Origin: a virus
Lineage: Duplodnaviria; Caudoviricetes
Reading direction: 5' to 3' (one strand)
Length of the DNA: 64,000 bases
Virus record (IMG/VR): IMGVR_UViG_2706795967_000001
Coordinates: 2,612 to 66,611 of that record
In this document: one piece after another, positions 1-64,000 of the stretch
How positions within the stretch are numbered: the first letter of the stretch is position 1
Layout: each line of letters begins with the position of its first letter
Notes under the pieces: generated by a model
Told to the model about the DNA's origin: nothing
Seen by the model: the letters and a program-made list of their open reading frames with translations, nothing else
Database searches by the model: none
Translations under genes and position numbers: made by a program

Positions 1-630
1 CGAGTTTCGGGCGTCCCCAGCGTACAGCCGAGCCTGGATCACATCGCCAAGCTGCAAGAGTCCATGCAGGAAGCGAACGGCATTCCGGACATCGCAGCTG
101 GAAAGGTCGATGTAGCCATCGCAGAGTCCGGAATCTCTCTCCAGCTTCAGCTGTCACCAATCATCTCGGCGGCCAGCGAGAAGGAGAACGAGATCCTCGG
201 CGTCATGGATCAGATGCTCTACGATTTGACGACGCAGTGGTTCCCGGCCTACGAGAATCTGGACTTCACGGGCGTTTCGATCTACTCGATCGTGGACGAC
301 GCGATGCCGGTCAATCGTGACGCCAAGATTCAGGAGGTCATCCTCCTATTCACCTCGGGTCTCATCACGATCGCTCACGCGCAGGCAGAACTCGCGAAGC
401 TCGGCTACTCGTTCAAGGACGGCGACGCCCTCCAGGTCCTCAAGGACGCGGCTGCTCTGGCGGCAGCGAAGAGCGGCGAAACGAACAAGTTCGAGCAGCT
501 CAAGGAACCCGAGAGTCGCGAGCTGAGCGACGACGCGGGCAAGCTGCCGGAAGGCTTCGGCGGTGCTCCCTCAGGAGGCGAGGACGCAAATCTCGGGACA
601 CCAGCAACGATCCCTCAGGCGGGTGCGTAG
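1..630 (+). CDS. Portal protein, C-terminal part (5' truncated by window edge)
   Basis: Frame is open from base 1 (RVSGVPSVQPSLDHIAKLQESMQEANGIPDIAAGKVD..AESGISLQLQLSP) to TAG 628-630. The AESG-x-L-x-L segment and position before the head genes fit an actinophage portal. Confidence 0.75.
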   Translation, partial: RVSGVPSVQPSLDHIAKLQESMQEANGIPDIAAGKVDVAIAESGISLQLQLSPIISAASEKENEILGVMDQMLYDLTTQWFPAYENLDFTGVSIYSIVDDAMPVNRDAKIQEVILLFTSGLITIAHAQAELAKLGYSFKDGDALQVLKDAAALAAAKSGETNKFEQLKEPESRELSDDAGKLPEGFGGAPSGGEDANLGTPATIPQAGA

Positions 631-645
631 GGTATACTGGCCCTC
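631..645 (+). promoter_or_regulatory. Putative -10 element (TATACT) giving a leaderless transcript
   Basis: GGTATACTGGC at 631-641; TATACT ends 7 nt before ATG 646; no SD. The identical 11-mer with identical spacing precedes the lysin gene (23345-23355). Confidence 0.55.
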
Positions 646-843
646 ATGGACGGCGGATACAATACGAGCGGAGACGTGGTACCTTCGGGAAACCGCCGCG
701 AGATGATCCGCAAATCTGCCGAAGCAGCTCGACAGCGTCGAACCGATAGAGCCCAGCGGGCCTCTGCGAAAGCCCAGGAATCCCTGGCGAAAGCACAGAA
801 GCGCGCTCTCAAGAACGGAGCGCCTGGCCGGAAGGTTAGGTAG
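646..843 (+). CDS. Small basic protein (65 aa)
   Basis: Arg/Lys/Ala-rich ORF; its stop overlaps the next GTG (TAGTG). Confidence 0.7.
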   Translation: MDGGYNTSGDVVPSGNRREMIRKSAEAARQRRTDRAQRASAKAQESLAKAQKRALKNGAPGRKVR

Positions 844-1430
844 TGGCACGACGACGTGGAGCGTGGGGTAACGCGCTCGGTGGTTACAAGCGACAGCGAC
901 GGGTCAAGGGGCGTTTCGCTTCCGGCTCGGGCGGTATGAGCCCGACGAAGCAGAACCGTCAGCTGTATCGCAAGCGGAAGCGGGCGATCAACAGGAATAC
1001 CCGGAAGAACGTCCGGAGCGAGAACTTCGCCGCATATCGTCCTTCTGTTCGCAAGGGGTTCAACGCGATCGCGCAGGCTCACGGAGCCAACCCTCGAGGC
1101 GCACAGCTGACCCGAGACATCAAGTACTCGAGCGCTCAGATGAAGAAGAGCTATCGGCAGCAGGGTCGTCAACAGAAGCGAGTGCTGAAGGCCAGCTACA
1201 AGATCGCCCAGAACAACGTGAAGATCTCCAACGCGCAGAAGTCGATCGCGGCGAGCCCTCATCTGGCCGGAACCGGCATGCACAACAGCATCAATCGAAA
1301 AATCGCGAAGCGCCAGCGGCAGAATGTCGCGATCGCTCGTCGGGCCGGTATCGCCAATCCCCGGCCGATCCCTCGCACCGGTCACATCGGCTCCGGAGTA
1401 ATGGCGATTCCGGGTCCGGGTAAGCGATAG
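843..1430 (+). CDS. Arg/Lys-rich protein with N-terminal WGNALGG motif (195 aa)
   Basis: GTG start coupled to the upstream stop; begins ARRRGAWGNALGGYKRQRRVKGRFASG. Confidence 0.75.
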   Translation: MARRRGAWGNALGGYKRQRRVKGRFASGSGGMSPTKQNRQLYRKRKRAINRNTRKNVRSENFAAYRPSVRKGFNAIAQAHGANPRGAQLTRDIKYSSAQMKKSYRQQGRQQKRVLKASYKIAQNNVKISNAQKSIAASPHLAGTGMHNSINRKIAKRQRQNVAIARRAGIANPRPIPRTGHIGSGVMAIPGPGKR

Positions 1431-1438
1431 GCTTCATC

Positions 1439-1585
1439 ATGGGCAAGCGATGGGGCAACGCTCTCGGAGGCTGGAAGTACCAGAAGCGAACGAAGAAGGG
1501 CACGTTCGCCGGCTTGGGGCTTCGAGGAAAGACTCGTAAGGGCGTCAAGAAAGTGAAGGGCTCCCTTCGACGAAAGAGGCGATAA
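1439..1585 (+). CDS. 48-aa basic protein with WGNALGG motif (missed by ORF track)
   Basis: ATG 1439: MGKRWGNALGGWKYQKRTKKGTFAGLGLRGKTRKGVKKVKGSLRRKRR*; TAA 1583-1585 overlaps the next ATG (TAATG). Confidence 0.7.
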   Translation: MGKRWGNALGGWKYQKRTKKGTFAGLGLRGKTRKGVKKVKGSLRRKRR

Positions 1586-1857
1586 TGGCTCTGAAGGCAC
1601 GGAAGTTCAAGATTCGCTTCCAGCTGCGCCCGAGGAGTTCGAAGAAGCCTCAGAGGATTTCTCTGGTTTCGCAGCGTCGCATCGTCGTGAACGGCAAGAC
1701 CGTGAAGGCGGGCCAGAAGGTCGATCTGACCGATAAGAAGCATCAGCTGAAGGCGATCGTCGCGAAGCCGAAGGCGACCAAGAATTCACGAGGCGATAAG
1801 CAGGCGACGATCAAGGCGGTCCGGAACGTGAAGGCAGGAAAGATCAACGGAGGTTAG
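1585..1857 (+). CDS. Basic protein (90 aa), ends in Gly-Gly
   Basis: Lys/Arg-rich, translationally coupled; C-terminus KAGKINGG*. Confidence 0.7.
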   Translation: MALKARKFKIRFQLRPRSSKKPQRISLVSQRRIVVNGKTVKAGQKVDLTDKKHQLKAIVAKPKATKNSRGDKQATIKAVRNVKAGKINGG

Positions 1858-1878
1858 CTCCAGAGAGGAGGAGCCGCT

Positions 1879-2062
1879 GTGTCTCGAAAGAAGAAGCGAG
1901 GAGGATCATCCCGCTTCCATTCCAAGAAGCAGTGGCGAAGACCGTTGGGCTTTCGCTAACAAAAAGAGCTGGGCTCGTCGACATGCCCACCGCACTCCTG
2001 GCGGAAAGGGTAGGCGATACCGAAGGCTTCCAACGAGGAGCCGCAAGGGAAAGAAGCGCTAG
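1879..2062 (+). pseudogene. Small basic gene interrupted by a net +1 frameshift near 1939-1945
   Basis: GTG 1879 after SD-like GAGGAG reads MSRKKKRGGSSRFHSKKQWR and stops at 1957-1959. The +1 frame from 1946 reads WAFANKKSWARRHAHRTPGGKGRRYRRLPTRSRKGKKR* and ends at 2062, abutting ATG 2063; it has no start codon of its own. Confidence 0.6.
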
Positions 2063-2818
2063 ATGGCAGGCAAGGGTCTGGTAAGAGGAAAGGCTTGGGG
2101 TAACGCTCTGGGCGGATACAAGACCCAGCCTCGAGACGCCAGCGGTCGGTTCGGCGGCAAGGCCAAGAAGCGAGCGAACTTCACAGTCATTCGCAACGGC
2201 GGTCGTACACCGAATTCCACCCCGAAACGAGTGACGAACCCCAACGCGGTTCCTCGTGCCAGTGGTCAGCGAAGCGTATTCAAGAAGGCTGACAAGATAG
2301 CCCGCAGTCGCGGAGGCGGTGTAGTTCCTTACCACCGTCACGGATACGGTCATCATACAGCCGGAGTGAACGCTGGCATCAGTATCACTCCGAATCGACG
2401 GATATCGGGTGGCGTGTACCTGCGTACCGATAACCTACGCGCCCAGAAGCGCGTTTCGAGCATGCTGAGGGCCGATGAGCAGGCCCGGATGGCTATTGGT
2501 GGTGGTGTGGCTGCCGTGTACGGCACTCAGAAGCGCAATGCCACCTGGATCAAGCGGAAACGAGACGCCCTGATCCGAAAGGGCCTCGGCAAAGAGCGCA
2601 ATCTGCCGAACTCCAACGCTTTCGGTCGAGCTGGCACTGACCGAAACGGTCTTCCGACCCTCGTGGTGCAGTACAATAGCCCCAGAGGGAAGAAGGAGCG
2701 GAGTCGTCAGGCTCGTGACACGGCGATCGTCAAGTACAACGAGGCAGCGACTCGCAGCCGGGGTCACAAGGTGAAGAAGCCGCGTCCGCAAAGGAGGAAG
2801 AAGAATGGCAAAGGGTAG
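2063..2818 (+). CDS. Arg/Lys-rich protein with WGNALGG and QPRDxxGRF motifs (251 aa)
   Basis: Begins MAGKGLVRGKAWGNALGGYKTQPRDASGRFGG. Confidence 0.75.
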   Translation: MAGKGLVRGKAWGNALGGYKTQPRDASGRFGGKAKKRANFTVIRNGGRTPNSTPKRVTNPNAVPRASGQRSVFKKADKIARSRGGGVVPYHRHGYGHHTAGVNAGISITPNRRISGGVYLRTDNLRAQKRVSSMLRADEQARMAIGGGVAAVYGTQKRNATWIKRKRDALIRKGLGKERNLPNSNAFGRAGTDRNGLPTLVVQYNSPRGKKERSRQARDTAIVKYNEAATRSRGHKVKKPRPQRRKKNGKG

Positions 2819-2885
2819 GCCGTCTCGAGGAACCGGTCGAGACAGACGACTGAAGAGGAATCGCGGGAAGAAGAAGCGCCGCTGA
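2805..2885 (+). CDS. 26-aa basic peptide (missed by ORF track)
   Basis: AGGAGG upstream; MAKGRPSRGTGRDRRLKRNRGKKKRR*; TGA ends 2 nt before ATG 2887. Confidence 0.55.
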   Translation: MAKGRPSRGTGRDRRLKRNRGKKKRR

Positions 2886-2886
2886 C

Positions 2887-3261
2887 ATGACCGCGACCGC
2901 TTTCGTACAGCGCTCGTTTCCCGAACCGTTCGATCAGGTTCTGATCGACAAGCTCCTGTCCAAATGGAGCATCGGGGACGAGCGCTGCGGCGTAATTCTC
3001 GTCGGAGGAACGATTCTAGAGCTGACGAACGGGATGGACGACCCCTCTCATTCGTTCGGACTTCTTCAAGAAGAAATCGAAGACGTTTTCAGGGCGTACG
3101 GCAAGGATTCTATCGCCGCAGTGTGGCACACTCATCCGAACAACAAGACCCGTCCCAGCGAGGAAGATCGCGAGGGTTGGCCGACCGGTTCGCTACGATA
3201 CCTAATCGTCACGCAATCTGAAGTGGCGGAATGGGCGAACCCTTTCGACAGGCTCTACTAG
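2887..3261 (+). CDS. JAB/MPN+ (JAMM) family metalloprotease
   Basis: Full catalytic signature: ERCG, WHTHP-x5-PSEED (E...HxH-x7-S-x2-D). Confidence 0.85.
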   Translation: MTATAFVQRSFPEPFDQVLIDKLLSKWSIGDERCGVILVGGTILELTNGMDDPSHSFGLLQEEIEDVFRAYGKDSIAAVWHTHPNNKTRPSEEDREGWPTGSLRYLIVTQSEVAEWANPFDRLY

Positions 3262-3291
3262 TTGCAAGCCTGCTTCCGCATGAGGTAAGCT
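3262..3291 (+). promoter_or_regulatory. Putative SigA-type promoter for the scaffold/capsid operon
   Basis: TTGCAA (3262-3267), 18 nt, TAAGCT (3286-3291); GGAGG SD before ATG 3328. Confidence 0.5.
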
Positions 3292-3327
3292 GAAGCTCGT
3301 TACTTATTCTGAGAGCCGGAGGTTCCA

Positions 3328-4074
3328 ATGAAGTCGACCGTCCTTCGTAAGGACATCGCAAAGTTCTTCGCCTTCGGCGGAGACGGTGGCAATGACGACC
3401 CGCCCAACATCAACGTTCCTGGAGCAAAGGACGAGAACAAGGGTCGCAGCAGCCGTCGACGCAGTCGTCGTCGAGACGACGACGATGACGACGACGATGA
3501 TGACATCGACCTGAGCGACTCGGGTCCGGGCTCCAAGGACAACAAGATCTACAAGTTGTCGCAGGAGAACAAGAATCGTCGCCGGGCGAACCGCGAACTG
3601 CGAGAGACGATCGCCGAGCGCGACGAGCGCATCGAGGAGCTCGAGGAGGAACTGCGCAAGGTTCCCCAGCTCCAGAGCCTGTACGAGAAGCAGAAGCAGG
3701 ACAACGAGAAGATGAAGGACACCGTCCGAGAGATGGCCCTTCGTCAGGCTCTTGGGACAGCCAAGGGCAAGGACGAGAAGCCGCTGGCATGGTACGATGA
3801 GGGCATGGTTCTTGACCTCATCGACCGCAAGAAGGTCGCGGTGGACCTCAAGGATTTCTCGGTGAGCGGTCTGGACGATCAGCTCCAGAAGATCGCCGAA
3901 GAGAAGCCGTTCCTCGTGAAGGACTCCAGCGGAGAGCCGACCGGCGGGACCAGCAGTCGCACCACGGCAACGGGTGCGGCACCCCAGAGCAGCGCGACGG
4001 GAACCGGGCAGCAGAATCAGACGAGTACGAAAGACAAGTACCAGTCTCGATTCGCTGCGTTGAACAACATCTGA
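3328..4074 (+). CDS. Capsid scaffolding protein
   Basis: Coiled-coil centre (LSQENKNRRRANRELRE), acidic and low-complexity ends, directly upstream of the capsid genes; N-terminal KFFAFGGDGG leader. Confidence 0.8.
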   Translation: MKSTVLRKDIAKFFAFGGDGGNDDPPNINVPGAKDENKGRSSRRRSRRRDDDDDDDDDDIDLSDSGPGSKDNKIYKLSQENKNRRRANRELRETIAERDERIEELEEELRKVPQLQSLYEKQKQDNEKMKDTVREMALRQALGTAKGKDEKPLAWYDEGMVLDLIDRKKVAVDLKDFSVSGLDDQLQKIAEEKPFLVKDSSGEPTGGTSSRTTATGAAPQSSATGTGQQNQTSTKDKYQSRFAALNNI

Positions 4075-4085
4075 AAGGATACGTC

Positions 4086-4463
4086 GTGGCGAACTACGAC
4101 AAGTACAACTCCAAGGTTGGAGGCTTCCGCGCGCCGCTCGCAGCCGATTGGTCGACGGACGATCTCAAGAAGGTCATCGGTGTCGGCCTGAACGCCTCGG
4201 GCCAGATCGTCAAGGGCGGTGGCAACACCGGCCTCGTCGGCATCCTGGTCCTGACCAAGGCGCTCAAGGCAGGCGACATCGTCGACCCGATGGTTCGCGG
4301 TCACGTCACCGACTTCGGCGGCAATCCCGGAACCATCTACTACGCGGACGCATCGACCGGCGTCGTGAATGCGACCTCGGCCGCAGGCAAGTATCGCATC
4401 GGTCACACCGTCGGCAAGGACTTCCTCGTCGTCGACTTCAACAAGACTCCGGTCGCGGCGTAA
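4086..4463 (+). CDS. Capsid accessory/decoration-like protein (125 aa)
   Basis: Between scaffold and major capsid genes; Gly/Val-rich beta-type sequence; strong codon bias. Confidence 0.6.
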   Translation: MANYDKYNSKVGGFRAPLAADWSTDDLKKVIGVGLNASGQIVKGGGNTGLVGILVLTKALKAGDIVDPMVRGHVTDFGGNPGTIYYADASTGVVNATSAAGKYRIGHTVGKDFLVVDFNKTPVAA

Positions 4464-4476
4464 GGAAGGAAGAGGA

Positions 4477-5640
4477 ATGATGATCGAACTGAAGACCAAG
4501 TTCTTCGCCTTCGGTGGCGACGGCGGTTACCAGACCGCAGGCGACATCGTTACCCAGACCATCGACGGTGTCGACCTGAACGCCCTCTGGGCGGAGTACC
4601 AGGAGACCATCGCTCTCTGGAACGAGCGCCGACTCGGCCTCGCAGGTTTGCTGACCTTCCCGGTCACCAACCTGATCGAGAACGTCCCGCAGGTCGGCGA
4701 CGCGGTGTTCCAGGAAGCGTCGGAGTTCGGCGAGCCGGAAGCCGGGAAGATCCCCGTCAGCTACATCCAGCTCGGCTACGACTTCAAGTGGTACGACGTC
4801 GCGAGCCGTTGGACCTGGATGTTCCTGGCCGACGCGGACGTCCGGCAGATCGACGCGCTCCACAACGCCTACCTGAACGGCGACGCGCGACTCGTGTTCC
4901 GGAAGATCATGGAAGCGATCTTCGACAACCGGAACCGTTCCGCGGACATCAACAGTCAGGCGTACAACGTCTACCCGCTCTACAACGGGGACGGAATGGT
5001 GCCGCCGGACTACGGCGTGAACGAGTTCGAGGGCACCCACTCCCACTATCTCGTCTCGGGTGGTACCGAGATCGATCCGGGCGACCTGGAGAACGCCACG
5101 GAGCACATCGAGGAGCACGGCTACTCGAAGGAAAACGGGACGACCCTCGTCCACCTCGTCAACAAGGCGCAGGCGAAGGTCATCCGCACGTTCCGGCAGG
5201 GACAGACCACCAACGGTGTCGTCGCGAACTACGACTTCATCCCGTCTGTCAACGAGTCGCCGATCATTCTCCCGGCCGAGGGCATCCTCGGTTCGCGTCC
5301 GCCGAGCACCTGGCAGGGCCTTCGTGTGCTCGGTTCGTACAACGACGCGCTCATCATCGAGCACTTCGCCATCCCGACGCTCTACATGCTGACGTTCGCC
5401 TCCGGTGGACTCGGCCAGATGGGCAACCTCGTCGGTCTCCGCGAGCATGCGAACCCGGCTTACCGGGGTCTGCGACTCATCGCCGGCAATCAGCAGGGCT
5501 ACCCGCTGACGGAGTCGTTCTACTCGCGAGGATTCGGCACCGGCATCCGCCAGCGTGGCGGAGGCGTCGTGACGCAGATCAAGGCGTCGGGTTCGTACGA
5601 CATCCCGACGCAGTACCGCAAGGGATCGGGGCTGGGCTGA
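4477..5640 (+). CDS. Major capsid protein (387 aa)
   Basis: Start reassigned to ATG 4477 after AGAGGA; size, position and very strong codon bias; N-terminal KFFAFGGDGG leader. Confidence 0.85.
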   Translation: MMIELKTKFFAFGGDGGYQTAGDIVTQTIDGVDLNALWAEYQETIALWNERRLGLAGLLTFPVTNLIENVPQVGDAVFQEASEFGEPEAGKIPVSYIQLGYDFKWYDVASRWTWMFLADADVRQIDALHNAYLNGDARLVFRKIMEAIFDNRNRSADINSQAYNVYPLYNGDGMVPPDYGVNEFEGTHSHYLVSGGTEIDPGDLENATEHIEEHGYSKENGTTLVHLVNKAQAKVIRTFRQGQTTNGVVANYDFIPSVNESPIILPAEGILGSRPPSTWQGLRVLGSYNDALIIEHFAIPTLYMLTFASGGLGQMGNLVGLREHANPAYRGLRLIAGNQQGYPLTESFYSRGFGTGIRQRGGGVVTQIKASGSYDIPTQYRKGSGLG

Positions 5641-6137
5641 TGAGCAAGCAGATCGACGAATCTCGGCCGTACACCGAGGAGGACATCGAATACGTCCTCA
5701 CCTTGGCTGGCGGTAAAGAGCGAGTCGCACTGAATGCTCAGCGATTCGCCCACCTGTCCAAGGAGGAGAAGTCCGAAGCTCAGGATCAGGCCTCGAAGGC
5801 CGATTCCGATGAGGCGCAGATCCAGCAGAAGCTGGAAGAGGCGCAACAGCAGGCGGAAGAGGACTCCTATCATCCGGACGACCTCGCGAAGGTCGAGGGC
5901 CAGACGATCAAGGAGATGCAACAGCAGCTCCGGAAGCTGGGCCTCAACGACAAGGTGACGGAGAAGGACAAGCGGGATTCTGACGATCCCGAAGATCCGT
6001 TCACCGAGAAGGAAGTCCTCGCGATCCGTCTGCTCGAGCACTACGACGCCGAGCGGAATGCCGCAGAGAACCCCGAGGGTTCCAAGGCCGACGACGAAGA
6101 CAAGGACAAGGACGAGGACGAGACCAAGTCCGAGTGA
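5640..6137 (+). CDS. Acidic virion-associated protein (165 aa)
   Basis: ATG overlaps capsid stop (TGATG). The 449-aa ORF-track version is a shadow extension over the capsid gene. Confidence 0.7.
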   Translation: MSKQIDESRPYTEEDIEYVLTLAGGKERVALNAQRFAHLSKEEKSEAQDQASKADSDEAQIQQKLEEAQQQAEEDSYHPDDLAKVEGQTIKEMQQQLRKLGLNDKVTEKDKRDSDDPEDPFTEKEVLAIRLLEHYDAERNAAENPEGSKADDEDKDKDEDETKSE

Positions 6138-6156
6138 GGTGATCCACATCTAGTGC

Positions 6157-6189
6157 AAGCCGGGGTGTTCCTCCAAGACACCCCGGCTT
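6157..6189 (+). terminator. GC-rich hairpin, probable terminator after the capsid operon
   Basis: AAGCCGGGGTGT / 9-nt loop / ACACCCCGGCTT, 12-bp perfect stem. Confidence 0.6.
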
Positions 6190-6205
6190 CGCGCTAAGGA
6201 GAATC

Positions 6206-6526
6206 ATGGCTGAAGCAGGCGCAATCGAAGACGTCAAAGACCTCCTCCCGGCGGAGAATGACTGGACCGACGACAAGATCGGGGCGAAGCTAGACGCCGG
6301 TCGTACCGTGTTCGGCGTCGTTCAGAATTACTGGGAGTCGCAGGCCGCACGGTTCCATGCTGCGATGGACGTGAACGAGAGCGGTAGCGTCCGCAGCTTC
6401 TCTCGCCTCTACGACAACGCCCTGAAGCAGGCCGAATACTGGTCGAGCCGTGTCGCGAAAGAGGAAGAGGACAACGAAGATCCTCCAATAGACCACGCCA
6501 CGATCCATCTCGCAACGAGGCTCTGA
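6206..6526 (+). CDS. Head-to-tail adaptor
   Basis: Position, size (106 aa), AAGGAG SD; DVNESGSVRSFS motif typical of actinophage adaptors. Confidence 0.7.
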   Translation: MAEAGAIEDVKDLLPAENDWTDDKIGAKLDAGRTVFGVVQNYWESQAARFHAAMDVNESGSVRSFSRLYDNALKQAEYWSSRVAKEEEDNEDPPIDHATIHLATRL

Positions 6527-6915
6527 TGGAGCACGCGGGTACACTGCCGTTCCTTCGAAACGGCACGCTGATGTTCATCAAGCAAGACCCCACGTGGGTA
6601 ACCCTGACGCCCAAGGGCAGTTCAGAGGCGTCTCGTGGCCCCGGAGGTGGTTTTGTTAAGGCATCAGGCACCCCACGGCCCGCACAGCAAGTCAAGCTAA
6701 TCTCAAGGGGTGGAGAAGGCACGACTTCTGGAGAGGGTGGGTTCGACCTCCAGTACGAATACGTGATCGTAGGTGCTCACGACGCTTCGATCGCGGTCGG
6801 TGACGAATTCACTCTCGGAGACAACCGATTTTACGTTTACTCCATGGACCCTTACAACGGGTACGAGGTGAAGGCGTACGCTCGTCAGCACGGCAGGAAG
6901 CCGACCGATGGGTAA
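6526..6915 (+). CDS. Head-to-tail stopper
   Basis: Position; beta-rich C-terminus IAVGDEFTLGDNRFYVY. Confidence 0.65.
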   Translation: MEHAGTLPFLRNGTLMFIKQDPTWVTLTPKGSSEASRGPGGGFVKASGTPRPAQQVKLISRGGEGTTSGEGGFDLQYEYVIVGAHDASIAVGDEFTLGDNRFYVYSMDPYNGYEVKAYARQHGRKPTDG

Positions 6916-7258
6916 GATGCGAATCAAGTACGACGACCGAAAACTCCGCAGGAACGTGGAGAATCTGGACGAGTACTACGACGACATGATCAAGGCGATA
7001 GTCGAATATCACGCCGCTCAGGGTGAGATCGACATGAAGACGAATGCTCCCTGGACAGACCGCACCACGGCGGCTCGACAGGGGCTGTACACGGTCGTGA
7101 ACCACGAAGGCAAGGGTCACTACACGATCATCTTCAGTCACACCGTTCATTACGGAATCTGGCTCGAGGTTAAGTTCTCCGGTCGTGACGCGATCATCAT
7201 GCCGACCGTGCTCAGTCGAGGAAGAGCCCTCATGAAAGACCTGAGGAAGATAGCATGA
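6908..7258 (+). CDS. Neck/tail-completion protein (HK97 gp10-like)
   Basis: NAPWTDRTTAARQGL and HTVHYGIWLEV motifs (APxxTG-like, YxxxLE-like). Confidence 0.65.
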   Translation: MGKMRIKYDDRKLRRNVENLDEYYDDMIKAIVEYHAAQGEIDMKTNAPWTDRTTAARQGLYTVVNHEGKGHYTIIFSHTVHYGIWLEVKFSGRDAIIMPTVLSRGRALMKDLRKIA

Positions 7259-7665
7259 GCAGCGGAGCGGTGTATCAGGCTCTCACGAACGACCCTACCC
7301 TCCAAACTCTCTGTGGCGGAACAGACAATTTCGTGTTCCCCGATTATGCGATGGAAAGCGCTCCTCGTGACGGTGTCTTTCTCATTTTGCGATGGGGTGC
7401 GCAGGATGTCACTCGCGCAATTCGCAGAGGGCCTGTCGACCTCATTGTGTGGGCACATCAGCCCAAGGAAGATTCCACGGATTACACCCTGATCAATCGT
7501 GTACTGAATCGTGCCAGAGACGTTCTCGAAGCGATGCCGAATACACCTGGACCAGACGATATCCGAGTGAACGACGTTGCCTTTCAAGGCAACGGAGGGA
7601 ACCTGTATGACCCAGGGTTCCAGACGATTACGAAGAACTCAGTGTACCGTGTGCTTCTGGCATAG
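7255..7665 (+). CDS. Tail terminator protein
   Basis: Position before the tail tube gene; 136 aa; AVYQALTND N-terminus. Confidence 0.6.
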   Translation: MSSGAVYQALTNDPTLQTLCGGTDNFVFPDYAMESAPRDGVFLILRWGAQDVTRAIRRGPVDLIVWAHQPKEDSTDYTLINRVLNRARDVLEAMPNTPGPDDIRVNDVAFQGNGGNLYDPGFQTITKNSVYRVLLA

Positions 7666-7694
7666 GGTATGATGTACCATATAACACGGAGGTA

Positions 7695-8051
7695 ATGATG
7701 GCGAATTCGAGCAACAAGCGACCTGCTGACAACGCTGAGCGGGCGCCGGAGACCACGGTTCAGGACAACGAACCCCTGACCCGTCAGGACCCGGCGATCA
7801 TCGAGACGCAGACCGCTGCGCCCGAAGGTTTGGACACCTCGTCCGGCAAGTTCGTCCAGCATCTGCCGCACAACCTGTTCGGCGCTCGCGTCATCAGCGA
7901 GGACGACTGGAAGTCGATCGGCGTCTACGACCAGGCGAGTGTCGAGTGGAACGAGGCCAACGGCTTCCGACTCCCGGTCGAGATGTTCAACGACGGTGCC
8001 CTCCAGTACCTGACCAATCGCGACGACGGTTTTCGAGTCGTCGGCGGCTGA
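7695..8051 (+). CDS. Hypothetical protein upstream of tail tube, ends VVGG
   Basis: GGAGG SD; coupled stop/start with the next ORF. Confidence 0.7.
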   Translation: MMANSSNKRPADNAERAPETTVQDNEPLTRQDPAIIETQTAAPEGLDTSSGKFVQHLPHNLFGARVISEDDWKSIGVYDQASVEWNEANGFRLPVEMFNDGALQYLTNRDDGFRVVGG

Positions 8052-8236
8052 TGGAGGAGCTTCGCTGTGACGGGAAACTGCACGGTATCCTCAAGGGGAA
8101 GTTCCTCGAGGTCAAGTGTGGTTCTCGTCGCTGCGGAGCTAAACAGGGTGTGACAGTGTTTCACCTATTCCACACGGAGAGCGGGGCTCTTCTATCAACA
8201 ACGAAGAAACGTGAAGAAGGGAAGACCCCAGAATGA
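8051..8236 (+). CDS. Small Zn-ribbon-like protein (61 aa)
   Basis: ATG overlaps upstream TGA; ELRCDGKLH...EVKCGSRRCG resembles Mu Com-like zinc ribbons. Confidence 0.55.
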   Translation: MEELRCDGKLHGILKGKFLEVKCGSRRCGAKQGVTVFHLFHTESGALLSTTKKREEGKTPE

Positions 8237-9096
8237 CCGCTCCGATGCAGACCGCGCTTCCGTACGGTGTCCGTGACATCAAGCTCACCCCGTACATCGA
8301 CGCGCTGGGTACCGTTCTCGGCACCTCCAGTGTCGACCTGCCCTACGCACAGACCCTCAGCTTCTCCGAAGCGGAGGAGACCACCGAACTCCGTGGCGAC
8401 GACAAGCTGGTGACCATCCACGGCCAGGGCGCGCAGGTCGACCTGTCGCTCGAGTCGGGCGGCATCTCGCTCGCAGCCTGGAAGATCCTCACCGGCGGTT
8501 CGCTCGTGGAGGAGGGCGTCGCACCCAACCGCCGGATCCGCCTCCGCAAGCGCTCCAGCGACGTTCGTCCGTACTTCCGGGTCGAGGGCCAGTCGATCAG
8601 CGACGCGGGCGGCGACGTCCACGTGACGATCTTCCGGTGCCGCCTCAACGGCGACCTGGCGGGCGATTTCACCGACGGCGAGTTCTTCGTCTCGAACGCC
8701 TCCGGACAGGGTCTGCCGCTGTTGGACGACACCAACGACCTGCTCTACGACTTCGTCCAGAACGAGCAGAAGTCGGCCATTTCGCTCACGCCGACTCCGA
8801 ACCCGCTGCCCACTCCTCAGAACGTCGCAGCGGGCGAGGTCACCGCCGCGACGGTCGCTCTCAACTGGGACGACGTGGTCGGCGCGACCGAGTACAAGGT
8901 GCAGCAGTCGGTCAGCCCGTACTCGGCTTGGACCGATGTCTCAGAGGCCAACGGTGGCGAGCCCTCGGCGAGCAACACCACGGTCACCAGCCTCACGGCT
9001 TCCACCGCGTACAAGTTCCGGGTCAAGGCAGTCCTGCCCGCCGGAACCTCGGACGCCTCGGTCGACACCGGCGTCGTCACCACCGCAGCATCCTGA
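8233..9096 (+). CDS. Major tail (tube) protein with C-terminal fibronectin type III domain
   Basis: LPYGVRDIKLTP...ELRGDD N-terminus; FN3 pattern PTPQNVAAGEVTAATVALNWDDV...Y.V...SLTASTAYKFRVKAV. Confidence 0.85.
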   Translation: MTAPMQTALPYGVRDIKLTPYIDALGTVLGTSSVDLPYAQTLSFSEAEETTELRGDDKLVTIHGQGAQVDLSLESGGISLAAWKILTGGSLVEEGVAPNRRIRLRKRSSDVRPYFRVEGQSISDAGGDVHVTIFRCRLNGDLAGDFTDGEFFVSNASGQGLPLLDDTNDLLYDFVQNEQKSAISLTPTPNPLPTPQNVAAGEVTAATVALNWDDVVGATEYKVQQSVSPYSAWTDVSEANGGEPSASNTTVTSLTASTAYKFRVKAVLPAGTSDASVDTGVVTTAAS

Positions 9097-9137
9097 TCCT
9101 CAGCTAGACACGTTTCTCGGAGCCCTAGGAGGCCAAC

Positions 9138-9701
9138 ATGTCGAATCCCAACGAAGAACTCACCCTCGCAGCCGGATGGGGACAGGTCAAGCCGCACCAC
9201 GTGCTCGACCTCCCATCCGGCTCGAAGGTTCTCGTCAAAGAGCTGGAGATCCAGGATCTGCTCAAGATGGGGATCCTCGATCTCGTCGATTCCTTCTCTC
9301 AGGAGATCCTGCCGAAGAACACGCCCAAGGGCGGTTCCGCGGAGAAACAGTTCCTTCAAGACCTGGCGGAGAACTCCGGCCAGTTCGAGAAGATGGTCGA
9401 CGTGATGAATCAGATCGCGGCTTCGGCTGTCGCCAAACCTCCCGTGACCTACGTCGCCCCGCCGAAGCCCGGTACGCCCGCCGAGGATCTCGATCCGGAC
9501 AAGATCTACGCTCACCTCATCCCTCTCGAGGATCGCATCGCCATCTTCGAGAAGGCGGTGGTCGGGATGGAAGACTTGTTTCGCCCTGGCGAAGGACAAG
9601 CCGAAGGTGTGGCAGATATGGCAAATGTCCAAGGAGTTCCAGAAAACTCCGGCGGAGCTCATCGGAGTGTCGCATCCCACCCGAGCCTTCTTTCTGAATA
9701 G
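9138..9701 (+). CDS. Tail assembly chaperone (short form)
   Basis: Between tail tube and tape measure; AGGAGG SD; overlapped by a +1-frame ORF. Confidence 0.8.
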   Translation: MSNPNEELTLAAGWGQVKPHHVLDLPSGSKVLVKELEIQDLLKMGILDLVDSFSQEILPKNTPKGGSAEKQFLQDLAENSGQFEKMVDVMNQIAASAVAKPPVTYVAPPKPGTPAEDLDPDKIYAHLIPLEDRIAIFEKAVVGMEDLFRPGEGQAEGVADMANVQGVPENSGGAHRSVASHPSLLSE

Positions 9702-9936
9702 AGGGATATGGCTGTTCTGCAAGTTCGTAGAGAGCGAAGTGGAGCAGGCCGGTTCCAGGGTCAAGAACGCCTCGCAGGCGCAAGGGCTTCGACAAAGCAC
9801 TCTGATGAAGCATCTGTATCCCGACGACCCCACCAAGCGATTCAGGACAGCTCAGACACCAACTGAGAAGGCCGGGCCTTCCGCGAGCGGAGAAGAATTC
9901 TTCGCTAAGAATTTCGGACAGCGGAGAGGTTTGTGA
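9580..9936 (+). CDS. Tail assembly chaperone frameshift extension (+1/-2 frame)
   Basis: Frame is open through the overlap (FALAKDKPKVWQIWQMSKEF...) to 9936, just before the tape measure ATG; candidate shift site TTG TTT CGC at 9576-9584. Confidence 0.6.
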   Translation, partial: FALAKDKPKVWQIWQMSKEFQKTPAELIGVSHPTRAFFLNRGIWLFCKFVESEVEQAGSRVKNASQAQGLRQSTLMKHLYPDDPTKRFRTAQTPTEKAGPSASGEEFFAKNFGQRRGL

Positions 9937-9937
9937 C

Positions 9938-12900
9938 ATGTCGGATTACGATCTCGGTAGGGCGCATGGCGAAATCGAGATCACTTCTGACGTAGACTCT
10001 GACGGAATTGCTCGAAAGCTCAATCGAGTTCGTGATTCGGTTGGTCGACTCGCTCGTCAGTTCAGGGACGCTGAAGACAAGATGCAGCGTTTCGAGCGAG
10101 TCGCCAATCGTATCCAGCGCAGCACTCAGCGCCTCGCGAGCACTGGTGCGAGAATGGTTCGCACCTTCGCCCAGATGGGTTCTCAGGTCGTTACGACCAC
10201 CCGCCAGATCACTGGTCTGGACAATGCCCTTGTAGACCTGCGGAACACCGCACAGTCTGTCGCCAAGGGTATCATGTCCGCCACAATGGCGATGTCGGAG
10301 TTTGCCAGTGTCTCCGGGATCGCGGGAGCGGCCCTTCATAAATTCGCCGGCATCGGGAAAGAGCTGGCGAATTTCCCTAAGTGGGCTCAGGACGTTGTCA
10401 AGCTCGCCGGTACGATCGGGACGATCGGCGCAGTCAGCAGCAAGACCGGAGCGATTGCTCGCAGTCGCCTCGTCCCCGTAGTTCGTAGCGCCGTCGGAGC
10501 GATGGGCGCGATGTCCATCGCGGGAGTTCTGCTTCGCGATAGAGTTCAGGGCGTCGCATTCGGCCTTGGAATGGCCTTCCCTCAGATCGACACCTTCGCG
10601 CAGAAGCTGAAGGGCGCTGGCCGCGATATGCGCGGCTTCGGGGACAACGCCAACAAGATTCTCCAGGGCACCTCCAAGATGATCCTTGGAGTAGCTGCCG
10701 TCCGGAGCGGCCTGAAGGGTCTGGCAGGGACCCTCTCCAAGGTCGCTCCGCTCATGAAATACTTCGCCGCTGGCACTCTAGCGCTTGGAGCGCTCGGACC
10801 TATCGCCACGGTCATCCTTGGTCTAGTTGACGCGATCAAGCAGCTTTCGGGCGCTGCTCTGATCTTGCCTGGCGCGCTAGCAGTGCTGGCCACGGCGGGC
10901 GGGGTGGCCGCTGTTGCCATCAGCGGGCTGGGACAGGCGTTCAAGGCAGGATTCGGCGAGGCCGATGACTTTGAGAAGGAGATCAAGGACCTCTCGCCTC
11001 GACTCGTAGAGTTTGCTCGTAGCATCCAGCCTCTCCGCAAGGAGTTCCTCGATCTCCGTAACTCGGTCACTGAGGCTGCCTTCGACGGGCTGATCGACAA
11101 CTTCAAAGACATCGCAGAATCTTGGCTGCCTCTCCTCGAGAGCGGCATGGTCCACGTGGCTGGCGGAATTGACAACATCACCAACTCGGTGTTGCGATTC
11201 GCTTCTGCCCGAACAACCATGGAGTCTTTCGCATTCCTGTTCTCGGGAACCCGAACTGTACTCGATAACGTTGCGGCTGGAATAGAGCCAGTCCTTCGAG
11301 CGCTCAGGACCATCGGCGTAATCGGCACGATCGCTGTCATCGAGCTCACTCAGAACTTCGGCGCTCTAGCCTTCATGTTCGAGAACTGGACCACGAAGGT
11401 TGCCGCAGACGGCAGTCTCGAGGGGTGGATCGACGAAGGCGTTCAGGGCTTCCGCGACCTGTGGCATATCATTCGAGATACCTCGATGGCCATGAGCGAG
11501 CTGTTCCAGGCTTTTGGTGGCAATGGCAATGACGCACTCGAAAATACCGCAGATGGCGCCAAGGCTCTCCGAGAGGCGATGGAAGGTCTCGGGAACAACG
11601 ACACCTTCCAGAAGGTTGTCACCCATCTCGAGTACGCGTCGGGCAAGATCGTAGAGACCTTCTTGGAAATCGGCCGGGTCGCCGGTTCTGCTTTCGTGAA
11701 CATTATTCCAGAGATGGAGGCTCTGGCAGCGGGGTTCGCTTCCAAGTTCATCCCGATCATGAAGATCGCGATCCAGACCCTTGAGGTCTTCATCAACGTG
11801 ATTGGCGCGTTGGGTCTGGACACAGTGATCGGCCAGGCTCTCGGTATGGCCGCTGCTCTGCGGCTCATGCTGCCGGTGGTCATGGTTCTGGTGAACGCAT
11901 TCAAGCTACTAGCTGCATCCATGATTTTCACCGGGGCGCAGAGCGCGCTCCTGGGTATCGCTACTGCTCTGGACACCTTCTCTCGCAAGGCAAAGGTCGC
12001 AGAGACTTCTGTTGGGAAGTGGACCAGCCGAGCCAGCAACGCATTCCTTGGACTCGCCGGCCTGATGACCGGCCCGGTTCTGGCAGCGATCGCTACCGTG
12101 GTCGCAGCGTTCATGTCGATCCGGGCCAAGAACACGTTCGTAGACGAATGGAACTCGCAGCTTCGCAAGGACGCTGTCGAGGCCAAGGAAGCTGCCGAAG
12201 GCATCCGAGATGCATTCTTCGAGAACAACGGCAAGTTCGGCAAGAACGTATTCGACGCCGTCTCGGCCTCCATCGATACGATGGAGGCAAAGATCGAAGG
12301 TCAGGCCAACAAGGGTCCGGGCTTCATGGAGTGGATGGGCGCTGCCTTCGAGGACGTGCCCACAGCGTTCGGCGACGATTACAACAAGAACACCAAAGAG
12401 CTCCAGGCGATGGATCACCTCCAGGATCGCGCACTGCGCGTTCGGGAGGCAATTGACGAGATCGGCTGGAGCCAAGAAGAGCTTACCGGCGCGATCACGG
12501 GCAGCGTCCACGAATACAACGAGCTAGTCACCGCCCTTCAGGGAACTGAGTACGGCGGCGGTGAGGCGATCGAGGAATTCGCCGCGCAGCGAGCTGAATT
12601 CGAAGCCATCGCTCAGTCGATGCAAGAGCTCGGCCCCGACACAATTCAGCTGGCGAACGCAATGGGCGTCCTGGCGGATGAGTCGTCTACAGCCGCTGAC
12701 AAGCTCAGCGCGATCACCTCCGCTCTGGAAGCGATGGGTCTTCTGCAGGTCAGCGAAGCAGAAGCGTTTTCCCGACTACGTGATTCCATCAAGGAAGTCA
12801 CGAACGAGGCGACACAGCTTGCTGAGATCGACACCGGTCAGCTGTTCAACAAAGACGGCTCGATCGACCTTGCGAGCCAGGCATACGGAACGTTCTGGGA

Positions 12901-15900
12901 GACAGTTCGCCCAATCTCGGACAACCTGCGTTCTATCGCAGCAGCGGGTGGAGACGTTGGCGCGAATCTGTCTCGGGCGTGGGACGAAGCTGCACCGGCT
13001 CTTGCCGAGGTTCAGCGACAGCTCGGGCTCACCGACGCTGAGATGCAGACGCTGTATCGCAGCACCGGCCTCGTTCCCAAAGAGCTCGAGATGCTTGTCA
13101 GCGTCGAGGGTATGGACGCCTCGTACAGCGAGCTTCTGCGACTCAGCTCTGAGGCCAGCAAGATCAACGGCACTCCTGTCGAGGTTCAGACCACGATTCA
13201 GGATAGCGACACGATCGCGATGCTCAACAGCATCGGTGCCGAGGTCGAGGTTCTCAACGCCAAGACCGGACAGGTCAAGGTCCACTTCAAGGACGAAGGC
13301 GTCTGGGACGACTATCTGAAGCTCATCGCACGCATCGAATACGATAGCGGTGCGAAGGTCGGGATCGAGCTTAACCCCGAAGACGCTAAGGCGGTCGAGG
13401 ATCATATCAACTGGCTCCGCAAGGAGGGGCGAGTTGCGAACACAGAAACTCCTGGCGCAGTAGAGCAGGGCACTCCGGCACCCGGTCAGCAACCCCCGCC
13501 TCGTCAGGCACCGCCGCCTCCCCCGGCACCCTCTGCTCGACAGGATAGGGTTCCGGCGAACGCGGGTGCGGGTGGCGCTAGCGGACAGCCTTCTGTCGGC
13601 ATGTCGGACGAAGAGCTCAAGAAGCTCGAGGAGCAGCGCAAGAACCTTCCTCCAGCCGGAAACACCCGGCGTGACATGCCCGGAGGGCAGAAACCGAATC
13701 AACCCGCTCCCCCACAGCAGGCTCCGGCACCCGCACCACCGGCAACGCCCGAACAGCTTCCCGAGAAGAAGCAGATCGATGTCATCATCGGCGGTGGCGA
13801 CCATCTCGGAATCCTCGGCAGGATCAAGGCCGCTGTAGACGGTCTACCTGCTCGCAAGGACGTGCAGGTCATAATCGCAGGTGGAGATCATCTGGGGATC
13901 CTTCAAAGAATCACCGCAGCAGTTCAGGGTCTACCCGCTCGCAAGGATATCCAGGTCATCATCGCAGGCGGTGATCATCTCGGAATCCTTCAGCGGATTG
14001 TCGCCGCAGTTCAGGCTCTGCCCGCGAGCAAGGATATTCATGTCAACCTGACTGGCATCCCGGAGATCCACGCCTCGCTGGACGGTGTCCGCATGGCGAT
14101 CGACGGTGTCGCTCAAGCAGCCGAAGGCTTCGCAGCAAAGATGATCGACGTTGCCAATCGCAGCGTCGGGGCGATCAATCGCGTCAAGGACGTGATCAAC
14201 GGTGTCAAGACCACCATGGACACCGTGGCCCGCAGCGCATTCGCCAGCGGTCAATCTCTCGGCCAGGGGTTTGCAGACGGAATCAAGTCGAAGCAGGCGG
14301 CAGTTCGCGAAGCCTCGATGGCCCTGGCCCGGTCGGCTAGCGAACCTCTGCCGCGTTCGCCCGCAAAGATCGGTCCGTTCTCGGGACGCGGCTGGACACC
14401 CTTCCGTGGTCGAAGCCTGGCGGAAGGGTTCGCCAAGGGTATTCACGACGGCTCAGACGAGACGCAGAGGGCCAGCCTCGACATGGTCGCGAACATCGCC
14501 AAGGCGATGGACGGGATTCGGATGGCGTTCGGGCTCACTCCGACCTTCTTCGAAGAGAATCGTACGCCTGGTCCGGGTGGGAAGCGGTACTACCGTGATC
14601 CGGAGGTCACGGACGAAGAGCTTCGCGAGGCTCGTGAGAAGGCCGCAGAGAAGCAGGCCGAGAAGGACGAGATCGCAGCTGAGAAGGCCGCGACCAAGAT
14701 CCCGGACGCCGAGAAGCGTATTGCCGAGGCCCAAGAAAATGTCGTAGAGGCGCAGCAGCGGGCAACAGAAGCACGCACCAAGGCTAACGAGAAGCCCGGA
14801 GATCAGAAAGCTCAGGACGCAGCATTCCGAGCCGAAGAATCTCTCGACAAGGCCAGAGAGCGCCAGACCAAGGCCGAACAGACACTTCAAGACCTCCAGT
14901 CGCAGGCAGCGAACGCGGGTACTGGAGGAGGCGGTGCAGCTGTCGAAGGCAGCAGCGACTCTCTCGTCAAGAGCCTAGACAACGCTCAGTATCAGATGGG
15001 CGGATTCAGCCAGGCAGTTCTGGACTGCACCGGATTCGTTTCGGCTCTGGCCAACGCGCGCACCGGACGCCCGATGTTCAGCGAGCGCGGCAACACCACG
15101 AACCTTCGAGAGTTCCTGCTTGCTCGAGGATTCAAGGAAGGCAAGGGCGGTCAGGGAGATCTTTCTGTCGGTTGGTGGGACAACGGCGGTGGTCAGAATG
15201 GCCACGCAGCCATCACCACCGAAAGCGGCCTGAACGCCGAGTCGACCACCGGAGGTGTTCGATTCGGCGAGGGTGCAGCGGGTGCTCGAAGCAACAACTC
15301 GCAGTTCACCGACTTCATGTACCTTCCGGGTCGTGGAGGCGGCGTCGCCGCAGTGCCGATCAACAACAAGCCTGCGATCGATCCCACCAGCGACCAGCTC
15401 ACTCAGGATCAGGTTGCTCAGCTCATCATCGCCGAAGGCGAAGCGATGGGCGCAACCGAGGATGAGATCAAAGCGGCAATCGCTACCGGTCTCGTAGAGA
15501 ACGGCCTGTCGAACAAGCGGGGTGGTCCGGACAGCTCGACCGGTTCGTTCCAGCAGCAGAACTTTGACGAGTGGACGAAGGGCGGTACTCGTAACCGCGA
15601 CAACGTGAGCGATGCGTCTCGTAGCTTCTACGAGCAGCTCCTACAGACTCGTGGAGAGGGAACTCCCGGCCAGCGCGCTCAGCAAGTCCAGCGTTCGGCT
15701 TTCCCAGAGAAGTACGATCAGCGCATGGCCGAAGCCTCCATGTTCTACACCAGGAACAAGGGTGCGGCTGAGAGTTTTGGCTCGGCGAGCGGCATGGCTG
15801 CCACGGCTGGGAACACTGAGGACACCGTAACTCTTCTCCGCCAGAACAACCGGAAGCTTGACCAGGCGATCACTACGGCTCAGGACCCGAACGCCAACGA

Positions 15901-16708
15901 AGGCGACGTGATCCGGGCGCTTCAGGATATCGACGACGCGATGGTCGGTATGTCGGCTACCGAGCGTCAGTCCATGGACAGCATCCGCGAAGCGGTCATG
16001 AGCGATCGTGGCCTGAAGGAATACGATCCCTTCGAGAAAGCTCCGGAGACTCCGAAGGAGTGGTTTGACACTCTGTTCACCGGGGTCATCGCGAACGTTG
16101 TCGGTCTCGTTAAGACGATCGAAGGTGGCATCAACGCAGCCGTGGACATGGCGCACCTCATCACTAGAGGGTTCGCCAACACCAACGACGTTCACAGCTT
16201 CGTTGACGGGATCCAGGGTCTGGTCGGCACGGCGGTGGAGATCGCCAGTACGATCGGCAGCGTGATCCAGAGCGTGGCCAGCATCGCGGCAGTGGCAGGC
16301 GCAGCTATTCCGGGGATTGGCCAAATCGGTACGGTGATCTCGGCTGTATCCGGCGGTATCGCAGACGTGAACGCCGTGGTAGACTTGATCCAAGATGTGA
16401 CCAAGATCGGTGGACGCCTGTTCGGTGGAGCGCTCTCCAGCATTCTCGGTCTTGGCGGAACAGGCCAGCTCGAAGGACAGATTCGAACGCTGATGGACCT
16501 GAACGACAAGACAATCAAGACGTGGAGCGATCGCAACGCGGCAGACAAGTCGGTGATGGGATTCCCTGGCACTCAGGCTCGGGATCCGAACCAGGCGAGC
16601 AACTTCCGTGACCTGAACATCTATCAGGGTCCGGGACAAGACCCGGCGGAGATGATGAACAACGCTATGTTCGCGGTGGCAGCGCACAGTCAGGGAGTGT
16701 ACAGCTGA
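9938..16708 (+). CDS. Tape measure protein (2256 aa) with C-terminal peptidoglycan-hydrolase domains
   Basis: Longest ORF; follows the chaperones; Ala/Gly/Leu-rich helical body; DCTGFVS...GHAA (NlpC/CHAP-like) and IATGLVENGL...GSFQQ...AQQVQRS (lysozyme-like) motifs. Confidence 0.95.
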   Translation: MSDYDLGRAHGEIEITSDVDSDGIARKLNRVRDSVGRLARQFRDAEDKMQRFERVANRIQRSTQRLASTGARMVRTFAQMGSQVVTTTRQITGLDNALVDLRNTAQSVAKGIMSATMAMSEFASVSGIAGAALHKFAGIGKELANFPKWAQDVVKLAGTIGTIGAVSSKTGAIARSRLVPVVRSAVGAMGAMSIAGVLLRDRVQGVAFGLGMAFPQIDTFAQKLKGAGRDMRGFGDNANKILQGTSKMILGVAAVRSGLKGLAGTLSKVAPLMKYFAAGTLALGALGPIATVILGLVDAIKQLSGAALILPGALAVLATAGGVAAVAISGLGQAFKAGFGEADDFEKEIKDLSPRLVEFARSIQPLRKEFLDLRNSVTEAAFDGLIDNFKDIAESWLPLLESGMVHVAGGIDNITNSVLRFASARTTMESFAFLFSGTRTVLDNVAAGIEPVLRALRTIGVIGTIAVIELTQNFGALAFMFENWTTKVAADGSLEGWIDEGVQGFRDLWHIIRDTSMAMSELFQAFGGNGNDALENTADGAKALREAMEGLGNNDTFQKVVTHLEYASGKIVETFLEIGRVAGSAFVNIIPEMEALAAGFASKFIPIMKIAIQTLEVFINVIGALGLDTVIGQALGMAAALRLMLPVVMVLVNAFKLLAASMIFTGAQSALLGIATALDTFSRKAKVAETSVGKWTSRASNAFLGLAGLMTGPVLAAIATVVAAFMSIRAKNTFVDEWNSQLRKDAVEAKEAAEGIRDAFFENNGKFGKNVFDAVSASIDTMEAKIEGQANKGPGFMEWMGAAFEDVPTAFGDDYNKNTKELQAMDHLQDRALRVREAIDEIGWSQEELTGAITGSVHEYNELVTALQGTEYGGGEAIEEFAAQRAEFEAIAQSMQELGPDTIQLANAMGVLADESSTAADKLSAITSALEAMGLLQVSEAEAFSRLRDSIKEVTNEATQLAEIDTGQLFNKDGSIDLASQAYGTFWETVRPISDNLRSIAAAGGDVGANLSRAWDEAAPALAEVQRQLGLTDAEMQTLYRSTGLVPKELEMLVSVEGMDASYSELLRLSSEASKINGTPVEVQTTIQDSDTIAMLNSIGAEVEVLNAKTGQVKVHFKDEGVWDDYLKLIARIEYDSGAKVGIELNPEDAKAVEDHINWLRKEGRVANTETPGAVEQGTPAPGQQPPPRQAPPPPPAPSARQDRVPANAGAGGASGQPSVGMSDEELKKLEEQRKNLPPAGNTRRDMPGGQKPNQPAPPQQAPAPAPPATPEQLPEKKQIDVIIGGGDHLGILGRIKAAVDGLPARKDVQVIIAGGDHLGILQRITAAVQGLPARKDIQVIIAGGDHLGILQRIVAAVQALPASKDIHVNLTGIPEIHASLDGVRMAIDGVAQAAEGFAAKMIDVANRSVGAINRVKDVINGVKTTMDTVARSAFASGQSLGQGFADGIKSKQAAVREASMALARSASEPLPRSPAKIGPFSGRGWTPFRGRSLAEGFAKGIHDGSDETQRASLDMVANIAKAMDGIRMAFGLTPTFFEENRTPGPGGKRYYRDPEVTDEELREAREKAAEKQAEKDEIAAEKAATKIPDAEKRIAEAQENVVEAQQRATEARTKANEKPGDQKAQDAAFRAEESLDKARERQTKAEQTLQDLQSQAANAGTGGGGAAVEGSSDSLVKSLDNAQYQMGGFSQAVLDCTGFVSALANARTGRPMFSERGNTTNLREFLLARGFKEGKGGQGDLSVGWWDNGGGQNGHAAITTESGLNAESTTGGVRFGEGAAGARSNNSQFTDFMYLPGRGGGVAAVPINNKPAIDPTSDQLTQDQVAQLIIAEGEAMGATEDEIKAAIATGLVENGLSNKRGGPDSSTGSFQQQNFDEWTKGGTRNRDNVSDASRSFYEQLLQTRGEGTPGQRAQQVQRSAFPEKYDQRMAEASMFYTRNKGAAESFGSASGMAATAGNTEDTVTLLRQNNRKLDQAITTAQDPNANEGDVIRALQDIDDAMVGMSATERQSMDSIREAVMSDRGLKEYDPFEKAPETPKEWFDTLFTGVIANVVGLVKTIEGGINAAVDMAHLITRGFANTNDVHSFVDGIQGLVGTAVEIASTIGSVIQSVASIAAVAGAAIPGIGQIGTVISAVSGGIADVNAVVDLIQDVTKIGGRLFGGALSSILGLGGTGQLEGQIRTLMDLNDKTIKTWSDRNAADKSVMGFPGTQARDPNQASNFRDLNIYQGPGQDPAEMMNNAMFAVAAHSQGVYS
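13768..14040 (+). repeat. Three ~87-bp (29-aa) tandem repeats in the tape measure gene
   Basis: KD(V/I)QVIIAGGDHLGILQRIxAAVQxLPAxK x3, diverged at synonymous sites. Confidence 0.85.
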
Positions 16709-17577
16709 TGGACTTGATCGAAGGCCAGTGGCAGATTGGCAGTGTGAAGTTCGGCAAGGGAACGAAGATCCCGATCATGAGCGTCGAGCCTATTGGCTAC
16801 GAGGTATCAGCCGGCGATCGTCCGTTGCCCATGTCGGACCAGATCAGATTCACCAAGGATTACATTCAGCCAGGAGTCATGCAATTCCAGATGGCCGTAC
16901 TGGACAACCATATCCTAGAAGATATGCTTGACGCTCCGGTAGATCTCGAGGCTCTTGGGATCGTTCCTGGCCACAAGTTGTTGGAAGAGCTGAAGAACGA
17001 GTGGTTCGGTGACGAAGCTCGTCTCCAGTGGGGCAAGGTTAAGCCTCTGACGTACCGTGCGGCGGGCTATAACCGTATGGTGTACGGTCGGCCGCGTAAC
17101 TTTGCCTCCGCCCCGTTGAAACACCGGCCAGGGTGGTATGGCATCACGGCCAGCTACCAACTAGCCGACGCTTCTTCTTACGAAGAACAGTTCGAACAGA
17201 TCACTATCAATCCGACAGCGAACGGAGTGAACGGCGGCAGTCTGACTCGGGACCAGGAAGCGCTCTCTCCGACGTGGCTGAAGGCTGCGATCATTGGTCC
17301 GATAATCAATCCAACGGTGAAGCTCGGTCCGTTCACAGTACCGATCAACTACGTGATTCCAGCTGGACAAGCGGTAGAATTGAATTCGTTCCCCTGGGAG
17401 CGTAGGGCTGTCACAAGCACCAATCTCAATATCGGCTCGAAATTGCCCAGCGATACGTATCTCGAAGACCTTCGCATTCCCGCGAAGGCTACCTGGCCCG
17501 TTGCTCTGCACGGTGGTTCGACCACATCGGCAACGAAGCTTCTGGTACAATGGCAAGAGGCGTATCGCGCTATTTGA
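16708..17577 (+). CDS. Minor tail protein (distal-tail position)
   Basis: First gene after the tape measure, coupled TGATG; 289 aa. Confidence 0.75.
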   Translation: MDLIEGQWQIGSVKFGKGTKIPIMSVEPIGYEVSAGDRPLPMSDQIRFTKDYIQPGVMQFQMAVLDNHILEDMLDAPVDLEALGIVPGHKLLEELKNEWFGDEARLQWGKVKPLTYRAAGYNRMVYGRPRNFASAPLKHRPGWYGITASYQLADASSYEEQFEQITINPTANGVNGGSLTRDQEALSPTWLKAAIIGPIINPTVKLGPFTVPINYVIPAGQAVELNSFPWERRAVTSTNLNIGSKLPSDTYLEDLRIPAKATWPVALHGGSTTSATKLLVQWQEAYRAI

Positions 17578-17592
17578 GTCCTAGGAGACCGC

Positions 17593-18726
17593 GTGAAGAT
17601 CATCGTCGAGGAAGCCGTCACGGGAAACATTCTAACTCGTGACCTGGCCCTCGTCCAACCCCCGGAAGTTGTCCGGACCCTGAGCGGTCCGGCCAGCGTC
17701 AAGTTCTCGGTGTTCCCCGACGAACCCTCCATGGAGGGCATTTTGTTCAAGGGATACGGGCAGATGGTCCACGTGGAAATCGACAGGCAAGATGGAACGC
17801 CGTGGGTGTTTGGCAGCGGAATCACGCAGCCTCCAGACATTGATGCAGAGACCGGGGCGGTCACGATCACGGCTAACGGATTCTCCGGATATCCGGATCA
17901 GATTCCGTGGCTCCAGAACTACAACCCTATCGCGGTGGACCCGTTCGAGGTTATCCATCGAATCTGGACACACATACAGGCGCAGCCTCAGGGCAACCTC
18001 GGGGTGACGGTCAGTCCGGCCAGTAGTAACACACTCCTCCTCCCCGGCTTCTACTACGACGGCAGCGAATTCGTACTGGACTTCTTCGCTTACTTCGTCC
18101 GCAGCGAGGACTATCGGGACTGTCTCGAAGAGATTCACAGCCTATGTCGGGACGTGCCGATCGACTTCTTCGAAGACTCCGCATGGAACGCGGGTCGCAC
18201 GGCTATCAACAAGACTCTTCGCTTGGCGTATCCGCGTGGCGGAACAGTGCAGAATGGCCTGATCTTCAAGCAGCGAGAGAACATCCTGTCTATGTCGCCT
18301 GCTCAGGAGATGGACATTCAGTACAACTCCGAGGTGATCGTTCGTGGTTGGTTCCCCGGGAAAATGCACAAGACCCATCTCGTCAATGCAGACCCCACGC
18401 GGTACCGAAGGGTTATCAAGGATGAAGACGCCCTGATCAACAGCCGTGAGCGTAGCGCTGCTCGAGCTGGTCGCAAGCTGGCGATCCGCCAGGTTCCGCA
18501 CCATTGGGGAGCGATCACGGTGGACATGTATCACCCGAACGCTCCGTGGGGAACGTACGACGTCGGAGACGACATTCTCATCTCGGGAGAGATGCCGATG
18601 GAGGGGCGTAAATCGGAGTGGCACAGGATCATGACCATTCAGCCGAATGACCAGGCCGGTATCGTCCAGATGACGACCAAGCATGTCGACGCCTTCAACT
18701 ACGACCCGATCACCTTCCCGGAGTAG
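17593..18726 (+). CDS. Minor tail protein (hub/Tal position)
   Basis: Position; 377 aa; YDVGDDILI near the C-terminus. Confidence 0.75.
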   Translation: MKIIVEEAVTGNILTRDLALVQPPEVVRTLSGPASVKFSVFPDEPSMEGILFKGYGQMVHVEIDRQDGTPWVFGSGITQPPDIDAETGAVTITANGFSGYPDQIPWLQNYNPIAVDPFEVIHRIWTHIQAQPQGNLGVTVSPASSNTLLLPGFYYDGSEFVLDFFAYFVRSEDYRDCLEEIHSLCRDVPIDFFEDSAWNAGRTAINKTLRLAYPRGGTVQNGLIFKQRENILSMSPAQEMDIQYNSEVIVRGWFPGKMHKTHLVNADPTRYRRVIKDEDALINSRERSAARAGRKLAIRQVPHHWGAITVDMYHPNAPWGTYDVGDDILISGEMPMEGRKSEWHRIMTIQPNDQAGIVQMTTKHVDAFNYDPITFPE

Positions 18727-18728
18727 TC

Positions 18729-20693
18729 ATGGCCGAGTCGAACAGTAGGGAAGTATTCTTCCTCAAGCAGGTCGCGAATCAGAAGTACAACAAGGACTTC
18801 GCGGTCAACATGGTTCAGGTGAACAACACCCTGAAGAGCATCTCGAAGTATCTGATCGTGATGCAGCAGGGTATCGACGATCTGAACCGAGATATCCTGG
18901 AACAGATTCAGGATTTCATTAGCGAGCTTATCATCATCTTCAACGGCGGTGATTTCAGCGAGCTCGGTCTGGACTTCGGTCATCTGAAATACGTGTTCCG
19001 TGCGATCGGCGCATTCTTCGGCTTCGGACAGGGTTTGACCGGAACCGGAGCGATGGCGAAGAACTTCTTCGAGCAATTCCTGGCTCCGTTCCAATGGTTC
19101 GGTGACGCTGTCGGCAATGCGGTAGACACCGTGATCGACTTCATCCTTGGCCTTCTCTCCTGGATTCCCGGCGTCGGAAACGCTCGGCAGAAGTTGGCAA
19201 ACGCTCTCAATACGACACGAGACACGGCGGTTGCAGCGCAGGAGAGCAATCAGGAGCTGACGAACAAGGTTTGGGAAGGTGCCACGGCTCAGCAGGCCGA
19301 AGGCAGCATGACCGAGCAGCAGGTTCGAGACGCCGTCGCTGCGATGAAAGCAAAGTCCGAGGCTCTTAGACGAGAGAACGAGTTGCGTTACAGCAGCGCG
19401 GTTCCCAACTGGCAAGGCCTCGTTCCCGGTGGCGACGTGACGTGTGATCTGAACACGGTCAGCGTTCGTGACAACTGGCGAGTTGACGTGGACGGACAAA
19501 CCGCCGACGGTGGTGGATTTCCCGGTCACTTCCACGGATCGGGCACGTTCGAGGCGGTCATCAACCTCGGAATTCCACAGAGCTGCATGACCTCTGCCAG
19601 CGGTAGCAATCGCAGTGGGCCGTTCGCAGCTACGCGGGCGCGATCCGACGCCTCTCGGAACGTGCTTACATTCATGGCTCGGGCCATCGGCAGCGTCACA
19701 GAAGCTTACGCTTCTCTCTGGACATACGACGAAGACAACGATCGTTGGATGTGTGTCTCGGTCAGCTCGAACTTCATCTCGCAGGTCCCAGGCATCGCAG
19801 AGTACGGCTGGGTCGACGCCGTTCTCCAGCAGGAGTACACTCCGGGCGTTGGCGACAACATCGCTGTGATGTGGACCTCTGTGGGAACCGGTCAGCTCGC
19901 CATTGCAAGCTCGTTTGGTGCCTCGGACTCTAGCGACCAGTTCAGCATCCCAGCCTATCACAGTGTTCCGTACGGTACCCGTTGCCACGTCACTCTGTCG
20001 GGCCAACCGGTTCCCGGCACTACCGTTTCGCTGCCTCAGAACGCCGGATGGAAGTCTGGCCGAACTCCTTTCTGTCAGATCGCCCCGAACCTCGGACAGA
20101 CTGTCGAGCCTACACCGCAGTATTGGTTCGACGATTTCAACGCAGCCGATCCGAGCGCCTACAACTTCAGCTCCGGCGCAAAGATCAGTTCACAGGGCGA
20201 CTTCCGTTACAACGGCAGTAGCGACGGCCTTCAGTACTTGATTTATCGCGGCCAGATGGCCACTCCGCACCACCGGATCGAAGCCACGGCCAAGAATCAT
20301 GTCGGTCGAGAAATGTTCATGCGGCTCGGTTGCACGCCAAATGGAACCTCAGGCGTGAATATGGTAATTCGCGGCGATTCTGAAACAACCACAGAACTTG
20401 TTCTATTCACAGTTTCAGGTTCTGACGCCAGCTCCCTCACAGAACGCAAGCGTCTCACTGGAATTCCAAAGACAAGTTACGACCGCTGGGCAATTGAGTT
20501 TGACGAGCCGAACAGCACTTATGTTATCGAGAAGAACAATCAGTTTGTGACGAGTTGGGCAGACCCCGGGAACCTTGCTCTTCGAGGGAAGGGTAAGCGA
20601 ACAGGCGGTCTTGGCGTGGCTCGAGTTCTGTTCGCAAGCGCAGGTCAATGGGACGACCTGTTCATCCACGATGTAATTCCAGAAGGAGAGTGA
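18729..20693 (+). CDS. Minor tail protein / tail tip (654 aa)
   Basis: Helical N-terminus; beta-sandwich/lectin-like C-terminus (WFDDFN...LALRGKGKRTGG...WDDLFIHD). Confidence 0.75.
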   Translation: MAESNSREVFFLKQVANQKYNKDFAVNMVQVNNTLKSISKYLIVMQQGIDDLNRDILEQIQDFISELIIIFNGGDFSELGLDFGHLKYVFRAIGAFFGFGQGLTGTGAMAKNFFEQFLAPFQWFGDAVGNAVDTVIDFILGLLSWIPGVGNARQKLANALNTTRDTAVAAQESNQELTNKVWEGATAQQAEGSMTEQQVRDAVAAMKAKSEALRRENELRYSSAVPNWQGLVPGGDVTCDLNTVSVRDNWRVDVDGQTADGGGFPGHFHGSGTFEAVINLGIPQSCMTSASGSNRSGPFAATRARSDASRNVLTFMARAIGSVTEAYASLWTYDEDNDRWMCVSVSSNFISQVPGIAEYGWVDAVLQQEYTPGVGDNIAVMWTSVGTGQLAIASSFGASDSSDQFSIPAYHSVPYGTRCHVTLSGQPVPGTTVSLPQNAGWKSGRTPFCQIAPNLGQTVEPTPQYWFDDFNAADPSAYNFSSGAKISSQGDFRYNGSSDGLQYLIYRGQMATPHHRIEATAKNHVGREMFMRLGCTPNGTSGVNMVIRGDSETTTELVLFTVSGSDASSLTERKRLTGIPKTSYDRWAIEFDEPNSTYVIEKNNQFVTSWADPGNLALRGKGKRTGGLGVARVLFASAGQWDDLFIHDVIPEGE

Positions 20694-20694
20694 A

Positions 20695-21003
20695 ATGACC
20701 GAAGAGGTTCAACCCCTGAAGTACCCGCTGGCCGACATCAACCCGGACCAGAAGCAGGCCCTCTACATCAGCATCCTGGAGAGGAAGGTGCAGTATCAGT
20801 CCACACTGATGCTCCAGTACCGGACGCTCCTGGAAGCCCTGACCGGAGAGGCGTGGGATCAGATCGACACCCGCCTGAAGAAGGGCGAGATGATGCGGAT
20901 CGCCACGAACGCCTTCGAACGCAATCTGGCTCGAGACCTGGCGGAAGCAGAACGCATGGTCCAGGCGAACCTCGACGCGGCAAACGCACCTTACGAAAGG
21001 TAG
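20695..21003 (+). CDS. Hypothetical tail-region protein (102 aa)
   Basis: Tightly packed ORF with phage-like codon usage. Confidence 0.7.
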   Translation: MTEEVQPLKYPLADINPDQKQALYISILERKVQYQSTLMLQYRTLLEALTGEAWDQIDTRLKKGEMMRIATNAFERNLARDLAEAERMVQANLDAANAPYER

Positions 21004-21012
21004 GATGTAGGC

Positions 21013-22768
21013 ATGGCTTACGTCTGGTACATCGGCAAGGCCAACAAACGAGAGCTACGCGGCGAAGAATGGCCGGGTGGCCTCGTTGTGTGGAATGTCA
21101 AGAACGGCTTCAGTCTTCCGCAGGGAATGTTCTCGGAGGCTCAGCTGAATGTACTGGACGCAGATCGTGACTTTCTCCTGAATCAAACTGTCGAGATCCG
21201 CCAGGTTAACGCCCAGGGCGACCCGATCTTCGGCGACAACATGGCCGAATATTGGTACGCTCGAACAAAGGCTCTTCACGACGAAGTCGAAGGGGCACTG
21301 GAGACAGGCGAATTCCGTGGCGAGAAAGGTGACCAGGGAGACCCCGGTCCCCAGGGTCCCAAGGGAGACAAGGGAGACACCGGAAGCCAGGGTCTTCAGG
21401 GTGTGCCGGGAGACCAGGGACCGCAGGGAGATCGTGGCGAGAAGGGTGACACCGGAGATACCGGTCGGGGCTTCAATCCTCGAGGAGCCTGGCAGCCAAA
21501 CACAGTTTACGCTGTAGACGATATCTACACCGTCGGGGGGTCAGACCTTTCGAGTCACCGCCGCCCACACGTCAGCGGCTTCTTGGGCGTGGATCCATGT
21601 AGAGCGATGGGCGGCGAAGGGCGACACCGGACAGGGATACACGTTCCGTGGAGCTTGGGCACCCTCTACAGCTTACGCCCCGTACGACACCATGACCTAT
21701 CTGGGGCAGACATGGGCGTGCACCACGGCTCACACCTCTGGAACTACCCCGGACGGCTCCAAGTTCACCTTGTTCGCAGCGAAGGGCGACAAGGGTGACA
21801 AGGGTGACAAGGGTGACAAGGGTGACACCGGAGAGCAGGGCGAGCAGGGTGTCCAGGGTATCCAAGGGATCCAGGGTATCCAGGGAGAGCAAGGCGAACA
21901 GGGAATCCAGGGTGTCAAGGGCGAAAAGGGAGATACCGGCGAGGGTATCGAGTTTGACTACGTCGTAGACACCTACTCCGAACTCCCTGGTGATGCCCCG
22001 ACAGGTTCGCAGGCCCTCGTTAACGGCAATGGCCGCATGTACGTTCGGACCGCTTCTGGATGGCCCTCAGAGCTAGAAGGCTTTTTGATCCGCGGCCCTA
22101 TGGGGCCTGCTGGCCCTAAGGGAGATCAAGGCGACCAGGGTATCCAGGGCATTCAGGGTGTCCAAGGAATCCAGGGCGAAGATGGTCCGGAGGGTCCGCA
22201 GGGTCCCCAGGGGACCAAGGGCGACACCGGTCTCAAAGGTGACAAGGGAGACAAAGGCGACACTGGCGACCAAGGAATCCAGGGTGTTCAGGGTCCCAAG
22301 GGAGATCAGGGTATCCAGGGCGTTCAGGGTCCGCCCGGAACCACGTCGTGGGGCGGCATTGCAGACAAGCCGAGCACGTTTCCTCCTTCATCCCACTCGC
22401 ACGTCATCAGTGACGTCTCCGGCCTTCAGACAGCCCTCGACGCGAAAGCTTCTTCGGCCTCTCTCCTGGCGGCACAGCAGGTCACGGCTCGTTCGATTAC
22501 GGGTAACGACACCCTGGTCGCTGGTGATGCAGGAGAGGCCGTCGAAGTAAACTCTGCCTCGGCAGTGAACGTCACGGTTCCACCGAACAGCTCTGTCGCA
22601 TTCCCGATAGGCACGGCGATTGAGGTCGCGCAGATCGGGGCTGGAGCAGCAACACTCGTTCCCGGCTCTGGAGTGACCCTGAGGACAGCCGCATCTCTTT
22701 CGACCAGCGCGCAGTGGTCCAGTGTGTTCCTCCGAAAGCGTGCTACTGATGAATGGGTCGTTACGTGA
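21013..22768 (+). CDS. Collagen-like tail fibre interrupted by +1 frameshift in a G6 tract (21535-21540); joined product ~584 aa
   Basis: The upstream frame has Gly-X-Y repeats and [15 protein letters not shown], then degenerates. The +1 frame continues [13 protein letters not shown]...[14 protein letters not shown] and runs into ORF 21692-22768 with two more Gly-X-Y blocks. Confidence 0.75.
21791..21826 (+). repeat. Exact 9-bp tandem repeat (AAGGGTGAC)x4
   Basis: Encodes KGD x4 within the collagen block. Confidence 0.9.
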
Positions 22769-23343
22769 TTGGCGCAGCCTTCCGACGTAGGAAGAAGAAC
22801 AAAAAGGACCCGGTCTTCGTCCAGGCCGCCTCTGACGCCAAGTCGAACGCGAACGCGACCGTCGTCATGACGACCGGTACGGGCAAACTGATCATTGGGC
22901 TCGCCACGAACTCGACCTCCGGGCTTTCACTCCAGGTCGACGGGGTCACCGTCGCACCCATCGGGTCAGTGACCTCGACCCGCATCCATCTCATGTATAT
23001 CGTCGACGTCGCCGCCGGTGAGCACACGATCAACTCGGTCGGTGGCGGTTCGTGGCGAACTCTAATCGTCGCAGAGTACTCTAGCGTTACGAATGTCGGA
23101 TCGTACACTTCGGCTGTTTCTTCGAGTGGCACGGCGGCACTCACACCTACCGGGTCAGGAAAGCTGTGTGTTGCCTTCATCGCCAACGCCTCGGCCCATA
23201 CGGCCACATCTGACGACATCATCAGGCGTCAACAAGCCGGTGTCTCTACTACTTATTCAGCGGCTTTCGTTGAGAATACCGTGGCACCCCTGAATTTGGC
23301 AACGAGTGGAGCCTGGTCTGCGGGCGGAGTGTGGCTGAGCTAG
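22765..23343 (+). CDS. Minor tail/fibre-associated protein (192 aa)
   Basis: GTG overlaps fibre stop (GTGA); Ser/Thr/Ala-rich beta-type sequence. Confidence 0.7.
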
Positions 23344-23359
23344 TGGTATACTGGCGTCT
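23344..23359 (+). promoter_or_regulatory. Extended -10 promoter (TGgTATACT), leaderless lysin transcript
   Basis: TATACT 23347-23352, 7 nt before ATG 23360; no SD. Confidence 0.6.
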
Positions 23360-24505
23360 ATGGGTGATCCGGTAGGAATGGTCGAGGCCTTCAGGAAGGC
23401 TGGACTGAAGGTCAACGAATATCCGGGTTGGCGTGGTCGGGGACACGGCGACTTCGGTAAGGTGTGGGGTCCATTCATGCACCACACGGGTTCCTTCGGC
23501 GAAACGCCGCGAGGTATCGCAGAGCATCCCAGCCTCGGGTTGGCATCTCAGTGGCATCTCGCACCGAACGGTGTCTACACCATCTGCGGCATCGGCATCG
23601 CCTGGCACGCGGGAACCGGCTCCTGGCCAACGATCCCCACGAACAACGGCAACGCTGTGTGTGTCGGATTCGAGGCGGCTCACAACGGCACCGCAGCCTG
23701 GAGCAAACCTCAGCTCGACGCCTATCTGAAGGGCGTCCAGACCCTCAATATCTTCCTGGACAACCCCTGGGACAAGGTCGTCGCCCACAAGGAATACGGC
23801 AAGATCCAGGGCAAGTGGGATCCCGGCAATCTGGACATGAAGTGGGTCCGCCAGCAGCTGAAGGTTCGCGACATCGAGAAGCCGGTCGTGATCAACATGA
23901 TCGAGCTCGAGGCCAAGGAGAATCCTTGGGTCGGTGTCCGACACGCGAAGCCGGGTGCCGAAGGCGAAATGAAGATCGGCCGGGACTTCCGTGGCCGACA
24001 GGTCGAATACGACCACGCGAACATCTACTTCTACCCCGGAATCGGCGCTTTTGCCATTCCTCACGCAGACCCGAAGATCCCCGGTTCGGGAATCTTCGAG
24101 GCTTACGGCCGTCGCGGGTTCGAGCGAGGTCCTCTCGGATACCCGGTTCGCGACTTCAGCCTGATCGAGGGCCACGGAGTCTCCGGCGCAGTCATGGCTT
24201 TCCAGGGCGGCCTGCTCTACGTCGCCAACGATCCGTCCATCGGCGATCACATGCTGGGTGGCGTCATCGGTCAGCGTTGGGCGCTCGAGGGTTGGGAAGA
24301 CGGCCCGCTCGGTTGGCCGATCACCGACGAGTACGACAACGGCACTGGCGGCAAGCGTCAGGAATTCCAGTTCGGAACGCTGGAATGGGATCCGTCCGGT
24401 GCGATCAAGAAGCTGGGCACCGAGCCGGTTCGAAACCTGTCCCTCGTGGACGACAAGGGATACCCGCTCGCCGTCACCGAAGGCGTCGAGCTCATCGCAG
24501 CATAG
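23360..24505 (+). CDS. lysA: Endolysin (Lysin A): amidase-2/PGRP domain plus LGFP repeats
   Basis: FMHHTG...AWHAG...HKEY..GKWDPG Zn-amidase motifs; GPLGYPV and GPLGWPITDE LGFP-type repeats. Confidence 0.9.
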   Translation: MGDPVGMVEAFRKAGLKVNEYPGWRGRGHGDFGKVWGPFMHHTGSFGETPRGIAEHPSLGLASQWHLAPNGVYTICGIGIAWHAGTGSWPTIPTNNGNAVCVGFEAAHNGTAAWSKPQLDAYLKGVQTLNIFLDNPWDKVVAHKEYGKIQGKWDPGNLDMKWVRQQLKVRDIEKPVVINMIELEAKENPWVGVRHAKPGAEGEMKIGRDFRGRQVEYDHANIYFYPGIGAFAIPHADPKIPGSGIFEAYGRRGFERGPLGYPVRDFSLIEGHGVSGAVMAFQGGLLYVANDPSIGDHMLGGVIGQRWALEGWEDGPLGWPITDEYDNGTGGKRQEFQFGTLEWDPSGAIKKLGTEPVRNLSLVDDKGYPLAVTEGVELIAA

Positions 24506-24513
24506 GAGCGAGA

Positions 24514-24918
24514 ATGACAGTCACGACCACCAAGACCCCCGCGCTGATCTTCAATCGCGAGCCCGCAGCGATCCAGGGCTTCGTCATGATGCTCGTCGCC
24601 CTCTTCTCCGGTTTCGCGATTCCGGTGTCGGAGACCGGCCAGGCGGTCATCCAGACCGTAGTCGGAGCGGTGCTGTTCCTCTGGGTCGCCATCAAGGTCC
24701 GAGAGAACATCTATCCGGCGATCCTCGCCCTGACCGCAGCCATCCTCCCGCTGGCGGTGCACTACGGTCTGGAACTGAACAAGGACGAGCAGAGCCTGAT
24801 CCTCAGCGGTGTCTCGCTGACTCTCGCATTCATCGCCGGCCGTCCGGGTCTCACCCCGAAGGTCAACGTCGTCGAGGGTTCGGTGGTGCCGGGTTCCATC
24901 CGGGACGAAGCCATCTGA
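24514..24918 (+). CDS. Holin
   Basis: Directly after the lysin; several hydrophobic helices; FNREP N-terminal motif; ATG 24514 after AGGAG. Confidence 0.75.
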   Translation: MTVTTTKTPALIFNREPAAIQGFVMMLVALFSGFAIPVSETGQAVIQTVVGAVLFLWVAIKVRENIYPAILALTAAILPLAVHYGLELNKDEQSLILSGVSLTLAFIAGRPGLTPKVNVVEGSVVPGSIRDEAI

Positions 24919-24919
24919 C

Positions 24920-25366
24920 ATGGATCATGACGCCAAGAAGGACTTTGAGGAGAAACGCAAGTTCAGCGAAGCTTACGATTTCATCCGAGGAATCAGTGTC
25001 CTTCTTGGCGTCACCTGTCTTTTATTTGGCTTCCTAACGTACATCTTTGGAGATGCTCTTTTCGGGGCGGGGAAGGCGTCGCAGTATACGCGACTCCTCT
25101 CCGTCCCCTGGTCTCCAGAATCATGGGGCACATTCGCAATCGCTTGCGGTGTCCTGATCCTCGTAGGGTCATTCCGCAGTAATCAGCTCCAGATTGGATC
25201 TGGCTGTACCCTAATGGGAATCTGGTCCTTTGCACTCGCTTACCTGATTGTGATCGACTGCATCAAGTACCAGACCTCATACGGTGCGCTCGGGGCGCTA
25301 TTTTTCATATTCTTTGGAATAGCGATGCTCGGGAGAGCAAGGCTCGGATTCAATTGGAGGTCTTAG
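24920..25366 (+). CDS. Multi-pass membrane protein (lysis cassette)
   Basis: About 4 hydrophobic segments. Confidence 0.75.
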   Translation: MDHDAKKDFEEKRKFSEAYDFIRGISVLLGVTCLLFGFLTYIFGDALFGAGKASQYTRLLSVPWSPESWGTFAIACGVLILVGSFRSNQLQIGSGCTLMGIWSFALAYLIVIDCIKYQTSYGALGALFFIFFGIAMLGRARLGFNWRS

Positions 25367-25855
25367 GTGGAATGGCACTCGGCAAGGGATCGTACGAAGG
25401 TCTTCTTCGATAACCTCACGCACGACAGCGACCGTTCTGTAGGATTTCCGATCTACAGGATTATGACCGGGATCACGATCATCCCGGCAATGCTTCAGCT
25501 GATCTTGCTGAAGGTTCCGGAGTCTGTTGTTCAGACGACTCCAGCCTGGTACCATTTCGTGTTCATCGGGATGCAGATAGCTGGTACCTTGGCGATCCTC
25601 ATTGCTCTAGCGATGGGGGACACGCCAGACTCCGCCAACCTCGAGATGATTGGGGTGATCATCCTTGGCGGAATGAGCTTTATCTATTTCGGAATCGCTT
25701 GGAGATACGATGGGTGGGAGCCTCCTCTAACTATTGCAGCTTGGATGCAGTTTGGGTTCGCTATCTTCTGCGTGATACGTATTTTTCAGTTGCACCGGAA
25801 GCTTGAAGCGTTCAAGCGTCGCGTCGCTGAAATCGTGGAGAAGGAATCCCGATAA
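25367..25855 (+). CDS. Multi-pass membrane protein (lysis cassette)
   Basis: About 4 hydrophobic segments; GGAGG SD before GTG. Confidence 0.7.
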   Translation: MEWHSARDRTKVFFDNLTHDSDRSVGFPIYRIMTGITIIPAMLQLILLKVPESVVQTTPAWYHFVFIGMQIAGTLAILIALAMGDTPDSANLEMIGVIILGGMSFIYFGIAWRYDGWEPPLTIAAWMQFGFAIFCVIRIFQLHRKLEAFKRRVAEIVEKESR

Positions 25856-26223
25856 TGTGGTGGACCCAGGTCATCGTCCCTTTGGCTACGGCAGCCATCG
25901 CGAGCGGCGCGGTGGGCGTGTTCTTTCGCTGGCTCAGTCAGCGACCAGCCTCCAAGCGTCAGCGAGATCAGGCTTGGGAAGAGTTCAAGAACGACACTCT
26001 GGAACGCGCTAATCGCGAGAACGACGAGCTTCGTGCTCGTGTCGCCCTTCTGGAATATCGTCACTTTCTGCGTGACGAACTGTTCATGTTGTTCATGGAG
26101 GACGTCGAGGAACTTGGCGCAGACCACGCCAAGATGCAGCGTCGTCGTGAGATTTGGGCCAAGATCCGCTTCGAAGAAGACCTTATTGCACTGAAGTCCA
26201 TCAAGGTTATGGACAGCCGATAG
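25855..26223 (+). CDS. Single-pass membrane protein with coiled coil
   Basis: N-terminal TM helix, then LERANRENDELRARVALLE. Confidence 0.7.
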   Translation: MWWTQVIVPLATAAIASGAVGVFFRWLSQRPASKRQRDQAWEEFKNDTLERANRENDELRARVALLEYRHFLRDELFMLFMEDVEELGADHAKMQRRREIWAKIRFEEDLIALKSIKVMDSR

Positions 26224-26955
26224 CCCAACGCGATCAGGGCTGCGCGCTCGCGCAGATCCGCTCGAGCGATACGCAGGGCTGCGCCTTAAAACAGTGTGAG
26301 ACATGATCTGTATCGCGCGCGTGGTAAGAGCAGCGCGCGATCGATACTTTCGCGCCCGAGCACACGAACGCACGCACGGAATAGCGATCGCGTGCGATCC
26401 ACACTTTCGCGCCTGTGTGCGAGGACACGCGCGGGAACACGTTGATCGCGCGTGTTCCACGCTTTCGCGCCTGGAGCGCAGGCGCTCGCACGGAACGTGG
26501 AAACGCGCTCTCTCGCGATTCGTGCGTGTCGCGCTAGGCGCGCGTCGCTCTCGCATGTCGCGCTCGCTCGTCGCTCGTGCGTGTATCGCGCACGATCCTT
26601 TGTGCCCAACGACGCGGCGTGTGCCCGCTCGCGTCACTCGTGTCGCTCGCGCACGCGCTTACCTGCGCCAGACGGGCGCATAATGCGCCCTCGTGTCCTG
26701 GGCGCACCTGATCGCGCATTATGCGCGATCCTGCGCGTCATGCGCTCGCGTCCGCGCACATCGCGATCGCAGACCGGCGCATAATGCGCTCTCGTGTCCT
26801 GCGCCATGCGCAGACATGTGCTCTCGCAGATCCGCGCGAACGCACGACCGAATGTGCGGACGCACGCACGTAACAACGATCGCGCCATGCGAGCACGTTC
26901 CATATTGCGCGCAAGCGTGTGTCCTCGCACGTTCCACATTGCGCGCGCGAGGCCA
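26224..26955. repeat. Non-coding alternating purine-pyrimidine region with direct repeats and palindromes
   Basis: CTTTCGCGCC x3 (26347, 26404, 26462); GCGCAT(A/T)ATGCGC x3 (26676, 26714, 26777); GCACGTTCCAYATTGCGCGC x2 (26893, 26927); dense CGCG/GCGC/GATC; no codon bias or SD. Confidence 0.8.
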
Positions 26956-27022
26956 AAAAAAATTTTTTCGGCCCCTACCAGGGCTTTTCGGGTCAATTTC
27001 CGGGAAATTTTGGGGGAGGGGG

Positions 27023-27051
27023 TTGCGTACCTTGGTTGCGTGCCGTAGCAT
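27023..27051 (+). promoter_or_regulatory. Strong SigA-type early promoter
   Basis: TTGCGT, 17 nt, TAGCAT; A/T tracts upstream (AAAAAAAATTTTTT near 26955) resemble UP elements. Confidence 0.7.
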
Positions 27052-27118
27052 CGTTCTTGTCAGGCCAACCGGCCAGGCACCGGAGCCCAGAACCAGGGCC
27101 ACACCCTTAGGAGCAACC

Positions 27119-27712
27119 ATGTCCAACACCACCGCTTCCGTCGCCGCTGCTGCTGCCCAGGAGGCCGCGCGTCCCAAGGCCGACGTCTTCATCGCCCCGA
27201 AGGGGTTCAAGGCGGACAAAGACTGGAGCTACATCGCGGACAAGGATCCGCTGGAGACCCACCACCTCTTCGCCCAGATCATCCGCCGGGAGGCCGGAAT
27301 CGATATCTCTGCGAAGCAGGTCCAGGCGCTGCTGCTGATGCATCGCTGGATGCAGGCCAGCGACCTGAACCGGGAGCGCGAGACCTTCCGCGGCCGGACC
27401 CTTGGGTCCGTGATCCGGGGCTCGGAGACCCTTCTGGGCCGGACCGAGGACCGGGCCACCATCGAGGGCGAGGATGCCCAGGTGGTCCAGACCGTGAACT
27501 CGGTCAGCGACGAAGTCGCCGCTGCCATCCGGGCCGACCTGGCCGCTCCGGTGGCGGAAGAGCCCGAGCAGGAGCCGGAGGTGGACTTCCGGACCGCGCC
27601 GAAGGCGGCGCTGGTCTCCATGGTGGTCGAGCAGGAACTCGCCCCCGAGGCCGACGCCAAGAAGCTGACGGTCAAGAAGCTCCGCGCCCTGCTCAGCGGC
27701 GAAGAGGCCTGA
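27119..27712 (+). CDS. Early hypothetical protein (197 aa), probable paralog of 36994-37533
   Basis: ATG 27119 after AGGAG; very high GC3; FA..Q..L..HR..Q.SD motif. Confidence 0.8.
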   Translation: MSNTTASVAAAAAQEAARPKADVFIAPKGFKADKDWSYIADKDPLETHHLFAQIIRREAGIDISAKQVQALLLMHRWMQASDLNRERETFRGRTLGSVIRGSETLLGRTEDRATIEGEDAQVVQTVNSVSDEVAAAIRADLAAPVAEEPEQEPEVDFRTAPKAALVSMVVEQELAPEADAKKLTVKKLRALLSGEEA

Positions 27713-27722
27713 CCGTCTAGGT

Positions 27723-27756
27723 GGAATCGCTCCCCTTCGGGGAGGGGAGCGGTTCC
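27723..27756 (+). terminator. GC-rich hairpin after the first early gene
   Basis: GGAATCGCTCCCCT / AGGGGAGCGGTTCC, 14-bp stem with one G-T; no U-tract. Confidence 0.5.
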
Positions 27757-27811
27757 CGCCTAGTCCGCCAGGACTGCCAACCCATCCACGCACGAGCCTG
27801 AGGAGGCACCC

Positions 27812-28252
27812 ATGAACACCCAGACGCGACTGCTCCAGACCGTTGCGATCACCGACGATTCCGGAGCGATCGACTCCGCGTGCACCGAAGCGGGGTGCAA
27901 GAACCCGGCGACCCTGGAGTTCGTCGCCGTTATCAACGGCGAGCCCGAAATGGCCATGAACGCCTGCCCGGAGCACGCCTCCAAGATCGGGCAGGAGGCT
28001 CAGCGACAGCTGGACCCGAACCAGGTCCAATTCACCAAGGAGTCCGCCCTGACAGGCGTTCGGCACACCCGCGTCATCCCCGTAGCGCCGACGGCGCTGG
28101 AGGAATGGCTGGTCGGCCAGGCCAACGGGTCCGCCCCGCACATCCAGGTCGCCTTCCCCGAGCTGTCCGCAGACGACCGCGAGTTCATCCTCACCGGAGC
28201 CACCCCCGAGGAGTGGGAGGAGGCCTTCGGCCCCTTGGCCGACGAGGACTGA
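27812..28252 (+). CDS. Hypothetical protein (146 aa)
   Basis: GAGGAGG SD; CxxxxC..C; C-terminal FPELSADDREFILTGATPEEWEE. Confidence 0.8.
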   Translation: MNTQTRLLQTVAITDDSGAIDSACTEAGCKNPATLEFVAVINGEPEMAMNACPEHASKIGQEAQRQLDPNQVQFTKESALTGVRHTRVIPVAPTALEEWLVGQANGSAPHIQVAFPELSADDREFILTGATPEEWEEAFGPLADED

Positions 28253-28261
28253 CGAAACCGC

Positions 28262-28304
28262 TTGTGGGGTGCGTGCCCTACCTGTACAGTGCAGGTAGGG
28301 CACG
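28262..28304 (+). promoter_or_regulatory. Promoter with its -10 inside a 13-bp perfect inverted repeat
   Basis: TTGTGG, 17 nt, TACAGT; CGTGCCCTACCTG (28272-28284) / CAGGTAGGGCACG (28292-28304). Confidence 0.6.
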
Positions 28305-28347
28305 GCCCGACAGCATCCGCACCAACGATCAGGAGAAGCAAGTGAGC

Positions 28348-28809
28348 ATGTCTTACGACGAGCACAACCGTTACGACCCGAACTACGTGGACCCCGGCGA
28401 GATCATCGGCGAAGCCGAGGGCAACGCCGGAGCCCTCTGGGAAGCCTGCGCCAAGCTGGCGGAGGCAGCCATCCTCGCCGAGCGCCGAGCGGCCAGGCGC
28501 CCCAACGAGCCCGAGTACCTGGAGGGCGATCCGCCCGTCGTCCGCTTCTGGAAGCGGTTCCACTTCACCGCTGCGAATCCGGTGACCAGCCGCTATCACT
28601 ACGTGGCAATCGGCGTCCGCAAGGAGATGTACAGTCCGCGAGGTCTCCGTCCTCACCTCGGCGAAGCCGAGTGGTATATCAGCGGAGCCCGCGAGGGCGG
28701 GAAGTCGTTCACCTGGGAAGGGCTCATGGAGTTCGTCGGTGAGGAATACTGGGACACGGTGGAGGTACTCCACGGACTCGTGGAGCTGAAGCCCGGAGAG
28801 GAGATCTGA
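28348..28809 (+). CDS. Hypothetical protein (153 aa)
   Basis: ATG 28348 (or GTG 28342) after AGGAG; the ORF-track N-extension is shadow. Confidence 0.75.
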   Translation: MSYDEHNRYDPNYVDPGEIIGEAEGNAGALWEACAKLAEAAILAERRAARRPNEPEYLEGDPPVVRFWKRFHFTAANPVTSRYHYVAIGVRKEMYSPRGLRPHLGEAEWYISGAREGGKSFTWEGLMEFVGEEYWDTVEVLHGLVELKPGEEI

Positions 28810-28810
28810 G

Positions 28811-29590
28811 ATGGCAACCTGCGGGAAGTGCAAGGGCCACGCTGCCACGGTGGCCGAGATCCGCGCATGCTACGCCGGAAACCCGAACGCGCACAGCGAA
28901 GCGGCCGACGCGAAGCGGATCGAGAATCACGGTGACAATCGTGCCTATCTCAACGTTCCGTACGCCGAGAAGGATCGCGTCAAGGGCGAGCCGTTCTACG
29001 GCAAGTGGGATCCGCAGAAGCGCCAGTGGTGGGTCGACCGGAAGACTCTGCGTCAGTTCGGGAAGCGCATGCCGGATCACTGGAAGGGCGAGCCGGTCGC
29101 CAAGGCGAACTCCGGTCGTAGCCCCGAGTCAGTGGAAGAGGGGATCTATGCGACCCCTCCGGGCATCTACTACAAGGTCTACCGCTCTGTCCACGGAATG
29201 AATCCCGGCCAGCTCATCACGAAGGTGCTCGTCGTCAAGGACGGCTCCGGCAAGTGGGAGTATCGCGGCAAGCGTCCGCTTCGCGAGATCGCCGCAGAAG
29301 GCAAGCTGCTCAGCCTCGAAGAGGCGAAGGCGTTCGGCAAGATGTACGGATTCTGCATCCGCTGCGGACGCACTCTCACGGACGAGGGCAGCATCGCCGC
29401 CGGAATCGGGCCGATCTGCGCCGGGAAATTCCACGAGCAGCCGAGGGTGACGCTCGGTCGGAATCCCGCCAACACTCCGGACCATTCCGTGGACGTTCAG
29501 GATCGTGTCCCTCGCTACGACGGTGGTCGCCAGGGCAAGTACGGAGAGGAGCTGGAGACTCCCGGAGGGTCCCCGATCTTCTGGAATTAG
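28811..29590 (+). CDS. DUF6011-like Zn-binding protein
   Basis: CIRCGRTLTDEGSIAAGIGPIC motif; N-terminal CGKC. Confidence 0.75.
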   Translation: MATCGKCKGHAATVAEIRACYAGNPNAHSEAADAKRIENHGDNRAYLNVPYAEKDRVKGEPFYGKWDPQKRQWWVDRKTLRQFGKRMPDHWKGEPVAKANSGRSPESVEEGIYATPPGIYYKVYRSVHGMNPGQLITKVLVVKDGSGKWEYRGKRPLREIAAEGKLLSLEEAKAFGKMYGFCIRCGRTLTDEGSIAAGIGPICAGKFHEQPRVTLGRNPANTPDHSVDVQDRVPRYDGGRQGKYGEELETPGGSPIFWN

Positions 29591-29663
29591 GAACTGTGGC
29601 GCGGGTGAGGCTGGTCTGCGGACCAGCCGATCCCGGGAGACAGGCTCCCCAAGGAAGGAACTC

Positions 29664-30089
29664 ATGAAGATCAGGACCAAGCTGCTCGTCACCGTTGGCG
29701 GAACCCTCGGAGCGATCGCTGCACTGACCGCGTGCGACCCGAGCGACACGGCGAAGCCCGCGTTCACGCCGGAAGCGGTCGCCATCCACTCCACCACCGC
29801 TCCTCTGGAAACGACCATGACGCCGGACGCGAAGTACCAGGTGTTCACGGACGAGGACAAGTTCCTCGCGCTCCTGGACGACGCCGGGGTCTACTACGCC
29901 AGTCCCGAAGCAGCGGTCAAGATGGCTAAGAGTATCTGCGACACGCGGAGTCGATACCCCGAGGAGGCAGCGGTGGCCATTCTCTTCGCTGCGAACCAGG
30001 ACTCCGGCGGGGACACCCTGTACACCACGGATGAGCTCACGAGCCTCTACGCGGCCAGCATCGTAATCTACTGCCCGCAGTACTCCTGA
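29664..30089 (+). CDS. Lipoprotein with DUF732-like domain
   Basis: Signal peptide with lipobox LTAC; EDKFLALLDDAGV...AVKMAKSICD..C pattern. Confidence 0.75.
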   Translation: MKIRTKLLVTVGGTLGAIAALTACDPSDTAKPAFTPEAVAIHSTTAPLETTMTPDAKYQVFTDEDKFLALLDDAGVYYASPEAAVKMAKSICDTRSRYPEEAAVAILFAANQDSGGDTLYTTDELTSLYAASIVIYCPQYS

Positions 30090-30090
30090 C

Positions 30091-30210
30091 ATGTACGGCG
30101 AGGACGATTGGCTGGAAGCCGCGTACGAAGATCGCTCGCAGCTTCAGCGTGACTTCGAGCTCGAGCGTTACGAGTATGGCGACCTCCTAGACGACGAGGA
30201 CGACCTGTAG
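30091..30210 (+). CDS. 39-aa highly acidic peptide (missed by ORF track)
   Basis: MYGEDDWLEAAYEDRSQLQRDFELERYEYGDLLDDEDDL*; fills the gap 2 nt after the upstream stop. Confidence 0.55.
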   Translation: MYGEDDWLEAAYEDRSQLQRDFELERYEYGDLLDDEDDL

Positions 30211-30228
30211 CCGCAGAAGGCACAACCG

Positions 30229-30237
30229 TGGTACGCT
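30229..30237 (+). promoter_or_regulatory. Extended -10 element TGgTACGCT
   Basis: Intergenic; similar TGgTAnnnT elements at 33972-33980 and 58219-58227. Confidence 0.45.
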
Positions 30238-30274
30238 TTACAGGTACGGTAGGCACGCCAGGTAAGGATCAGGA

Positions 30275-30484
30275 ATGAAGGCACAGTACGGCAGTCCTCC
30301 GGAACCCACTCCGGAGGAGGAGGTCTTCGCAGAGAAGGCAATCGCAGTCATGGGAGAACTCGGCCTTCCGGCCGAGTACCGCCACATCGTGGAGGACCTG
30401 CTCTGCACATGGGAACCGGAAGACATCGATCACGAGAAGGTGGAGGCGATGTACGCTGTCCACCGTGGGACAGGAGCTATGTGA
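30275..30484 (+). CDS. Hypothetical protein (69 aa)
   Basis: Coupled to the next gene; acidic. Confidence 0.65.
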   Translation: MKAQYGSPPEPTPEEEVFAEKAIAVMGELGLPAEYRHIVEDLLCTWEPEDIDHEKVEAMYAVHRGTGAM

Positions 30485-30930
30485 TGGGAAAGGTCAAGAT
30501 CAACCTCGACTGGGAGCTGACCGAGGAATTCGTGGGGGACGTCCTGGTCACCGCCTTCGATGGCCAATACGGAGGGAGCCTTTTCTGGGCGAGCTGGTCG
30601 AACAGAACAGGTTCTCTGGAGAAGATTGAGGGACCGAACTTCACGGCAGACGTATGGACAGCCGCCTGGATCACCTTCGACGTGGAAGAATCTTGCGACG
30701 ACAAGCCGCACATGAAGATGATCTACTCGCAGGCCATGGAGGCCGGTGGGCTCAAGATCGACTCGGACATGATCGCCGCTGGAATCAGCGGGCTCCTGGC
30801 CAAGGCTGGCCCGACCACTCGCAGAACTGTCCTCGAGGCCATCGTTTCCAACGACGCCGGAGACATCGACGCCAACATCGCGGACAGCATCGTGCAGTAC
30901 GCCATCTTCGGCGAGGAGGTGTACGCATGA
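30484..30930 (+). CDS. Hypothetical protein (148 aa)
   Basis: ATG overlaps upstream TGA; C-terminal DIDANIADSIVQYAIFGEEVYA. Confidence 0.75.
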   Translation: MGKVKINLDWELTEEFVGDVLVTAFDGQYGGSLFWASWSNRTGSLEKIEGPNFTADVWTAAWITFDVEESCDDKPHMKMIYSQAMEAGGLKIDSDMIAAGISGLLAKAGPTTRRTVLEAIVSNDAGDIDANIADSIVQYAIFGEEVYA

Positions 30931-31967
30931 GCGAGGACCGCAGGCTGCGCATCATCGAGAATCTCCTGATAAAGGCGTCCCACGAGGGCACGCCGGAGCA
31001 CGAGCGGATCCTCAGCCAAGAGCAGGCCGATCGCCTCATGGCGCAGTACCAGATCGACCGGGCGATTCTGAACTTCAATCGGGACGAGAAGGAAGTCCGC
31101 CAGCCTGTCGAGCGAGACTACGAGACCGTCGACATCGTCCAGGACGGCTCCGTGCGCGGCTCCACGTACAACTGGAACACCGGCAGGCTCACCATGTCTC
31201 GAGACACGGAGGAGTACGCCATCCAAGGCGTGATCTCCGGGATTCGCGGCAACGTCTTCCGGCATGCCGGGTGCATGTGGTTCTTCGCAAACAACAAGAC
31301 CCGAGCCATCGGGTACGAGGAAGATCTTATGTTCGCCGAGATGCTGTGGCTTGGCATCTTCAGTGACATCATGACCAAGATGTTCCCGACCTGGGACGCG
31401 AGTCGTGGGTTCGACGAGAACGTTTACCGGCTCAAGAAGGCAGGATACAGCTGGAGCCAGGTTCGCGAGATCGGCTTGAAGAACCAGGCGAAGGACGCCT
31501 ACGGCATGCTCACCGAGAAGAACGCGGGTAGCAAACTCCGTAACGGATTCAAGCGTCACGCCACCAAGATCGGAGAGGAAGTGCTTCCCGGCAAGCGACA
31601 GCCTTCCAACCCGCACCTCTGGCGGAGAAGCTTCATCGACTCGTATTCAGCTACGCTGAGTCAGCGCATGGCCGCGCTGAAGGCTGGTCGCGAGGAGTAC
31701 TTCGACAAGACGAACCTCCCCGCCATGACGCAGGACAAAGACCGCGTTCGCCAGCGTATGTACGAGCTTTATCCGGAGCTAGACCCGGCGAACCAGCCCA
31801 AGCCCGATCCGGATCAGGAGGCGGCTCCGCGTAAGCCGATCAAGGCGGTCAAGCAGAAGATCCGCCACGCCGATCCGGACGCATGGGCAGCTGGACACTC
31901 CGCTGCCTCCAAGATCAACCTGCGAAACGACAAGGCCGCAGGCGACAGAAAGGAGGCGTTGGCGTGA
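30927..31967 (+). CDS. DUF2786-like domain protein (346 aa)
   Basis: N-terminal RIIENLLIKA..TPEHE...ADRLMAQYQID pattern; ATGA coupling. Confidence 0.7.
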   Translation: MSEDRRLRIIENLLIKASHEGTPEHERILSQEQADRLMAQYQIDRAILNFNRDEKEVRQPVERDYETVDIVQDGSVRGSTYNWNTGRLTMSRDTEEYAIQGVISGIRGNVFRHAGCMWFFANNKTRAIGYEEDLMFAEMLWLGIFSDIMTKMFPTWDASRGFDENVYRLKKAGYSWSQVREIGLKNQAKDAYGMLTEKNAGSKLRNGFKRHATKIGEEVLPGKRQPSNPHLWRRSFIDSYSATLSQRMAALKAGREEYFDKTNLPAMTQDKDRVRQRMYELYPELDPANQPKPDPDQEAAPRKPIKAVKQKIRHADPDAWAAGHSAASKINLRNDKAAGDRKEALA

Positions 31968-32155
31968 GTCAGGAGCCCGCCGACGTAACAGAAGTCGATG
32001 AGATCCCGAAATGTGCCTTCTGTGGTATCCCAGCGGTTTACGACGCTAAGTCAACAACTGGTCCGTGGGGATTCATGTGTCAGAAGCACTTCGAGAAGCA
32101 CGGAATCCAGCTGGGTCTCGGCTGGGGACAACGATTAAGAGTGAGGAAGAGATGA
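31964..32155 (+). CDS. Small Zn-finger protein (63 aa)
   Basis: CAFC...YDAKSTTGPWGFMCQKH...GLGWGQ; AGGAGG SD. Confidence 0.75.
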   Translation: MSQEPADVTEVDEIPKCAFCGIPAVYDAKSTTGPWGFMCQKHFEKHGIQLGLGWGQRLRVRKR

Positions 32156-32415
32156 CGCATTTCGTGGAAGAAGTTCCGCCTCCACCCAAGAACGTGGGCA
32201 ATATGAGCAAGGAACTTGCAGCGTTCGCGGAGGAGCTCAAGAAGAAGCCGATGTGCTGGGCGGAGTGGCCGCGCGAGTTCCCGACATCCAACGCGGCAGG
32301 GTCCGCTCGGTCGAACATTCGGGCAGGTCGGTACGTATCGTTCCGGCCTCCGGAGCACTTCGAAACTCACGCGCGCAAGCGGAAGCTCTTCGTGCGTTAC
32401 GTCGGAGAGCAGTGA
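32152..32415 (+). CDS. Hypothetical protein (87 aa)
   Basis: Coupled start and stop; C-terminal LFVRYVG. Confidence 0.7.
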   Translation: MTHFVEEVPPPPKNVGNMSKELAAFAEELKKKPMCWAEWPREFPTSNAAGSARSNIRAGRYVSFRPPEHFETHARKRKLFVRYVGEQ

Positions 32416-32819
32416 TGGCGAAGAAGATGAACTTCTACTATCTCTCGCACGAGGTAGATCGCAAAGGCGTTCGTCAGATCACAGATCAGCTGGACGAAGC
32501 CGTTACGGTCGAGCTCAACGGGCAAGAGGTCCCGATCGCAGCCGGGTTCTACGTGAGCAGTTACTCGGTTCGCCAGTACAAGCGCCAGCTGAAGCTCTGG
32601 TCGCATCTCCTCGACCTCATGGAGAAGGAGCAAGACCTGGAAGAGCAGATCGAACAACAGATGGTCGGGCACGGTGCGCAAGAGGAGATGAGCCTCCTTC
32701 GTGCTCGAATGCAGGGCGTTCGGGAAGCCCTGGCCATGCTAGGGTATGGCAATGTCGGCCCCGATGCTCTCAAACTCATTGAGGCGCAGGCCGACATCCG
32801 GTACGATCAGGAGTTGTGA
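32415..32819 (+). CDS. Hypothetical protein (134 aa)
   Basis: TGATG coupling at both ends. Confidence 0.7.
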   Translation: MAKKMNFYYLSHEVDRKGVRQITDQLDEAVTVELNGQEVPIAAGFYVSSYSVRQYKRQLKLWSHLLDLMEKEQDLEEQIEQQMVGHGAQEEMSLLRARMQGVREALAMLGYGNVGPDALKLIEAQADIRYDQEL

Positions 32820-32986
32820 TGTACGAAGACAGCGAGGCGCAGTGGAACGGAGTCGCCTCCAGAGTGTATCAGCACTACGACAGCACGATGGAGGCTCTGG
32901 ACTTCACTCCGTACTTCACGGTCGGAGACGTGGACGAACTGCCGATCCTCAAGGAGTCTCTCCTGGCGACGGGACACATCGTATGA
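32819..32986 (+). CDS. Hypothetical protein (55 aa; missed by ORF track)
   Basis: MYEDSEAQWNG...TGHIV*, coupled at both ends. Confidence 0.6.
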   Translation: MYEDSEAQWNGVASRVYQHYDSTMEALDFTPYFTVGDVDELPILKESLLATGHIV

Positions 32987-33186
32987 AAGTGGTATTCTGG
33001 GACGACACCACGAAGCAGGACGTCACCGTGCTCGATGCAGAGGATAAGGCGGTCTGCACGTGGCCGGAGTGCAACGAGCGAGCAGTCGTTCAGCTACGTA
33101 TCACCGGATCGGTTCCTCACCACGAGTGCCGGGTCCACGCCGACAATGTTCTTTCCAAACTGATCTTCATAGGAGTGCTGCCGTGA
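32983..33186 (+). CDS. Small Cys/His protein (67 aa)
   Basis: CTWPEC...HECxxH; ATGA coupling. Confidence 0.6.
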   Translation: MKVVFWDDTTKQDVTVLDAEDKAVCTWPECNERAVVQLRITGSVPHHECRVHADNVLSKLIFIGVLP

Positions 33187-33803
33187 GTCTGGAGAAGGCA
33201 AACAAGTTCATCGGGACCGCTCGGGAGAGCGGCTGGCAGACCAAGTGGAACTGTGACGAAGAACACACGTGGTTCCGAGTCACGGCAACACGTGGTCCCG
33301 AGACCCTCGTCATCGAATGGCAGAACCGCCAGTTGGCCTTCTCGCCTTCCTACCAGCTTCACGAAATGAAGGTCAAGGTGCACAGCACGAAAGACGCCTA
33401 CCGGCTCGTGCAAGCGCCCAAACCGGACATGGATCGATACGTCAAGTGGCAGAGCAGGCAGCGGGCAACAAACCGCAGGCTAAACGGTGAGGCCGCTGCC
33501 ATGTCAGAACCGGCTGAAAACGTGGAGTACGAACTTCCCTTCGACATCCACGAGGACGAGGACAGCACTATTCTCAAGGCGATCCGCGGAAACACGATCG
33601 TCTGGCGGAACAGTATCTCCAAGACCGTCGAGTCCTGCTTCGTTCCGTATCGCACAAGCGACAACAAGATCTTCAATTGGGATCTGCAGAACGTGTTCTA
33701 TCTCGCCGAGGGCGAGACCACCGGCAAATCCTACTTGTCCTTCATGGACAGCAACGGCCAGTTCCGGGCCGTACATCTCGAGGCATTGATCGGGGTCGTG
33801 TGA
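33183..33803 (+). CDS. Hypothetical protein (206 aa)
   Basis: GTGA coupling; AGGAG SD. Confidence 0.7.
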   Translation: MSLEKANKFIGTARESGWQTKWNCDEEHTWFRVTATRGPETLVIEWQNRQLAFSPSYQLHEMKVKVHSTKDAYRLVQAPKPDMDRYVKWQSRQRATNRRLNGEAAAMSEPAENVEYELPFDIHEDEDSTILKAIRGNTIVWRNSISKTVESCFVPYRTSDNKIFNWDLQNVFYLAEGETTGKSYLSFMDSNGQFRAVHLEALIGVV

Positions 33804-33958
33804 TGGGCAAGAGGTTCGAAGAGATAAAGAAGGGCTTCATGGAGGCCAACGTAGGTCTCCAGATGATCTTGATCTGGTGTGCGATGGTCATTGCCCTGAT
33901 CGTCCTGATCGGCACCGCAATCGGCGTCCTAACCTTGCTGGGCTTCAGTCCCGAGTAG
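33803..33958 (+). CDS. Small membrane protein (51 aa)
   Basis: One long hydrophobic helix. Confidence 0.6.
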   Translation: MGKRFEEIKKGFMEANVGLQMILIWCAMVIALIVLIGTAIGVLTLLGFSPE

Positions 33959-34004
33959 GAGTTCGATGGTGTGGTACGGTTAGCTCGAAAGGTAAGGTGA
34001 TCGC

Positions 34005-36059
34005 ATGGGAACAATCTGGCTAGATAAGGTGGGCAACAAGCTCATCCTCAAGAGCGATTGGCACGACACCATCGCTGCTCGCTGTAAGGAAGTGGGCGGG
34101 GGTCGCTGGGACCCCAAACGCAAGGCTTGGGTTTACGACCTTCACTGGCACGTATGCCTCCGCATTCGCAAGCTCGTGGCCACACCTCTCGGATGGCCTA
34201 TCCGCCTGAGCACCGACATGAAGGATTGGGCCGAGGCCGAGAAGCTCCGCCAAGACTCCATTCCCGACCCGACCGAACAGAAGCTGATCCAACTGGCTCT
34301 GAGCGGGAGCAGTCCCCGAATCTGGGAGGCCGTTTCTACTCGCAAGTTCCAGACCGTAGGTATCGACTTCGGCAATCGCGTTCGGCGCTTCGTCCTGGCG
34401 GACGACCCGGGACTCGGCAAGACCCTCCAGACGATCGGCATGGTTGAGGAGGCGCAGCTTCACGGGCCGATCCTCGTGGTCGCGAACAAGTCTGCGCAGC
34501 AGATCACGTGGCCGAACGAGATTCGTAAGTGGACCGACGACAAGGTCGTCGTGTTCGATACGACAATCCCGAAGGCGCAGCGTGGGAAGATGATCACGGA
34601 CCTGTTCGACGAATGGGAACAGAACCCAGAGATGCGAACCTGGGTCATTATGAATCCGTACTGGGTTCGTATGAAGGCCGAGGTGGACGACTACGGCAAG
34701 TTCCTCCGGACCGAGAAGGGTCTGAAGATCGTTCGTGCTGAGGTGCCCGAGCTGTTCATGGAGTACTGGGCAGGCGTGTTCGCCGATGAGTCTCACGAGA
34801 CGCTGGCGACCAGTACCGGCAACGCGAAGAAGTGGTCTCAGCAGAGGCAAGGTATGGGCGCACTGAACGTGATGGAGAACGGATTCAAGGTCAGTATCTC
34901 CGGAACCCCGATGCGTGGCAAGCCGACGAACATGTTCGGTCAGCTGAACTGGCTCTACCCGGAGCAATACACGGGATTCTGGCCGTGGGCTAAACGACAC
35001 TTCGCGGTCACAGACGAGGGCTACGGCGGTGCCTTGGAGGTCGGCGAACTCCTCAATCCGAAGGATTTCTACAAGGAGATCGCGCCGATAATGATCCGCC
35101 GCACGAAGGCTATGGTGGCTTCTGACTTGCCACCCAAGCAGTACGGTGGCACCGAGCACCCCGCAGGCGACGTCGTGGGGGTGTGGCTACCACTCCTGCC
35201 CGCACAGCAGAAGGCGTACGACCAGTTCGTGAAGTCGGGAACCTACACCGACGAGAACGACGTGTCGCTAGAAGCGATTGGCGGATTGGCGCAGTTCACT
35301 CGTATGAAGCAGCTAGCCACGAGTCTCGGGCACGTGGAGAAGAGGCTGGTCCCGATCCCCAAGGTCTACGAGGACCACGTCTACGACCCGGAGAGCGATC
35401 AGATCCTCCACTTCAAGGGCGAGAAGATCAAGCTGCCTAACGGCCGGATCGACTACATGGTTGACGAGGCCACTGGCGAGAAGCTCACCATGACGAAGGA
35501 CGTGTTCGTTCCGGAGTTGCCCTCGAACAAATGGGAGTGGCTCAAGGAATGGCTGATGGAGCGCGACCTTCTCGGCAAGGAAGCGAAGGGCACCGGAAAG
35601 GTGCTGATCGCGAGCCAGTTCCGTCGGGTGCTCGACCTGTTCCAGAAGGAACTTCAGGAGATTGGGACCGAATCGTTCGCGATCACTGGCGAGACCAACG
35701 CCAAGAACCGCGTGAAGATTCAGGATCAGTTTCAGAACAACCCGGACAGCCCGAAGATCTGCTTTCTGCAGACTGTGGCCGCTGGAACATCTCTGACGCT
35801 GGACGCGGCGGACGACGTGATCATCTTGGACGAGATGTGGGACCCGGATAAGCAGACGCAGCTGGAAGATCGTGCACACCGATTGTCGCGAGTGGATCAC
35901 ACGGTGACAATCTGGTACGTGCGCAGCCTCGGAACCATCGAAGAGGACATCGGCGTAACGGTGAGCGAGCGGTTCGACATCTGCCACGCAGTACTGAACG
36001 GCAGTAAGGAAGAGTCTCGAGCCGCTCGTAGGCGGCTCCTGCCGAAGGCCGCAGCATGA
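34005..36059 (+). CDS. SNF2-like SF2 DNA helicase (684 aa)
   Basis: LADDPGLGKT (Walker A), FADESH (DExH), ISGTP, GTSLTL..ADDVI, QLEDRAHR. Confidence 0.9.
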   Translation: MGTIWLDKVGNKLILKSDWHDTIAARCKEVGGGRWDPKRKAWVYDLHWHVCLRIRKLVATPLGWPIRLSTDMKDWAEAEKLRQDSIPDPTEQKLIQLALSGSSPRIWEAVSTRKFQTVGIDFGNRVRRFVLADDPGLGKTLQTIGMVEEAQLHGPILVVANKSAQQITWPNEIRKWTDDKVVVFDTTIPKAQRGKMITDLFDEWEQNPEMRTWVIMNPYWVRMKAEVDDYGKFLRTEKGLKIVRAEVPELFMEYWAGVFADESHETLATSTGNAKKWSQQRQGMGALNVMENGFKVSISGTPMRGKPTNMFGQLNWLYPEQYTGFWPWAKRHFAVTDEGYGGALEVGELLNPKDFYKEIAPIMIRRTKAMVASDLPPKQYGGTEHPAGDVVGVWLPLLPAQQKAYDQFVKSGTYTDENDVSLEAIGGLAQFTRMKQLATSLGHVEKRLVPIPKVYEDHVYDPESDQILHFKGEKIKLPNGRIDYMVDEATGEKLTMTKDVFVPELPSNKWEWLKEWLMERDLLGKEAKGTGKVLIASQFRRVLDLFQKELQEIGTESFAITGETNAKNRVKIQDQFQNNPDSPKICFLQTVAAGTSLTLDAADDVIILDEMWDPDKQTQLEDRAHRLSRVDHTVTIWYVRSLGTIEEDIGVTVSERFDICHAVLNGSKEESRAARRRLLPKAAA

Positions 36060-36457
36060 CGACCAGCAAGAACAGGCGAAACAAGAGGAAGAGGTTCTTT
36101 GAGGAGTGCGAGGAAAGAGACGCTCCTTGCTGGATATGCAAAGAGCCGATTCAATACCGGGATGACCAGGGTGAAGTTTCCACAGAAGGCCCCTGGAGAT
36201 TTTCGATAGATCACTACAAGACCATTTTCTCAAGACCTGACCTAGAGTGGGACTATCTCAACTGGAGGCCGAGTCACTACCTCTGCAACAACAGGAGGGG
36301 TAATCGATCCTTCAAGAACACTGTGTGGGTCGGGTCGAAGGAACTGGGCCGTTGGTCGAAAGAGCACGACGAAATGTACGAACGAAGAATCGCCAAAGAA
36401 GAGCAGCAGTACAGAATCCTCACGGGAGTGATCCAAGGAGAGATTGCAGATGATTGA
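36056..36457 (+). CDS. HNH endonuclease
   Basis: CWIC...SIDH...HYLCNNRRGN; lower-GC codon usage. Confidence 0.85.
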   Translation: MTTSKNRRNKRKRFFEECEERDAPCWICKEPIQYRDDQGEVSTEGPWRFSIDHYKTIFSRPDLEWDYLNWRPSHYLCNNRRGNRSFKNTVWVGSKELGRWSKEHDEMYERRIAKEEQQYRILTGVIQGEIADD

Positions 36458-36854
36458 GGCATGGGACTACGTCGGATGGGTCGTGGCCGGTGGAGCGGGG
36501 TCCGCCGTCAGCGGATGGATAGCTCGCCGCAGATATCACAACACCATTCGCGAATACGAGTACGGCACCGCCAGGCTACAGGCGGATCGAGCTGTCGCAC
36601 AGCAGAAGCTCTTCGACCTGAGGCGCGACATAGACAAGGTCGTCGAGAAGAAGTTCCGAGAGCGCCTGGCGGAATGGAACCCCGATCAGGACGACATCGA
36701 GGCGGATTTTCGCAAGGCGGAATACATGGCAGAGAAGCGCGAGATGCTGGACGCAGGGCGTCTCCACCCGCCTGTAGTGAAGGATGGCGAGCCAGCGCGG
36801 ATCTCACGTGTCTCCTTCAGCCATCCCAAGTCAAAAGGAAGGGGCCGAAACTAG
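36450..36854 (+). CDS. Membrane-anchored hypothetical protein (134 aa)
   Basis: ATG 36450 with AAGGAG SD; N-terminal hydrophobic helix. Confidence 0.65.
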   Translation: MIEAWDYVGWVVAGGAGSAVSGWIARRRYHNTIREYEYGTARLQADRAVAQQKLFDLRRDIDKVVEKKFRERLAEWNPDQDDIEADFRKAEYMAEKREMLDAGRLHPPVVKDGEPARISRVSFSHPKSKGRGRN

Positions 36855-36895
36855 GAGCTCTCCCCAAAAAGTTGCAACAAAGTTTGTTGTTTTGC

Positions 36896-36924
36896 TTGCA
36901 ATGCCCGATCAGGTAGGGTAACGT
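36896..36924 (+). promoter_or_regulatory. Strong SigA-type promoter with A/T-rich upstream element
   Basis: TTGCAA, 17 nt, TAACGT; upstream AAAAAGTTGCAACAAAGTTTGTTGTTTTG. Confidence 0.7.
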
Positions 36925-36993
36925 AGTTAGTGCACCGCCCGAGAGGGCAGCAGTCGCCCAGGGTGGGCGAACCGTCCAGAGGAAGGGACCACA

Positions 36994-37533
36994 ATGTCGG
37001 AAGACACCACCGCAACGACCGAGGAAGGTCGCATCGTCGCACCCCGCAACGTGCAGGAGATGCGGGAACTGAAGGCAGTCAAGGCCACCGAGGCATCCAC
37101 CTCGTTCGCGAACTTCATGAACGCCAACCTCGCGAACGCCGAGGGCTACACCCCGGTCACCCCCGAGCAGGCGTGGACCCTGATCTACACGCACCGTGTC
37201 TGGCAGGGCTCCGACGAGCGAGCCGCCGAGAAGGAGGCGCTCAAGACCCAGAAGAGCGCCGCCGCCGAGGCCAAGAAGGCCGAGCGCGAGGCCAAGAAGC
37301 AGGAGCGCGAGCGCCTCGCGGCCGAGAAGAAGGCCGAGAAGGATCGCAAGGCCGCCGAGAAGAAGGCGAAGGAGGCCGAGGCCGGCGAGGACCTCGAGGC
37401 CGCCGACACCGAGGGCGAGGGCGAGATCGCTCCCCGCAAGCGCAAGCCGCGCAGCCGGACTCCGAAGGCCGAGACGCCCGCCGAGACCCCGGCCGAGTCC
37501 GAGGCAGTCGAACCCGGCGCCGACGGATTCTGA
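36994..37533 (+). CDS. Ala/Lys/Glu-rich protein (179 aa)
   Basis: GAGGAAGG SD; extreme GC3 bias; histone-H1-like AEKKA repeats; shares a motif with 27119-27712. Confidence 0.8.
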   Translation: MSEDTTATTEEGRIVAPRNVQEMRELKAVKATEASTSFANFMNANLANAEGYTPVTPEQAWTLIYTHRVWQGSDERAAEKEALKTQKSAAAEAKKAEREAKKQERERLAAEKKAEKDRKAAEKKAKEAEAGEDLEAADTEGEGEIAPRKRKPRSRTPKAETPAETPAESEAVEPGADGF

Positions 37534-37853
37534 TCTTCCCCACAAGGGAGCCAGTCTCCCGATCCGGTGAACACCTGCCAGTGAAGCGGCGGATCGGGGG
37601 TTCTGGAAGGCATCAGTGCAGAGAGGCGACGACCGACCACAGTGGATCCTCTTCCCGCGTCGGCGTTGGTACTGATGTCTTCCAGAGCCAGTTGGCTCTG
37701 CTATCGTCAGGGACGGTCAGCGTAGATGCATCCTTCTACGGCCGGGAACTGGCGCGAAGAATTGGGACCACCTATCTTAGAGGTAGGCTCGAGACGAGTA
37801 ACGGACCCGACGGGCGATGCCGAAGCGGCTCCCTGGCGGTAGCAGAACCAATT
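37534..37853 (+). ncRNA. Candidate large structured non-coding RNA (~320 nt)
   Basis: Stems 37556-37566/37590-37600 (11 bp), 37599-37619/37669-37689 (21 bp, 3 G-U) and 37690-37713/37830-37853 (24 bp, 3 G-U, 1 mismatch), with internal hairpins; no credible ORF. Confidence 0.6.
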
Positions 37854-37876
37854 GGACAGACGAGAAAGGAAACACG

Positions 37877-39022
37877 GTGACAGAGTTGCCGTTCGTCCGC
37901 TCCTCAGAGAGGGGCGCATACAAGAGCTGTCCTCAGCGCTGGTATTGGGCCTATGTCGAGAAGCTGGTCCCCAGCGCAGTTGTCCTCGGCGCTCGCGACT
38001 TCGGCACCGGACTCCACCTCGCAATGGCGGAATTCTACATCCCCGGTTTGAAGCGAGGCCGGGATCTCATCGAGACCTTCGACGAATGGGCGAGGCAGGC
38101 CAAGAACGAGGCCACCGCCACAGAGAAGGGTCGCAAGAACTTCAACGAAGCCGAGTTCAATGAAGAGTGCGAAAAGATCAGGCACGCTCTTCGCGAGCAC
38201 ATGAGGATCACTAACGGCAATCCTCACTGGGAAGTGATCGCCAATGAGCGCACTTTCGCCGCCGACATTCGCGGTAAGGCTATCGCCGTCGGAACCATCG
38301 ACCTCGTCATCCGAGACACCAAGACCGGTAAGCTCTGGATAATTGACTGGAAGACCTCCAAGGGTTTCCCGCACCCCGAGGCGTACAAGTTCAACGATCA
38401 GGGCGGAAGCTACTCGGCCATCGCCACCACGATCCTTCGCCACCTCGGCCTGATTGGCCCGCAGGAGAAGATCAAGGGCATGGTGTTCGTGGTTCTCCGG
38501 AAGGTGCTTCCGGATGAGCGACCGCAGAACCCCGACGGGCTGTACTGCAATCAGCCGAAGAAGGATCACTACATCGACCAGCTCGGCAAGGAGCTTGAAT
38601 ACGAGCCCGGAGAGCTAGAGGGCATGACCCTCAAGCAACTGCAAGCCGAGGCACTGGAGAACGAAGTCGTCGTGTACGGCGAAGTATCCAAGAACCAGCC
38701 CATGCCGGTGATCAAGGACTATCCCGTCGAGCGCACGGTGAAGCAGCAGAGCCACCAGCTCAAGCGACTCGTGGACGACGTCACCGTCATGGACATGGCA
38801 CGCAAGGGCGAGATCCCGATCCTCAAGGCTCCAGGCAGTCTCTGCCCGTACTGCGACTTCTTCCAGCTGTGCGAGATGGACGAGAGCCAGGGCGATGTCG
38901 AGGGTATGAAGCAGCTCATGTTCCGGAAGCGCGATCCGTATCACGATCATCGTGAAGGAGCGCAGAACAGCAAGCTGTCAGTGACCGCCGATTCCAAGCT
39001 CAAGTACGAGGGAGGAACGTAG
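37877..39022 (+). CDS. RecB/Cas4-family (PD-(D/E)xK) exonuclease
   Basis: SERGAYKSCPQRWYW, GTGLH, E...GTIDLV...IIDWKT, C-terminal CPYCDF; GTG 37877 after GAAAGGA. Confidence 0.85.
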   Translation: MTELPFVRSSERGAYKSCPQRWYWAYVEKLVPSAVVLGARDFGTGLHLAMAEFYIPGLKRGRDLIETFDEWARQAKNEATATEKGRKNFNEAEFNEECEKIRHALREHMRITNGNPHWEVIANERTFAADIRGKAIAVGTIDLVIRDTKTGKLWIIDWKTSKGFPHPEAYKFNDQGGSYSAIATTILRHLGLIGPQEKIKGMVFVVLRKVLPDERPQNPDGLYCNQPKKDHYIDQLGKELEYEPGELEGMTLKQLQAEALENEVVVYGEVSKNQPMPVIKDYPVERTVKQQSHQLKRLVDDVTVMDMARKGEIPILKAPGSLCPYCDFFQLCEMDESQGDVEGMKQLMFRKRDPYHDHREGAQNSKLSVTADSKLKYEGGT

Positions 39023-39204
39023 TGGTTGCTCCGCTCAAAAAGAACGGACTCGACGAGTGTGCTAAGCTGCGTAAGCGCGTAGTTGCACAACACAACCTCG
39101 GTCGCATTCACCGGACCGACAAGGAATACTTGGTCGACCTCCTCAACAAATTTGAGGCTCGGGTTGTCAAGATGGAAGAGAAGGGAGAAGAGCGTTGGCT
39201 TTAG
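39022..39204 (+). CDS. Hypothetical protein (60 aa)
   Basis: GTG overlaps upstream TAG; GGAGG SD. Confidence 0.6.
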   Translation: MVAPLKKNGLDECAKLRKRVVAQHNLGRIHRTDKEYLVDLLNKFEARVVKMEEKGEERWL

Positions 39205-40124
39205 CACCACAGATCATCGGTCTCGACGAAGACGATGACTACGTCAACCTCATGGTCTACGGGAAGCCCGGTTCCGGGAAGACCGTGCTCGGCGGTAGTG
39301 ATGACCGTGTCCTGTTCCTCGCACCCGAGGACGACGGCACCATCTCCGCCAAGCGGCAGGGATCCAAGGCTCGCAAGTGGCCGATCGACGACTGGAACGA
39401 TCTGGCCGACGCTTGCGAGTGGGTCGAGGAGAACATGGAGGAGGTGCAGGCCACATTCGATTGGATCGTGGTCGACTCCATCACCTTCATGCAGAAGCTT
39501 CTCATGCGGCGCATCTTGGAGGACGCCGTGGAGGAGAATCCGGAGCGCAACCCCGACGTTCCGGCCATGCAGGACTGGCAGGTGTATCAGAACCGGTTCC
39601 TCCGGTTCGTCCAGATGATCAACTCCTGGCCGATCAACGTCCTGTGGACCGCTCTGGTTCGTGACGAAGAGGACGAGGAGGAGAACCCCATCCTCGTTCC
39701 GGACATCCAGGGCAAGGGCTATCAGATGGCGATGACGGTCGCCTCGTACATGACCTCCTTCGGCAACCTGCGCGTGGAGATGCGCAAGGTCAAGAAGGAC
39801 GGTGCGTTCGTGAAGGACTCGGACGGCGAGTACGTGAAGAAGCCGCACCGCGTCATCATCTGGCAGGACCAGGGGAACATTCAGGGCAAGGATCGCACGA
39901 ACGTTCTCGCGCCGAAGACGCAGGACGTGACCCTGAAGCAGATTCGCCAGCTGATCACCGGCGAGATCACCCGCGACGACCTCAAGCCGAAGCGTCCCGC
40001 TGCGAAGAAGGCGGCTCCGGCTGCCAAGAAGGCAGCGTCCGCCGCGCGCACCAAGGCGTCCACCACCGAGAAGGAAAGCCCGAAGGAAGATTCCGTGGGC
40101 ACCCAAGAAGGAGATGACAACTGA
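39195..40124 (+). CDS. AAA ATPase, Sak4/RecA-like recombinase
   Basis: VYGKPGSGKT Walker A; IVVDSIT Walker B; lies between the exonuclease and SSB. Confidence 0.8.
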   Translation: MALAPQIIGLDEDDDYVNLMVYGKPGSGKTVLGGSDDRVLFLAPEDDGTISAKRQGSKARKWPIDDWNDLADACEWVEENMEEVQATFDWIVVDSITFMQKLLMRRILEDAVEENPERNPDVPAMQDWQVYQNRFLRFVQMINSWPINVLWTALVRDEEDEEENPILVPDIQGKGYQMAMTVASYMTSFGNLRVEMRKVKKDGAFVKDSDGEYVKKPHRVIIWQDQGNIQGKDRTNVLAPKTQDVTLKQIRQLITGEITRDDLKPKRPAAKKAAPAAKKAASAARTKASTTEKESPKEDSVGTQEGDDN

Positions 40125-40867
40125 TGGCACCTACCGGACAGGCCAAGACCTTCCGCTTCGGCAAGAAGGTCAAGAACGGCGCGACCAAGGAAGCCGGGAT
40201 CAAGACCTACCAGGGTCCCAACCCGCCGAGCGGCAGCTACCTCTGCTCTCTGAAGCAGCTGACGATCAAGGAGAACAAGAACGGCGACAACATGCTCGCC
40301 TTCGTGGCGGAGATCTCGGACACCGGGCCACGCGCGAAGTACAACGGATTCGCCATCTTCGGTCAGCAGAACATCACGGACCAGGGCGCGGGCTACGTGA
40401 ATCAGCTCCTGGACGCGATCTCCGACGGCAACGAGCAGGTCCGTGAGGACTTCTGGGAGGGCGCGGTCAAGACCAAGAAGGCCGAGAAGCTCGACAAGAA
40501 CAACAAGCCGGTCTATCACGTCCGCGCCATCGGCGACGATTTCAAGGTCAACTCCCCCGACGATCTCGACATCCAGCTCGTGATCACCGGCAAGAAGGGC
40601 ACCTACCAGGGCAACTACAAGCTCGACGCCCAGGGCTACGGACCGGCGAGCATCGACCTGGACGGCGACGACGAGGACGAAGACGACATCGAAGCCGGCG
40701 AAGACGAGGCCGACGAGACCGACGAGGACGACGTCGACACCGACGAGGATGACTCGGAAGACGACGACGAAGACGACGACGAAGACGACGACGAAGACGA
40801 CGCCGACGACGAGGACGAAGGCGACGTGTTCGACGACGACGAAGACGACGACGACGAAGACGACTGA
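40124..40867 (+). CDS. ssDNA-binding-like protein with ~68-aa acidic tail
   Basis: PPSGSY.C...GDNML....I pattern; Asp/Glu tract 40661-40864; recombination-module position. Confidence 0.7.
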   Translation: MAPTGQAKTFRFGKKVKNGATKEAGIKTYQGPNPPSGSYLCSLKQLTIKENKNGDNMLAFVAEISDTGPRAKYNGFAIFGQQNITDQGAGYVNQLLDAISDGNEQVREDFWEGAVKTKKAEKLDKNNKPVYHVRAIGDDFKVNSPDDLDIQLVITGKKGTYQGNYKLDAQGYGPASIDLDGDDEDEDDIEAGEDEADETDEDDVDTDEDDSEDDDEDDDEDDDEDDADDEDEGDVFDDDEDDDDEDD

Positions 40868-40870
40868 GTC

Positions 40871-40984
40871 GTGTCCAAGAATTCGGCACTCTGGCCGACG
40901 CATCGCAAGAAGGCCAGAGAGAAGAAGCGTCGGAAACTGAGGAAGATGACTCGCGAGCAGATGCTCCGGGTTCAGAACCTCTGA
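40871..40984 (+). CDS. Possible 37-aa basic peptide
   Basis: GTG: MSKNSALWPTHRKKAREKKRRKLRKMTREQMLRVQNL*; no clear SD. Confidence 0.35.
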   Translation: MSKNSALWPTHRKKAREKKRRKLRKMTREQMLRVQNL

Positions 40985-40997
40985 CATCCGGCACCCG

Positions 40998-41043
40998 AGG
41001 CCCATGCTGGGACCTACCCAATCCCAGCATGGGCCTCTTCTTC
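40998..41043 (+). terminator. Intrinsic terminator
   Basis: AGGCCCATGCTGGGA / TCCCAGCATGGGCCT, 15-bp perfect stem, then CTTCTTC. Confidence 0.7.
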
Positions 41044-41108
41044 GACCTATGAACTAGTAGTAGTGTAGTATGGGTTACGGGCTACACACAGTACAGCAAA
41101 GGATCACA

Positions 41109-41984
41109 ATGACCATCGCCATCCTCGGATGCGGGCCGACCGGACTACTGGCCGCGCACGCCTGCACGCTCGAAGGTTACGACGTCGCCATCTTCAGCCG
41201 CAAGCGCAAGTCCGAGCTATTCGGCAGTCAGTACCTCCACAACCCGATCCCCGGTCTGACTCCGGAGAGCGACAAGGGTGTCCCGGTGAAGTACGTGGTG
41301 CGAGGTACCCCGGAAGAGTATCGCCGGAAAACTCACGGCAAGTGGTGGGACGGGCACATCGGTCAGGACGAGTTCGAACCGGATCATCAGGCGTGGGATA
41401 TCCGCCAGCACTACGACATGCTCTGGCGCACATACGTCGGGAAGATCGAGCCCTACTCCATCCCGACGAAGGGGATGGTTGCCAGCTTCTTCAAGCGAGA
41501 GAACTCCGACGTCGGCGTTGGCGGATACGTCAACTGGGACCTCGGTCTGAGCGAGTACGAGTTGGTCATCAGCACTGTCCCGCGCGACATTTGGCAGCTG
41601 CCTGGCGACGAGTACATCTACAGCGAGGGGTGGGCGATCGGCGATGCTCCGGAGCGTGGCGTGTTCGTGGACGACCTGGTCGAGGGGCGAGAACTGTTCG
41701 ACAAGGACAACACAATCATCTGCGACGGGACAAGCCTGGTGCCTTGGACCCGGCTGAGTAAGGTACACGGCTTTACCAGCATCGAGTGGCCACATCACGC
41801 GGCCCAGCCGCACACACAAGCAGTGCGCGTACGCAAGCCGTTGCACTACACCCCAGGGCCACATCAGAATGGGTCTCCCACGGCCAATTGGCTGCACGTT
41901 GGAAGGTACGGCCAGTTTGAAAAGGGCGTCGTCGTCACCGACGCCTTCGATCAGGTGACGAAGAAGTTGAAGGAGATGCAGTGA
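41109..41984 (+). CDS. FAD/NAD-dependent oxidoreductase-like protein
   Basis: Rossmann IAILGCGPTGLLAA; C-terminal LHVGRYGQF; ATG 41109 after AAAGGA. Confidence 0.75.
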   Translation: MTIAILGCGPTGLLAAHACTLEGYDVAIFSRKRKSELFGSQYLHNPIPGLTPESDKGVPVKYVVRGTPEEYRRKTHGKWWDGHIGQDEFEPDHQAWDIRQHYDMLWRTYVGKIEPYSIPTKGMVASFFKRENSDVGVGGYVNWDLGLSEYELVISTVPRDIWQLPGDEYIYSEGWAIGDAPERGVFVDDLVEGRELFDKDNTIICDGTSLVPWTRLSKVHGFTSIEWPHHAAQPHTQAVRVRKPLHYTPGPHQNGSPTANWLHVGRYGQFEKGVVVTDAFDQVTKKLKEMQ

Positions 41985-42583
41985 CCGAGGAACAGGTTTT
42001 CAAGGACCCGACCGACATCTGGGACCACATCGACATCGCGATGGTTCGGGATCGCGCGCAGTACACCTACAAGATGAACGGCCTCAAGACACGAGGCGAC
42101 AAGATCCAGCTCGGGGCTGGATTCAAGAAGCTGGAGGGCTGGCGCAACCTGGAGTATCCGGACTGGAACGCCGATCTCCCGATCATGGCCGGGGATGTCA
42201 GCGCCTCGGAGTTCGCTCTAGGAACCAGATGGGAGGAAGTTGGCTCTCACTGGAAGCAGCCCGACAGCTCAGTGTCGGAGATCGCCAGCTATCACACGCT
42301 GGACCATCTCAGCCCGACGCAAGTGATCAACACGCTCCGTGAGGTGGAGCGCGTACTGGTCCCCGGTGGCACGTTCACGAACATCGTGCCGCACGCCGAT
42401 TCGCAGCTCGCGAAGGAGTGCATCCATCACCAGAGTCGGTTCATGATCGATACCTGGCGCAACATCTTCTCGGAGCGCCAGTACGCGCACGACGGAGACT
42501 GGCAGCTCGAGGTCGGTCTGAACTTCGTCTTCGGCCTGGCGGAACGCAACGTCGTTCTCGTGACTCAGTTGGTGAAGCGATGA
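41981..42583 (+). CDS. Class I SAM-dependent methyltransferase-like protein
   Basis: IQLGAG...GWRNLE; HTLDHL...LREVERVLVPGG. Confidence 0.75.
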   Translation: MTEEQVFKDPTDIWDHIDIAMVRDRAQYTYKMNGLKTRGDKIQLGAGFKKLEGWRNLEYPDWNADLPIMAGDVSASEFALGTRWEEVGSHWKQPDSSVSEIASYHTLDHLSPTQVINTLREVERVLVPGGTFTNIVPHADSQLAKECIHHQSRFMIDTWRNIFSERQYAHDGDWQLEVGLNFVFGLAERNVVLVTQLVKR

Positions 42584-43161
42584 CCGTCGTTCACAAGCGC
42601 CTTAGATTTCTATCTGACGGGATCAACGCTATCACGGAATGCGACATGGTTCCGGCCGCTGACACACGATGGGTTCGTGGTGTCGATGTCATGGAGCTGG
42701 GGTGGAATCTCGTCACTTGCGAGAAGTGCCTAGGCAAACGAGGAGAGGATCTTCTCGACCCTGATGAACTCGAGGACGATGACTGGGGATTCTTGGTCAA
42801 GCCTGCGACCAAGCAGGGCGAGCGTGTCGGCGTATTGATGTCGGAATGGTGGGACGAGTTCGTACGAAAGAACGCGGACTACCAGACCAGCACCGGCAAC
42901 GTCAGCGAGAACTTCGGCCTCATGGGCCAGTACATGAAGCTCACGGACAAGATCCACAAGTTGCGAAAGCCGATGCACGACGCCGAGATTCTCCGCCAGG
43001 CGGAGGGGCTTGGAGCGGACGTCGATCCCGACCTGTATCTCGCCCCATTCCAGTTCGAAGGCACTGAGGAGATCTTGCGAGACCTCATCGGGCACGCCTT
43101 CCTCGCGCTGGACTTCATCAAACAGCAGAAGGAGGGGAGAGATGGGGTGGGCGAACACTGA
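42580..43161 (+). CDS. DUF1599 / nucleotide-modification-associated-domain-like protein
   Basis: KNADY...FGLMGQYMKLTDKIHKL...E..EEILRDLIGHAFL; N-terminal C..TCEKC. Confidence 0.65.
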   Translation: MTVVHKRLRFLSDGINAITECDMVPAADTRWVRGVDVMELGWNLVTCEKCLGKRGEDLLDPDELEDDDWGFLVKPATKQGERVGVLMSEWWDEFVRKNADYQTSTGNVSENFGLMGQYMKLTDKIHKLRKPMHDAEILRQAEGLGADVDPDLYLAPFQFEGTEEILRDLIGHAFLALDFIKQQKEGRDGVGEH

Positions 43162-43315
43162 GCTGTCTCGTCACTACTTCGTCTTCACCGAGAATCGGAT
43201 GAACATGAGGATGAAGACCGTGTGCGGTGCTCCTGTAGCCCCAAGTCTCAAGCAGGAGTACCTCAACACATTTTGCACGGAATGCCTCAAGATCAGGAAT
43301 CAACAACTAGGGTAG
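43142..43315 (+). CDS. Small Cys-containing protein (57 aa)
   Basis: AGGAGG upstream; H...TVCG...CTEC. Confidence 0.55.
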   Translation: MGWANTELSRHYFVFTENRMNMRMKTVCGAPVAPSLKQEYLNTFCTECLKIRNQQLG

Positions 43316-43324
43316 GGTGTACCC

Positions 43325-43912
43325 ATGCAAACGTTTATATGCGATCGTCACGAATTCGGTGGGCACGGAGGCAGCTTCGACGTGGGGTTGCGTCACCTGG
43401 ATGACAAGCGTCTGGGGAAGCAGCGGCTCGAAACGAAGCAGATCTACACCGCGCTCACCACCGGAAAGGGCTGGGTGCACCACCCGGCCACGAAGATGTG
43501 GAAAGGCTTCGAAGAGGCTCTCCTGCACTACGGCATCGCTTGCTGTCAGGAGTGGAAGAGGCGTGGCCATGAAGACACCATGCTGAGATGGTTCACAGAT
43601 CAGTTCGTTAGTGCACAGCTCGTCGATCAGTTCAGTGCTCAGCCTTGCGAGTTTCCTGACTTCGTGAACTACGACCCGTTCATCGAGGCGCACCGCAGCA
43701 ACCTCATTCGCAAGGACGCCGAGTTCTACGGCAGCAAGTGGCCGGACACCCGCCTCAGCCTTCCGTACTTGTGGCCGAAGGTGCAGGTCGAGCTCAACGG
43801 CGATCGGTACTTCACATATCACCTCTCGGCAGCCGAGCACAAGCGCGGCGAGTACGAGCTATGGCCGGGAACGTACGTGGCCGACGACAACCTCGAGGTC
43901 TTAAATCTATGA
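43325..43912 (+). CDS. Pyrimidine-dimer DNA glycosylase-like protein (MSMEG_6728/Pyr_excise family)
   Basis: MQTF...LDDKRLGKQRLETKQI...GWVHHPATKMWKG...EWKRRG...HRSNLIRKD...Y.WP. Confidence 0.8.
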   Translation: MQTFICDRHEFGGHGGSFDVGLRHLDDKRLGKQRLETKQIYTALTTGKGWVHHPATKMWKGFEEALLHYGIACCQEWKRRGHEDTMLRWFTDQFVSAQLVDQFSAQPCEFPDFVNYDPFIEAHRSNLIRKDAEFYGSKWPDTRLSLPYLWPKVQVELNGDRYFTYHLSAAEHKRGEYELWPGTYVADDNLEVLNL

Positions 43913-44865
43913 GGTACGTCAGTCTCCATACCCACACCACCTTCTCCTACGGAGACGGTTACGGGCCGGTGGCTGACCACGTGGAGAGAGCGGTCGAGCT
44001 TGGCATGTCGGCCCTCTCTGCCACGGAACACGGCAACACGAGCAGCCACGCTCAGCTCGAGAAAGAGTGCAAGAAGCATGGGATCAAACCGATCTTCGGG
44101 TGCGAGCTTTACATCGCCCCGACGGACAGGCACTCGCCCTACGGAGCGCCTATCAAGACTCGCAAGAAGTATCACCAGACGGTCCTCGCGGCAGACGAGC
44201 AGGGATACCAGAATCTCAATCGAATCGTTACGGCAAGCTATCGCGACCACTTCTTTCAGTGGCCAACTGCTACTGCTCGACTCCTCAGCGAATACTGCGA
44301 CGGTCTTGTCGTTCTATCAGGGTGCTCAGACTCGCTGCTTAGCTGTACCCTGCTCGGCGGGAAAGAGCAGGGCGATAAGAGGACTGAGTTCACAGAAAAG
44401 CATTTTGAGAATGCACGACGTGTTATCGAGTATTATCAGGGGCTCTTTGGCGAGAGGTACTTCCTCGAGTGTCAGCGATTCCCACGCCTGGAGCGCACTT
44501 GCACTCTTAATGCAGCTTTTGCAGAACTCTCAAAGACCACCGGAGCAAGGCTAGTCGCCAGCTCTGACGTTCACTATCCGCGGATCGAGCATCGCCAGAT
44601 GCAGAAGATCCTCCACTCCGCTCATCGTGGCGGAACCATCGAAGACGCAGAGTCTGGAGACTGGGACTATGAAGCAGCTGATCTCACGTATCCGACTTCG
44701 GATAAGGAGATCTTTCACGACCTGGTGGCTACGGGGCTCACGAAGTCAGAGGCGAAAGATGCAATCACCGCCACGCGAGACATAGCTCGCTCCTGCAATG
44801 TCGAGCTCCCGAAGAACGAGCCGATCAAGTACCCTATCTCTGACGACGATTGGAAGCCGTGGTGA
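43909..44865 (+). CDS. dnaE: DNA polymerase III alpha, N-terminal PHP domain as a separate gene (318 aa)
   Basis: YVSLHTHTTFSYGDG, ATEHG, KPIFGCELY, SDVHY; stop at the PHP-palm linker. Confidence 0.85.
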   Translation: MRYVSLHTHTTFSYGDGYGPVADHVERAVELGMSALSATEHGNTSSHAQLEKECKKHGIKPIFGCELYIAPTDRHSPYGAPIKTRKKYHQTVLAADEQGYQNLNRIVTASYRDHFFQWPTATARLLSEYCDGLVVLSGCSDSLLSCTLLGGKEQGDKRTEFTEKHFENARRVIEYYQGLFGERYFLECQRFPRLERTCTLNAAFAELSKTTGARLVASSDVHYPRIEHRQMQKILHSAHRGGTIEDAESGDWDYEAADLTYPTSDKEIFHDLVATGLTKSEAKDAITATRDIARSCNVELPKNEPIKYPISDDDWKPW

Positions 44866-45119
44866 GCACCATACACGAACGATTTCTGGAGATACCCGAA
44901 GGCGAACCCTGGAAGGATACCAACCCAGTCTCTGGGATTGAGTACACGTATCGGGTCGTTCGTGGCATCTCCAAGAGAGGCATCTCGTACACAGAAGTAG
45001 AGGTCCTCGTAGGAGACGTTGTCGGAGAGCGAGAGTGGCACGGAATCTACGGTGGTCCGGGGAAGAAGGCGGCGATTCTAGCTAAGCGACTGAAGGAAAT
45101 TCGCAGTGGCGACGTTTGA
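44862..45119 (+). CDS. Hypothetical protein inserted between the two dnaE halves (85 aa)
   Basis: GTGA-coupled to the PHP stop; overlaps the start of the catalytic half. Confidence 0.6.
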   Translation: MSTIHERFLEIPEGEPWKDTNPVSGIEYTYRVVRGISKRGISYTEVEVLVGDVVGEREWHGIYGGPGKKAAILAKRLKEIRSGDV

Positions 45120-47541
45120 GGACATGGCCCTAACCTCCTCTCCGGAGGCGATCAAGCTGTGCAAGCACTGGATCAGGCAGGGCTGGGAGTTCAGGTCCAA
45201 GAAGAACCCTCACATCAGGAAGAATCGCAAGGCGTACAAGAAGAGGCTCAACTATGAATTCGACCAGATTGTCAGCAAGGGGTTCGTTGACTACTTCCTT
45301 GTATTGTCGGATGCTGTTAGATGGGCTAAAGACAATAAGATTCCTGTTGGACCGGCTCGCGGATCTGCAGCAGCAAGCCTCGTTTGCTATCTCCTCCGGA
45401 TCACTGAGATCGATCCGATGCAGTTTCCTACTATGCTCTTTGCTCGTTTCATTGATCCAGACCGTCTTGACCTACCTGACGTCGACCTGGATTTCGCAGA
45501 CGACCGCCGCGAAGAAGTCCGGCAATATCTCGTCCGCAAGTATGGAGCAAATCGAGTTGGGAACATCGGTAACTTTATACGTTACCGAGGAAAGAACTCG
45601 ATTGATGACGTCGCCCGCGTATATGGCATACCGAAATGGGCCGCTGAGGGCGTAAAGGGACTTATCGTTGAGCGGTCGGGCGGTGACGCTCGACAGTCGG
45701 AAAGCCTGGCCGACACGTTCGACATGTTCCCGAAGGCGAAGGGGTTCGCCGACCAGTTCCCAGAACTGCGCAAAGCAGAGCTTCTGGAGGGCAACTATCG
45801 AGGCCTGAGCGTGCACGCGGCAGGAATCGTTATCTCAAATACCCCTATTCCCGAGACATGCGCGGTCTACACTCGCACCAAGGCGGGCTCAGACGAGCCC
45901 GTCTCTGTCATTGCGTACGACAAGAACGACGCCGAGTACGTGGGTCTTCTCAAGGCAGACTTCCTCGGTCTCACCACGATGGGCATGATCGGGCGTGCCC
46001 TGGACATGATCGGAATGGACCTTGAAGACCTCTACAGCATCCCCATCACAGAGAAAGATACGCTTCAGGCTTTTGGGGAGAACAATCTGGTTGGAATATT
46101 CCAGTTTGAAGGTCGGGCAACGGCGATTGTCAATCGCGACGTACACCCCGACAATTTCGGTCATCTTGCGGACATCAACGCACTGTCGCGTCCTGGCCCT
46201 CTATTCTCAGGAATGACAGCGAAGTACGTGGCGGTGAAGCATGGTCGAGAGGAGGCTGAGCGCCTACACCCGATCGTGGACGACCTCACGGACTGGACCT
46301 ACGGACAGATCGTCTACCAAGAGCAGGCGCTCTCGATCGTGCGAGACCTGGCCGGATTCCCGGTGTCTCGCGTTGGCGACATCCGCCGCATCATCTCCAA
46401 GAAGCTTGGGCAGACCGTCATGGTCAACTTCCTGGAAGAATTCGTGGAAGGCTGCCGGTCCACCCACGGCATCAAGCCCGAGGTGAGCAAGCGAATCTGG
46501 GACTTCATCGCGACCAGCTCCACCTACTCGTTCAATCAGAGTCACTCCGTGAGTTACGCGATGCTGGCATTCTGGGCGATGTACCTGAAGATTCACTACC
46601 CGAAGGAGTTCTATGCTGCGTCACTATCCAAGATAGGAAACGGCAAGGCCGACCTCTGGAAGCGTTCACGCATGATTCTCGATGCGATGAAGAACGAAAT
46701 CCCCGTCCTTCCGCCAAGCCTCATGGATAGCGGGAGCACGTGGGCTGTCAACAACGAGGGCATTATCGGCGGGTTCGAGCAGGTCCACGGCATCGGCCCC
46801 AAGACGGCGATCAAGATCCTAGGCGTGAAGCAGGGCATTCTCTGTTCTTGCGGGCACGACACGCACGACGGCGGATGCACAGCCATCTATCCGTGGGGTG
46901 GTGACTATCGTCAATGCAAGTGTGAGGGCGGCGAATACATAGATCTAGAGTTCGGCTGGACCGAGCTAGAGAAGATCGCCGGTATTGGACCCGCCACGGT
47001 CAAGAAGATCCTGAGCATGGTGGAGAGCGTCGACCCGTACCAGGTTAACCGCACAGCCGAGATACTCGACGCCGCTCGAGAGGCCATAGCGGGTATGGGC
47101 ATGGTTACGCCTACACACCACAGCACCCGTAGCATCTCAGAATGGGGTCTTGAGCCCATGCCTCAGACTGGAGAGCACGATGTCGTGTGGATCGGCATGG
47201 CTCGGAACCTGAACTACAAGGATTATGTCGAGGCGACACGCACTCGTACCGGTCGGGAGGAAGAGGACATCATCGCAGAGATGCGAGACCCGGACCTGCG
47301 CAAGTCGTGCGTGATCCAGGCGTACGACGAGGGAGACGAGGACGTATATCTGCGAATAAACCGCTGGAAGTTCCCCGAGGTGGAGCAAGAGCTCGAAGCG
47401 ATCATGAAAGACCAGGACGTGATCCTGGCGGTAGGCCGGAAGCGTGAGGACTTCGGTATCTCCATCCACGTGCAAGATCTCGTGGTGCTCCAGAACGAGA
47501 TGGAGGAAGACGAAGAGGATGAGGACGAGGACACCGTGTAG
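45106..47541 (+). CDS. dnaE: DNA polymerase III alpha, catalytic (palm/thumb/fingers/HhH) part (811 aa)
   Basis: GPARGSAAASLV, PDVDLDF, SVHAAG, LKADFLGL, YSFNQSHSVSYA. Confidence 0.92.
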   Translation: MATFEDMALTSSPEAIKLCKHWIRQGWEFRSKKNPHIRKNRKAYKKRLNYEFDQIVSKGFVDYFLVLSDAVRWAKDNKIPVGPARGSAAASLVCYLLRITEIDPMQFPTMLFARFIDPDRLDLPDVDLDFADDRREEVRQYLVRKYGANRVGNIGNFIRYRGKNSIDDVARVYGIPKWAAEGVKGLIVERSGGDARQSESLADTFDMFPKAKGFADQFPELRKAELLEGNYRGLSVHAAGIVISNTPIPETCAVYTRTKAGSDEPVSVIAYDKNDAEYVGLLKADFLGLTTMGMIGRALDMIGMDLEDLYSIPITEKDTLQAFGENNLVGIFQFEGRATAIVNRDVHPDNFGHLADINALSRPGPLFSGMTAKYVAVKHGREEAERLHPIVDDLTDWTYGQIVYQEQALSIVRDLAGFPVSRVGDIRRIISKKLGQTVMVNFLEEFVEGCRSTHGIKPEVSKRIWDFIATSSTYSFNQSHSVSYAMLAFWAMYLKIHYPKEFYAASLSKIGNGKADLWKRSRMILDAMKNEIPVLPPSLMDSGSTWAVNNEGIIGGFEQVHGIGPKTAIKILGVKQGILCSCGHDTHDGGCTAIYPWGGDYRQCKCEGGEYIDLEFGWTELEKIAGIGPATVKKILSMVESVDPYQVNRTAEILDAAREAIAGMGMVTPTHHSTRSISEWGLEPMPQTGEHDVVWIGMARNLNYKDYVEATRTRTGREEEDIIAEMRDPDLRKSCVIQAYDEGDEDVYLRINRWKFPEVEQELEAIMKDQDVILAVGRKREDFGISIHVQDLVVLQNEMEEDEEDEDEDTV

Positions 47542-47725
47542 CTCCAGGCATGGAAAGCACTGCTCTCAAGAGCACGCGGACCTCATGCGGGGATACTGGG
47601 CCGAGCGAGAACGTCAGGAAATCGCTCTAGAGAACGAGCTATACAAGGAGTCGGACGGCAATAGTCGTCCGGCTCTTTTGTCATTCCAGGAGTATCTGAT
47701 GGGTAGCCGCAGGAACGGACGATAG
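47519..47725 (+). CDS. Hypothetical protein (68 aa)
   Basis: Probable ATG 47519 after GAAGAGG; CSSRHGKHCSQEH; start uncertain. Confidence 0.5.
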   Translation: MRTRTPCSSRHGKHCSQEHADLMRGYWAERERQEIALENELYKESDGNSRPALLSFQEYLMGSRRNGR

Positions 47726-47754
47726 TTGCGCCACTACTAAACCTGTACTAGTAT
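47726..47754 (+). promoter_or_regulatory. SigA-type promoter
   Basis: TTGCGC, 17 nt, TAGTAT; AGGAGG SD downstream. Confidence 0.65.
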
Positions 47755-47798
47755 TGTAGGGGTAAGCGCGGCAGCGTTTACCCCGATCAGGAGGAAAC

Positions 47799-48323
47799 AT
47801 GAAGTTCAAGAAGCTGCTCAAGATCGCGAAGAAGATTCGCGAGCGCCAAGAGCACGGGATCATGAGCGATCGCCGTCACCACGCCGACACGATCAGCCGC
47901 ATCCACCGCCTCGAGCAGGTCGTGAAGGACACGCAGGACATGGTTCGCGACGTCCTGGACGAAGTCGTGCAGGACACCGTCGACTCCGAGAGCGAACCTC
48001 TCGTCAAGCCGATCGATCCCCTCGACCCCGTTCTCGAGCCGGTCGCGCCTCTAGCATTCCAAGAGGTCCAAATGAAGCCCGAGACCTTCGACGAGCTGCA
48101 CTCGGTCATCGCAACCATCGCGGCCGGGGGCACGATCAGCGGCGATCGGCTCCCCGTCGACGTGCTCGACGTGATCAAGGCCGCCGACGAGGCCCTCACG
48201 GACATGCGGTTCGGCGACGAGATCAAGGCCCTCCGGGACGCCGCAGACCTCGGGTACCCGCACCCCGACACGGTCGACTGGGAAGACGCCAACGACCACG
48301 CCGACAACGTCGGGAAGGACTGA
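47799..48323 (+). CDS. Hypothetical protein (174 aa)
   Basis: Strong SD and codon bias. Confidence 0.75.
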   Translation: MKFKKLLKIAKKIRERQEHGIMSDRRHHADTISRIHRLEQVVKDTQDMVRDVLDEVVQDTVDSESEPLVKPIDPLDPVLEPVAPLAFQEVQMKPETFDELHSVIATIAAGGTISGDRLPVDVLDVIKAADEALTDMRFGDEIKALRDAADLGYPHPDTVDWEDANDHADNVGKD

Positions 48324-48328
48324 GACTG

Positions 48329-48988
48329 ATGAGCCGCACTCAGAAGAATGTCACGGAAAAAGCTCTCCGCGAGCAGTACGTCATGATCCAAGGTCTCATA
48401 GCAGACCGCGACCGTCATCAGAAGATGTGGGACAATCAGTACGACCGCATCGAACAGGTCGACGAGCGCCTGGAAGAACGCACCTCGATGCTCGCGGACA
48501 GCCTGGTCGAATTGCACAAGACGATACGGGTATTCCAGGACGTCGTCCGCAACCGCGATCTGAAGCTCATCTCTTACGAACTCGCGACCAAGGCCGCAGA
48601 GTTCCAGGGCGGGCCGGTTATCGACGAGGCCAAGCAGCTCTACGAGTGGGTTCTCGAGAACGAGGAAAGTCGTTGCGTTCACGACGCGGTAGCCGACGCC
48701 ATCGCCGAAGAAGACGAGCCCGAAAGGGCAGACTTCATCGACGTTCTCTTCGACGGCCCTCCCGGACCGGAGTCGGGCCGATTCGTCGAGGTCGAGGTTC
48801 AATACCCCGACGGAAGCCGACGAGGGGTTCGTCTCGGTCACTGGGTCAAGAGGGCTGACGGGCCGGGCAGTGAATACTGGGCGCTCCGTTTCCGCGAAGA
48901 AGACGTCGATCGAGTCCTGTACGGCGACAGTTCGCCCCTTCCCCCGCAATCGTTCTACGACGGAATGACGGGCGCGAGCGATGTCTAG
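48329..48988 (+). CDS. Hypothetical coiled-coil protein (219 aa)
   Basis: Contains FFDGPPGP-like DVLFDGPPGPESGRFVEVE. Confidence 0.75.
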   Translation: MSRTQKNVTEKALREQYVMIQGLIADRDRHQKMWDNQYDRIEQVDERLEERTSMLADSLVELHKTIRVFQDVVRNRDLKLISYELATKAAEFQGGPVIDEAKQLYEWVLENEESRCVHDAVADAIAEEDEPERADFIDVLFDGPPGPESGRFVEVEVQYPDGSRRGVRLGHWVKRADGPGSEYWALRFREEDVDRVLYGDSSPLPPQSFYDGMTGASDV

Positions 48989-49334
48989 GTACAAGCCGGA
49001 GTTCCTGGAAGACCTCCGCCAAGTGCTGAACAAGCACAGCGTCGACAGTACGATCGGAGTCGCCGACTTCCTCCTGGCGGAGATGGTGGCCAACTCGCTC
49101 GCCGCCGTCGAGCAGGTCGTCCAGGACAACCGAAACCTCGGTTACGCGAATCTGTCGGAACGCCTCAAGATCGTCAATTCCATCGAGCGCTCTCAGGCCA
49201 TCTCGTTCCTCGTCGGAGAGTCCAACGCAGCCTCGTCACAGTTCGATTCAACTGGCGAAGAGATCGATAAGAGGGAACGAAGCATGGTTGAGGCACTCAA
49301 GGTCCTCGGCGTCAAGGAAGAGGAGATGCCGTGA
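48981..49334 (+). CDS. Hypothetical protein (117 aa)
   Basis: LRQVLNKHSVD..IGVADFLLAE motif; coupled. Confidence 0.7.
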   Translation: MSRYKPEFLEDLRQVLNKHSVDSTIGVADFLLAEMVANSLAAVEQVVQDNRNLGYANLSERLKIVNSIERSQAISFLVGESNAASSQFDSTGEEIDKRERSMVEALKVLGVKEEEMP

Positions 49335-49549
49335 GTTTCCTCGAAGGCCACCGCATCACCGGTAAGCTCTGCAGTCGAGTCTGCGACAAGCCTTCGGGGT
49401 GCCTCAACGAGGGGCCACAGTACGCGGGCAAGGTTACCGATGCATTCCGAGATCGCGTTTTGGTGCAGGTCACCAGTTGCCCAGATAGGCCGGGTGCGGT
49501 TGGCCGAGAGCGCTGGGTGAACCCCGACAAGATCCAACACCTGGACTAG
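49331..49549 (+). CDS. Hypothetical protein (72 aa)
   Basis: AGGAGGAG SD; SH3-like beta pattern. Confidence 0.6.
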   Translation: MSFLEGHRITGKLCSRVCDKPSGCLNEGPQYAGKVTDAFRDRVLVQVTSCPDRPGAVGRERWVNPDKIQHLD

Positions 49550-49557
49550 GAGAAGAA

Positions 49558-50778
49558 GTGAGCAATGAATCCAGCAAGGCCGTCGTCAAATTCAGCGATG
49601 AGGCGATGTTCACGGCGGAATACGCGAAGGACACCGGCGGAGGTGACCACCGCCCGCGAGTACGGCTCCTCGACGCACCGAGTGATCCGCTTGGTAAACT
49701 CGCATTCCTGGCGAAGACCTATCAGGGTCGGTTCCCCGACAGCTACGCGGACATCTCCGACGAGGACCGGCTCTACTACGTTCAGGACATGGAGAAGAAC
49801 ATCCTGGGAATGCCTTCCGAGGCCGTACAGTTTCACTTCCTCCTCGAGAACGTCACCCGGTCCTTCACTCATCAGCTTGTACGTACGAGGCACGCATCTT
49901 ATGCCCAGGAGTCGATGAGGTTCGCCGTCAAAGAGGACTTCCCCGTTCAGCTACCTCCGAGCCTCGTCGGGACCCTAAGCTACGAGGAATGGCAGGAGGC
50001 CGAGCGAAAGAAGAACCCGGACATGGTCAACTTCCACGCCGAGTCGCTCTGGTCGGTCGGACAGCAGTGGTGGGATTACGCCGAGCGGTACGCGGGCGAC
50101 CGACAGATGATGCGGTTCAAATGGGACGAGGCGGTCGCGGATGCTGGCGAGGCTTACGCCCAGCTGATCGACATGGGGATGCCCGCCGAGGACGCTCGCG
50201 GCCTGGCACCGCACGCAATCGTCACGAAGATCAACTGGGTGGTGGATCTCCGGGCGCTCATGGCTACGGCGGGTCAGCGCCTCTGCACTCAGGCGCAGTG
50301 GGAGCACCGCGAGATGTGGGCCAGCCTGATCCAGTCCATCCGTGACTACGGGCGAAAGGTGATCTACACCGCTCCGGCCGATGACAGTGACGAGCCTCAA
50401 GACGTCTATCTCGGAACCGCTCAGCGATCCTCCTCCTGGCAGTTCGACTTCCTGGCGGATCGGTTCAAGCCGGTGTGCTACCAGACAGGCCGGTGCCAGT
50501 TCCGCAGCGACTTCGACCGGTACTGCAACATCCGTGACCGCGTGGAAGCCAACGCGGCGATCGGTCGGCCGAGCAATGAATGGCACGAGGACTACATCGT
50601 TCCGACCGACCCGAAGTATCACACCACGTTCGCCGGAGCCACCGAACCGGGTAGCACCGTGGAGCTCGGCATTCCGGCTATCGCCCCGCACGAGTGGTTG
50701 GACCCCAACGCGGCGATTCAGCCCACCGGCGACTGGCGGAGCGCCGAGGCACAGGCCAACATCAAGGACCGGCGATGA
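49558..50778 (+). CDS. thyX: FAD-dependent thymidylate synthase
   Basis: SEAVQFHF..VTRSFTHQLVRTRHASYAQESMRF; EDARGLAP; RLCTQAQWE. Confidence 0.9.
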   Translation: MSNESSKAVVKFSDEAMFTAEYAKDTGGGDHRPRVRLLDAPSDPLGKLAFLAKTYQGRFPDSYADISDEDRLYYVQDMEKNILGMPSEAVQFHFLLENVTRSFTHQLVRTRHASYAQESMRFAVKEDFPVQLPPSLVGTLSYEEWQEAERKKNPDMVNFHAESLWSVGQQWWDYAERYAGDRQMMRFKWDEAVADAGEAYAQLIDMGMPAEDARGLAPHAIVTKINWVVDLRALMATAGQRLCTQAQWEHREMWASLIQSIRDYGRKVIYTAPADDSDEPQDVYLGTAQRSSSWQFDFLADRFKPVCYQTGRCQFRSDFDRYCNIRDRVEANAAIGRPSNEWHEDYIVPTDPKYHTTFAGATEPGSTVELGIPAIAPHEWLDPNAAIQPTGDWRSAEAQANIKDRR

Positions 50779-51077
50779 GGCTCGGAGAGGTCAAGGCTGC
50801 CTTGCAGGTCGTCTACGTCAACGGTCACACGCAGAAGATGATGTGGGCGCAGACCTACGACGTTGTGCCGCAGGGGTTCCGTGTTCCCTCGTACGAGGAA
50901 TACGTGATTCGGAACACGCAGAACAACCCCGAGGGCGAGGTCTGGAGGGTCCGGTACGTGATCTGGCGAACCGAGGGGCCAACGCACGTCCAGCGCGCGG
51001 TGGTGGTCTTGGTTCGCCCGGCCGAACACGAGACGATCCAGGAACACCTTCAAGTAGCCGTGGAGGCAATGGGATGA
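50775..51077 (+). CDS. Hypothetical protein (100 aa)
   Basis: ATGA coupling at both ends. Confidence 0.65.
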   Translation: MRLGEVKAALQVVYVNGHTQKMMWAQTYDVVPQGFRVPSYEEYVIRNTQNNPEGEVWRVRYVIWRTEGPTHVQRAVVVLVRPAEHETIQEHLQVAVEAMG

Positions 51078-51244
51078 GCCTGGTCGCGATCGATCACGGT
51101 GAATGCAACAACTGCGGTCACAAGGGTGAGCTTGTGGGCGTGACAGTATTCACCATGATGGGTTATCGTCCTGACAAAGGATGCGCGAAGTGTCACCGAA
51201 TCGTGATGAAGCGTCGGTGGGTCGTGGAGAAAGAGAAGGCGTGA
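51074..51244 (+). CDS. Small Zn-finger protein (56 aa)
   Basis: CNNC...CAKC; GGAGG SD. Confidence 0.65.
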   Translation: MSLVAIDHGECNNCGHKGELVGVTVFTMMGYRPDKGCAKCHRIVMKRRWVVEKEKA

Positions 51245-51324
51245 CAGATCTGATCGTGTGGGCGGCGATACTCGTCCTCGCACTGTTCGCAGGATACACA
51301 CTCCTTTATGGAAGGAAAGGGTGA
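51241..51324 (+). CDS. Possible 27-aa single-TM peptide
   Basis: MTDLIVWAAILVLALFAGYTLLYGRKG*; GTGA coupling. Confidence 0.45.
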   Translation: MTDLIVWAAILVLALFAGYTLLYGRKG

Positions 51325-51325
51325 G

Positions 51326-51640
51326 ATGAGAGAAAAGTGGGACGGGGTGCACGCCGACAAGCTACATCGGGCACAGTACCTCGAGAGGGAATACGGCAAG
51401 GTGTTCCCGGCTGTGGACGACGCCACGCTCAATCTCGGTGATGGACTCTCGATGGAGTTCTCGGTTCAAGGGCAATTCGGGGTGAAGCTCCAGTTCACGA
51501 AAACTAATCTCCGGAACGAAATCAAGTTCCAGGAGATCAACATCCCGTTCACCAAGAGCGAATGGAAGGTGGACGAGAGGGTCGTCGTCAAGATCGTCAA
51601 GGCGATCATGTTCGTGGAGGAGATCTACGATGGCCGATGA
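51326..51640 (+). CDS. Hypothetical protein (104 aa)
   Basis: ATG 51326 after GGAAGGAAAGG. Confidence 0.65.
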   Translation: MREKWDGVHADKLHRAQYLEREYGKVFPAVDDATLNLGDGLSMEFSVQGQFGVKLQFTKTNLRNEIKFQEINIPFTKSEWKVDERVVVKIVKAIMFVEEIYDGR

Positions 51641-51791
51641 ACAACTGCCGGAGTGGTACCTCAGCCTCGCCGACGACAATCCGGAGAAGATCGCCATCGA
51701 CCGATTCGTCGGTTTGGGCGGAAGCCTGAACAGCTGGGGCTACATGGCTCCAGAACTCAAAGCGATGTACTACGACAAGAAGGAAGTGTGA
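51630..51791 (+). CDS. Hypothetical protein (53 aa; missed by ORF track)
   Basis: GGAGG SD; MADEQLPEWY...KKEV*. Confidence 0.55.
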   Translation: MADEQLPEWYLSLADDNPEKIAIDRFVGLGGSLNSWGYMAPELKAMYYDKKEV

Positions 51792-51792
51792 C

Positions 51793-52440
51793 ATGACCGA
51801 TCCGATCACCGAGGGGATCGACCCAGACACCCTCAAGCGCTACGAGGCCCTCGTGGAAGAGATCATGAGCGAGTTCGACGAGAACGAGCTCGAGAAGGCC
51901 AACGAACTCGTCAAGCGGTACGAACGCCGAGTCACCGATGTCGACGCCTTCATCGTCCGTGAGAACTACGCAGAGCTGATCTCGCCTCTTCCGCCACAGT
52001 ACGCGGCGAAGGAAGAACAGATGCGGATCCTCTCGGACTGGTTCCTCAAGCTGTTCCAGACCCTGGAGAACGACAAGGGTCACACGATCGGCGGCGGACC
52101 GCTCCGGGTGGAGGACGAGTGCCCGCTCTGGGGATTCCAGCTGACCATGACGCAGGGGCTCGTGCCGATGGGGCACAAGGGCATCCAGGAGCTGACCTCG
52201 ATGCTCGCGGAGAAGGGATGGGACGAGGACGTCGCCGTCCGGGCGAGCGTCTTCGCCAGCGAGAACTTCGTCCTCATGGAGTTCCTGAAGTCGCGTCTGA
52301 ACGCGCTGGTCGGGCCGACTGCCGATTTCCTCTCGCTCGGGGATGTGATCGGGCTGCTCGTGGCGGCGGTGCGCGCCAACGGCGGGGACATGCTCCAGGT
52401 CAACAAGGAGGACAACCAGGGGGACAAGAAGCGTGACTGA
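51793..52440 (+). CDS. Hypothetical protein (215 aa)
   Basis: Strong codon bias. Confidence 0.75.
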   Translation: MTDPITEGIDPDTLKRYEALVEEIMSEFDENELEKANELVKRYERRVTDVDAFIVRENYAELISPLPPQYAAKEEQMRILSDWFLKLFQTLENDKGHTIGGGPLRVEDECPLWGFQLTMTQGLVPMGHKGIQELTSMLAEKGWDEDVAVRASVFASENFVLMEFLKSRLNALVGPTADFLSLGDVIGLLVAAVRANGGDMLQVNKEDNQGDKKRD

Positions 52441-52738
52441 CGAGACCTCGAACCAGGTCTCGCAGCAGGGGGAGGGGGAAACCCCTCCTTCTGCTGTTCT
52501 CGAGGCGACCAGATACGCGACCGAGGAAATGCGAATTGCCATGCGCGCATTGCGTCAATTCGCCGACGCGCTAAACGGGCAGAGCGGCATTCTGAGGCAG
52601 CGCGCGCAGGCACAGCAAGCGGCAAGGCTGCCGGGTGGCGCTGCCAAGGCGCTCACGCCGGTCGAAAGGCGTGCCAAGCAAGCCAAGCGCAAGGCCAGCA
52701 AGGCAGGGCGCAAGAACAATCGAAAGGGCAAGAAATGA
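52433..52738 (+). CDS. Hypothetical protein with basic tail (101 aa)
   Basis: Coupled at both ends. Confidence 0.65.
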   Translation: MTDETSNQVSQQGEGETPPSAVLEATRYATEEMRIAMRALRQFADALNGQSGILRQRAQAQQAARLPGGAAKALTPVERRAKQAKRKASKAGRKNNRKGKK

Positions 52739-53094
52739 CCGAGCATCTCCTCCCTCACGACGTACTCACCTTCCAGGAGGCCGTCGACGCGGGACACGAC
52801 GAGTGGATGATCAAGAGCTGGGCGCGCGGAGCCGCCGACCAGATCTCCATCGACCTCATGGTCTCGAACAAGACAGTCTCCGAGATCGTACAGGCTGCGG
52901 TTGTCGTCTACGACTACTACGTGAACCACGTCATGTCCGTCGCGCCGATGGGGCTTCTCTACCCGAGCGCTCAGGAGGTGAAGAGGGTCTATCAGGACTT
53001 CCTGGACGAACAGCAGCGGCGATACGACGCCAGGGTCGCCGAGATTCGTGAGGCCGAGGATCGCTCGCTCAGCGAGGAAGACGAGCGTGAGTGA
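52735..53094 (+). CDS. Hypothetical protein (119 aa)
   Basis: ATGA coupling. Confidence 0.7.
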   Translation: MTEHLLPHDVLTFQEAVDAGHDEWMIKSWARGAADQISIDLMVSNKTVSEIVQAAVVVYDYYVNHVMSVAPMGLLYPSAQEVKRVYQDFLDEQQRRYDARVAEIREAEDRSLSEEDERE

Positions 53095-53908
53095 GGGGAG
53101 GCCGGAAGAACCGGCTCGGCTTAAGAGGAAGCGCCCCAAGGCCCCGCAGATCATCCAGATGTCGGAACGCCCTCAGCGGGACGTGAAGCGCGAGAAGCGA
53201 CAGCAGGATCGTCTGCGGGAGCGCATGTGTCCCGAGAAGATCTCTCGCGAGGACCTGGAGATCGAGGACTACGCCTGCGTGATCGCGCTGGACCCTGGCG
53301 GAACGACCGGTTGGTCCCTATTCCAGGTGCAGCCCGAGGCCCTGTCGTCTTTGGACGAGCACGAGCAATACGGCGTGCTCAAGAACGTAGTGGACTGGAA
53401 GCATGGACAGATCGATTGTGGTTCTCAGAAGGGGAACCGAGGGGTCGGTGGATACCGAGACATTAGTACGAGCGGCGAAGCTGTTGGCGAGGGAGAGATC
53501 CTTGGACTTCTCCGAAGCTGGCCCGCTGCGGCAGTCATTATCGAGGATTTCATCCTTGATCCCAAGCGTTTCAACATGGGACGAGACCTTCTATCTCCAG
53601 TTAGGATCACGTCCGTTGTATCTTACGATCTCTGGCTCCAAGGACGCGATTATTTTGTCCAGGGTGCCTCCCTTGCTAAGACCACCGCTACTGACGAAAA
53701 GCTGAAAGCGTGGGGGTACTATAGTAGTACAGGTGGCCTAGGCCACGCCCGGGACGCAGATCGTCACGCGCTTACGTTCTTCAAGAGGGCGGCACAACAC
53801 ACCCCGCAGGGCAGGGAGCTTCGAGAGCGCGCGTGGCCGCATCTGTACGGTCCGGGCGAGGAATTTTACGACCCCGGCAAGACCGCTTCGCAGAGGAGGA
53901 CGGGATGA
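53087..53908 (+). CDS. ruvC: RuvC-like Holliday junction resolvase
   Basis: VIALDPGGTTGW, VIIEDF, HARDADRHAL. Confidence 0.8.
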   Translation: MSEGRPEEPARLKRKRPKAPQIIQMSERPQRDVKREKRQQDRLRERMCPEKISREDLEIEDYACVIALDPGGTTGWSLFQVQPEALSSLDEHEQYGVLKNVVDWKHGQIDCGSQKGNRGVGGYRDISTSGEAVGEGEILGLLRSWPAAAVIIEDFILDPKRFNMGRDLLSPVRITSVVSYDLWLQGRDYFVQGASLAKTTATDEKLKAWGYYSSTGGLGHARDADRHALTFFKRAAQHTPQGRELRERAWPHLYGPGEEFYDPGKTASQRRTG

Positions 53909-54135
53909 GGTCCAGATCCAGGAAGTGCGATTATTGCGGAACCAATCTCGCCTCGGAGTTTGACGAGATGAACGACGGCACTCGGATGTGTACGGAATGT
54001 TACGACGAGCAATATGGAGAGGGTGACTACAGTGGCACAGGACAAACCGTTGATCCTGAAGAGTTCAACGAAGGCGATAACCGCACTGAATTCAATGTGC
54101 TATCCCCCGACGAAGTTGCCTCCTCCAATGGCTGA
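53905..54135 (+). CDS. Small Zn-finger acidic protein (76 aa)
   Basis: CDYC...CTEC; GAGGAGG SD. Confidence 0.6.
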   Translation: MRSRSRKCDYCGTNLASEFDEMNDGTRMCTECYDEQYGEGDYSGTGQTVDPEEFNEGDNRTEFNVLSPDEVASSNG

Positions 54136-54313
54136 GGCGCAGACTGAGGCGCAGGCGGATCCGGTTCGCACTTATCAGGGCCACACGTTCCTGTCGTGGT
54201 CGGAGAAGCAGAAGCTGATCGAAGACGCGAAAGCAATGGGAATGACGCAGTCCGCCTATCTCCGGCACCTGGTCGTCAAGGCCTCCGTGAATATGGAATC
54301 AGGAGCAGCGTAA
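54128..54313 (+). CDS. Ribbon-helix-helix-like DNA-binding protein (61 aa)
   Basis: HTFLSWSEKQKLIEDAKAMGMTQSAYLRHLV, a CopG/MobC-like pattern. Confidence 0.6.
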   Translation: MAEAQTEAQADPVRTYQGHTFLSWSEKQKLIEDAKAMGMTQSAYLRHLVVKASVNMESGAA

Positions 54314-57175
54314 GTGGGAGAGCTCGCGAACATCAATCGTGGGAGGCCCTTCAAGAACCGGGCCAAGGAATACCTCAAGAAGGGAATGCATCCTATTCCC
54401 CTTCCGGCGGGACAGAAGTTTCCGCCACCTACAGGATGGACGGGTCGCAATGCTCCTGCCGTTACCTTCGAACAGATCGACGAATGGTTCTCGGAAGGCA
54501 GGGGAGCAGACCGATCCAACGTCGGCCTGCACATGTTCGAGGTATTTCTGCCTTCGGGAGAACCGGCGACGGTTCCCGATCCGGAGTGGGACGGCTCTTC
54601 GTCGGATTCAGATTCGGGCGTTTCTGTTCCTCCGCAGGTACCTGCGACCCTGATCGGCATTGACGTCGATCACTACGACGACAAGACCGGCGGCGACACT
54701 CTGCGTCGCTTGGAGCGCAAGCTGGGGGAGCTTCCGCCAACCTGGACCTCCTCGTCTCGGAACGACGGGATCTCGGGGATCCGATACTTCCTCGCTCCGG
54801 CGAAGTACGAATACCTCGGCAAGGTCGGCGACGACATCGAGTGCATCCAAAAGAAGCATCGCTTCGCCGTGGTGTACCCCAGTTGGCACCCGCAGGGCGG
54901 GCAATACGTGTGGTATCCCCCAGGCTGTGCGCCCGGTGGGGTGCCGTGCACGTACACCCCGCCGGGTACGGTTACGCATACCAAGTCAGAAAACGCCTCC
55001 GGCTTGGTTACGTTCCAGTTCCGGCGATCCTCGGAGTCCGTGGGCGAGGAACAATGCACTGGCGACGAGATCCCGAACGCCTGGGAGTTTCCTGCGCTTC
55101 CCAAGAGATGGATCGAGCATCTCACGAAGGAGTTTCAGCACGAGACCTCGGGCGCGATCGACATGGAAACGTCGGTCGACGGGATCTATAAGTGGGCGCG
55201 GAAACAGTTCAAACAGAAGGGCGGCAAGTCCAAGTCGTCCCAGGAGACTGCGCTGGCGGAGCTGGGGGAATTTGGCTGCTCGCAGATGAAGAAGCGGGTA
55301 GAGGCCAACGTCGAGAAGATCATGAACTCCAGCACGTCGCACGAGGAGCTTCGCGACGCGCACTGGGAGATCTTCCGGATGGGAGCCGAGGGACACGCGG
55401 GCTGGATGGCGGCGTCTCGTATCGTGGAATTCGCCTGGCTTGATCGTGTCATGGGCGGTACGGGAAAGAATCAGAAGCGAGCGCTGGACGAAGCGCATCG
55501 CGAGATGTTCCGCTCTCGGACCAACGGCCTTCGCAAGATCAAGGCGCAGATAGACAATCAGGCCGCTGGAGTTCCCGGTAAGCGCGTTCGCGTCTCGGAG
55601 AAGTGTGCGTGCTACGAGGGCGACGGCGAGGACCTGGGCGATCTCGGGTTCGACCTGTCCAGTCACAGCGCGCGTGACCCCGGAGCCTACGAACGGAATG
55701 ACGACGGCAACGGCGAGCACTTCGTCGATCTGTACGCCGACAAGTTCTATTTCGTCGAGGGATACGAGCGTTGGATCTATTGGAACGGCGAGCATTGGGT
55801 GTGGGACGAGCAGGGGATGGCTCGTCGCGCCTTCCGCGTGGTCAAGAAGCGACAGCAGAAGTACGCCGACCAGCTCATGCGCGAGGCGGAAATGGCCAAG
55901 GCGGCGGACTCTCCGGACGCCAAGGCTCTCGCAGCCAAGGCCAAGATGTGGAATATGTGGGCCACGAACAGCGGCAACAACCGAGCCGCCGAGGGCGCGC
56001 TCAAGGCCGCGCAGGCGTACGCGGGCATCTCGGTGACCTCGGACGTCACAGACGGCAACCCTGCTCTGCTGGGAGTGAAGAACGGAACCATCGAACTCCG
56101 CCAGGACGGACCGTTCTTCCGTAAGGCGGAGAAGGAGGACTGGGTAGTCTCCAACACGAACGTGATGTACGTTCGGCGAGAGGATCTGCTGCGTGTCGGC
56201 GGCGATCTGGCGGAGGGTGTGCGGCTCTTTGACTCGTACCTAGAGAAGTTCCAGCCCGACCCTTCGGTTCGGCTGTGGCTCCAGCAGGTCATGGGCATGT
56301 GCCTCCTCGGATACAATCAGGAAAAGAAGTTCGTCTGGTTCCACGGCGAATCGCATACGGGCAAGTCGACCATGCTGAACCTGGTCATGCATGCGCTGGG
56401 ACAGTACGCCGGATCGGCCGAGCTTTCCATCTTCCAGAGCACCAAGCTCAACCCCGCCCTGGCGGAAGCGCTGCCGTGGCGAGTGCTCACCACTTCAGAA
56501 GCCAACGCAACCAAGGGCGCTCTCACGGCGGACATGCTCAAGAGGCTCACCGGTAACGACCCGATGAACGCCGAGATGAAAAACTCGAACACCATCATCC
56601 GTCGGGTTCCGGCGTTCGTGCCGATCGTGGCAACCAACAACGCGCCGCATATCGACGGCATGGACGACGCCATGAAGCAGCGCTTCGAGATCATTCCGTT
56701 TGACGTGGTGCAGAAGCCTCAGGACGCTCCGCTGGATATCGAGCGCGAGATGATGGAGAAGTCTCTGCCTGCTGTCCTGGCGTGGCTGGTGGAGGGGTGG
56801 CGCATTTACTGCGAGAATCGCCTGCGCAATAGGCCGGATAGCCTGGTTCCAGCGACCGCAAAGTTCGTCCAGGAGGTGGCCGGAGACATCGGTATCTTCA
56901 TGGAGGACATGCTAATCCTCACTGGAGACGACGAGGATTTCGCTACGGCTGACGAAGTTTACAACGCATATCGTCGCTGGGCATCCCAGAATAAGATCAA
57001 AGAGCACGACGTTCTGGACAAACCTCGGTTCGGGAAGCGCATGAGCAAGTCTGGATACGCGGCAAAACCGAAGTGGGACGGCGAACTTAAGAAGGCGGTT
57101 CGTGTTTATGTCGGTATAAAGTTGCAAGAAAGTGCCAAGAATGTTGTGAAGTTTTCTCACCAGGTTGAGAAATAA
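54314..57175 (+). CDS. Bifunctional primase-polymerase / D5-like SF3 helicase (953 aa)
   Basis: N-terminal PIPLP..QKFPP, NVGL, IGIDVD; C-terminal FHGESHTGKST, LKRLTGND, ATNNAP. Confidence 0.9.
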   Translation: MGELANINRGRPFKNRAKEYLKKGMHPIPLPAGQKFPPPTGWTGRNAPAVTFEQIDEWFSEGRGADRSNVGLHMFEVFLPSGEPATVPDPEWDGSSSDSDSGVSVPPQVPATLIGIDVDHYDDKTGGDTLRRLERKLGELPPTWTSSSRNDGISGIRYFLAPAKYEYLGKVGDDIECIQKKHRFAVVYPSWHPQGGQYVWYPPGCAPGGVPCTYTPPGTVTHTKSENASGLVTFQFRRSSESVGEEQCTGDEIPNAWEFPALPKRWIEHLTKEFQHETSGAIDMETSVDGIYKWARKQFKQKGGKSKSSQETALAELGEFGCSQMKKRVEANVEKIMNSSTSHEELRDAHWEIFRMGAEGHAGWMAASRIVEFAWLDRVMGGTGKNQKRALDEAHREMFRSRTNGLRKIKAQIDNQAAGVPGKRVRVSEKCACYEGDGEDLGDLGFDLSSHSARDPGAYERNDDGNGEHFVDLYADKFYFVEGYERWIYWNGEHWVWDEQGMARRAFRVVKKRQQKYADQLMREAEMAKAADSPDAKALAAKAKMWNMWATNSGNNRAAEGALKAAQAYAGISVTSDVTDGNPALLGVKNGTIELRQDGPFFRKAEKEDWVVSNTNVMYVRREDLLRVGGDLAEGVRLFDSYLEKFQPDPSVRLWLQQVMGMCLLGYNQEKKFVWFHGESHTGKSTMLNLVMHALGQYAGSAELSIFQSTKLNPALAEALPWRVLTTSEANATKGALTADMLKRLTGNDPMNAEMKNSNTIIRRVPAFVPIVATNNAPHIDGMDDAMKQRFEIIPFDVVQKPQDAPLDIEREMMEKSLPAVLAWLVEGWRIYCENRLRNRPDSLVPATAKFVQEVAGDIGIFMEDMLILTGDDEDFATADEVYNAYRRWASQNKIKEHDVLDKPRFGKRMSKSGYAAKPKWDGELKKAVRVYVGIKLQESAKNVVKFSHQVEK

Positions 57176-57193
57176 GGCCGTTGGAATGCTTAT

Positions 57194-57415
57194 CCTTACG
57201 GCAAATTACGGCACATTACGGCGCATTTCGGCACCTACCAGGCATTACGGTAATTACGGCAGATCTGGCTTAGTGCAATATATATATACGTGAAGGGCAA
57301 TAGGGAGGGGCACACAAAACCTCACATGTGTAAAAACCCTGTAAGTACTGTAATGCACTGTAATGCCTGGTAGTGCCGTAATATGTACCGTAATGTACCG
57401 TAATGTACCGTAATG
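57194..57415. repeat. Putative replication origin: inverted iteron arrays around an AT-rich core
   Basis: Left arm TTACGGC repeats at 10-bp period (57196, 57206, 57216, plus 57245, 57254); core AATATATATATA; right arm GTACCGTAAT x3 (57385-57414) plus degenerate copies; the two arms are reverse complements. Confidence 0.75.
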
Positions 57416-57457
57416 ATAGAGTTTCGAGGAATAACGGAAGATCAGGGAGAATTTCAC

Positions 57458-58192
57458 ATGATTATTGCTACGGCGATCTGCGATAATTGCGGGGCGAATA
57501 TCGCGAAGCACAGGGTGGGGCCTGCGTCAGACAAGTGGAGGCATTCGGATCACCGACTGAAGTGCTACGGAGACCCGATGGTTCATGACGTGGCTTTCCC
57601 GAAGACGGGGACGGAGGAGGCGGTGTTGGAGGAGGGGTCCGAGACGCCCAAGAAGCCTCACTTTCCGGACATCTGCGAGGACTGCGGGAGAGACTTGAAC
57701 GTGAGCCTTCACGAACCGGGGTGCGATCGTGGAGAGGGCGTGCCGACCTACGACACATTCAATCATCCCATGACGGAAGAGAGTCGTAAGGCGTGGGGCC
57801 TGGATCCCAAGTCTTCTCTGGAAGAGAATCGCGAGCCTGATGTGTCGCGCTTCATCGAGATAATCGCCGACGCTATCGAGGCCGGGGTGCAGGAGGGGAT
57901 CGCTCGGTCGGTGGACGTGATTCGGGTGGCGCTCGGTGGTTCGGTGGGTATGGGTGATACGGAGGACGAGGTAGACGTAGAGACACTCAAGACTCCGGAC
58001 GAGACCATATCCGTATCGCGCGTGGTGCATCTTCGTCGAGAGGGCATGGTGTCGTCGCCCTCGCCTGAGGTGGCGGAACACAAGCCGTATCGTAAGGGAA
58101 TGAGTAGGTTCGGGATAGCTCGGGATGGCGTGTCGGGGAAGCTTCGCGTAGTATGGATCGTTGAAGCGACCGGCGAGTTCTACCTGGAGTAG
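57458..58192 (+). CDS. Hypothetical protein with Cys/His motifs (244 aa)
   Basis: ATG 57458 after AGGGAG; CDNC...H..C and CEDC...H..GC. Confidence 0.65.
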   Translation: MIIATAICDNCGANIAKHRVGPASDKWRHSDHRLKCYGDPMVHDVAFPKTGTEEAVLEEGSETPKKPHFPDICEDCGRDLNVSLHEPGCDRGEGVPTYDTFNHPMTEESRKAWGLDPKSSLEENREPDVSRFIEIIADAIEAGVQEGIARSVDVIRVALGGSVGMGDTEDEVDVETLKTPDETISVSRVVHLRREGMVSSPSPEVAEHKPYRKGMSRFGIARDGVSGKLRVVWIVEATGEFYLE

Positions 58193-58245
58193 TGCTCTAA
58201 GCAAAGAAACACTGCGTATGGTAGTGTGTTAATCGGAGGTGCAAA

Positions 58246-58623
58246 ATGAGCGATCGACCTGGCGAGTTTTCTTACGGCGATGGTCTCATGGCACCGCCAT
58301 CCGAAGGCCGCGTTTACACCCCGTACGAGCGAATGCGGGCCATGCGGGCTACGGATCCAGCAAATCCGGAGGCGAATGAGGATGACGCACTCCTCGCCGG
58401 GGCTACACAGAGTCACATCGACCCTGTCACTGGCCTCCACGTCCCCGGAACGCTCGACGCAGGGGTTACGCCGCTCGTGAAGGAGAGCGGACCACCTCCT
58501 CGTGTCGGACAGCACGCAAGGATCGACCCCTCGCGATATAATCAGGGACACGATCCCGAGGGCATGCAAGATGGAGAAGGTCAGGCATGGAGGGACAGCG
58601 TTCCTCCCAATCCAGTAGTCTAG
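58246..58623 (+). CDS. Pro-rich hypothetical protein (125 aa)
   Basis: GGAGG SD; extended -10 TGgTAGTGT at 58219-58227. Confidence 0.7.
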   Translation: MSDRPGEFSYGDGLMAPPSEGRVYTPYERMRAMRATDPANPEANEDDALLAGATQSHIDPVTGLHVPGTLDAGVTPLVKESGPPPRVGQHARIDPSRYNQGHDPEGMQDGEGQAWRDSVPPNPVV

Positions 58624-58631
58624 GAGACTCT

Positions 58632-59201
58632 GTGACAACGTACGATTACGACGACTGCAACAGCACTCGTGAAGTTCTCGCGAAGATCTTCCAGTTCGCA
58701 TATCACTGCACGCATCCTGTCATCCCCGACGAGATGATCACCCCGGCGTACTACCGCATCAACACTCTGCGAGAGGATGGGAACGCAGAGCTTGGGATCA
58801 CCCTTAAGTCGGTAGGGAACCAGCCCGGCAACACGTGGAGAGCAGGCAGCTACGGAGATCAGGACTGCGAGGTCTGGTGCTACTGGGACGCAGGCGTGCA
58901 AGCGTGGCTTCCCTACACAGTGGACGGGTACGCGCTCGTGCTTGTGGACAACGAAGTCTCCACCGTCCTGCCATTCTCAGTGGATCACGAGGGCATGTGG
59001 ATCTCCATCGGCGTGAAGCAGAGTACGCCGGTGGTCGCCGAGCGACGAGTTCCGCCCACGGAGGAGGAGCGCAACGTTCTGCTCGAGCTGTTCCTGGTAT
59101 GGATGACTCAGGAGGGGATCGTCGCCCAGACTCCGGGAGTACAGTTGACGACAGATCAGATCGTCGATCGCTTCAACACCCGGTACGAGGTGAAGGAATG
59201 A
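58632..59201 (+). CDS. Hypothetical protein (189 aa)
   Basis: GTG 58632 after AGGAG. Confidence 0.7.
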   Translation: MTTYDYDDCNSTREVLAKIFQFAYHCTHPVIPDEMITPAYYRINTLREDGNAELGITLKSVGNQPGNTWRAGSYGDQDCEVWCYWDAGVQAWLPYTVDGYALVLVDNEVSTVLPFSVDHEGMWISIGVKQSTPVVAERRVPPTEEERNVLLELFLVWMTQEGIVAQTPGVQLTTDQIVDRFNTRYEVKE

Positions 59202-59692
59202 GCAGCGACGATCAGGCCGACACACTGGAGTACTTGCGTGAAGTCGCAAAGTTCAAGGAAGCCAAGTCCGTGGAGGAGATGCTCGTCATCCTTGTGGACT
59301 CCGCTCGGCGCTCGGGTCATTTGGACGAGGCAGGAACTTCTTCATACGGAGAGACCAAGATCCTCGTGGAGGGTGCTATCGCGCGCCTGGCGGAACTTTC
59401 GGGCGGCAGCATGACAACAGGTGGTCCACGATACCAGTTCCCCGAGGGGTTCAAGATCGTGGAAGACTCGAAGGAAGTGCACTCGCGTTACGAGATTCTT
59501 CGGGCAAGCGGGGTTCGTATGCACGTTCATCCCACCGGTCGTGGCCTTAAGGACGATCGGAATGGGTGGATAGATCTGCTCGGGCTCTTGGAAAAGGAAT
59601 GCTTTGAAGAGTGGGGAGTGAACCCCAAGCTCAGGCTCGTCTACACGGAGTACCACTACGTCCAAGCGAACAAGACCGAGGAGATCCAGTGA
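59198..59692 (+). CDS. Hypothetical protein (164 aa)
   Basis: ATGA coupling. Confidence 0.7.
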   Translation: MSSDDQADTLEYLREVAKFKEAKSVEEMLVILVDSARRSGHLDEAGTSSYGETKILVEGAIARLAELSGGSMTTGGPRYQFPEGFKIVEDSKEVHSRYEILRASGVRMHVHPTGRGLKDDRNGWIDLLGLLEKECFEEWGVNPKLRLVYTEYHYVQANKTEEIQ

Positions 59693-59943
59693 CGGATTAC
59701 GCGCACAAGGTCCAGCGCTTGGAGATCCACGAACTCGTGGACGAAACCAAGCACGATCTTCCACTTGTGGCTCCGGACGTGGGTCAGGAGTACATTTCCG
59801 CTCTCTACTGGAAGATGGCTGACTATCTGGTTCAGGAAGCGAAGATCCTCGCGCCTGAAGGACAAGTCATGCACCTGAAGGTCCAGCACTTCCACTATCC
59901 CGATCGGGTCGCCTTCACTGTCAAGTGGGAGGTAGAACTGTGA
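59689..59943 (+). CDS. Hypothetical protein (84 aa)
   Basis: GTGA coupling. Confidence 0.65.
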   Translation: MTDYAHKVQRLEIHELVDETKHDLPLVAPDVGQEYISALYWKMADYLVQEAKILAPEGQVMHLKVQHFHYPDRVAFTVKWEVEL

Positions 59944-60284
59944 GCGACGATCTCCTCGACGAGGACATGCAGCTGTTGCAGTTCGTGACCACGCACGCTC
60001 ACAGCGAAACCGAGATGCCGAGCGTGGACCTGAGCGACGTGGAAGGCCCGCTGGTCGTCGTGGAGCGTCGCGTCTACTGGCTCGGTCGTCAGGACGACGT
60101 CTCGCAGTTCGGGGTCGATCCACTGACCGACTGGACTGGTCTCGTCATGAGCCACACGGACACAGCGCGACAGCGGCATCAGTACATGTGCATGCTCATC
60201 CAGACGTTCACCTACAACAACGACCAGGACGGGGCGTGGAACGCTCTGGAAGGCGCTATGCGGGAAGCGGGTTACTTGTCGTGA
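59940..60284 (+). CDS. Hypothetical protein (114 aa)
   Basis: GTGA coupling; GGGAGG SD. Confidence 0.65.
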   Translation: MSDDLLDEDMQLLQFVTTHAHSETEMPSVDLSDVEGPLVVVERRVYWLGRQDDVSQFGVDPLTDWTGLVMSHTDTARQRHQYMCMLIQTFTYNNDQDGAWNALEGAMREAGYLS

Positions 60285-60571
60285 AGTATCGCAATCTCGC
60301 ACACATGCGCGCGGCTCGCCTGGCACTGAACAGGCTGCACGAAGCAGTAGAAGTGGACAAGACCTTCGGCGACCTGAAGCTGTATCGCCAAGGCAACGGG
60401 TGCAATCAGGACGAGCCCATCGTTTCCAACGGCGCAGAGATTCAGGCGTGGGGCATCGAGGACGCTCGCAAACTGTACGAAGATCTCAGCGATCTTCTGG
60501 ATTATCACGACAATCGCGTCAAGGAAGATCCGGCTTACGCGAAGATGATCAAAGACTACGAGGAGGGGTAG
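60281..60571 (+). CDS. Hypothetical protein (96 aa)
   Basis: GTGA coupling. Confidence 0.6.
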   Translation: MKYRNLAHMRAARLALNRLHEAVEVDKTFGDLKLYRQGNGCNQDEPIVSNGAEIQAWGIEDARKLYEDLSDLLDYHDNRVKEDPAYAKMIKDYEEG

Positions 60572-61968
60572 TGCCGAGTCCTGAGGAGAAGGCCGAGTAC
60601 AACAGCGAGCCCGAACTCCTTCCCTTCGAGGGCACGCACGAAGACCCAGAGGGCGAGGAAGTCGAGCATCCGTATCTAGGCACCACCCGCAAGTTCAGCG
60701 AGGGGCAGCTGTCGCGAGCCAAGGGTCTCCACGGCAAGGGCAATCCTCCCGACTTCCTGGAATATCACGTTCCACTGGATCGTCGTGGACCCTACAAGCT
60801 TCTCGCTTTCCCCGGCAAGCTGAACGAGCGAGAGGGCGCGGCCTCCTACGCGCTGTGCAACGGAACCACTCGCACCGGCAACAGCCTCAGGGACGTGGGT
60901 CGCCCATGCAAGGCGAAGGCGATCAACATGAGTGGCTTCTGTTCGAGGCATGGCGGAGCACTCTGCCCACTCGATCGCAAGAGGATCAACTGGGATACGG
61001 TTCCTCGACACATCAAGTTCAAGTACGGTCGTCTTCCAGTGGACGATCTGGACGACGAAGAGCTGGCTCGCGGCCAGATCAGGAAGCCGGACGGCTCGTG
61101 GACACAGAACAAGTCCGTGTCCGCAGAAATCCACAACGCCATGATCGCCAAGCTGTTCGACCGCAGCGACGAGATGTTGCGCGAGAATCTCCTAAAGGCA
61201 GTGGAGACCTTCGCCGAGATCGCGACAGGCACAGCGTACGAGCCAGCAGATCGACTGAAGGCAGCCGAGTTCATCTTCACTCGACTCAGGGGTAAGGTAC
61301 CCACTGAGATCAAGCTCGGTATAGACAAGCCATTTGAGAAGGTGCTCGATGCAGTCTTGGTTGGAGGCAATCGTAGTGACTCTCGCGCTGCTCGTGCTAC
61401 TGGTCTGGATGACTATCTCGACGCTGACGTCGTATCCGTGGAAGGAGCCGAAGCTGAAGATAGTGAAGAGGCTCCTGACGTGGATCGAGGAGCGGTATTC
61501 GAGGCCACCCGACGGGAGCTAGAAGCTCTGCAGGAAGAGCCGATCGAAGACGACGACGAATCGGATATCGACGAGGAAGGCTACGACTACACGGATCCTC
61601 GCGACCGTACCCTCGCACGAGATCTGATGCCGAAGGAAGTCGTTTCCACTGGATCGGCTGGGAAGCCCACCACCGACAAGCCTTACGGAGGATACGAGGC
61701 TCAGCGATACGAGCAGAAGCAGCACGAGAACGCGCAGGAGGCGGAGGCTCGTCTCAACAAGCTGTCTCGTAAGCGCAAGACTCCTCAGGAAGTGGCGGAA
61801 GAACGGAAGGCTCACAAGGAGGAGATGCGTCGCAACATCGCTCGTCGCAAGGGAGCCATGAAGCGCGGTTACTCGAATCTCCCGGAAGGCGTGAAGGCTG
61901 AGGTGGAAGAGGACGGGGAAGACGTGACCTTCCGCTTCAAGTCCAGTGGAGAGGAGAAGGACGCGTGA
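60571..61968 (+). CDS. Probable terminase small subunit (465 aa)
   Basis: CNGTTRTG...PCKAKA...FCSRHGG zinc motif; helical DRLKAAEFIFTR; GTG overlaps upstream TAG. Confidence 0.65.
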   Translation: MPSPEEKAEYNSEPELLPFEGTHEDPEGEEVEHPYLGTTRKFSEGQLSRAKGLHGKGNPPDFLEYHVPLDRRGPYKLLAFPGKLNEREGAASYALCNGTTRTGNSLRDVGRPCKAKAINMSGFCSRHGGALCPLDRKRINWDTVPRHIKFKYGRLPVDDLDDEELARGQIRKPDGSWTQNKSVSAEIHNAMIAKLFDRSDEMLRENLLKAVETFAEIATGTAYEPADRLKAAEFIFTRLRGKVPTEIKLGIDKPFEKVLDAVLVGGNRSDSRAARATGLDDYLDADVVSVEGAEAEDSEEAPDVDRGAVFEATRRELEALQEEPIEDDDESDIDEEGYDYTDPRDRTLARDLMPKEVVSTGSAGKPTTDKPYGGYEAQRYEQKQHENAQEAEARLNKLSRKRKTPQEVAEERKAHKEEMRRNIARRKGAMKRGYSNLPEGVKAEVEEDGEDVTFRFKSSGEEKDA

Positions 61969-62252
61969 GCAGCCTGGAAGAGCGCGAGAAGGCCGCATAC
62001 GAGAAGCTCGCAGAGGTCGTGACGGAACTCACGGCCATTCGGGACGAGATGTATCCACTCGACTCAAGTGACGAGGCAGAAGTTCCCACCTGCTGGGTTC
62101 TGTGTGTCGGATACGAGTCCATGCCGAACGGACAGCACCCCGGACTGGATGGTTCGGTGACGATCTTTCCTCGGGATGGTCGTCAGCCAGGATGGAAAAC
62201 ATCCGGGCTGCTGGGCGAGTGCCTCAGTCACATGGAGGGCGAAAGGGAATGA
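61965..62252 (+). CDS. Hypothetical protein (95 aa)
   Basis: GTGA coupling; GGAGAGGAG SD. Confidence 0.7.
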   Translation: MSSLEEREKAAYEKLAEVVTELTAIRDEMYPLDSSDEAEVPTCWVLCVGYESMPNGQHPGLDGSVTIFPRDGRQPGWKTSGLLGECLSHMEGERE

Positions 62253-62419
62253 AACCCGACCAGACCTGGTTCTACCACGAGGGGCACAGGACAGTGAACT
62301 GCTTCTGCCTCGAGGTAGTGGACATGAAGAACCGGGTGGTCTCGCACTTCTCTCCAGCCATGTACGGACGTGAAGTCTACGGCCCGCATCTGCGGGTGAA
62401 GATGAAGGACTTGAAATGA
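62249..62419 (+). CDS. Hypothetical protein (56 aa)
   Basis: ATGA coupling at both ends. Confidence 0.55.
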   Translation: MKPDQTWFYHEGHRTVNCFCLEVVDMKNRVVSHFSPAMYGREVYGPHLRVKMKDLK

Positions 62420-62862
62420 TCGAAGAACAGCCGAAGCAGGTCATGCAACTGGTCTGTTCCATATGCGGACTTGATTGGAACGAGCATCGTCATCTGGCCA
62501 GGATCGAAGCGGACATGCAGCGGATCGAGGAAGATAACGAGATCACCGTTCTAGAGGAAGAGCCGCAAGTCAGGCTGGGTCACTGCATTCACCTCCTGAA
62601 GCGAGTGAACGAGTGGCCTGTCGGTCCACAAGGTCCTATGGGTGCGCAGGGTACGCCAGGCAAGGACGCTCCCGTCTACGGCGATCTGGGCGCTCCTCCG
62701 CCAGTGGCAGGCCCGCCCGAGGGGTACGATAGCTGGAGAACGTTCCTCATGCAGGCTCCTCGGGAAGAAGTGCAGGCACGACTGGAGCAGAGCAGGCGAG
62801 AGGCGAACCTGTACGTCTCGTTGAACCACGAGAGCAAACTACGAGAGCAAGGACTGATCTAG
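62416..62862 (+). CDS. Hypothetical protein with CSIC motif and short collagen stretch
   Basis: GPQGPMGAQGTPGKD. Confidence 0.65.
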   Translation: MIEEQPKQVMQLVCSICGLDWNEHRHLARIEADMQRIEEDNEITVLEEEPQVRLGHCIHLLKRVNEWPVGPQGPMGAQGTPGKDAPVYGDLGAPPPVAGPPEGYDSWRTFLMQAPREEVQARLEQSRREANLYVSLNHESKLREQGLI

Positions 62863-63578
62863 TGCGTGAAATCCTCATCGTCGGTGGAGCCGGCGAAGAT
62901 CCCAAGAAGGTCAACGGCTCGTTCATCAAGTCGTATCTCGACCCGTTCCTGCGACCCACCGACAAGCTGGTCGGTATCGACTACCCCGCCAGCATCGGCA
63001 TCGCGAATCCCACGCCCAATCCCACGGACATCAAGGAAGGCGCTCTCGAGTCGCGAGCTATCGCAGTCCGTAACCTGGCGGCATACATCCGCCAGACAAA
63101 GTTCGTTCCGTACATCGTCGCGTACTCGCTCGGCGCATGGGCAGTGAGTGACTTCCTCGAAGAACTTGCAGAAGGCAAGCACCCCGGTTTGGAGATCGCC
63201 GGCGTCATCCTGATCGCCAGCCCGAAGAATGGAAGGGACACCGGGTACGGATACGGGATCGCCGGAAAGCACAAGCCCTACCCCACCAAGTTCCCGATCG
63301 TGGAGGTCAACAACTGGAACGACGGGATCTGCTCCTGTCCCAAGGGCAGCGCGCTCCGCGTACTTCCACTGCTCGGCGAGCTGTTCACTCTGAACTATCG
63401 GGATCCGAAGGTTCGTTTGGCGATGGTCCAGTTCCTCGGTTCGGCGTTCGCCGCAGTGAAGACGATGCCCACCGTCCACGACGCCATGCTCCTCGGAAAG
63501 TACGTGGAGGGCAAGGCGCACGGAAGCGACTATCGATCCGCAGTGTTGCGCGCTCCGGCCCAGCGTATGCTAGGATAG
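62862..63578 (+). CDS. lysB: Cutinase-like serine hydrolase (Lysin B-like)
   Basis: GIDYPAS; nucleophile elbow AYSLG; LIASP; DGICSCP; C-terminal His. Confidence 0.7.
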   Translation: MREILIVGGAGEDPKKVNGSFIKSYLDPFLRPTDKLVGIDYPASIGIANPTPNPTDIKEGALESRAIAVRNLAAYIRQTKFVPYIVAYSLGAWAVSDFLEELAEGKHPGLEIAGVILIASPKNGRDTGYGYGIAGKHKPYPTKFPIVEVNNWNDGICSCPKGSALRVLPLLGELFTLNYRDPKVRLAMVQFLGSAFAAVKTMPTVHDAMLLGKYVEGKAHGSDYRSAVLRAPAQRMLG

Positions 63579-63599
63579 GCGCAGGACCAAGGAGGCAGC

Positions 63600-63836
63600 A
63601 TGGCACGGAAGCAGCAGATTCACCCCATCCCGCGAGAGCGGTGGAGTGACGAAGCGATGACCGCGATCGCCTTCGCGGTCGGCCAGGGCGGGAAGCTCTC
63701 GCTCGGCTTCCAGCAGTACCGGAAGCGATTCCCCTCGGCAGCTGCGGGAACGCAGTTGCGCGGCGCTCTGGGAGGCGGGCAGTACGTGCCCGTTCGCGCT
63801 CCCCAGACCCCGGCAGGGAACATCGGTTCCACCTAG
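63600..63836 (+). CDS. Hypothetical protein (78 aa)
   Basis: AAGGAGG SD; strong start context. Confidence 0.7.
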   Translation: MARKQQIHPIPRERWSDEAMTAIAFAVGQGGKLSLGFQQYRKRFPSAAAGTQLRGALGGGQYVPVRAPQTPAGNIGST

Positions 63837-63939
63837 GAGCCTCTGTCAGGTGTCCCGGTCCCCCGACCCCCGGCCTGACAGTGGAGAGGGCTACCGCGCG
63901 ACGAAGGAGCCTTCCACTCCAGAGCGCGAACCCTGACGG

Positions 63940-63981
63940 CGCCCCGCTTCACTGACCTGATCCAGTGGAGCGGGGCGTTTT
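63940..63981 (+). terminator. Intrinsic terminator
   Basis: CGCCCCGCTTCACTG / CAGTGGAGCGGGGCG, 15-bp stem (one G-T), followed by TTTT. Confidence 0.75.
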
Positions 63982-64000
63982 CCAACCCAGAAGGACTACA

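Follow-up and report, generated by a model that had tools for sequence, protein, structure and literature searches.

The scaffolding protein and the major capsid protein of a Suzy-like Gordonia siphophage begin with a common short leader ending in glycine, and a stand-alone JAB/JAMM zinc peptidase whose gene directly precedes that of the scaffold is probably the enzyme that trims this leader from both proteins (we put the probability at about 60%). Counted in favor of this role are the intact active site and fold of the peptidase, the fixed position of its gene among relatives, and the absence of other recognizable proteases. We further infer that the scaffold and capsid of this particular phage are indeed processed. 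No JAB, JAMM or MPN head-maturation protease was described in the literature that we searched.

Organization of the head-assembly module

The analyzed stretch of DNA (the window, 64,000 nucleotides, to which all coordinates refer) holds the head-assembly module of the phage, with all features described below on the plus strand. The genome comprises 66,611 b and was rated 100% complete; as judged from the gene content of Gordonia phage Suzy, what lies outside the window is the terminase and the N-terminus of the portal protein. The left edge of the module is formed by the C-terminal part of the portal protein (1..630; phrog_64 portal, 6.8e-12; matching Suzy gp2 portal), followed by three basic proteins and the JAB gene. 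[quoted passage not shown] Suzy and Adjutor have orthologs of the 125-aa protein annotated as ‘minor capsid protein’, and an ortholog is the decoration protein of Patience-like capsids (PMC11965321). The preliminary description of this DNA correctly placed the JAB gene upstream of the scaffold, but its layout has to be amended, because the decoration gene separates the scaffold from the capsid gene.

The same gene order (portal, basic proteins, JAB, scaffold, decoration, capsid) is found in the Patience-like modules of Patience (gp19-gp23), Adjutor (gp11-gp17), Send513, Barnyard, Sadboi, and Suzy, which also share with the window the capsid family and the glycine-ended leaders on scaffold and capsid. 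The window differs from these modules in lacking a MuF gene between JAB and scaffold, as does Suzy, whereas other JAB-bearing relatives have one; moreover, it has no counterpart of the Suzy gp4 ‘hydrolase’. Since MuF is absent from the window, it cannot be the protease here, and we ruled it out as a candidate for this phage.

The leader common to scaffold and capsid

The decapeptide KFFAFGGDGG, first noticed in the preliminary description, was verified in the ORF translations of both proteins, spanning K12-G21 of the scaffold (nt 3361-3390) and K8-G17 of the capsid (nt 4498-4527). The first 17 nt of the two 30-nt copies are identical, and the four differences between them are all synonymous changes at third positions of glycine codons, showing that the peptide has been conserved rather than the DNA freshly duplicated. 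As a chance control, we compared the first 40 residues of the window's 97 plus-strand ORFs with a length of 80 aa or more: two pairs had a 6-mer in common, and none a 7-mer.

The putative leaders comprise M1-G18 of the scaffold (3328..3381; site assigned by homology to Patience gp21) and M1-G14 of the capsid (4477..4518; assigned by alignment with the Adjutor (8SAJ) and Patience capsids), and both end in hydrophobic-x-Gly-Gly. Similar glycine-ended leaders are present on the scaffold and capsid of every relative examined that has a JAB gene in its head module. For 12 non-redundant genomes of this kind, the best match between scaffold and capsid leaders always fell on the glycine-ended motif, and the own-genome match ranked 1-6 of 32 when compared with the scaffolds of other genomes; the leaders of four further head-module-JAB loci behaved in the same way. 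Locus L041 keeps the first G-G of the window motif and not the second. There is also variation at the first step itself, with G-G replaced by G-A in several relatives, by G-C in one, and by F-G in the Onyinye scaffold, so that the exact bond and the specificity are not fixed.

Predicted position of the cut

Published data on two relatives bear on where the leader ends. The first peptides of the Patience scaffold gp21 detected by mass spectrometry begin at Thr35, at which the cut protein appears to be N-acetylated, with spectra coming mostly from infected cells (PMC4324244). The gp21 sequence at this site reads P-I-F-G-G|T35 (codons GGT GGT ACC), which places the cut after G34. The cryo-EM models of the capsids begin at Thr20 in Patience and at Asn28 in Adjutor (PMC11965321). 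Thr20 is preceded by the same P-I-F-G-G sequence, and Asn28 lies two residues past an L-S-G (L-S-G|H-D) within an L-S-G-H-D motif that also occurs in the Adjutor scaffold. In our alignments F9-G14 of the window capsid corresponds to Patience F14-G19, just before the start of the model, and G14 to Adjutor N28, the first modeled residue in 8SAJ. The published N-termini of Patience and Adjutor are consistent with cleavage directly behind the shared motif; as regards the capsid models 8GIU and 8SAJ, which are without the leader, the missing N-terminus could equally reflect disorder. On the basis of sequence homology, we predict cuts between G18 (3379-3381) and D19 (3382-3384) in the scaffold, and between G14 (4516-4518) and D15 (4519-4521) in the capsid.

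The Patience study gives no explanation for the N-terminus of gp21 and places the cut in the capsid at 82/83 (PMC4324244), a position contradicted by the start of the cryo-EM model at Thr20. Neither the gp21 N-terminus nor the capsid cut was linked to the JAB gene in the published work on Patience and Adjutor that we searched.

The JAB/JAMM enzyme

As stated in the preliminary description, the gene at 2887..3261 encodes an intact JAMM metalloprotease (124 aa). The protein scores 32.3 bits (E 9.8e-8) with the profile of the Pfam Prok-JAB family (PF14464), whose cut-off is 25, and has the full catalytic motif, including E32 (nt 2980-2982), H81 and H83 (3127-3135), S91 (3157-3159), and D94 (3166-3168). 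In an alignment of 72 sequences, E32, H81, H83, and D94 never vary, and S91 is kept in at least 90%. The AlphaFold model adopts the MPN fold (pLDDT 87.7, pTM 0.80), and its best Foldseek matches in the PDB were PfJAMM1 (5LD9 with TM 0.69 and prob 1.0; 5LDA, with SAMP2), Cap3 (9ILD), and Rpn11. No capsid-targeting extension is obvious in the 124-aa protein, and no second JAB is encoded in the whole 66.6-kb genome.

PHROGs labels this gene ‘tail protein’; GenBank annotators have named its orthologs ‘protease’, ‘metalloprotease’ or ‘head maturation protease’ without giving a mechanism. The function proposed for JAB is accordingly less novel than the preliminary description supposed. A profile built for the subfamily recovered 243 representative clusters at E<=1e-10, some of them tail-type K-like genes, and a word-based homolog search with the JAB protein retrieved only the window protein and its Suzy counterpart.

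Distribution among relatives

The JAB gene lies between portal and scaffold in the window and likewise in 15 other non-redundant loci, which accounts for all 16 members of one clade in the capsid tree (support 95/90). The E-x-C-G and H-x-H...S-x-x-D motifs are kept in each of these 16 JABs at identities down to 19%, and the JAB distances track the capsid distances (Spearman 0.48, Mantel p about 0.001). Motif retention at such low identity together with this tracking is the behavior expected of a core morphogenetic gene. All head-module JABs belong to one capsid clade, and thus their synteny and co-occurrence represent approximately a single evolutionary event. A search for independent cases revealed no head-module JAB beside an unrelated capsid family: five long contigs (L041, L043, L046, L048, and one more) all have the Patience-like layout, and the others were either a lambda-K-like tail locus (L044) or too short.

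Leader and JAB occur together in every head-module-JAB relative examined; beyond the clade, the JAB is located elsewhere, falls below threshold or is missing. Five loci outside it (L009, L012, L018, L020, and L025) and phage Triscuit have glycine-ended leaders with a JAB gene far from the head module. Krampus (gp3, 16 bits) and Wollypog likewise have glycine-ended leaders, and a JAMM-motif ORF was found in them only below threshold in the Pfam-profile search. The 84%-complete record L007 has a glycine-ended capsid leader, and no JAB was found in it. In a JAB-free subgroup (L013, L015/L019, L017, and L024), scaffold and capsid have another common leader motif, aromatic-D-L-R-x-A-F, which lacks a terminal glycine. 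No protease was found in this subgroup; in particular, the head module of L019 contains no alternative protease, only MuF and an ADP-ribosyltransferase fusion.

Alternative explanations

The absence of a conventional prohead protease, noted earlier for the window, was corroborated for the complete genome of 66,611 b, in which profiles for Peptidase_S78, CLP_protease, Peptidase_S49, and Peptidase_S77 remained unmatched at E<=1; the part outside the window, where such an enzyme could have been encoded, has no match either. Two other proteases were weighed, and we regard both as very improbable. One is the 251-aa basic protein encoded at 2063..2818, whose Suzy ortholog (gp8) is called ‘head maturation protease’ in RefSeq, as is Patience gp18, which matches phrog_12708 of the same name. 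However, the GenBank submitters of the Suzy ortholog call it hypothetical, the protein has no Pfam or PHROG match even at E<=5, it is exceedingly basic (pI 11.9, 24% Lys+Arg), and its family alignment contains no invariant His, Asp, Glu or Cys; the protein atlas yielded nothing for it. RefSeq gives the identical label to MuF-like proteins, and hence the label on the 251-aa protein appears to have been propagated. The other is a Prp-like enzyme cutting K-F-F|A-F-G-G as in the L27-type leaders of phage 80alpha, whose use of one leader on both scaffold and capsid is mirrored here; the F|A step does occur in the leaders of the window, Suzy, L041, and L043. Yet F|A is absent in Patience, Adjutor, Send513, Sadboi, Kurnik, and others, in which the G-[GA] step is kept, and the observed N-terminus of the Patience scaffold follows G-G. 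Prp (PF04327) was detected neither in the phage nor in Corynebacterium glutamicum, used as the one Mycobacteriales control. Between the two sites left open in the preliminary description, after FF or after GG, the N-termini of Patience and Adjutor therefore support the latter, and the former is rejected.

A more serious competitor, although still unlikely, attributes the cut after Gly-Gly to an enzyme of the host or to an unrecognized one of the phage, leaving JAB with another job, such as lambda-K-like assembly or the stripping of host ubiquitin-like, CBASS or Bil conjugates from virion proteins. Actinobacterial hosts themselves encode JAMM enzymes, for example Mec+, and a host protease is able to process both scaffold and capsid in 80alpha (PMC5744158). 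The relatives with glycine-ended leaders whose JAB is distant or doubtful also speak for this explanation, as do the matches of the JAB profile to tail-tip K-like genes beside NlpC/P60 and J-like genes, and the presence of Cap3 among the best fold matches. On the other hand, the JAB gene keeps its place between portal and scaffold throughout the clade and has diverged in step with the capsid gene, whereas anti-defense genes are usually patchy and located in accessory regions. Neither an NlpC/P60 partner nor a ubiquitin-like gene nor a second JAB adjoins it or occurs elsewhere in the genome, the cut motif is exactly of the kind recognized by JAMM enzymes, and no evidence in support of a Bil-type anti-defense role was found. 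It is also conceivable, although rather improbable, that the leader stays on as an assembly or folding handle common to scaffold and capsid, being retained or simply disordered. Truncation of a cryo-EM model alone cannot separate cleavage from disorder, the JAB-free subgroup has a common leader with no protease found, and in 80alpha the N-terminal sequence of the scaffold is required for assembly while cleavage itself is dispensable (PMC5744158). Against a retained leader stands the Thr35 N-terminus of the Patience scaffold, where cleavage behind the homologous G-G was observed directly; the window site aligns residue for residue with this site and with the first modeled residues of 8GIU and 8SAJ.

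Comparison with known systems

The JAMM peptidases PfJAMM1 and HvJAMM1 (acting on SAMPs), Mec+ (CysO), DRJAMM (MoaD-MoaE), Cap3 (CBASS), and Rpn11 have the same fold and E...HxH...S..D site as the phage JAB. To our knowledge, all of these enzymes cut directly after a C-terminal tail of the Gly-Gly type. They are known to act on beta-grasp ubiquitin-like domains or on a CD-NTase; in contrast, the substrate proposed here is a leader of 14-18 residues without a ubiquitin-like fold, and the products would be virion assembly proteins. The reported cleavage of MoaD-MoaE by DRJAMM provides a precedent for a JAMM cut of a linear fusion after Gly-Gly (PMC8832034).

Among phage systems, 80alpha is similar in having one short N-terminal leader on both scaffold and capsid, and we propose that, here as there, one dedicated peptidase removes it. 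In 80alpha both leaders are removed by the host cysteine protease Prp, and leader cleavage does not trigger expansion (PMC5744158). The differences lie in the enzyme and site: a host-encoded cysteine protease cutting F|A in an L27-mimicking leader in 80alpha, as opposed to what would be a phage-encoded JAMM enzyme cutting after Gly-Gly, with no Prp. The lambda K protein (JAB plus NlpC/P60) has a homologous JAB domain, and our profile finds split K-like genes of tail modules (L044 and matches in proteobacterial phages); the phage JAB described here, however, lacks NlpC/P60 and lies outside the tail-tip module, with basic proteins and the scaffold as neighbors. With the classical prohead proteases (HK97 gp4/S78, T4 gp21/S77, ClpP-like S14, and lambda C/S49), JAB shares the place in the late operon between portal and scaffold/capsid and the proposed trimming of head proteins, but their fold and catalytic type are unrelated to it. 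Furthermore, these enzymes cut a delta domain, whereas here only a short leader would be removed, and degradation of the scaffold is not implied.

Proposed mechanism

According to the preferred reading, in which JAB is the leader peptidase, the scaffold and the major capsid protein would be made as precursors with N-terminal leaders of 18 and 14 residues, respectively. The JAMM peptidase would bind the Gly-Gly of the leader, much as enzymes of this class hold the L-R-G-G tail of ubiquitin-like proteins, and hydrolyze the peptide bond after the second glycine. This would leave Asp19 as the first residue of the mature scaffold and Asp15 as that of the mature capsid protein, in which the N-arm opens just downstream with a conserved G-G-Y. 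Cleavage may be cytoplasmic and precede or accompany procapsid assembly, like that by Prp in 80alpha, rather than occur inside a sealed prohead; we infer this timing from the apparent N-acetylation of Patience Thr35 and from the origin of most of its spectra in infected cells.

The basic proteins may extend the set of substrates. A W-G-N-A-L-G-G motif occurs at the N-terminus of the 195-aa protein (843..1430, pI 12) and also in the 48-aa (1439..1585, pI 12) and 251-aa proteins, and is conserved in Suzy, Sadboi, L041, and L043. The 195-aa protein is a possible further substrate, which we suggest with low confidence. We can also imagine a general Gly-Gly leader system, a speculative and on balance doubtful extension, in which one JAMM peptidase would additionally process all three of these protamine-like internal proteins, and the leaders would mimic the tail of ubiquitin, tag proteins for entry into the procapsid, and be cut off once there. 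Such a system would use the deubiquitinase mechanism for virion assembly without ubiquitin.

Implications

If the assignment of JAB as the leader peptidase is true, a metalloprotease of the JAMM (deubiquitinase) class joins the HK97- and T4-type, ClpP-like, and S49 enzymes and the host Prp in capsid maturation. It would explain the non-tryptic N-terminus of the Patience scaffold after glycine, as well as the disputed cleavage of the Patience capsid at 82/83, and would define the mature N-termini as a basis for structural studies. Database labels would be corrected as well, namely ‘tail protein’ on the JAB gene and the misplaced ‘head maturation protease’. The leader and its enzyme may also offer a small orthogonal pair of a tag and a Gly-Gly-specific leader peptidase. 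Finally, the assignment would provide a function for a gene that is present in at least 82 sequenced phages of Mycobacterium, Gordonia, and Micrococcus.

Head-module layout and the shared leader

The window, bases 2612-66611 of a 66,611-b record rated 100% complete, has 92% DNA identity with the Gordonia phage Suzy, and comparison with Suzy indicates that the part of the genome lying outside it comprises just the terminase and the portal N-terminus. The portal C-terminus at the left end (1-630) is followed by a series of small, very basic proteins (646-2818; pI 11.4-12) and the 124-aa JAB (2887-3261). Next come the scaffold (3328-4074), which matches Pfam Phage_scaffold, a decoration (minor capsid) protein of 125 aa (4086-4463), and the major capsid protein (4477-5640). 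Ahead of the real capsid ATG, the frame stays free of stops for another 36 codons (4369-4476), reaching back into the end of the decoration gene, so that ORF listing gives a 423-aa ORF from 4369; the start at 4477 is supported by the Suzy annotation and the ribosome-binding site GGAAGGAAGAGGA. Suzy gp4, a 1.26-kb 'hydrolase' gene after the first small basic gene, is absent from the window. Among the examined loci with JAB between portal and scaffold (head-module JAB), no MuF-like minor capsid gene was seen in the window (interval 2818-3328), Suzy, or contig L041, and one lies between JAB and scaffold in most others (compared in L003, L029, L032, L033, L043, L046, and L048).

As the preliminary description noted, scaffold and capsid have a leader in common: KFFAFGGDGG forms scaffold residues 12-21 (nt 3361-3390) and capsid residues 8-17 (nt 4498-4527). 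The two DNA copies show four differences, each a synonymous third base of a glycine codon. In a control covering the first 40 residues of the 97 plus-strand ORFs in the window, no other ORF pair had a 7-mer in common.

The leader was compared across 24 IMG/VR loci, 12 isolate genomes, and 4 further contigs encoding this capsid family. In all 12 non-redundant head-module-JAB genomes, the best 8-residue match between the capsid leader and the genome's own scaffold falls on a glycine-ended motif, and in a ranking of all scaffolds by this match, the genome's own scaffold stands at 1-6 of 32, a conservative measure because related phages have motifs in common. The consensus is hydrophobic - F/Y/L/I/V - G - G/A | D/E/T/S/N/H, with exceptions in Adjutor (S-G), the Fowlmouth capsid (G-C), and the Onyinye scaffold (F-G). 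The motif varies among phages yet changes jointly in both genes, as in Kurnik (D-I-V-G-A-D), Sadboi (I-Y-G-A-E), and L043 (F-A-F-G-A-D-P-E). Of the two G-G pairs in the window motif, L041 has lost the second and kept the first, which points to the first pair as the site.

Published N-termini of relatives

The window capsid matches PDB entries 8SAJ (Adjutor, 1.2e-134) and 8GIU (Patience, 8e-128), the 'Patience-like' capsids whose models were trimmed for lack of density to Asn28 and Thr20, respectively (PMC11965321). The translated Patience capsid gene (gp23) reads P-I-F-G-G|T20, and gp21 reads P-I-F-G-G|T35. Two points identify gp21 as the true scaffold: the window scaffold retrieves its orthologues, and its RefSeq name is head scaffolding protein. 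Its first peptides in the Patience proteomics study begin at Thr35, a non-tryptic position that is not the translation start and was left unexplained, and gp21 is among the N-terminally acetylated proteins listed (PMC4324244). The codons GGT GGT ACC imply that Thr35 cannot be a start. In Adjutor, L-S-G-H-D occurs in both scaffold and capsid, and the capsid model begins two residues past the glycine. Window capsid residues F9-G14 align with Patience F14-G19, and G14 with Adjutor N28, which predicts cuts at G18|D19 (scaffold) and G14|D15 (capsid). Cleavage of both leaders after the first G-G is very probable.

Patience capsid cleavage was previously put between residues 82 and 83, giving 35.3 kDa (PMC4324244), and residues 20-82 are present in the cryo-EM model (PMC11965321). 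The Patience capsid (L003 9561-10763) has no Lys or Arg from residue 24 to 98, and the 82/83 assignment probably came from poor tryptic coverage of this stretch. A mature protein of about 41.9 kDa is more likely than one of 35.3 kDa.

JAB as the candidate leader peptidase

JAB is, with an estimated probability of roughly 0.6, the enzyme that removes the leaders. The gene, the only JAB in the genome, is intact as first described: it scores above the Pfam threshold and retains E32, H81, H83, S91, and D94. Across 72 relatives, S91 is at least 90% conserved and the other four residues are invariant. The predicted structure (pLDDT 87.7) best matches P. furiosus JAMM1 (also with SAMP2), CBASS Cap3, and Rpn11, all of which are known to cut immediately after a Gly-Gly-type C-terminal tail. 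Profile, motif, and fold all place JAB in the JAMM family, and peptidase activity is predicted. The expected lack of a conventional prohead protease was borne out across the whole genome, where no S78, ClpP, S49, S77, or Prp member was found; JAB itself belongs to none of the classical prohead protease families.

The full motif is kept in 16/16 head-module orthologues although identity falls to 19%, and phages with more similar capsid genes also tend to have more similar JABs (pairwise identities: Spearman 0.48, Mantel p about 0.001). This covariation and the kept motif are more in keeping with a core morphogenetic gene than with a mobile accessory one. Patience gp19 was named 'protease' in a 'terminase, portal, protease, capsid' synteny (PMC4324244), and GenBank names of orthologues include 'protease', 'metalloprotease', and 'head maturation protease' (Madruga). 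In published accounts of these orthologues we found no family, mechanism, or tie to Gly-ended leaders, and a literature search combining JAB/JAMM/MPN with prohead or capsid maturation returned nothing relevant.

Distribution of JAB

In the capsid tree, head-module-JAB genomes form one clade (95/90 support), so the synteny of JAB is essentially one event. The expected co-occurrence of leader and JAB holds in the 12 non-redundant genomes compared inside this clade and is mixed outside it. In L018, L020, L025, and Triscuit, JAB precedes the capsid gene by 4.5-13 kb; the Triscuit JAB (gp26; L037 27-374) adjoins lysin A. A JAB of 188 aa is encoded in a non-structural region in L009 and L012, whose leaders end N-F-x-I-x-G. 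Loci L038 (G001 47548-47862), L039, and L040 belong with these JAB or JAMM-motif ORFs outside the clade. Krampus and Wollypog have ORFs with H-x-H...S-x-x-D scoring below the Pfam threshold; that of Krampus (gp3; L049 776-1204) is close to the left genome end, and that of Wollypog (L050, about 55 kb) has a long insertion. The 84%-complete record L007 has a Gly-ended capsid leader, and no JAB was found in it.

The genome of L019, which is complete, contains no JAB match even at E<=10. In its subgroup (L013, L015/L019, L016, L017, L023, L024), scaffold and capsid share a leader of the form aromatic-D-L-R-x-A-F without terminal Gly, which may represent another kind of shared leader, so far unexplained; no recognisable protease was found in the head module. 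This subgroup fits the JAB hypothesis, though as only one more event. ADP-ribosyltransferase (ADPrib_exo_Tox) domains occur in large head-module proteins of L019 (3666-5072) and Krampus (gp14; L031 5797-7215), in the latter fused to a MuF-like protein.

Basic proteins and database labels

Three very basic proteins (843-1430, 1439-1585, 2063-2818; pI about 12) begin with [KR]-x-W-G-N-A-L-G-G-[YWF]-[KR]-x-Q...G-x-F. Suzy, Sadboi, L041, and L043 keep this motif nearly unchanged although their scaffold and capsid leaders differ. Because residues before and after its G-G are both conserved, a role in binding or targeting is suggested; the motif could also be an additional JAB site. RefSeq calls JAB 'tail protein' and puts 'head maturation protease' on a basic protein without catalytic-type residues and on the MuF-like protein (Suzy L001 gp8, gp9; Patience L003 gp18, gp19, gp20). 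These names look misplaced, and those of the GenBank submitters differ. The JAB profile also matches lambda-K-like tail genes, which accounts for the name 'tail protein' in PHROGs and RefSeq.

Alternative explanations and proposed mechanism

Cutting by a host or unknown protease, with JAB acting in the tail or in anti-defence, appears rather improbable. That the leader stays uncut in this phage is less plausible again, given the Patience mass-spectrometry result. The preliminary description had placed the cut after either FF or GG; L041 and the Patience and Adjutor N-termini favour GG, and a Prp-like F|A cut is highly unlikely, since F|A is not conserved in relatives and Prp was found neither in the phage genome nor in that of the control Corynebacterium glutamicum. 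We give equally little credence to the 251-aa basic protein as the protease, a reading that follows its RefSeq label 'head maturation protease': the label goes back to a PHROG name, and the protein has no family match and no invariant catalytic-type residue.

As leader peptidase, JAB would bind the extended leader tail and cut after the second small residue, freeing a 14- or 18-residue peptide. Processing would take place in the cytoplasm, before or during assembly, because the newly exposed Thr35 of the Patience scaffold appears to be acetylated, and infected cells rather than particles yielded most of the spectra for this protein. The system would work like the 80alpha/Prp leader system, for which cytoplasmic timing was likewise proposed and in which the scaffold leader is required for assembly and its cleavage is dispensable (PMC5744158). 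Unlike in 80alpha, the proposed enzyme of the window phage would be phage-encoded, a metalloprotease, and directed at a ubiquitin-tail-like cut site.

Follow-up and report, generated by a model that had tools for sequence, protein, structure and literature searches.

How do phages whose genes all point in one direction keep late transcription off their early genes? The lytic actinobacteriophages of this group read all genes one way from a circular or concatemeric template, and it is on this question that a peculiar tract in Gordonia phage Terapin (66,611 bp, 59.6% GC) bears. The window analysed here comprises 64,000 nucleotides of this genome; all positions refer to it. The tract, positions 26224-26955, is 730 bp long, lies between the lysis genes and the first predicted early promoter, and is the one large non-coding block of the Terapin genome. 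It is repeated beyond chance, unique in its genome and syntenic in three clades; its copy number varies, and it does not mark an end of the genome. Judging from sequence, its most likely role would be the binding of protein. We infer a function as terminator, insulator or promoter gate, and tentatively propose a protein-binding boundary element which would end late transcription and gate the early promoter.

The flanks are those which the earlier note had assigned. The last ORF of the lysis cassette (25855-26223, plus strand; 122 aa, a membrane protein, PHROG 19565) ends at 26223 and is syntenic with Suzy gp33 and LilyPad gp35. The predicted SigA-type early promoter TTGCGT-17-TAGCAT occupies 27023-27051 on the plus strand, and LilyPad and Suzy have its -10 region CCGTAGCATCGTTC unchanged. 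The first early ORF follows (27119-27712, plus strand; 197 aa, function not assigned). It is not tied to the tract because Ranch, which has no tract, carries a homologue in the same place, again as the first early gene.

The abrupt switch in composition and the absence of codon bias reported earlier were both reproduced. At 0.663, purine/pyrimidine alternation is the highest in the genome, whose mean is 0.477 (z 6.9). The tract is also the densest stretch of CGCG and GCGC, both being about 10 times denser than elsewhere; CpG and GpC observed/expected ratios are 1.73 and 1.58, GATC is found 13 times where a first-order model predicts 4.7, and GG/CC steps are depleted. The spread of GC content over the codon phases is 0.05; genome windows have a median of 0.22, and the neighbouring genes reach 0.3-0.45. 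Between relatives the copies of the tract differ in length by indels of 57/58 bp, and DNA identity exceeds translated identity. The flat phase GC, these indels and the lower translated identity demonstrate that the tract is not protein-coding. Several GenBank records annotate small ORFs inside the homologous tract; these are unlikely to be genes. A tRNA search of the tract found nothing. A CRISPR mini-array or solitary repeat unit was considered and rejected: identity among the 30-nt repeats is only 73-87%, and the 'spacers' recur as well (repeat families D6 and D9).

All repeats listed in the earlier note were found. Direct repeats exceed chance: there are 25 repeated 10-mers versus 5.0 +/- 3.4 in dinucleotide-preserving shuffles (maximum 17 in 300 shuffles). 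Palindrome density in general does not. Inverted words number 24 versus 16 +/- 8 in such shuffles, which is no excess; most of the dense palindromes are thus predicted by the CG/GC composition alone. The exception is the 13-mer GCGCATAATGCGC, repeated three times and conserved across clades. Every motif of the tract has all its copies inside 26224-26955 and none elsewhere in the genome.

The tract is an ordered series of elements. On the left (26224-26300, plus strand), CAGGGCTGCGC at 26235 and 26274 is followed by CCTTAAAAC, possibly as the 3' end of the late operon or a terminator signal. This left element is recognisable in LilyPad, Suzy, Phreeze and Barnyard, and also in LittleFella, there without CG repeats. 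Three direct units of 57/58 bp follow (26329-26500, plus strand; families D2, D6 and D9). Each has the form GATCGCG(Y)G..(A/T)TCCAC(R)CTTTCGCGCC, then ..ACGCACGCACGGAA. The threefold CTTTCGCGCC lies at 26347, 26404 and 26462, i.e., spaced by 57 and 58 bp, TCCAC boxes lie at 26398 and 26456, and the hairpin arms GGAACACG and CGTGTTCC at 26434 and 26453. The next segment (26504-26660) is irregular and CG-rich, with CGCTCG repeats phased at 13 bp and one degenerate inverted unit. It contains a terminator-like hairpin at 26575-26595 followed by TCCTTTGTG, with GATCGTGCGCGATAC on the minus strand at 26583, and a GATCCTTTRTG motif which is invariant in LilyPad and Suzy. At this position Suzy has a clear inverted unit whose 58-nt arms are 81% complementary.

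A palindrome cluster (26669-26805) is framed by a 35-bp direct repeat (26669-26703 versus 26770-26804, 91%). Here GCGCATAATGCGC stands at 26676 and 26777, inverted at 26714 within a palindrome with 10-bp arms (26710-26730), and in a degenerate copy at 26733. The cluster is present in LilyPad and absent from Suzy; the same type of 13-mer occurs in the Phreeze and Barnyard modules. Distal partial units (26837-26955, plus strand) comprise GACGCACGCACGTAAC at 26859, GATCGCGCC, and two copies of CACGTTCCAYATTGCGCGC at 26894 and 26928, the latter within a 20-bp direct repeat (26893 and 26927, 95%). The adjoining A/T block (26951-27022, plus strand) consists of A8T6 at 26955-26968 between GGCC, CTACCAGG at 26975-26982, and CAATTTCCGGGAAATTTT; it is either UP-element-like or a region prone to unwinding. 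It is kept in LilyPad, Suzy, Phreeze, Konstantine and Predator, and Barnyard has a variant, CCTGGTCAG..TTTTGATC..AAATTTCCGG.

The module is found at the same junction in Terapin, Suzy, LilyPad, seven Konstantine-like Mycobacterium phages, Predator and Barnyard. The shared order is lysis cassette, left element, repeat units and palindromes, A/T block with CTACCAG, promoter and early genes; in terms of motifs, a CAGGGCTG..TTAAAAC element precedes TCCACGC-type units and GCGCATWATGCGC palindromes, the position of the latter differing by clade. The number of units ranges from two to about ten. Terapin has four plus-strand boxes in units of 57-58 bp, the units of Phreeze are 92% identical over 78 nt, and Barnyard carries the box GCGCGATTCC(A/C)(C/T)GCG ten times in direct order at a spacing of 22-25 bp, which looks like the typical geometry of a binding-site array. 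The tracts of the Konstantine-like phages contain two hairpins that are perfect 35-bp palindromes. Suzy lacks half of the tract. In the congeneric LittleFella a homologue is absent from the whole genome, and LittleFella and Ranch, both without the repeats, have ordinary hairpin terminators at the same junction, consistent with a functional replacement of the tract.

The motifs are retained in three clades whose proteins are only 30-50% identical. By BLASTN, 26334-26470 aligns with Mycobacterium phage Phreeze at 71%, a cross-genus nucleotide identity that is comparable to, and not above, that of the best-conserved structural and other phage genes. Among the seven Konstantine-like phages 46 of 935 tract sites vary against 76 of 746 flanking third codon positions (p 4e-5), about half as much, a contrast which recombination may have inflated. 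A core of 300 bp has a single variable site; when lysin B third positions alone (6.5%) are the yardstick, only this core is clearly slower. Evolving more slowly than synonymous sites in these phages, the tract is under purifying selection.

What, then, would the tract do? In the proposed boundary element the recognition sites would be the (A/T)TCCACGC..CTTTCGCGC units, the GACGCACGCACGTARC motif and the GCGCATWATGCGC palindromes, set in hairpin-prone, CG-alternating DNA. One or more sequence-specific DNA-binding proteins would assemble on them. On the circular or concatemeric genome, transcription coming out of the lysis cassette would be halted by these proteins and the GC-rich hairpins acting jointly, and the same assembly would set the activity of the promoter adjoining the A/T block. 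Sequence-specific recognition is suggested because non-alternating motifs (CTTTCGCGCC, TCCAC) are conserved across genera, and recognition by protein is favoured over a fixed fold because the positions of hairpins are not conserved between units. The terminator-like hairpin in mid-tract with its conserved TCCTTTGTG tail speaks for this reading, as does the fact that RNA of the tract folds better than shuffles on either strand (z about -3.9). The general idea of the earlier note, a non-coding cis-acting element with operator-like sites at the late/early junction, thus stands; of its three specific options a genome end or packaging site and a restriction decoy are not supported, and a DNA-structure element is insufficient.

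Several points count against a boundary element. Hairpins of the tract have no U tails. Direct and inverted repeats beside an A/T block fit a replication element equally well, and simple promoter control rarely relies on a protein bound as far as 800 bp upstream. When tract-positive and tract-negative genomes were compared, no phage ORF co-occurred cleanly with the tract; the sole match of this phyletic profiling was an ORF of about 46 aa near 47585-47725 which resembles Phreeze gp55. When candidate DNA-binding proteins were scanned against Pfam, PHROG and NCBIfam, no regulator could be assigned.

Literature searches found no description of such an element, and comparisons with known systems are instructive in both directions. 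Actinophages possess intergenic motifs such as the Cluster A stoperators, the 17-bp palindromes of Cluster O, the SAS/ESAS of Cluster K and those of Microbacterium phages EC/EG (PMC5559632, PMC4351075, PMC3203893, PMC7302621). Like the motifs of the tract these are short, conserved, non-coding, presumed to bind regulators, and known from the same broad phage collection. They are scattered near gene starts, whereas the copies in Terapin and its relatives are all confined to one tract of 0.7-1.0 kb; a dispersed, stoperator-type motif set was accordingly rejected for Terapin. REP/BIME elements and the Sal-box/TTF-I terminators of rDNA share with the tract repeated, partly palindromic boxes located after a long unit and ahead of the next promoter on a head-to-tail template. 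This is a functional analogy only, devoid of any sequence relation, and in Terapin protein binding and polar arrest are putative.

The strongest rival is a cis element of replication, either a second origin or an enhancer like crr of phage P4. Repeats would bind a replication protein, A8T6 would melt, and the adjoining promoter would activate initiation. We regard this as unlikely. Direct and inverted units do adjoin an A/T-rich block (A8T6 at 26955-26968, and CAATTTCCGGGAAATTTT) and a promoter, and the boxes of Barnyard have an iteron-like spacing of 22-25 bp. Terapin encodes a primase-helicase of the P4 family (TIGR01613, 148.8 bits versus a cut-off of 108.7), also with Prim-Pol and D5_N domains, and phage P4 uses two separated repeat sites. 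CTACCWG, found beside the A/T block, recurs as an inverted pair in an ori-like element of Terapin, Suzy, LittleFella and Phreeze; by a rough estimate, the chance of such a coincidence is about 1%.

It is this ori-like element which weakens the case of the tract. Directly after the primase-helicase gene (54314-57175), ATTACGGCA iterons, an AT core CAATATATATATAC and inverted GTACCGTAAT iterons occupy 57194-57415. An equivalent architecture with lineage-specific iterons, more canonical than the tract, lies 3' of the primase gene in every relative examined: Suzy, LilyPad, Phreeze, Barnyard, and even the tract-less LittleFella. ATTACGGCA and GTACCGTAAT occur only at 57.2-57.4 kb, the tract motifs are absent from the ori-like element, and CTACCAGG alone is shared with the tract region. 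A single initiator for both appears unlikely, the tract motifs being common to the clades and the iterons being specific to lineages. Further, no initiator gene is adjacent, the flanks being the lysis membrane protein and the 197-aa ORF, and cumulative GC skew rises monotonically with no inflection at the tract and no origin or terminus signal.

Barnyard's direct, asymmetric boxes at 22-25 bp, the related inverted copies, the adjoining A/T-rich block and the variable copy number resemble iteron origins (P1 incC/incA, F, R6K, lambda ori). The period of 57-58 bp in Terapin, the lack of an adjacent initiator gene, the separate and more typical ori-like element and the congeneric phage without a tract do not. 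With P4 ori and crr, Terapin shares the primase-helicase family, an AT core flanked by inverted iterons, and a distant second element made of repeats. However, ori and crr of P4 carry the same iteron, whereas in Terapin tract motifs and ori-like iterons differ and only CTACCWG is common to both. The replication origin would be better sought after the primase gene than in the tract.

Alternatively, the tract might be a sponge or decoy which titrates a conserved host factor or a defence protein of Gordonia and Mycobacterium. The accessory distribution (Terapin, Suzy and LilyPad possess it, the congeneric LittleFella does not), a copy number from 2 to about 10, motifs conserved between phages of different host genera and the lack of any co-varying phage ORF would suit such a role. 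We nevertheless consider it improbable. The strict unit pattern has zero matches in 185,579 prokaryote genomes, and in a set of 16 actinobacterial genomes without the true hosts the box does not occur more often than the reversed sequence used as control. Conservation is no higher than that of the best-conserved phage genes, so that the reader might just as well be a conserved protein of the phage. Likeness to DnaA boxes, parS and the topoisomerase I site is partial; when ECF-sigma promoters and PhoP, MtrA and GlnR boxes were included, the matches remained partial and were inconsistent between units, and all of these candidates were set aside.

Broader searches added little. Three spaced TTCCACGC boxes retrieved from prokaryote genomes at least 120 tandem repeats, all unrelated and distributed over many phyla, none of them host-specific. 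In a scan of viral contigs, CCACGCTTTCGCGC alone gave only single, unspecific matches, and the spaced pair CTTTCGCGC..CTTTCGCGC returned Suzy, one unrelated contig and chance matches. The unrelated contig carries a 62-bp CG-rich tandem array.

To a bolder variant of the boundary element we attach only a small probability: polar protein-binding boxes embedded in CG-alternating DNA prone to Z-DNA and cruciforms might, on a head-to-tail genome, stop RNA polymerase and maybe replication forks at the end of the late operon while priming the next promoter, with a factor conserved between Gordonia and Mycobacterium as reader. This would be an undescribed type of phage boundary element, a functional analogue of the Sal-box/TTF-I terminators in rDNA spacers.

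DNA structure by itself, i.e., Z-DNA or cruciforms absorbing transcription-driven supercoiling between the late operon and a strong early promoter, was an option of the earlier note. It is physically possible and, as the function of the tract, very improbable. The extreme alternation and the depleted GG/CC steps, a composition kept in all three clades, are what it demands, and perfect palindromes are at hand (10-bp arms in Terapin, the two 35-bp hairpins in Konstantine-like phages). When B-to-Z energies were scored in a simple model based on Z-Hunt values, 26-40% of the 400 lowest windows fell in the tract, as did nearly all of those favourable at sigma -0.045; these are few, and none is favourable at -0.03. 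The longest perfectly alternating runs are 10-13 bp and would need a sigma of about -0.045 or lower, and the short sequences most apt to form Z-DNA are found in other parts of the genome. The content of inverted words is not above the prediction from composition, and conserved non-alternating motifs and direct repeats are left unexplained. As with Z-DNA tracts upstream of active promoters, the alternation in Terapin is directly upstream of a predicted strong promoter; unlike these, it lacks extended runs of (CG)n or (CA)n, and conserved non-alternating motifs dominate.

Equally little credence is given to an action as RNA, be it a structured 3' UTR stabilising late mRNA or a processed non-coding RNA. 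The tract does follow directly upon the last late gene, before any canonical terminator, and the plus strand is predicted to fold more strongly than shuffles (z -3.96). The minus strand folds equally well (z -3.91), thus no strand-specific RNA signal is indicated. The best Rfam 15 score was 25.4 bits against a threshold of 48, and the Phreeze, Predator and LilyPad loci searched gave no match at gathering score. Hairpins are conserved neither between units nor between Terapin and LilyPad, whereas linear motifs are, and indels of 57/58 bp would disrupt any global fold.

The earlier note had also offered a genome end or packaging site. Headful packaging starts from pac sites with repeated elements, GATC hexamers in P1 and pacL/pacR in SPP1, which the clustered repeats, the GATC excess and the circular permutation of Terapin bring to mind. 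A genome that is circularly permuted should possess a pac site at some position, and a TerS-like protein which might bind the repeats is common to Terapin, Phreeze and Barnyard. Still, such a function is highly improbable. The TerS-like gene (60400-61968, PHROG 10899) is about 34 kb away. LittleFella has no tract, and its TerS-like protein is 42% identical to that of Terapin, that of Phreeze 30%; the absence of half of the tract from Suzy argues in the same direction. A physical end is refuted because Terapin is published as circularly permuted (PMC5559632, Table 1); its record begins with the terminase gene.

Functionless repeat DNA or a recombination linker at a mosaic junction would accommodate the variable copy number, the loss in LittleFella and a Terapin/Suzy breakpoint exactly at the left edge, at the 3' end of the 122-aa ORF (identity is 30-50% up to 26230 and 96% at 26258-26357), but is hardly credible for a tract that in Konstantine-like phages is slower than synonymous sites, with 1 variable site in 300 bp, and whose motifs persist across three clades with proteins 30-50% identical. 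The suggested decoy for restriction enzymes or methylases is dismissed because unmodified sites would be a liability, no DNA methyltransferase signature having been found. Of the two proteins labelled 'methyltransferase', one is SSB-like and has an acidic tail; the other is a small class-I SAM enzyme that lacks the motifs of DNA methyltransferases.

The protein-binding boundary element thus is our tentative answer to the question of how these unidirectional genomes may separate late from early transcription. Kept at the same junction in three phage genera which infect two host genera, the tract is a well-delimited and experimentally accessible target. Identifying the protein that binds it could bring to light a new regulator or a host factor which these phages exploit.

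The window covers bases 2612-66611 of the 66,611-bp Terapin record. The + strand carries all genes, in the order structural genes, lysis cassette, tract, early genes, replication genes, TerS-like gene and, at the record start, terminase. In Table 1 of PMC5559632 Terapin is listed as a singleton, lytic, and with ends that are circularly permuted. Its closest relatives are the Gordonia phages Suzy (~86% identity) and LilyPad (~78%), genus Terapinvirus. The tract, a CG-rich repeat block, starts with a left element (26224-26300; CAGGGCTGCGC twice, then CCTTAAAAC), followed by three 57/58-bp units (26329-26500) of the form GATCGCG(Y)G..(A/T)TCCAC(R)CTTTCGCGCC..ACGCACGCACGGAA. In the irregular CG segment that comes next (26504-26660), one unit is degenerate and inverted, and 26575-26595 forms a terminator-like hairpin. 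A palindrome cluster (26669-26805) and additional partial units (26837-26955) complete the block. Positions 26951-27051 hold A8T6 and CTACCAGG, then AT-rich DNA and the predicted promoter TTGCGT-17-TAGCAT; the start of the first early ORF is at 27119. The mosaic breakpoint between Terapin and Suzy coincides exactly with the tract's left edge. The three lysis-cassette membrane-protein genes (24935-26230) are just 30-50% identical between the two phages and their flanks 85-96%, a module swap whose end is exactly at the tract.

The repeats listed in the earlier note were all recovered in place. No other part of the genome is as extreme in composition: purine/pyrimidine alternation reaches 0.663 vs 0.477 (z 6.9), CpG and GpC o/e are 1.73 and 1.58, GG+CC steps are halved, and the density of GCGC/CGCG is about 10 times that elsewhere. 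Outside the tract GCGC and CGCG are mildly under-represented. GATC occurs 13 times in the tract (4.7 expected); genome-wide it is also in excess, 9.0 per kb vs ~3.6 expected from base composition. The proposed non-coding nature is borne out by a GC codon-phase spread of 0.05 (genome median 0.22) and by 57/58-bp indels between relatives. Direct repeats clearly exceed dinucleotide-preserving shuffles (25 repeated 10-mers vs 5.0 ± 3.4). The palindromes, described as dense, fared less uniformly. Inverted words do not exceed the shuffles (24 vs 16 ± 8), thus much of the apparent density stems from CG/GC composition, but a 13-mer recurs three times and is the informative palindrome. The tract motifs have zero copies elsewhere in the genome.

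The tract is a real, conserved and selected non-coding array. Among seven Konstantine-like phages it has 46 variable sites in 935, whereas the genes on either side vary at 76 of 746 third codon positions (odds ratio 0.46, p 4e-5); a 300-bp core has a single variable site. The tracts differ by the gain or loss of one entire 58-bp unit. Terapin and Phreeze units are 71% identical, much like the genes for the major tail and capsid proteins; the proteins of the two phages are mostly just 30-50% identical.

The gap is syntenic but elastic in length. Suzy (578 bp) has two direct units and an inverted one without palindromes; LilyPad (1097 bp) has about five units and retains the palindromes. Mycobacterium phage Phreeze (genus Konstantinevirus), reached through a BLASTN match, has the same module 3' of the lysis cassette: GCATAATGCGC palindromes inside a CAGGGCTG..TTAAAAC element, then 58-bp units, five or six in number, that contain TCCACGCTTTCGCGC and GACGCACGCACGTAGC, and after these the CTACCAG-containing A/T block and a promoter-like region. 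The module is present in 13 of 13 Konstantine-like and Predator records. Barnyard possesses the left element, the palindrome and 10 direct GCGCGATTCC(A/C)(C/T)GCG boxes spaced 22-25 bp. LittleFella, of Terapin's own genus, has the left element alone; its gap is AT-rich, 341 bp long, and contains hairpins of the ordinary kind. A search of its entire genome found no repeat homologue, and likewise none was found in Ranch (genus Lambovirus). Being present in several clades and missing from these two phages, the array is old and widespread, yet dispensable or replaceable. The element (C)GCAGGGCT..GC.TTAAAAC just 3' of the lysis cassette (26224-26300; L146:3020-3125 in LittleFella; L164:8130-8165 in Barnyard) is kept in LittleFella even without CG repeats and may mark the 3' end of the late operon.

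Some GenBank records annotate small ORFs in homologous tracts: Damien gp40 (L293:1935-2132), Thumb gp40 (L297:1924-2184) and Barnyard gp47 (L164:8310-8564). They are probably not genes. The same DNA is unannotated in sister records and carries repeat-unit indels. Konstantine-like phages have ~600 more non-coding bases between promoter and first early gene (L005:3860-4417, Phreeze; L145:3100-3250, Predator), with long CA-rich stretches and GGTTCGATTCC, which resembles a tRNA T-arm; ARAGORN and Rfam made no calls there. In Konstantine (L298:2200-2330) a 35-bp hairpin, GCTACGTGCGTGCGT-GATGT-ACGCACGCACGTAGC, occurs twice, 68 bp apart; its 15-bp arms are perfect complements. The unit motif in both orientations makes up this hairpin, which is situated where the tract varies least. 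An unrelated viral contig (IMG/VR 3300029573_000322; L136:1980-2560, minus strand) has CG-rich units of ~62 bp with CTCTTTCGCGC, repeated in tandem over ~600 bp between two ORFs; this array may be analogous rather than homologous.

Tract RNA folds better than shuffles on both strands about equally (z -3.96 and -3.91), Rfam and tRNA searches of the tract gave no family and no tRNA, and hairpin positions are not conserved while linear motifs are. This favours recognition as DNA. The tract has the features of a protein-binding platform. No trans-acting factor could be assigned. The proteins common to Terapin and Phreeze belong to the core functions of replication, recombination, packaging and the virion, and LittleFella has every one of them too. 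The first early gene varies between clades, and a homologue of the Terapin one also leads the early genes of Ranch, which has no tract. A ~46-aa ORF after dnaE (47585-47725), resembling Phreeze gp55 (AERERQE motif), is by tblastn the sole ORF shared among phages with the tract that was not recovered from LittleFella. Resemblances of the motifs to host sites are partial; genome-wide pattern scans of prokaryotes, including 16 actinobacterial genomes other than those of the true hosts, found no host counterpart. Elsewhere, the product of 40124-40867 matches a PHROG labelled 'methyltransferase' but looks like an SSB, with ~180 residues and then a 70-residue Asp/Glu tail; the gene adjoins a Sak4-like gene.

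A restriction/methylase decoy, as once suggested, has no supporting logic, and a search for a DNA methyltransferase found none. The tract is not a genome end, Terapin being circularly permuted (PMC5559632). As a pac site it is poorly placed, ~34 kb from the TerS-like gene; further, LittleFella lacks the tract, yet its TerS-like protein is nearer to Terapin's than that of Phreeze is. As to the Z-DNA/cruciform proposal, 26-40% of the 400 best windows in a Z-Hunt-style scan are in the tract, but its perfect alternating runs span 10-13 bp and at sigma -0.03 no window is favourable. The conserved motifs that do not alternate argue against structure alone as the function of the tract.

The main rival is an auxiliary replication site. 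A separate element at 57194-57415, immediately 3' of the P4-family primase-helicase gene (TIGR01613), carries two iteron arrays, ATTACGGCA and inverted GTACCGTAAT, on either side of an AT core. The same architecture of two opposed arrays follows the primase gene in Suzy (record 60240-60540), LilyPad, LittleFella (record 59020-59340), Phreeze (L143:17480-17760) and Barnyard (L299:24460-24745), with iteron sequences differing by lineage. This element is universal and co-varies with lineage, as expected of an initiator site. It is the stronger candidate for the origin, though it could have a pac role. An inverted CTACCWG pair is conserved in it in several lineages. The one remaining link of the tract to replication is this CTACCWG, which is also found beside the A/T block of the tract. 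With this link, the tract may still have a replication-related role.

Literature searches returned no description of the tract. The best-supported reading, possible rather than probable, is that the tract is a boundary element. It would terminate or insulate late transcription arriving from the lysis side, and it would gate the adjacent early promoter.

Follow-up and report, generated by a model that had tools for sequence, protein, structure and literature searches.

Positions 37687–37856 on the + strand of the window (the whole stretch of 64,000 nucleotides of phage DNA that was analysed) hold a structured element of about 170 nt, D3, which is a member of a conserved and previously uncatalogued RNA family of actinobacteria-infecting phages. 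With covariance model R1 it scores 168 bits (E 2e-39), and it is present as a single copy in the 66.6-kb genome. As judged from sequence comparison, D3 is an independent portable module, passed as a whole and without a partner protein from one phage lineage to other, unrelated ones. Its probable role, to which we assign a probability of about 0.55, is that of a stable, trans-acting phage small RNA that binds a conserved component of the host. A search of the literature yielded no paper describing the element; the prophage origins of cluster A mycobacteriophages, also based on RNA (PMC7157519), are not to be equated with it.

Structures in the gap between two genes

D3 is located in a gap (37534–37876) between two genes that serve here as context. 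The upstream gene (36994–37533, +), taken from the list of open reading frames and lying outside the RNA family, encodes a basic protein of 179 aa rich in Lys, Glu and Ala, for which a Pfam search gave no family and of which the counterparts in phages Suzy (gp53) and LilyPad (gp55) are both annotated as hypothetical. On the other side, a Shine-Dalgarno sequence AAAGGAAA and a GTG start codon at 37877 belong to the gene of a Cas4/RecB-type PD-(D/E)XK exonuclease (37865–39022, +, Shine-Dalgarno sequence included), the product of which matches Pfam PF12705 (E 6e-20); its annotation in Suzy and LilyPad is that of an exonuclease or a Cas4 family exonuclease. The end of D3 at 37855 lies 10 nt upstream of this Shine-Dalgarno sequence. 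Folding of the whole gap with RNAfold gave −160.1 kcal/mol on the + strand (z −5.79), which none of 100 shuffled sequences equalled, as against z −1.44 on the − strand. For the part that holds the two upstream hairpins D1 and D2 (37534–37686), z was −5.21 on the + and −1.40 on the − strand, and for D3 itself −5.58 and −3.28, respectively.

An earlier note on this DNA had proposed a structured, non-coding RNA of the + strand, and both the strand difference in folding (z −5.8 versus −1.4) and the covariation of D3 in 29 sequences bear this out. The stems that it described are present at the positions given there (D1 with 11 bp, D2 with 21 bp and the outer stem of the third domain, which comprises 26 positions), and six of the seven non-Watson-Crick positions are indeed G-U pairs on the + strand, three in D2 and three in P1, the remaining one being a C-A. 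Its picture of one RNA of 320 nt with three domains had to be given up: D3 occurs without D1 and D2 in about 60 phages, and LilyPad has D1 and D2 without D3. The gap is not a single 320-nt unit, and the D1 and D2 hairpins are separate from the D3 RNA.

In the minimum free energy fold, D1 (37556–37600, +) is a GC-rich hairpin with an 11-bp stem (37556–66/37590–600), and D2 (37599–37689, +) consists of a 21-bp stem (37599–619/37669–689) with three G-U pairs that encloses a branched inner hairpin. Together (37556–37689) they were found only in the window phage, Suzy and LilyPad, i.e. in the Terapinvirus lineage, and a search for D2 homologs outside this lineage gave none. Pairing of the D1 stem is kept through three double changes (CCCGAUCC/GGAUCGGG in the window phage and Suzy versus CCCUGCCC/GGGCAGGG in LilyPad), with a loop length that varies between the two versions; D2 is near-identical in Suzy and LilyPad, with a single difference of G-U to G-C. 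The probable role of D1 is to mark, or to stabilise, the end of the transcript of the upstream gene, and D1 and D2 together probably end or stabilise the upstream message.

The fold of D3 that is shown by comparison of the family members and modelled for the window is a long rod, in which P1 is followed by a three-way junction with P2, by P1b, by P4 between two near-invariant internal loops, by P3 and by the distal hairpins P3a and P3b. About 45 nearly invariant bases are held in this way by freely covarying helices. P1 is formed on the + strand, as are all further elements, by 37688–37713 and 37830–37855; all 26 pairs have changed on both sides within the family alignment, 93% of the cells being paired, and the window version contains three G-U pairs and one C-A mismatch. 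It is 20–30 bp long in every member, with a sequence that is unrelated between lineages. A purine-rich joiner (37714–37721) leads to P2 (37722–37739), a side hairpin at the junction of P1 and P1b in which five out of five pairs covary and the loop is variable; in some Kenoshavirus phages an insertion of 27 nt in this loop forms an extra hairpin. P1b (GCCG at 37741–37744 with CGGC at 37826–37829) is paired in 96% of the cells, shows double changes in three of its four pairs (CCG/CGG, CUG/CAG, UCG/CGA, GGG/CCC, CAG/CUG), and was also predicted independently by RNAalifold on a plain MAFFT alignment.

The 5' half of the core (37745–37761), identical in 27 of the 29 sequences, comprises GGAACU of loop A, the P4 strand GGCGCG (37751–56) and AAGAA of loop B. 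Its 3' half (37811–37829) comprises CGGG of loop B, the P4 strand CG-A-UGCC (the partner strand being 37815–21), GAAG of loop A and the 3' strand of P1b. The ACTGGC for which a long-range pseudoknot with GCCAGT had been suggested belongs to loop A and P4, and is conserved as ACUGGC in phages that lack D1. In the variants from the uncultivated carriers L085 and L087, P4 reads GUCCCG/GG(A)GGAC, with a G-C to U-A change in both and a G-U to C-G change in L085. P3 pairs 37762–37769 (UUGGGACC) with 37803–37810 (GGACCCGA) over eight positions, always with one A-A mismatch; its fifth pair is A-U, G-C or C-G, its last is C-G or U-A, and a U-G has become C-G in L075. The distal module (37771–37798) is made up of the variable P3a (37771–87), in which all five modelled pairs covary although the alignment is poor (67% paired), the conserved CUCG-AGA-CGAG hairpin P3b (37788–98), and UAAC. 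The CGAGAC of P3b is invariant except in L015, where CUCG/CGAG has become CUAG/CUAG by a double change.

Covariation was evaluated with 29 distinct sequences and 58 modelled pairs, 46 of which show compensatory changes, i.e. changes on both sides. The fraction of paired cells is 88.5%, versus 31–46% with slid partners, and the covariation score is 0.54, which none of 500 shuffles reached, versus at most 0.13 for slid partners. RNAalifold, applied to the plain MAFFT alignment that had not been fitted to the model, recovers P1, P1b, P4 and P3. Since G-U pairs outnumber A-C combinations about four to one (97 versus 23 among 1198 cells), the fold belongs to the + strand RNA. Extra covariation, such as that of pseudoknots, was sought over all column pairs, with no usable outcome because the phylogenetic signal dominated. 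No conserved open frame was found in D3, most members having stops in most of the six frames; indels among members are not multiples of three, and translated cross-matches between D3 loci are spread over several frames and both strands, and are confined to the element. Such stops, non-triplet indels and multi-frame matches rule out a protein-coding gene.

Distribution and genomic setting

Members of the D3 family, one copy per genome, are present in the window phage, in Suzy, in 51 matched Deejayvirinae records and in about 13 contigs of uncultivated viral or metagenomic origin. Altogether these are about 65 phages, with Gordonia and related bacteria as hosts. The same core is found across the Terapinvirus-like phages, the Deejayvirinae and the uncultivated contigs, the latter spanning 53–71% GC. 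The window genome and that of phage Madvan have only a lysin domain, DUF7213 and the D3 RNA in common. LilyPad has deleted the element, with retention of the gene order and of the exonuclease gene and its Shine-Dalgarno sequence. The hairpin AGAGCC-AGTT-GGCTCT, earlier regarded as the alternative state of a switch, is in LilyPad the deletion scar of P1, and nothing else shows switching.

A partner protein could not be traced: no open reading frame of the window has a relative near D3 in other lineages, the flanks of divergent D3 loci have no protein in common, and the gene of the 179-aa protein was not found adjoining D3 in other carrier lineages. Pfam searches with twenty neighbouring proteins returned only PD-(D/E)XK, a tail-chaperone-named family, PPE and TROVE. 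DUF7213, the sole small protein common to the window and Madvan, was rejected as a partner, as it is present in LilyPad, which has no D3 RNA; it is also absent from Avazak-type phages and from six uncultivated carriers. The ideas that the RNA is a partner of the 179-aa protein or gates the recombination genes lose their ground, since no flanking protein is common to the lineages and the downstream gene differs, or is absent within 125–400 nt. Two exact-pattern scans of 185,579 bacterial species genomes gave a single match, in Thioclava, which was rejected by the covariance model. Most extra matches in scans with loose anchors were G+C-rich coding DNA and not members; non-members made up 14 of 17 extras in the metagenome scan, five of six new loci with the 5' anchor and 26 of 27 with the 3' anchor.

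The surroundings of D3 differ between carriers. In five uncultivated ones a −10-like hexamer is present 6–8 nt before the first base of P1, which is always a G in these five: exactly 6 nt in L085 (TATAAT), L087 (TGaTAGAAT) and L019 and L075 (TAGGGT), and 8 nt in L021 (TATCGT). The gene upstream of D3 is divergent in L085 and L087. Strong terminator-like hairpins are found downstream in L036, L019/L075 and L021, and terminator-like hairpins follow the element in L023 and L049 as well. Because of its own −10-like hexamer and terminator-like hairpin, D3 looks like a self-standing small-RNA gene rather than an exonuclease switch. In the Gordonia phages a promoter of the element's own was looked for and none was found, as was the result of a scan for sigma-70-type promoters around the window element, and the only strong terminator-like hairpin of the Deejayvirinae is upstream of D3. 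The orientation of D3 in cultured phages is always that of the surrounding genes, and in the Deejayvirinae and the window phage the element is positioned in the early region. The gene that follows encodes the exonuclease in the window, an unknown protein of ~150 aa in the Deejayvirinae and a Cys-rich open reading frame of 97 aa in L027, and in all three the next start codon is 20–35 nt 3' of D3. The 3' strand of P1 in L039 and L043 includes the Shine-Dalgarno sequence of the open reading frame that follows, which fits a cis role in translation. No open reading frame adjoins D3 in L019/L075, L023/L049 and L036, and in L019 and L023 there is none for 125–400 nt downstream.

Relation to known RNA classes

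A search of the whole window with Rfam 15 at gathering scores gave no match. At E≤10 only two chance-level matches (E 6–9) were obtained in the interval, both outside D3, and with seven other members at E≤1 only chance-level matches, none on the element. ARAGORN reported 0 tRNA or tmRNA genes in the window. Thus tRNA, tmRNA, RNase P and group I introns were rejected on the basis of these family models, and the earlier suggestion of a novel RNA is supported in that no Rfam family matches it.

Some classes resemble D3 in outline. Both 6S RNA and actinobacterial Ms1 are RNAs of ~170–200 nt with a long closing stem and a rod with internal loops, and for D3, as for these, a conserved host target is plausible. 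However, 6S RNA is ruled out, since the centre of D3 is a helix, P4, which covaries in L085/L087, and not a single-stranded bubble. Instead of a large open bubble D3 has two small loops around a 6-bp G+C helix, its far stem of only about 15 bp (8+6) is too short to mimic upstream promoter DNA, and its primary sequence is invariant, unlike that of 6S RNA; no Rfam match to 6S or Ms1 was found on D3. The RNase III hairpins of T7-like and lambdoid phages are also intergenic in a co-directional operon, with a duplex of at least 20 bp just upstream of a ribosome-binding site, but these are simple hairpins with an internal loop and are restricted to their own phage group, whereas D3 has a branched, invariant core of 120 nt and is a stand-alone promoter-to-terminator unit in other phages. 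With the put RNAs of phage HK022 and with EAR, D3 shares that it is a conserved folded RNA with no partner protein encoded nearby, located early in a transcription unit and sometimes ahead of terminator hairpins; it differs from them in size and fold, in the upstream position of the Deejayvirinae terminator and in the lack of any model similarity. Neither put nor EAR is known to have an end-to-end stem. The 5' strand of loop B, GCGAAGAA, equals the bulged strand of Kt-7, but a Kt-7-like kink-turn, in which tandem G-A and A-G pairs come after a 3-nt bulge and call for GA on the opposite strand, was rejected because that strand is CGG(G/A), with G at position 1n instead of the required A. Mimicry of rRNA was likewise rejected, as the identity of 9 nt (CGCGAAGAA) with the sequence of 16S helix 31 is about what chance would give for RNAs of these sizes.

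The sole candidate partner for which there are any data is Ro60/Rsr, and this is a weak lead: that the D3 RNA is a Y-RNA-like ligand of this protein seems to us rather unlikely. A Y RNA of the YrlA type would be expected within about 4 kb of rsr and on its strand. In carrier L023 a YrlA-like RNA, Rsr (TROVE, E 3e-16), orf231 and D3 follow each other on one strand within 2.7 kb, D3 being 0.8 kb downstream of rsr, and a second carrier (G004) has an Rsr that is 69% identical to that of L023, encoded about 5.6 kb upstream of D3 on the same strand. A Ro-like protein is encoded in only 50 of 50,697 cultured phage records. The link to Rsr comes from two of ten searched carrier records, two that may share ancestry. 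TROVE was absent from the eight other carrier records, from the window genome and from Suzy, Madvan and Avazak; most carriers, including all those among the Gordonia phages, encode no Rsr, and the Gordonia phages VanLee and Neville, which do encode it, have YrlA and no D3 RNA. Phages of the same hosts make use of the Ro/YrlA system, and Chen et al. (2014; PMC4201824) report that YrlA adjoins Ro60 in mycobacteriophages as well as in a Gordonia species.

The structural resemblance between D3 and Y RNAs (YrlA, RF02553; Yrn1) is partial. Y RNAs are 100–200 nt long as well, with paired ends that form a long stem, a conserved helix with a bulge in the rod that adjoins a CGAA(G) motif on the 5' strand, and a branched module at the far end; the short motifs CGAA, UUGGG and UCGAGAC of the Rfam consensus of YrlA recur in D3, where their order is kept and their spacing is similar. 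The 5' strand of the Ro60-site stem is GNCGAAN0-1G in YrlA and GGUCCGA in animals (PMC4201824; bioRxiv 10.1101/312249). The conserved 5' strand of D3, GGCGCGAAG (GUCCCGAAG in L085 and L087), resembles the YrlA motif but departs from this expression. Moreover, the conserved helix of D3 is internal, ~30 bp from the ends, whereas that of known Y RNAs is near the ends, its terminal stem is without conserved sequence, and it has no T stem, acceptor-like hairpin or D arm. A tRNA-like effector module (T arm, acceptor-like stem, D arm) was not found in D3, the YrlA model and ARAGORN giving nothing; its UUGG is base-paired in P3 and its CGAGAC is part of a hairpin with a 3-nt loop, so neither is a D or T loop. 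The Rfam YrlA model matched none of the D3 members at E≤10 or E≤1, and the D3 model gave no score on YrlA loci. A fuller version of this lead, which we also regard as doubtful, is that D3 is a new class of phage Y RNA free of a tRNA module, made early and docking on host Ro60/Rsr via the P4/loop B/P3 rod, by which it would retarget or block RNA decay by Rsr and PNPase, with two temperate relatives that carry an rsr of their own.

Prospects for a function in trans

Under the preferred reading, a stable structured small RNA would have D3 (37687–37856, +) as its gene or as a module that can be excised. In uncultivated relatives a promoter of its own may start the RNA at the first base of P1, with a terminator-like hairpin behind it; in the Gordonia phages, the window phage included, where D3 lies between two co-directional genes, the RNA would be made within the operon transcript. 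The P1 duplex of the latter would most likely either allow excision by a double-strand-specific nuclease or give protection against exonucleases; the ends, abundance and processing of the RNA are in this respect what we infer. Acting in trans, the RNA may bind a host-conserved component with its invariant loops, because no phage protein travels with D3. The combination of invariant bases and covarying helices, mobility as a unit, lack of a partner protein and loss in LilyPad argues for a self-sufficient RNA that would meet such a conserved component of the host.

A function in cis can also be envisaged, in which D3 is an intercistronic leader that would determine how stable the downstream message is or how well it is translated. 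P1 would then serve for processing or stability, in analogy to the leader of lambda N or to the RNase III sites of T7, and the core would bind a regulator. This we hold to be unlikely, even though the short distance to the next start codon in the window, the Deejayvirinae and L027, the Shine-Dalgarno sequences inside P1 in L039 and L043, the constant orientation in cultured phages and a P1 that drifts freely in sequence and yet keeps at least 20 bp would all suit it. The downstream genes are unrelated between lineages or, in L019/L075, L023/L049 and L036, not adjoining at all, the exonuclease gene and its Shine-Dalgarno sequence are retained in LilyPad in the absence of D3, the RNA would begin at its own −10 box in L085, L087 and L019, and ~45 invariant bases, unpaired or in the core, are more than a simple processing site would require. 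Processive antitermination, in which the RNA would act on host RNA polymerase in the way of HK022 putL/putR or Bacillus EAR and allow read-through of downstream terminators, would explain why D3 in L085, L087 and L019 stands at the head of a rightward transcription unit or close to it, and would also account for the terminator-like hairpins after D3 in L036, L019, L021, L023 and L049, the single copy in the early region of the Deejayvirinae and the window phage, and a core that is invariant across hosts, as expected of a ligand of RNA polymerase. We nevertheless find it improbable, as the sole strong terminator-like hairpin of the Deejayvirinae is upstream and not downstream, put RNAs are double hairpins of ~70 nt in which no long stem joins the two ends, such a role has no need of a 26-bp P1 that can close only once 170 nt have been made, and comparison with put and EAR gave no similarity, either in sequence or by model.

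New classes of ribozymes and riboswitches often turn up in phage DNA, and the conservation of D3 resembles that of aptamers and small ribozymes, with invariant joiners, freely covarying helices and variable peripheral hairpins. On this view the invariant loops could be the ligand pocket of a new sensor or the active site of a self-cleaving ribozyme. The odds of this are poor: a P1 of 20–30 bp is far too stable for a ligand-controlled helix, no expression platform overlaps it, with the exception of the Shine-Dalgarno sequences in two members, the downstream genes do not agree in function, and no member resembles known models at E≤1–10 or shows the mark of a cleavage site. A riboswitch with a short competing P1 is ruled out by the length of P1, the unrelated or absent downstream genes and the lack of a class match. 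Least to be expected is that D3 functions as DNA, whether as an origin, a cruciform, a site of recombination or packaging, or a small mobile element with inverted repeats at its bounds. The long inverted repeat P1 does bound a portable segment at unrelated genomic places, which in the window phage adjoins recombination genes, but it drifts in sequence and yet stays complementary, whereas repeats recognised by a transposase would conserve their sequence. The excess of G-U (97) over A-C (23), the much weaker fold on the − strand, the single copy per genome and the fixed orientation relative to transcription also speak against it.

The structured small RNAs of actinobacteria-infecting phages are almost unexplored. 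For experimental work, the SEA-PHAGES collection offers LilyPad as a natural deletion mutant alongside the carriers, Suzy and dozens of Deejayvirinae, with Gordonia terrae 3612 and G. rubripertincta as laboratory hosts. Even if the Ro60/Rsr lead fails, the D3 RNA is still a well-defined new target for structural and pull-down work. If the lead is true, docking on Rsr would amount to a protein-free takeover of host RNA quality control by lytic phages, the world of Y RNAs would be widened past tRNA mimics, and a function would be provided for the meddling of phages with RNA surveillance.

A separable RNA domain between two genes

The gene-free interval extends on the + strand from the stop codon (37533) of the gene for the 179-aa protein to the GTG start (37877) of the exonuclease gene. 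Its + strand RNA is predicted to fold with −160.1 kcal/mol (z −5.79), a stability reached by none of 100 shuffled sequences, and the − strand is unremarkable (z −1.44). Both halves contribute to this + strand signal, with z scores of −5.2 (+) and −1.4 (−) for 37534-37686 and of −5.6 (+) and −3.3 (−) for 37687-37856. All stems listed in the earlier note were found in the 37533-37877 gap, and where the two long stems depart from Watson-Crick pairing, at seven positions, six are indeed G-U pairs on the + strand. The proposed novelty was borne out, since no Rfam 15 family matches: the whole window gave no match at gathering scores, and the interval at E ≤ 10 gave two chance-level matches, both outside the third domain (37687-37856, +), which is called the element below. 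ARAGORN detected no tRNA or tmRNA. A small hairpin, GGGAG-CCAGU-CUCCC (37546-37560), lies just 3' of the end of the gene for the 179-aa protein. The phages Suzy and LilyPad have it too, and its formation competes with pairing at the start of the domain 1 stem.

The window belongs to a Terapinvirus-like Gordonia phage (record of 66.6 kb), of which Suzy is the nearest relative (92% identity over 37400-37950) and LilyPad the next. A blastn search with the interval gave additional matches, to its last 120-150 nt only, in 51 records of Deejayvirinae, Gordonia phages of which the annotated ones are Kenoshavirus or Tanisvirus. In these phages the element lies in a stretch of 270-295 nt that carries no annotation, flanked by a gene for a small membrane protein and one for a protein of about 150 aa, a context quite unlike that in the window. 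LilyPad retains domains 1 and 2 as well as the gene order and misses the third domain, of which only GCCAACTGGCTC and CAATTAG, the outer strands of the closing stem P1, are left (L002 3290-3346). This is a deletion scar: in LilyPad, a natural isolate, the interior of the RNA has been cleanly removed. Since domain 3 occurs without domains 1 and 2 in Deejayvirinae, and domains 1 and 2 without domain 3 in LilyPad, the element is a separable module, and the idea of a single 320-nt unit had to be abandoned. Domains 1 and 2 (37556-37689) are hairpins limited to the lineage of the window. The domain 1 stem of LilyPad differs from that of the window by three double changes and still pairs; domain 2 is near-identical in the three phages, so that its structure is beyond the reach of covariation.

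Conserved fold and membership of the family

The structural model of the element comprises 58 pairs and was evaluated on 29 distinct sequences. In the alignment, which was fitted to the model and is therefore biased in its favour, standard pairs fill 88.5% of the cells, as compared to 31-46% when partners are slid by 1-3 columns, and the covariation score is 0.54 versus at most 0.13 for slid partners; none of 500 shuffles matched the observed values. The covariation that the earlier note proposed to look for is present in the third domain, with changes on both sides in 46 of the 58 pairs. From a plain MAFFT alignment, RNAalifold independently recovered helices P1, P1b, P4 and P3.

The outermost helix, P1, has 26 positions in the window and 20-30 bp throughout the family; covariation is seen at each of the 26 pairs, and the P1 sequences of different lineages are unrelated. 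It is followed by a purine-rich joiner and the variable side hairpin P2, a region that carries a 27-nt insertion in some Kenoshavirus phages. Next come P1b (4 bp, with five pair combinations), loop A (GGAAC(U/A) opposite G(A/U)N), P4 (GGCGCG opposite CG(A)UGCC), loop B (AAGAA opposite CGG(G/A)) and P3 (UUGGNNNC opposite GNNNCCGA), in which one A-A mismatch is always present, followed by the variable hairpin P3a and the conserved hairpin P3b (CUCG-AGA-CGAG, then UAA(C/A)). P4 showed no variation among the first 27 sequences; in the variants L085 and L087, from uncultivated viral contigs, it reads GUCCCG opposite GG(A)GGAC or GG(A)UGAC, with G-C replaced by U-A in both and G-U by C-G in L085. 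The 1198 cells of the well-aligned helices hold 97 G-U and 23 A-C pairs; selection on the fold therefore acts in the + strand RNA, and neither in DNA nor in the − strand. The earlier note was correct on structure, strand and novelty, whereas its pseudoknot and its switch hairpin are judged wrong. A conserved coding frame was not found in the homologs: most members have stops in most frames, and translated cross-matches between members fall in several frames and on both strands.

Further members were sought by exact-pattern scans based on the invariant core, and every candidate was tested against R1, a covariance model of the element built in this work; the majority of the matches to loose patterns proved to be coding DNA rich in G+C and were dropped. 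The element was found in uncultivated viral contigs (L019, L021, L023, L027, L049, L075, L085, L087 and, partially, L088) and in metagenome contigs (L036, L039, L043), with members of 53 to 71% G+C. In the set of 50,697 records of cultured phages it is confined to Gordonia phages. Each carrier genome has one copy, and exact-pattern scans of the genomes of 185,579 bacterial and archaeal species gave none.

Neighbouring genes and flanking signals

The link to neighbouring genes suggested in the earlier note was not upheld, as the downstream gene varies by lineage and none is shared: it encodes a PD-(D/E)XK exonuclease in the window, a protein of about 150 aa without a family in Deejayvirinae and a 97-aa Cys-rich ORF in L027, and in L019/L075 and L023 there is no ORF of at least 50 aa for 125-400 nt downstream. 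The window ORFs have no relative within 2-15 kb around the element in other lineages, divergent loci compared with one another have the element alone in common, and no protein travels with it. Whole-genome comparison of the window phage with the Deejayvirinae phage Madvan, an otherwise unrelated Gordonia phage, yielded only a lysin A domain, the element and a small DUF7213 protein. The latter (95 aa; 61965-62252, +; PF23850, phrog_4307) is 46% identical to Madvan gp73; as a partner of the RNA it was rejected, because LilyPad has it without the RNA, and Avazak-type Deejayvirinae and six uncultivated carriers lack it. In L021 a PPE-family gene (613-1626, +; PF00823, E 4e-58, plus a PPE-SVP C-terminal region) adjoins the element. 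This is unusual phage cargo and suggests a Mycobacterium-like host.

Promoter-like signals occur at a fixed distance from the first base of the element in at least five relatives. The distance from the end of a −10-like hexamer to the first P1 base is exactly 6 nt in L085 (TATAAT), L087 (TGaTAGAAT), L019 and L075 (both TAGGGT), and 8 nt in L021 (TATCGT); all five have G as this first base. Given frequencies of about 0.2 for both T and A in these G+C-rich contigs, TAnnnT is expected by chance in a 3-nt window in a few per cent of cases, and it was seen in four of about nine independent lineages. The gene upstream has the opposite orientation in L085 and L087, so that transcription of the RNA requires a separate promoter there. 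No such promoter was found in the Gordonia phages, where a hairpin precedes the element (domain 2 in the window, a 17-pair terminator-like hairpin in Deejayvirinae) and the next ribosome-binding site follows 10-30 nt beyond it. The hairpin of Deejayvirinae (L006 483-523 in Madvan; same place in all of L003-L018) is followed by a T-run and precedes the RNA by 5 nt. Throughout the subfamily its loop of 17 nt, GAGUACUAACACUACUU, does not vary, an uncommon feature in a simple terminator. On the 3' side, strong hairpins are present in L036 (15 bp), L019/L075 and L021, and an additional covarying domain in L023 and L049. This second domain (L023 9170-9255, L049 4228-4305), immediately 3' of the RNA in these uncultivated phages, consists of a long-range stem around two hairpins; the stem sequence differs between the two contigs, and its pairing is maintained.

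Y RNAs and possible modes of action

In L023, a record classed as provirus, the element (8999-9164) lies 0.8 kb downstream of a gene for a 523-aa Ro60/Rsr (TROVE/vWA) protein (Pfam E 3e-16). A YrlA-like RNA (RF02553, 44 bits, E 7e-7, under the gathering score) directly precedes that gene, the pair covering 6433-8170, and all three share the same strand. An rsr gene is present as well in another carrier, G004 (the record that contains L027), about 5.6 kb upstream of the element; its product is 69% identical to the Rsr of L023. Besides the RNA, the L023 and L027 loci have no detectable DNA similarity. Only 50 of the 50,697 cultured phage records encode a Ro60/Rsr-type protein.

Y RNAs combine a long stem formed from both ends, with a Ro60 site and a conserved 5' strand, with an effector module (PMC4201824; bioRxiv 10.1101/312249). 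The element resembles them in its rod and in a 5'-strand motif, GGCGCGAAG, or GUCCCGAAG in variants. In animal Y RNAs the 5'-strand motif is GGUCCGAAG. However, the conserved helix of the element is internal, and membership of YrlA was rejected because a tRNA-like module is lacking, the Rfam YrlA model does not match and the exact YrlA motif is absent. Furthermore, rsr is absent from eight other carrier records and from all Gordonia carriers tested, and VanLee and Neville, two Gordonia phages that encode Rsr, carry YrlA and lack the element. That the element works like a Y RNA through the Rsr of the host is thus conceivable but rather unlikely. In VanLee (L091 3579-3655) and Neville (L092 3754-3870) the YrlA-like RNA before the Ro-like gene is unannotated; YrlA adjoining Ro60 was described in a Gordonia species (Chen et al., PMC4201824).

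We favour a stable trans-acting RNA, with a probability of roughly 0.55. It would be a small RNA that some phages transcribe separately and the Gordonia phages as a section of an operon transcript. A cis-acting element for processing or translation would suit the Shine-Dalgarno sequence within the P1 3' strand in L039 and L043, is at odds with the changing downstream genes, and seems unlikely. Antitermination, for which the terminator-like hairpin of Deejayvirinae lies on the upstream side, is improbable, and we attach equally little weight to a riboswitch or ribozyme, even with so many invariant loop bases. A DNA-level element could explain a palindrome-like P1 and is, given the G-U excess, hardly credible.

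For the trans-acting RNA, the unusually long P1, maintained at 20 bp or more despite its free sequence, may serve excision by a double-strand-specific nuclease or shield both ends from exonucleases, and loops A and B together with P4, P3 and P3b, which hold some 45 invariant bases, would provide the working surface. The element was absent from Rfam 15 and not found described in the literature searched; the family is new and falls within a general kind already known, the phage-encoded structured small RNAs. The analysis shows a conserved RNA fold of the + strand that is portable, present once per genome and dispensable, to judge by one natural isolate. Since the same surface is found in phages of 53-71% G+C without common proteins, its target should be a conserved component of the host or, in the case of a catalytic RNA, the RNA itself.
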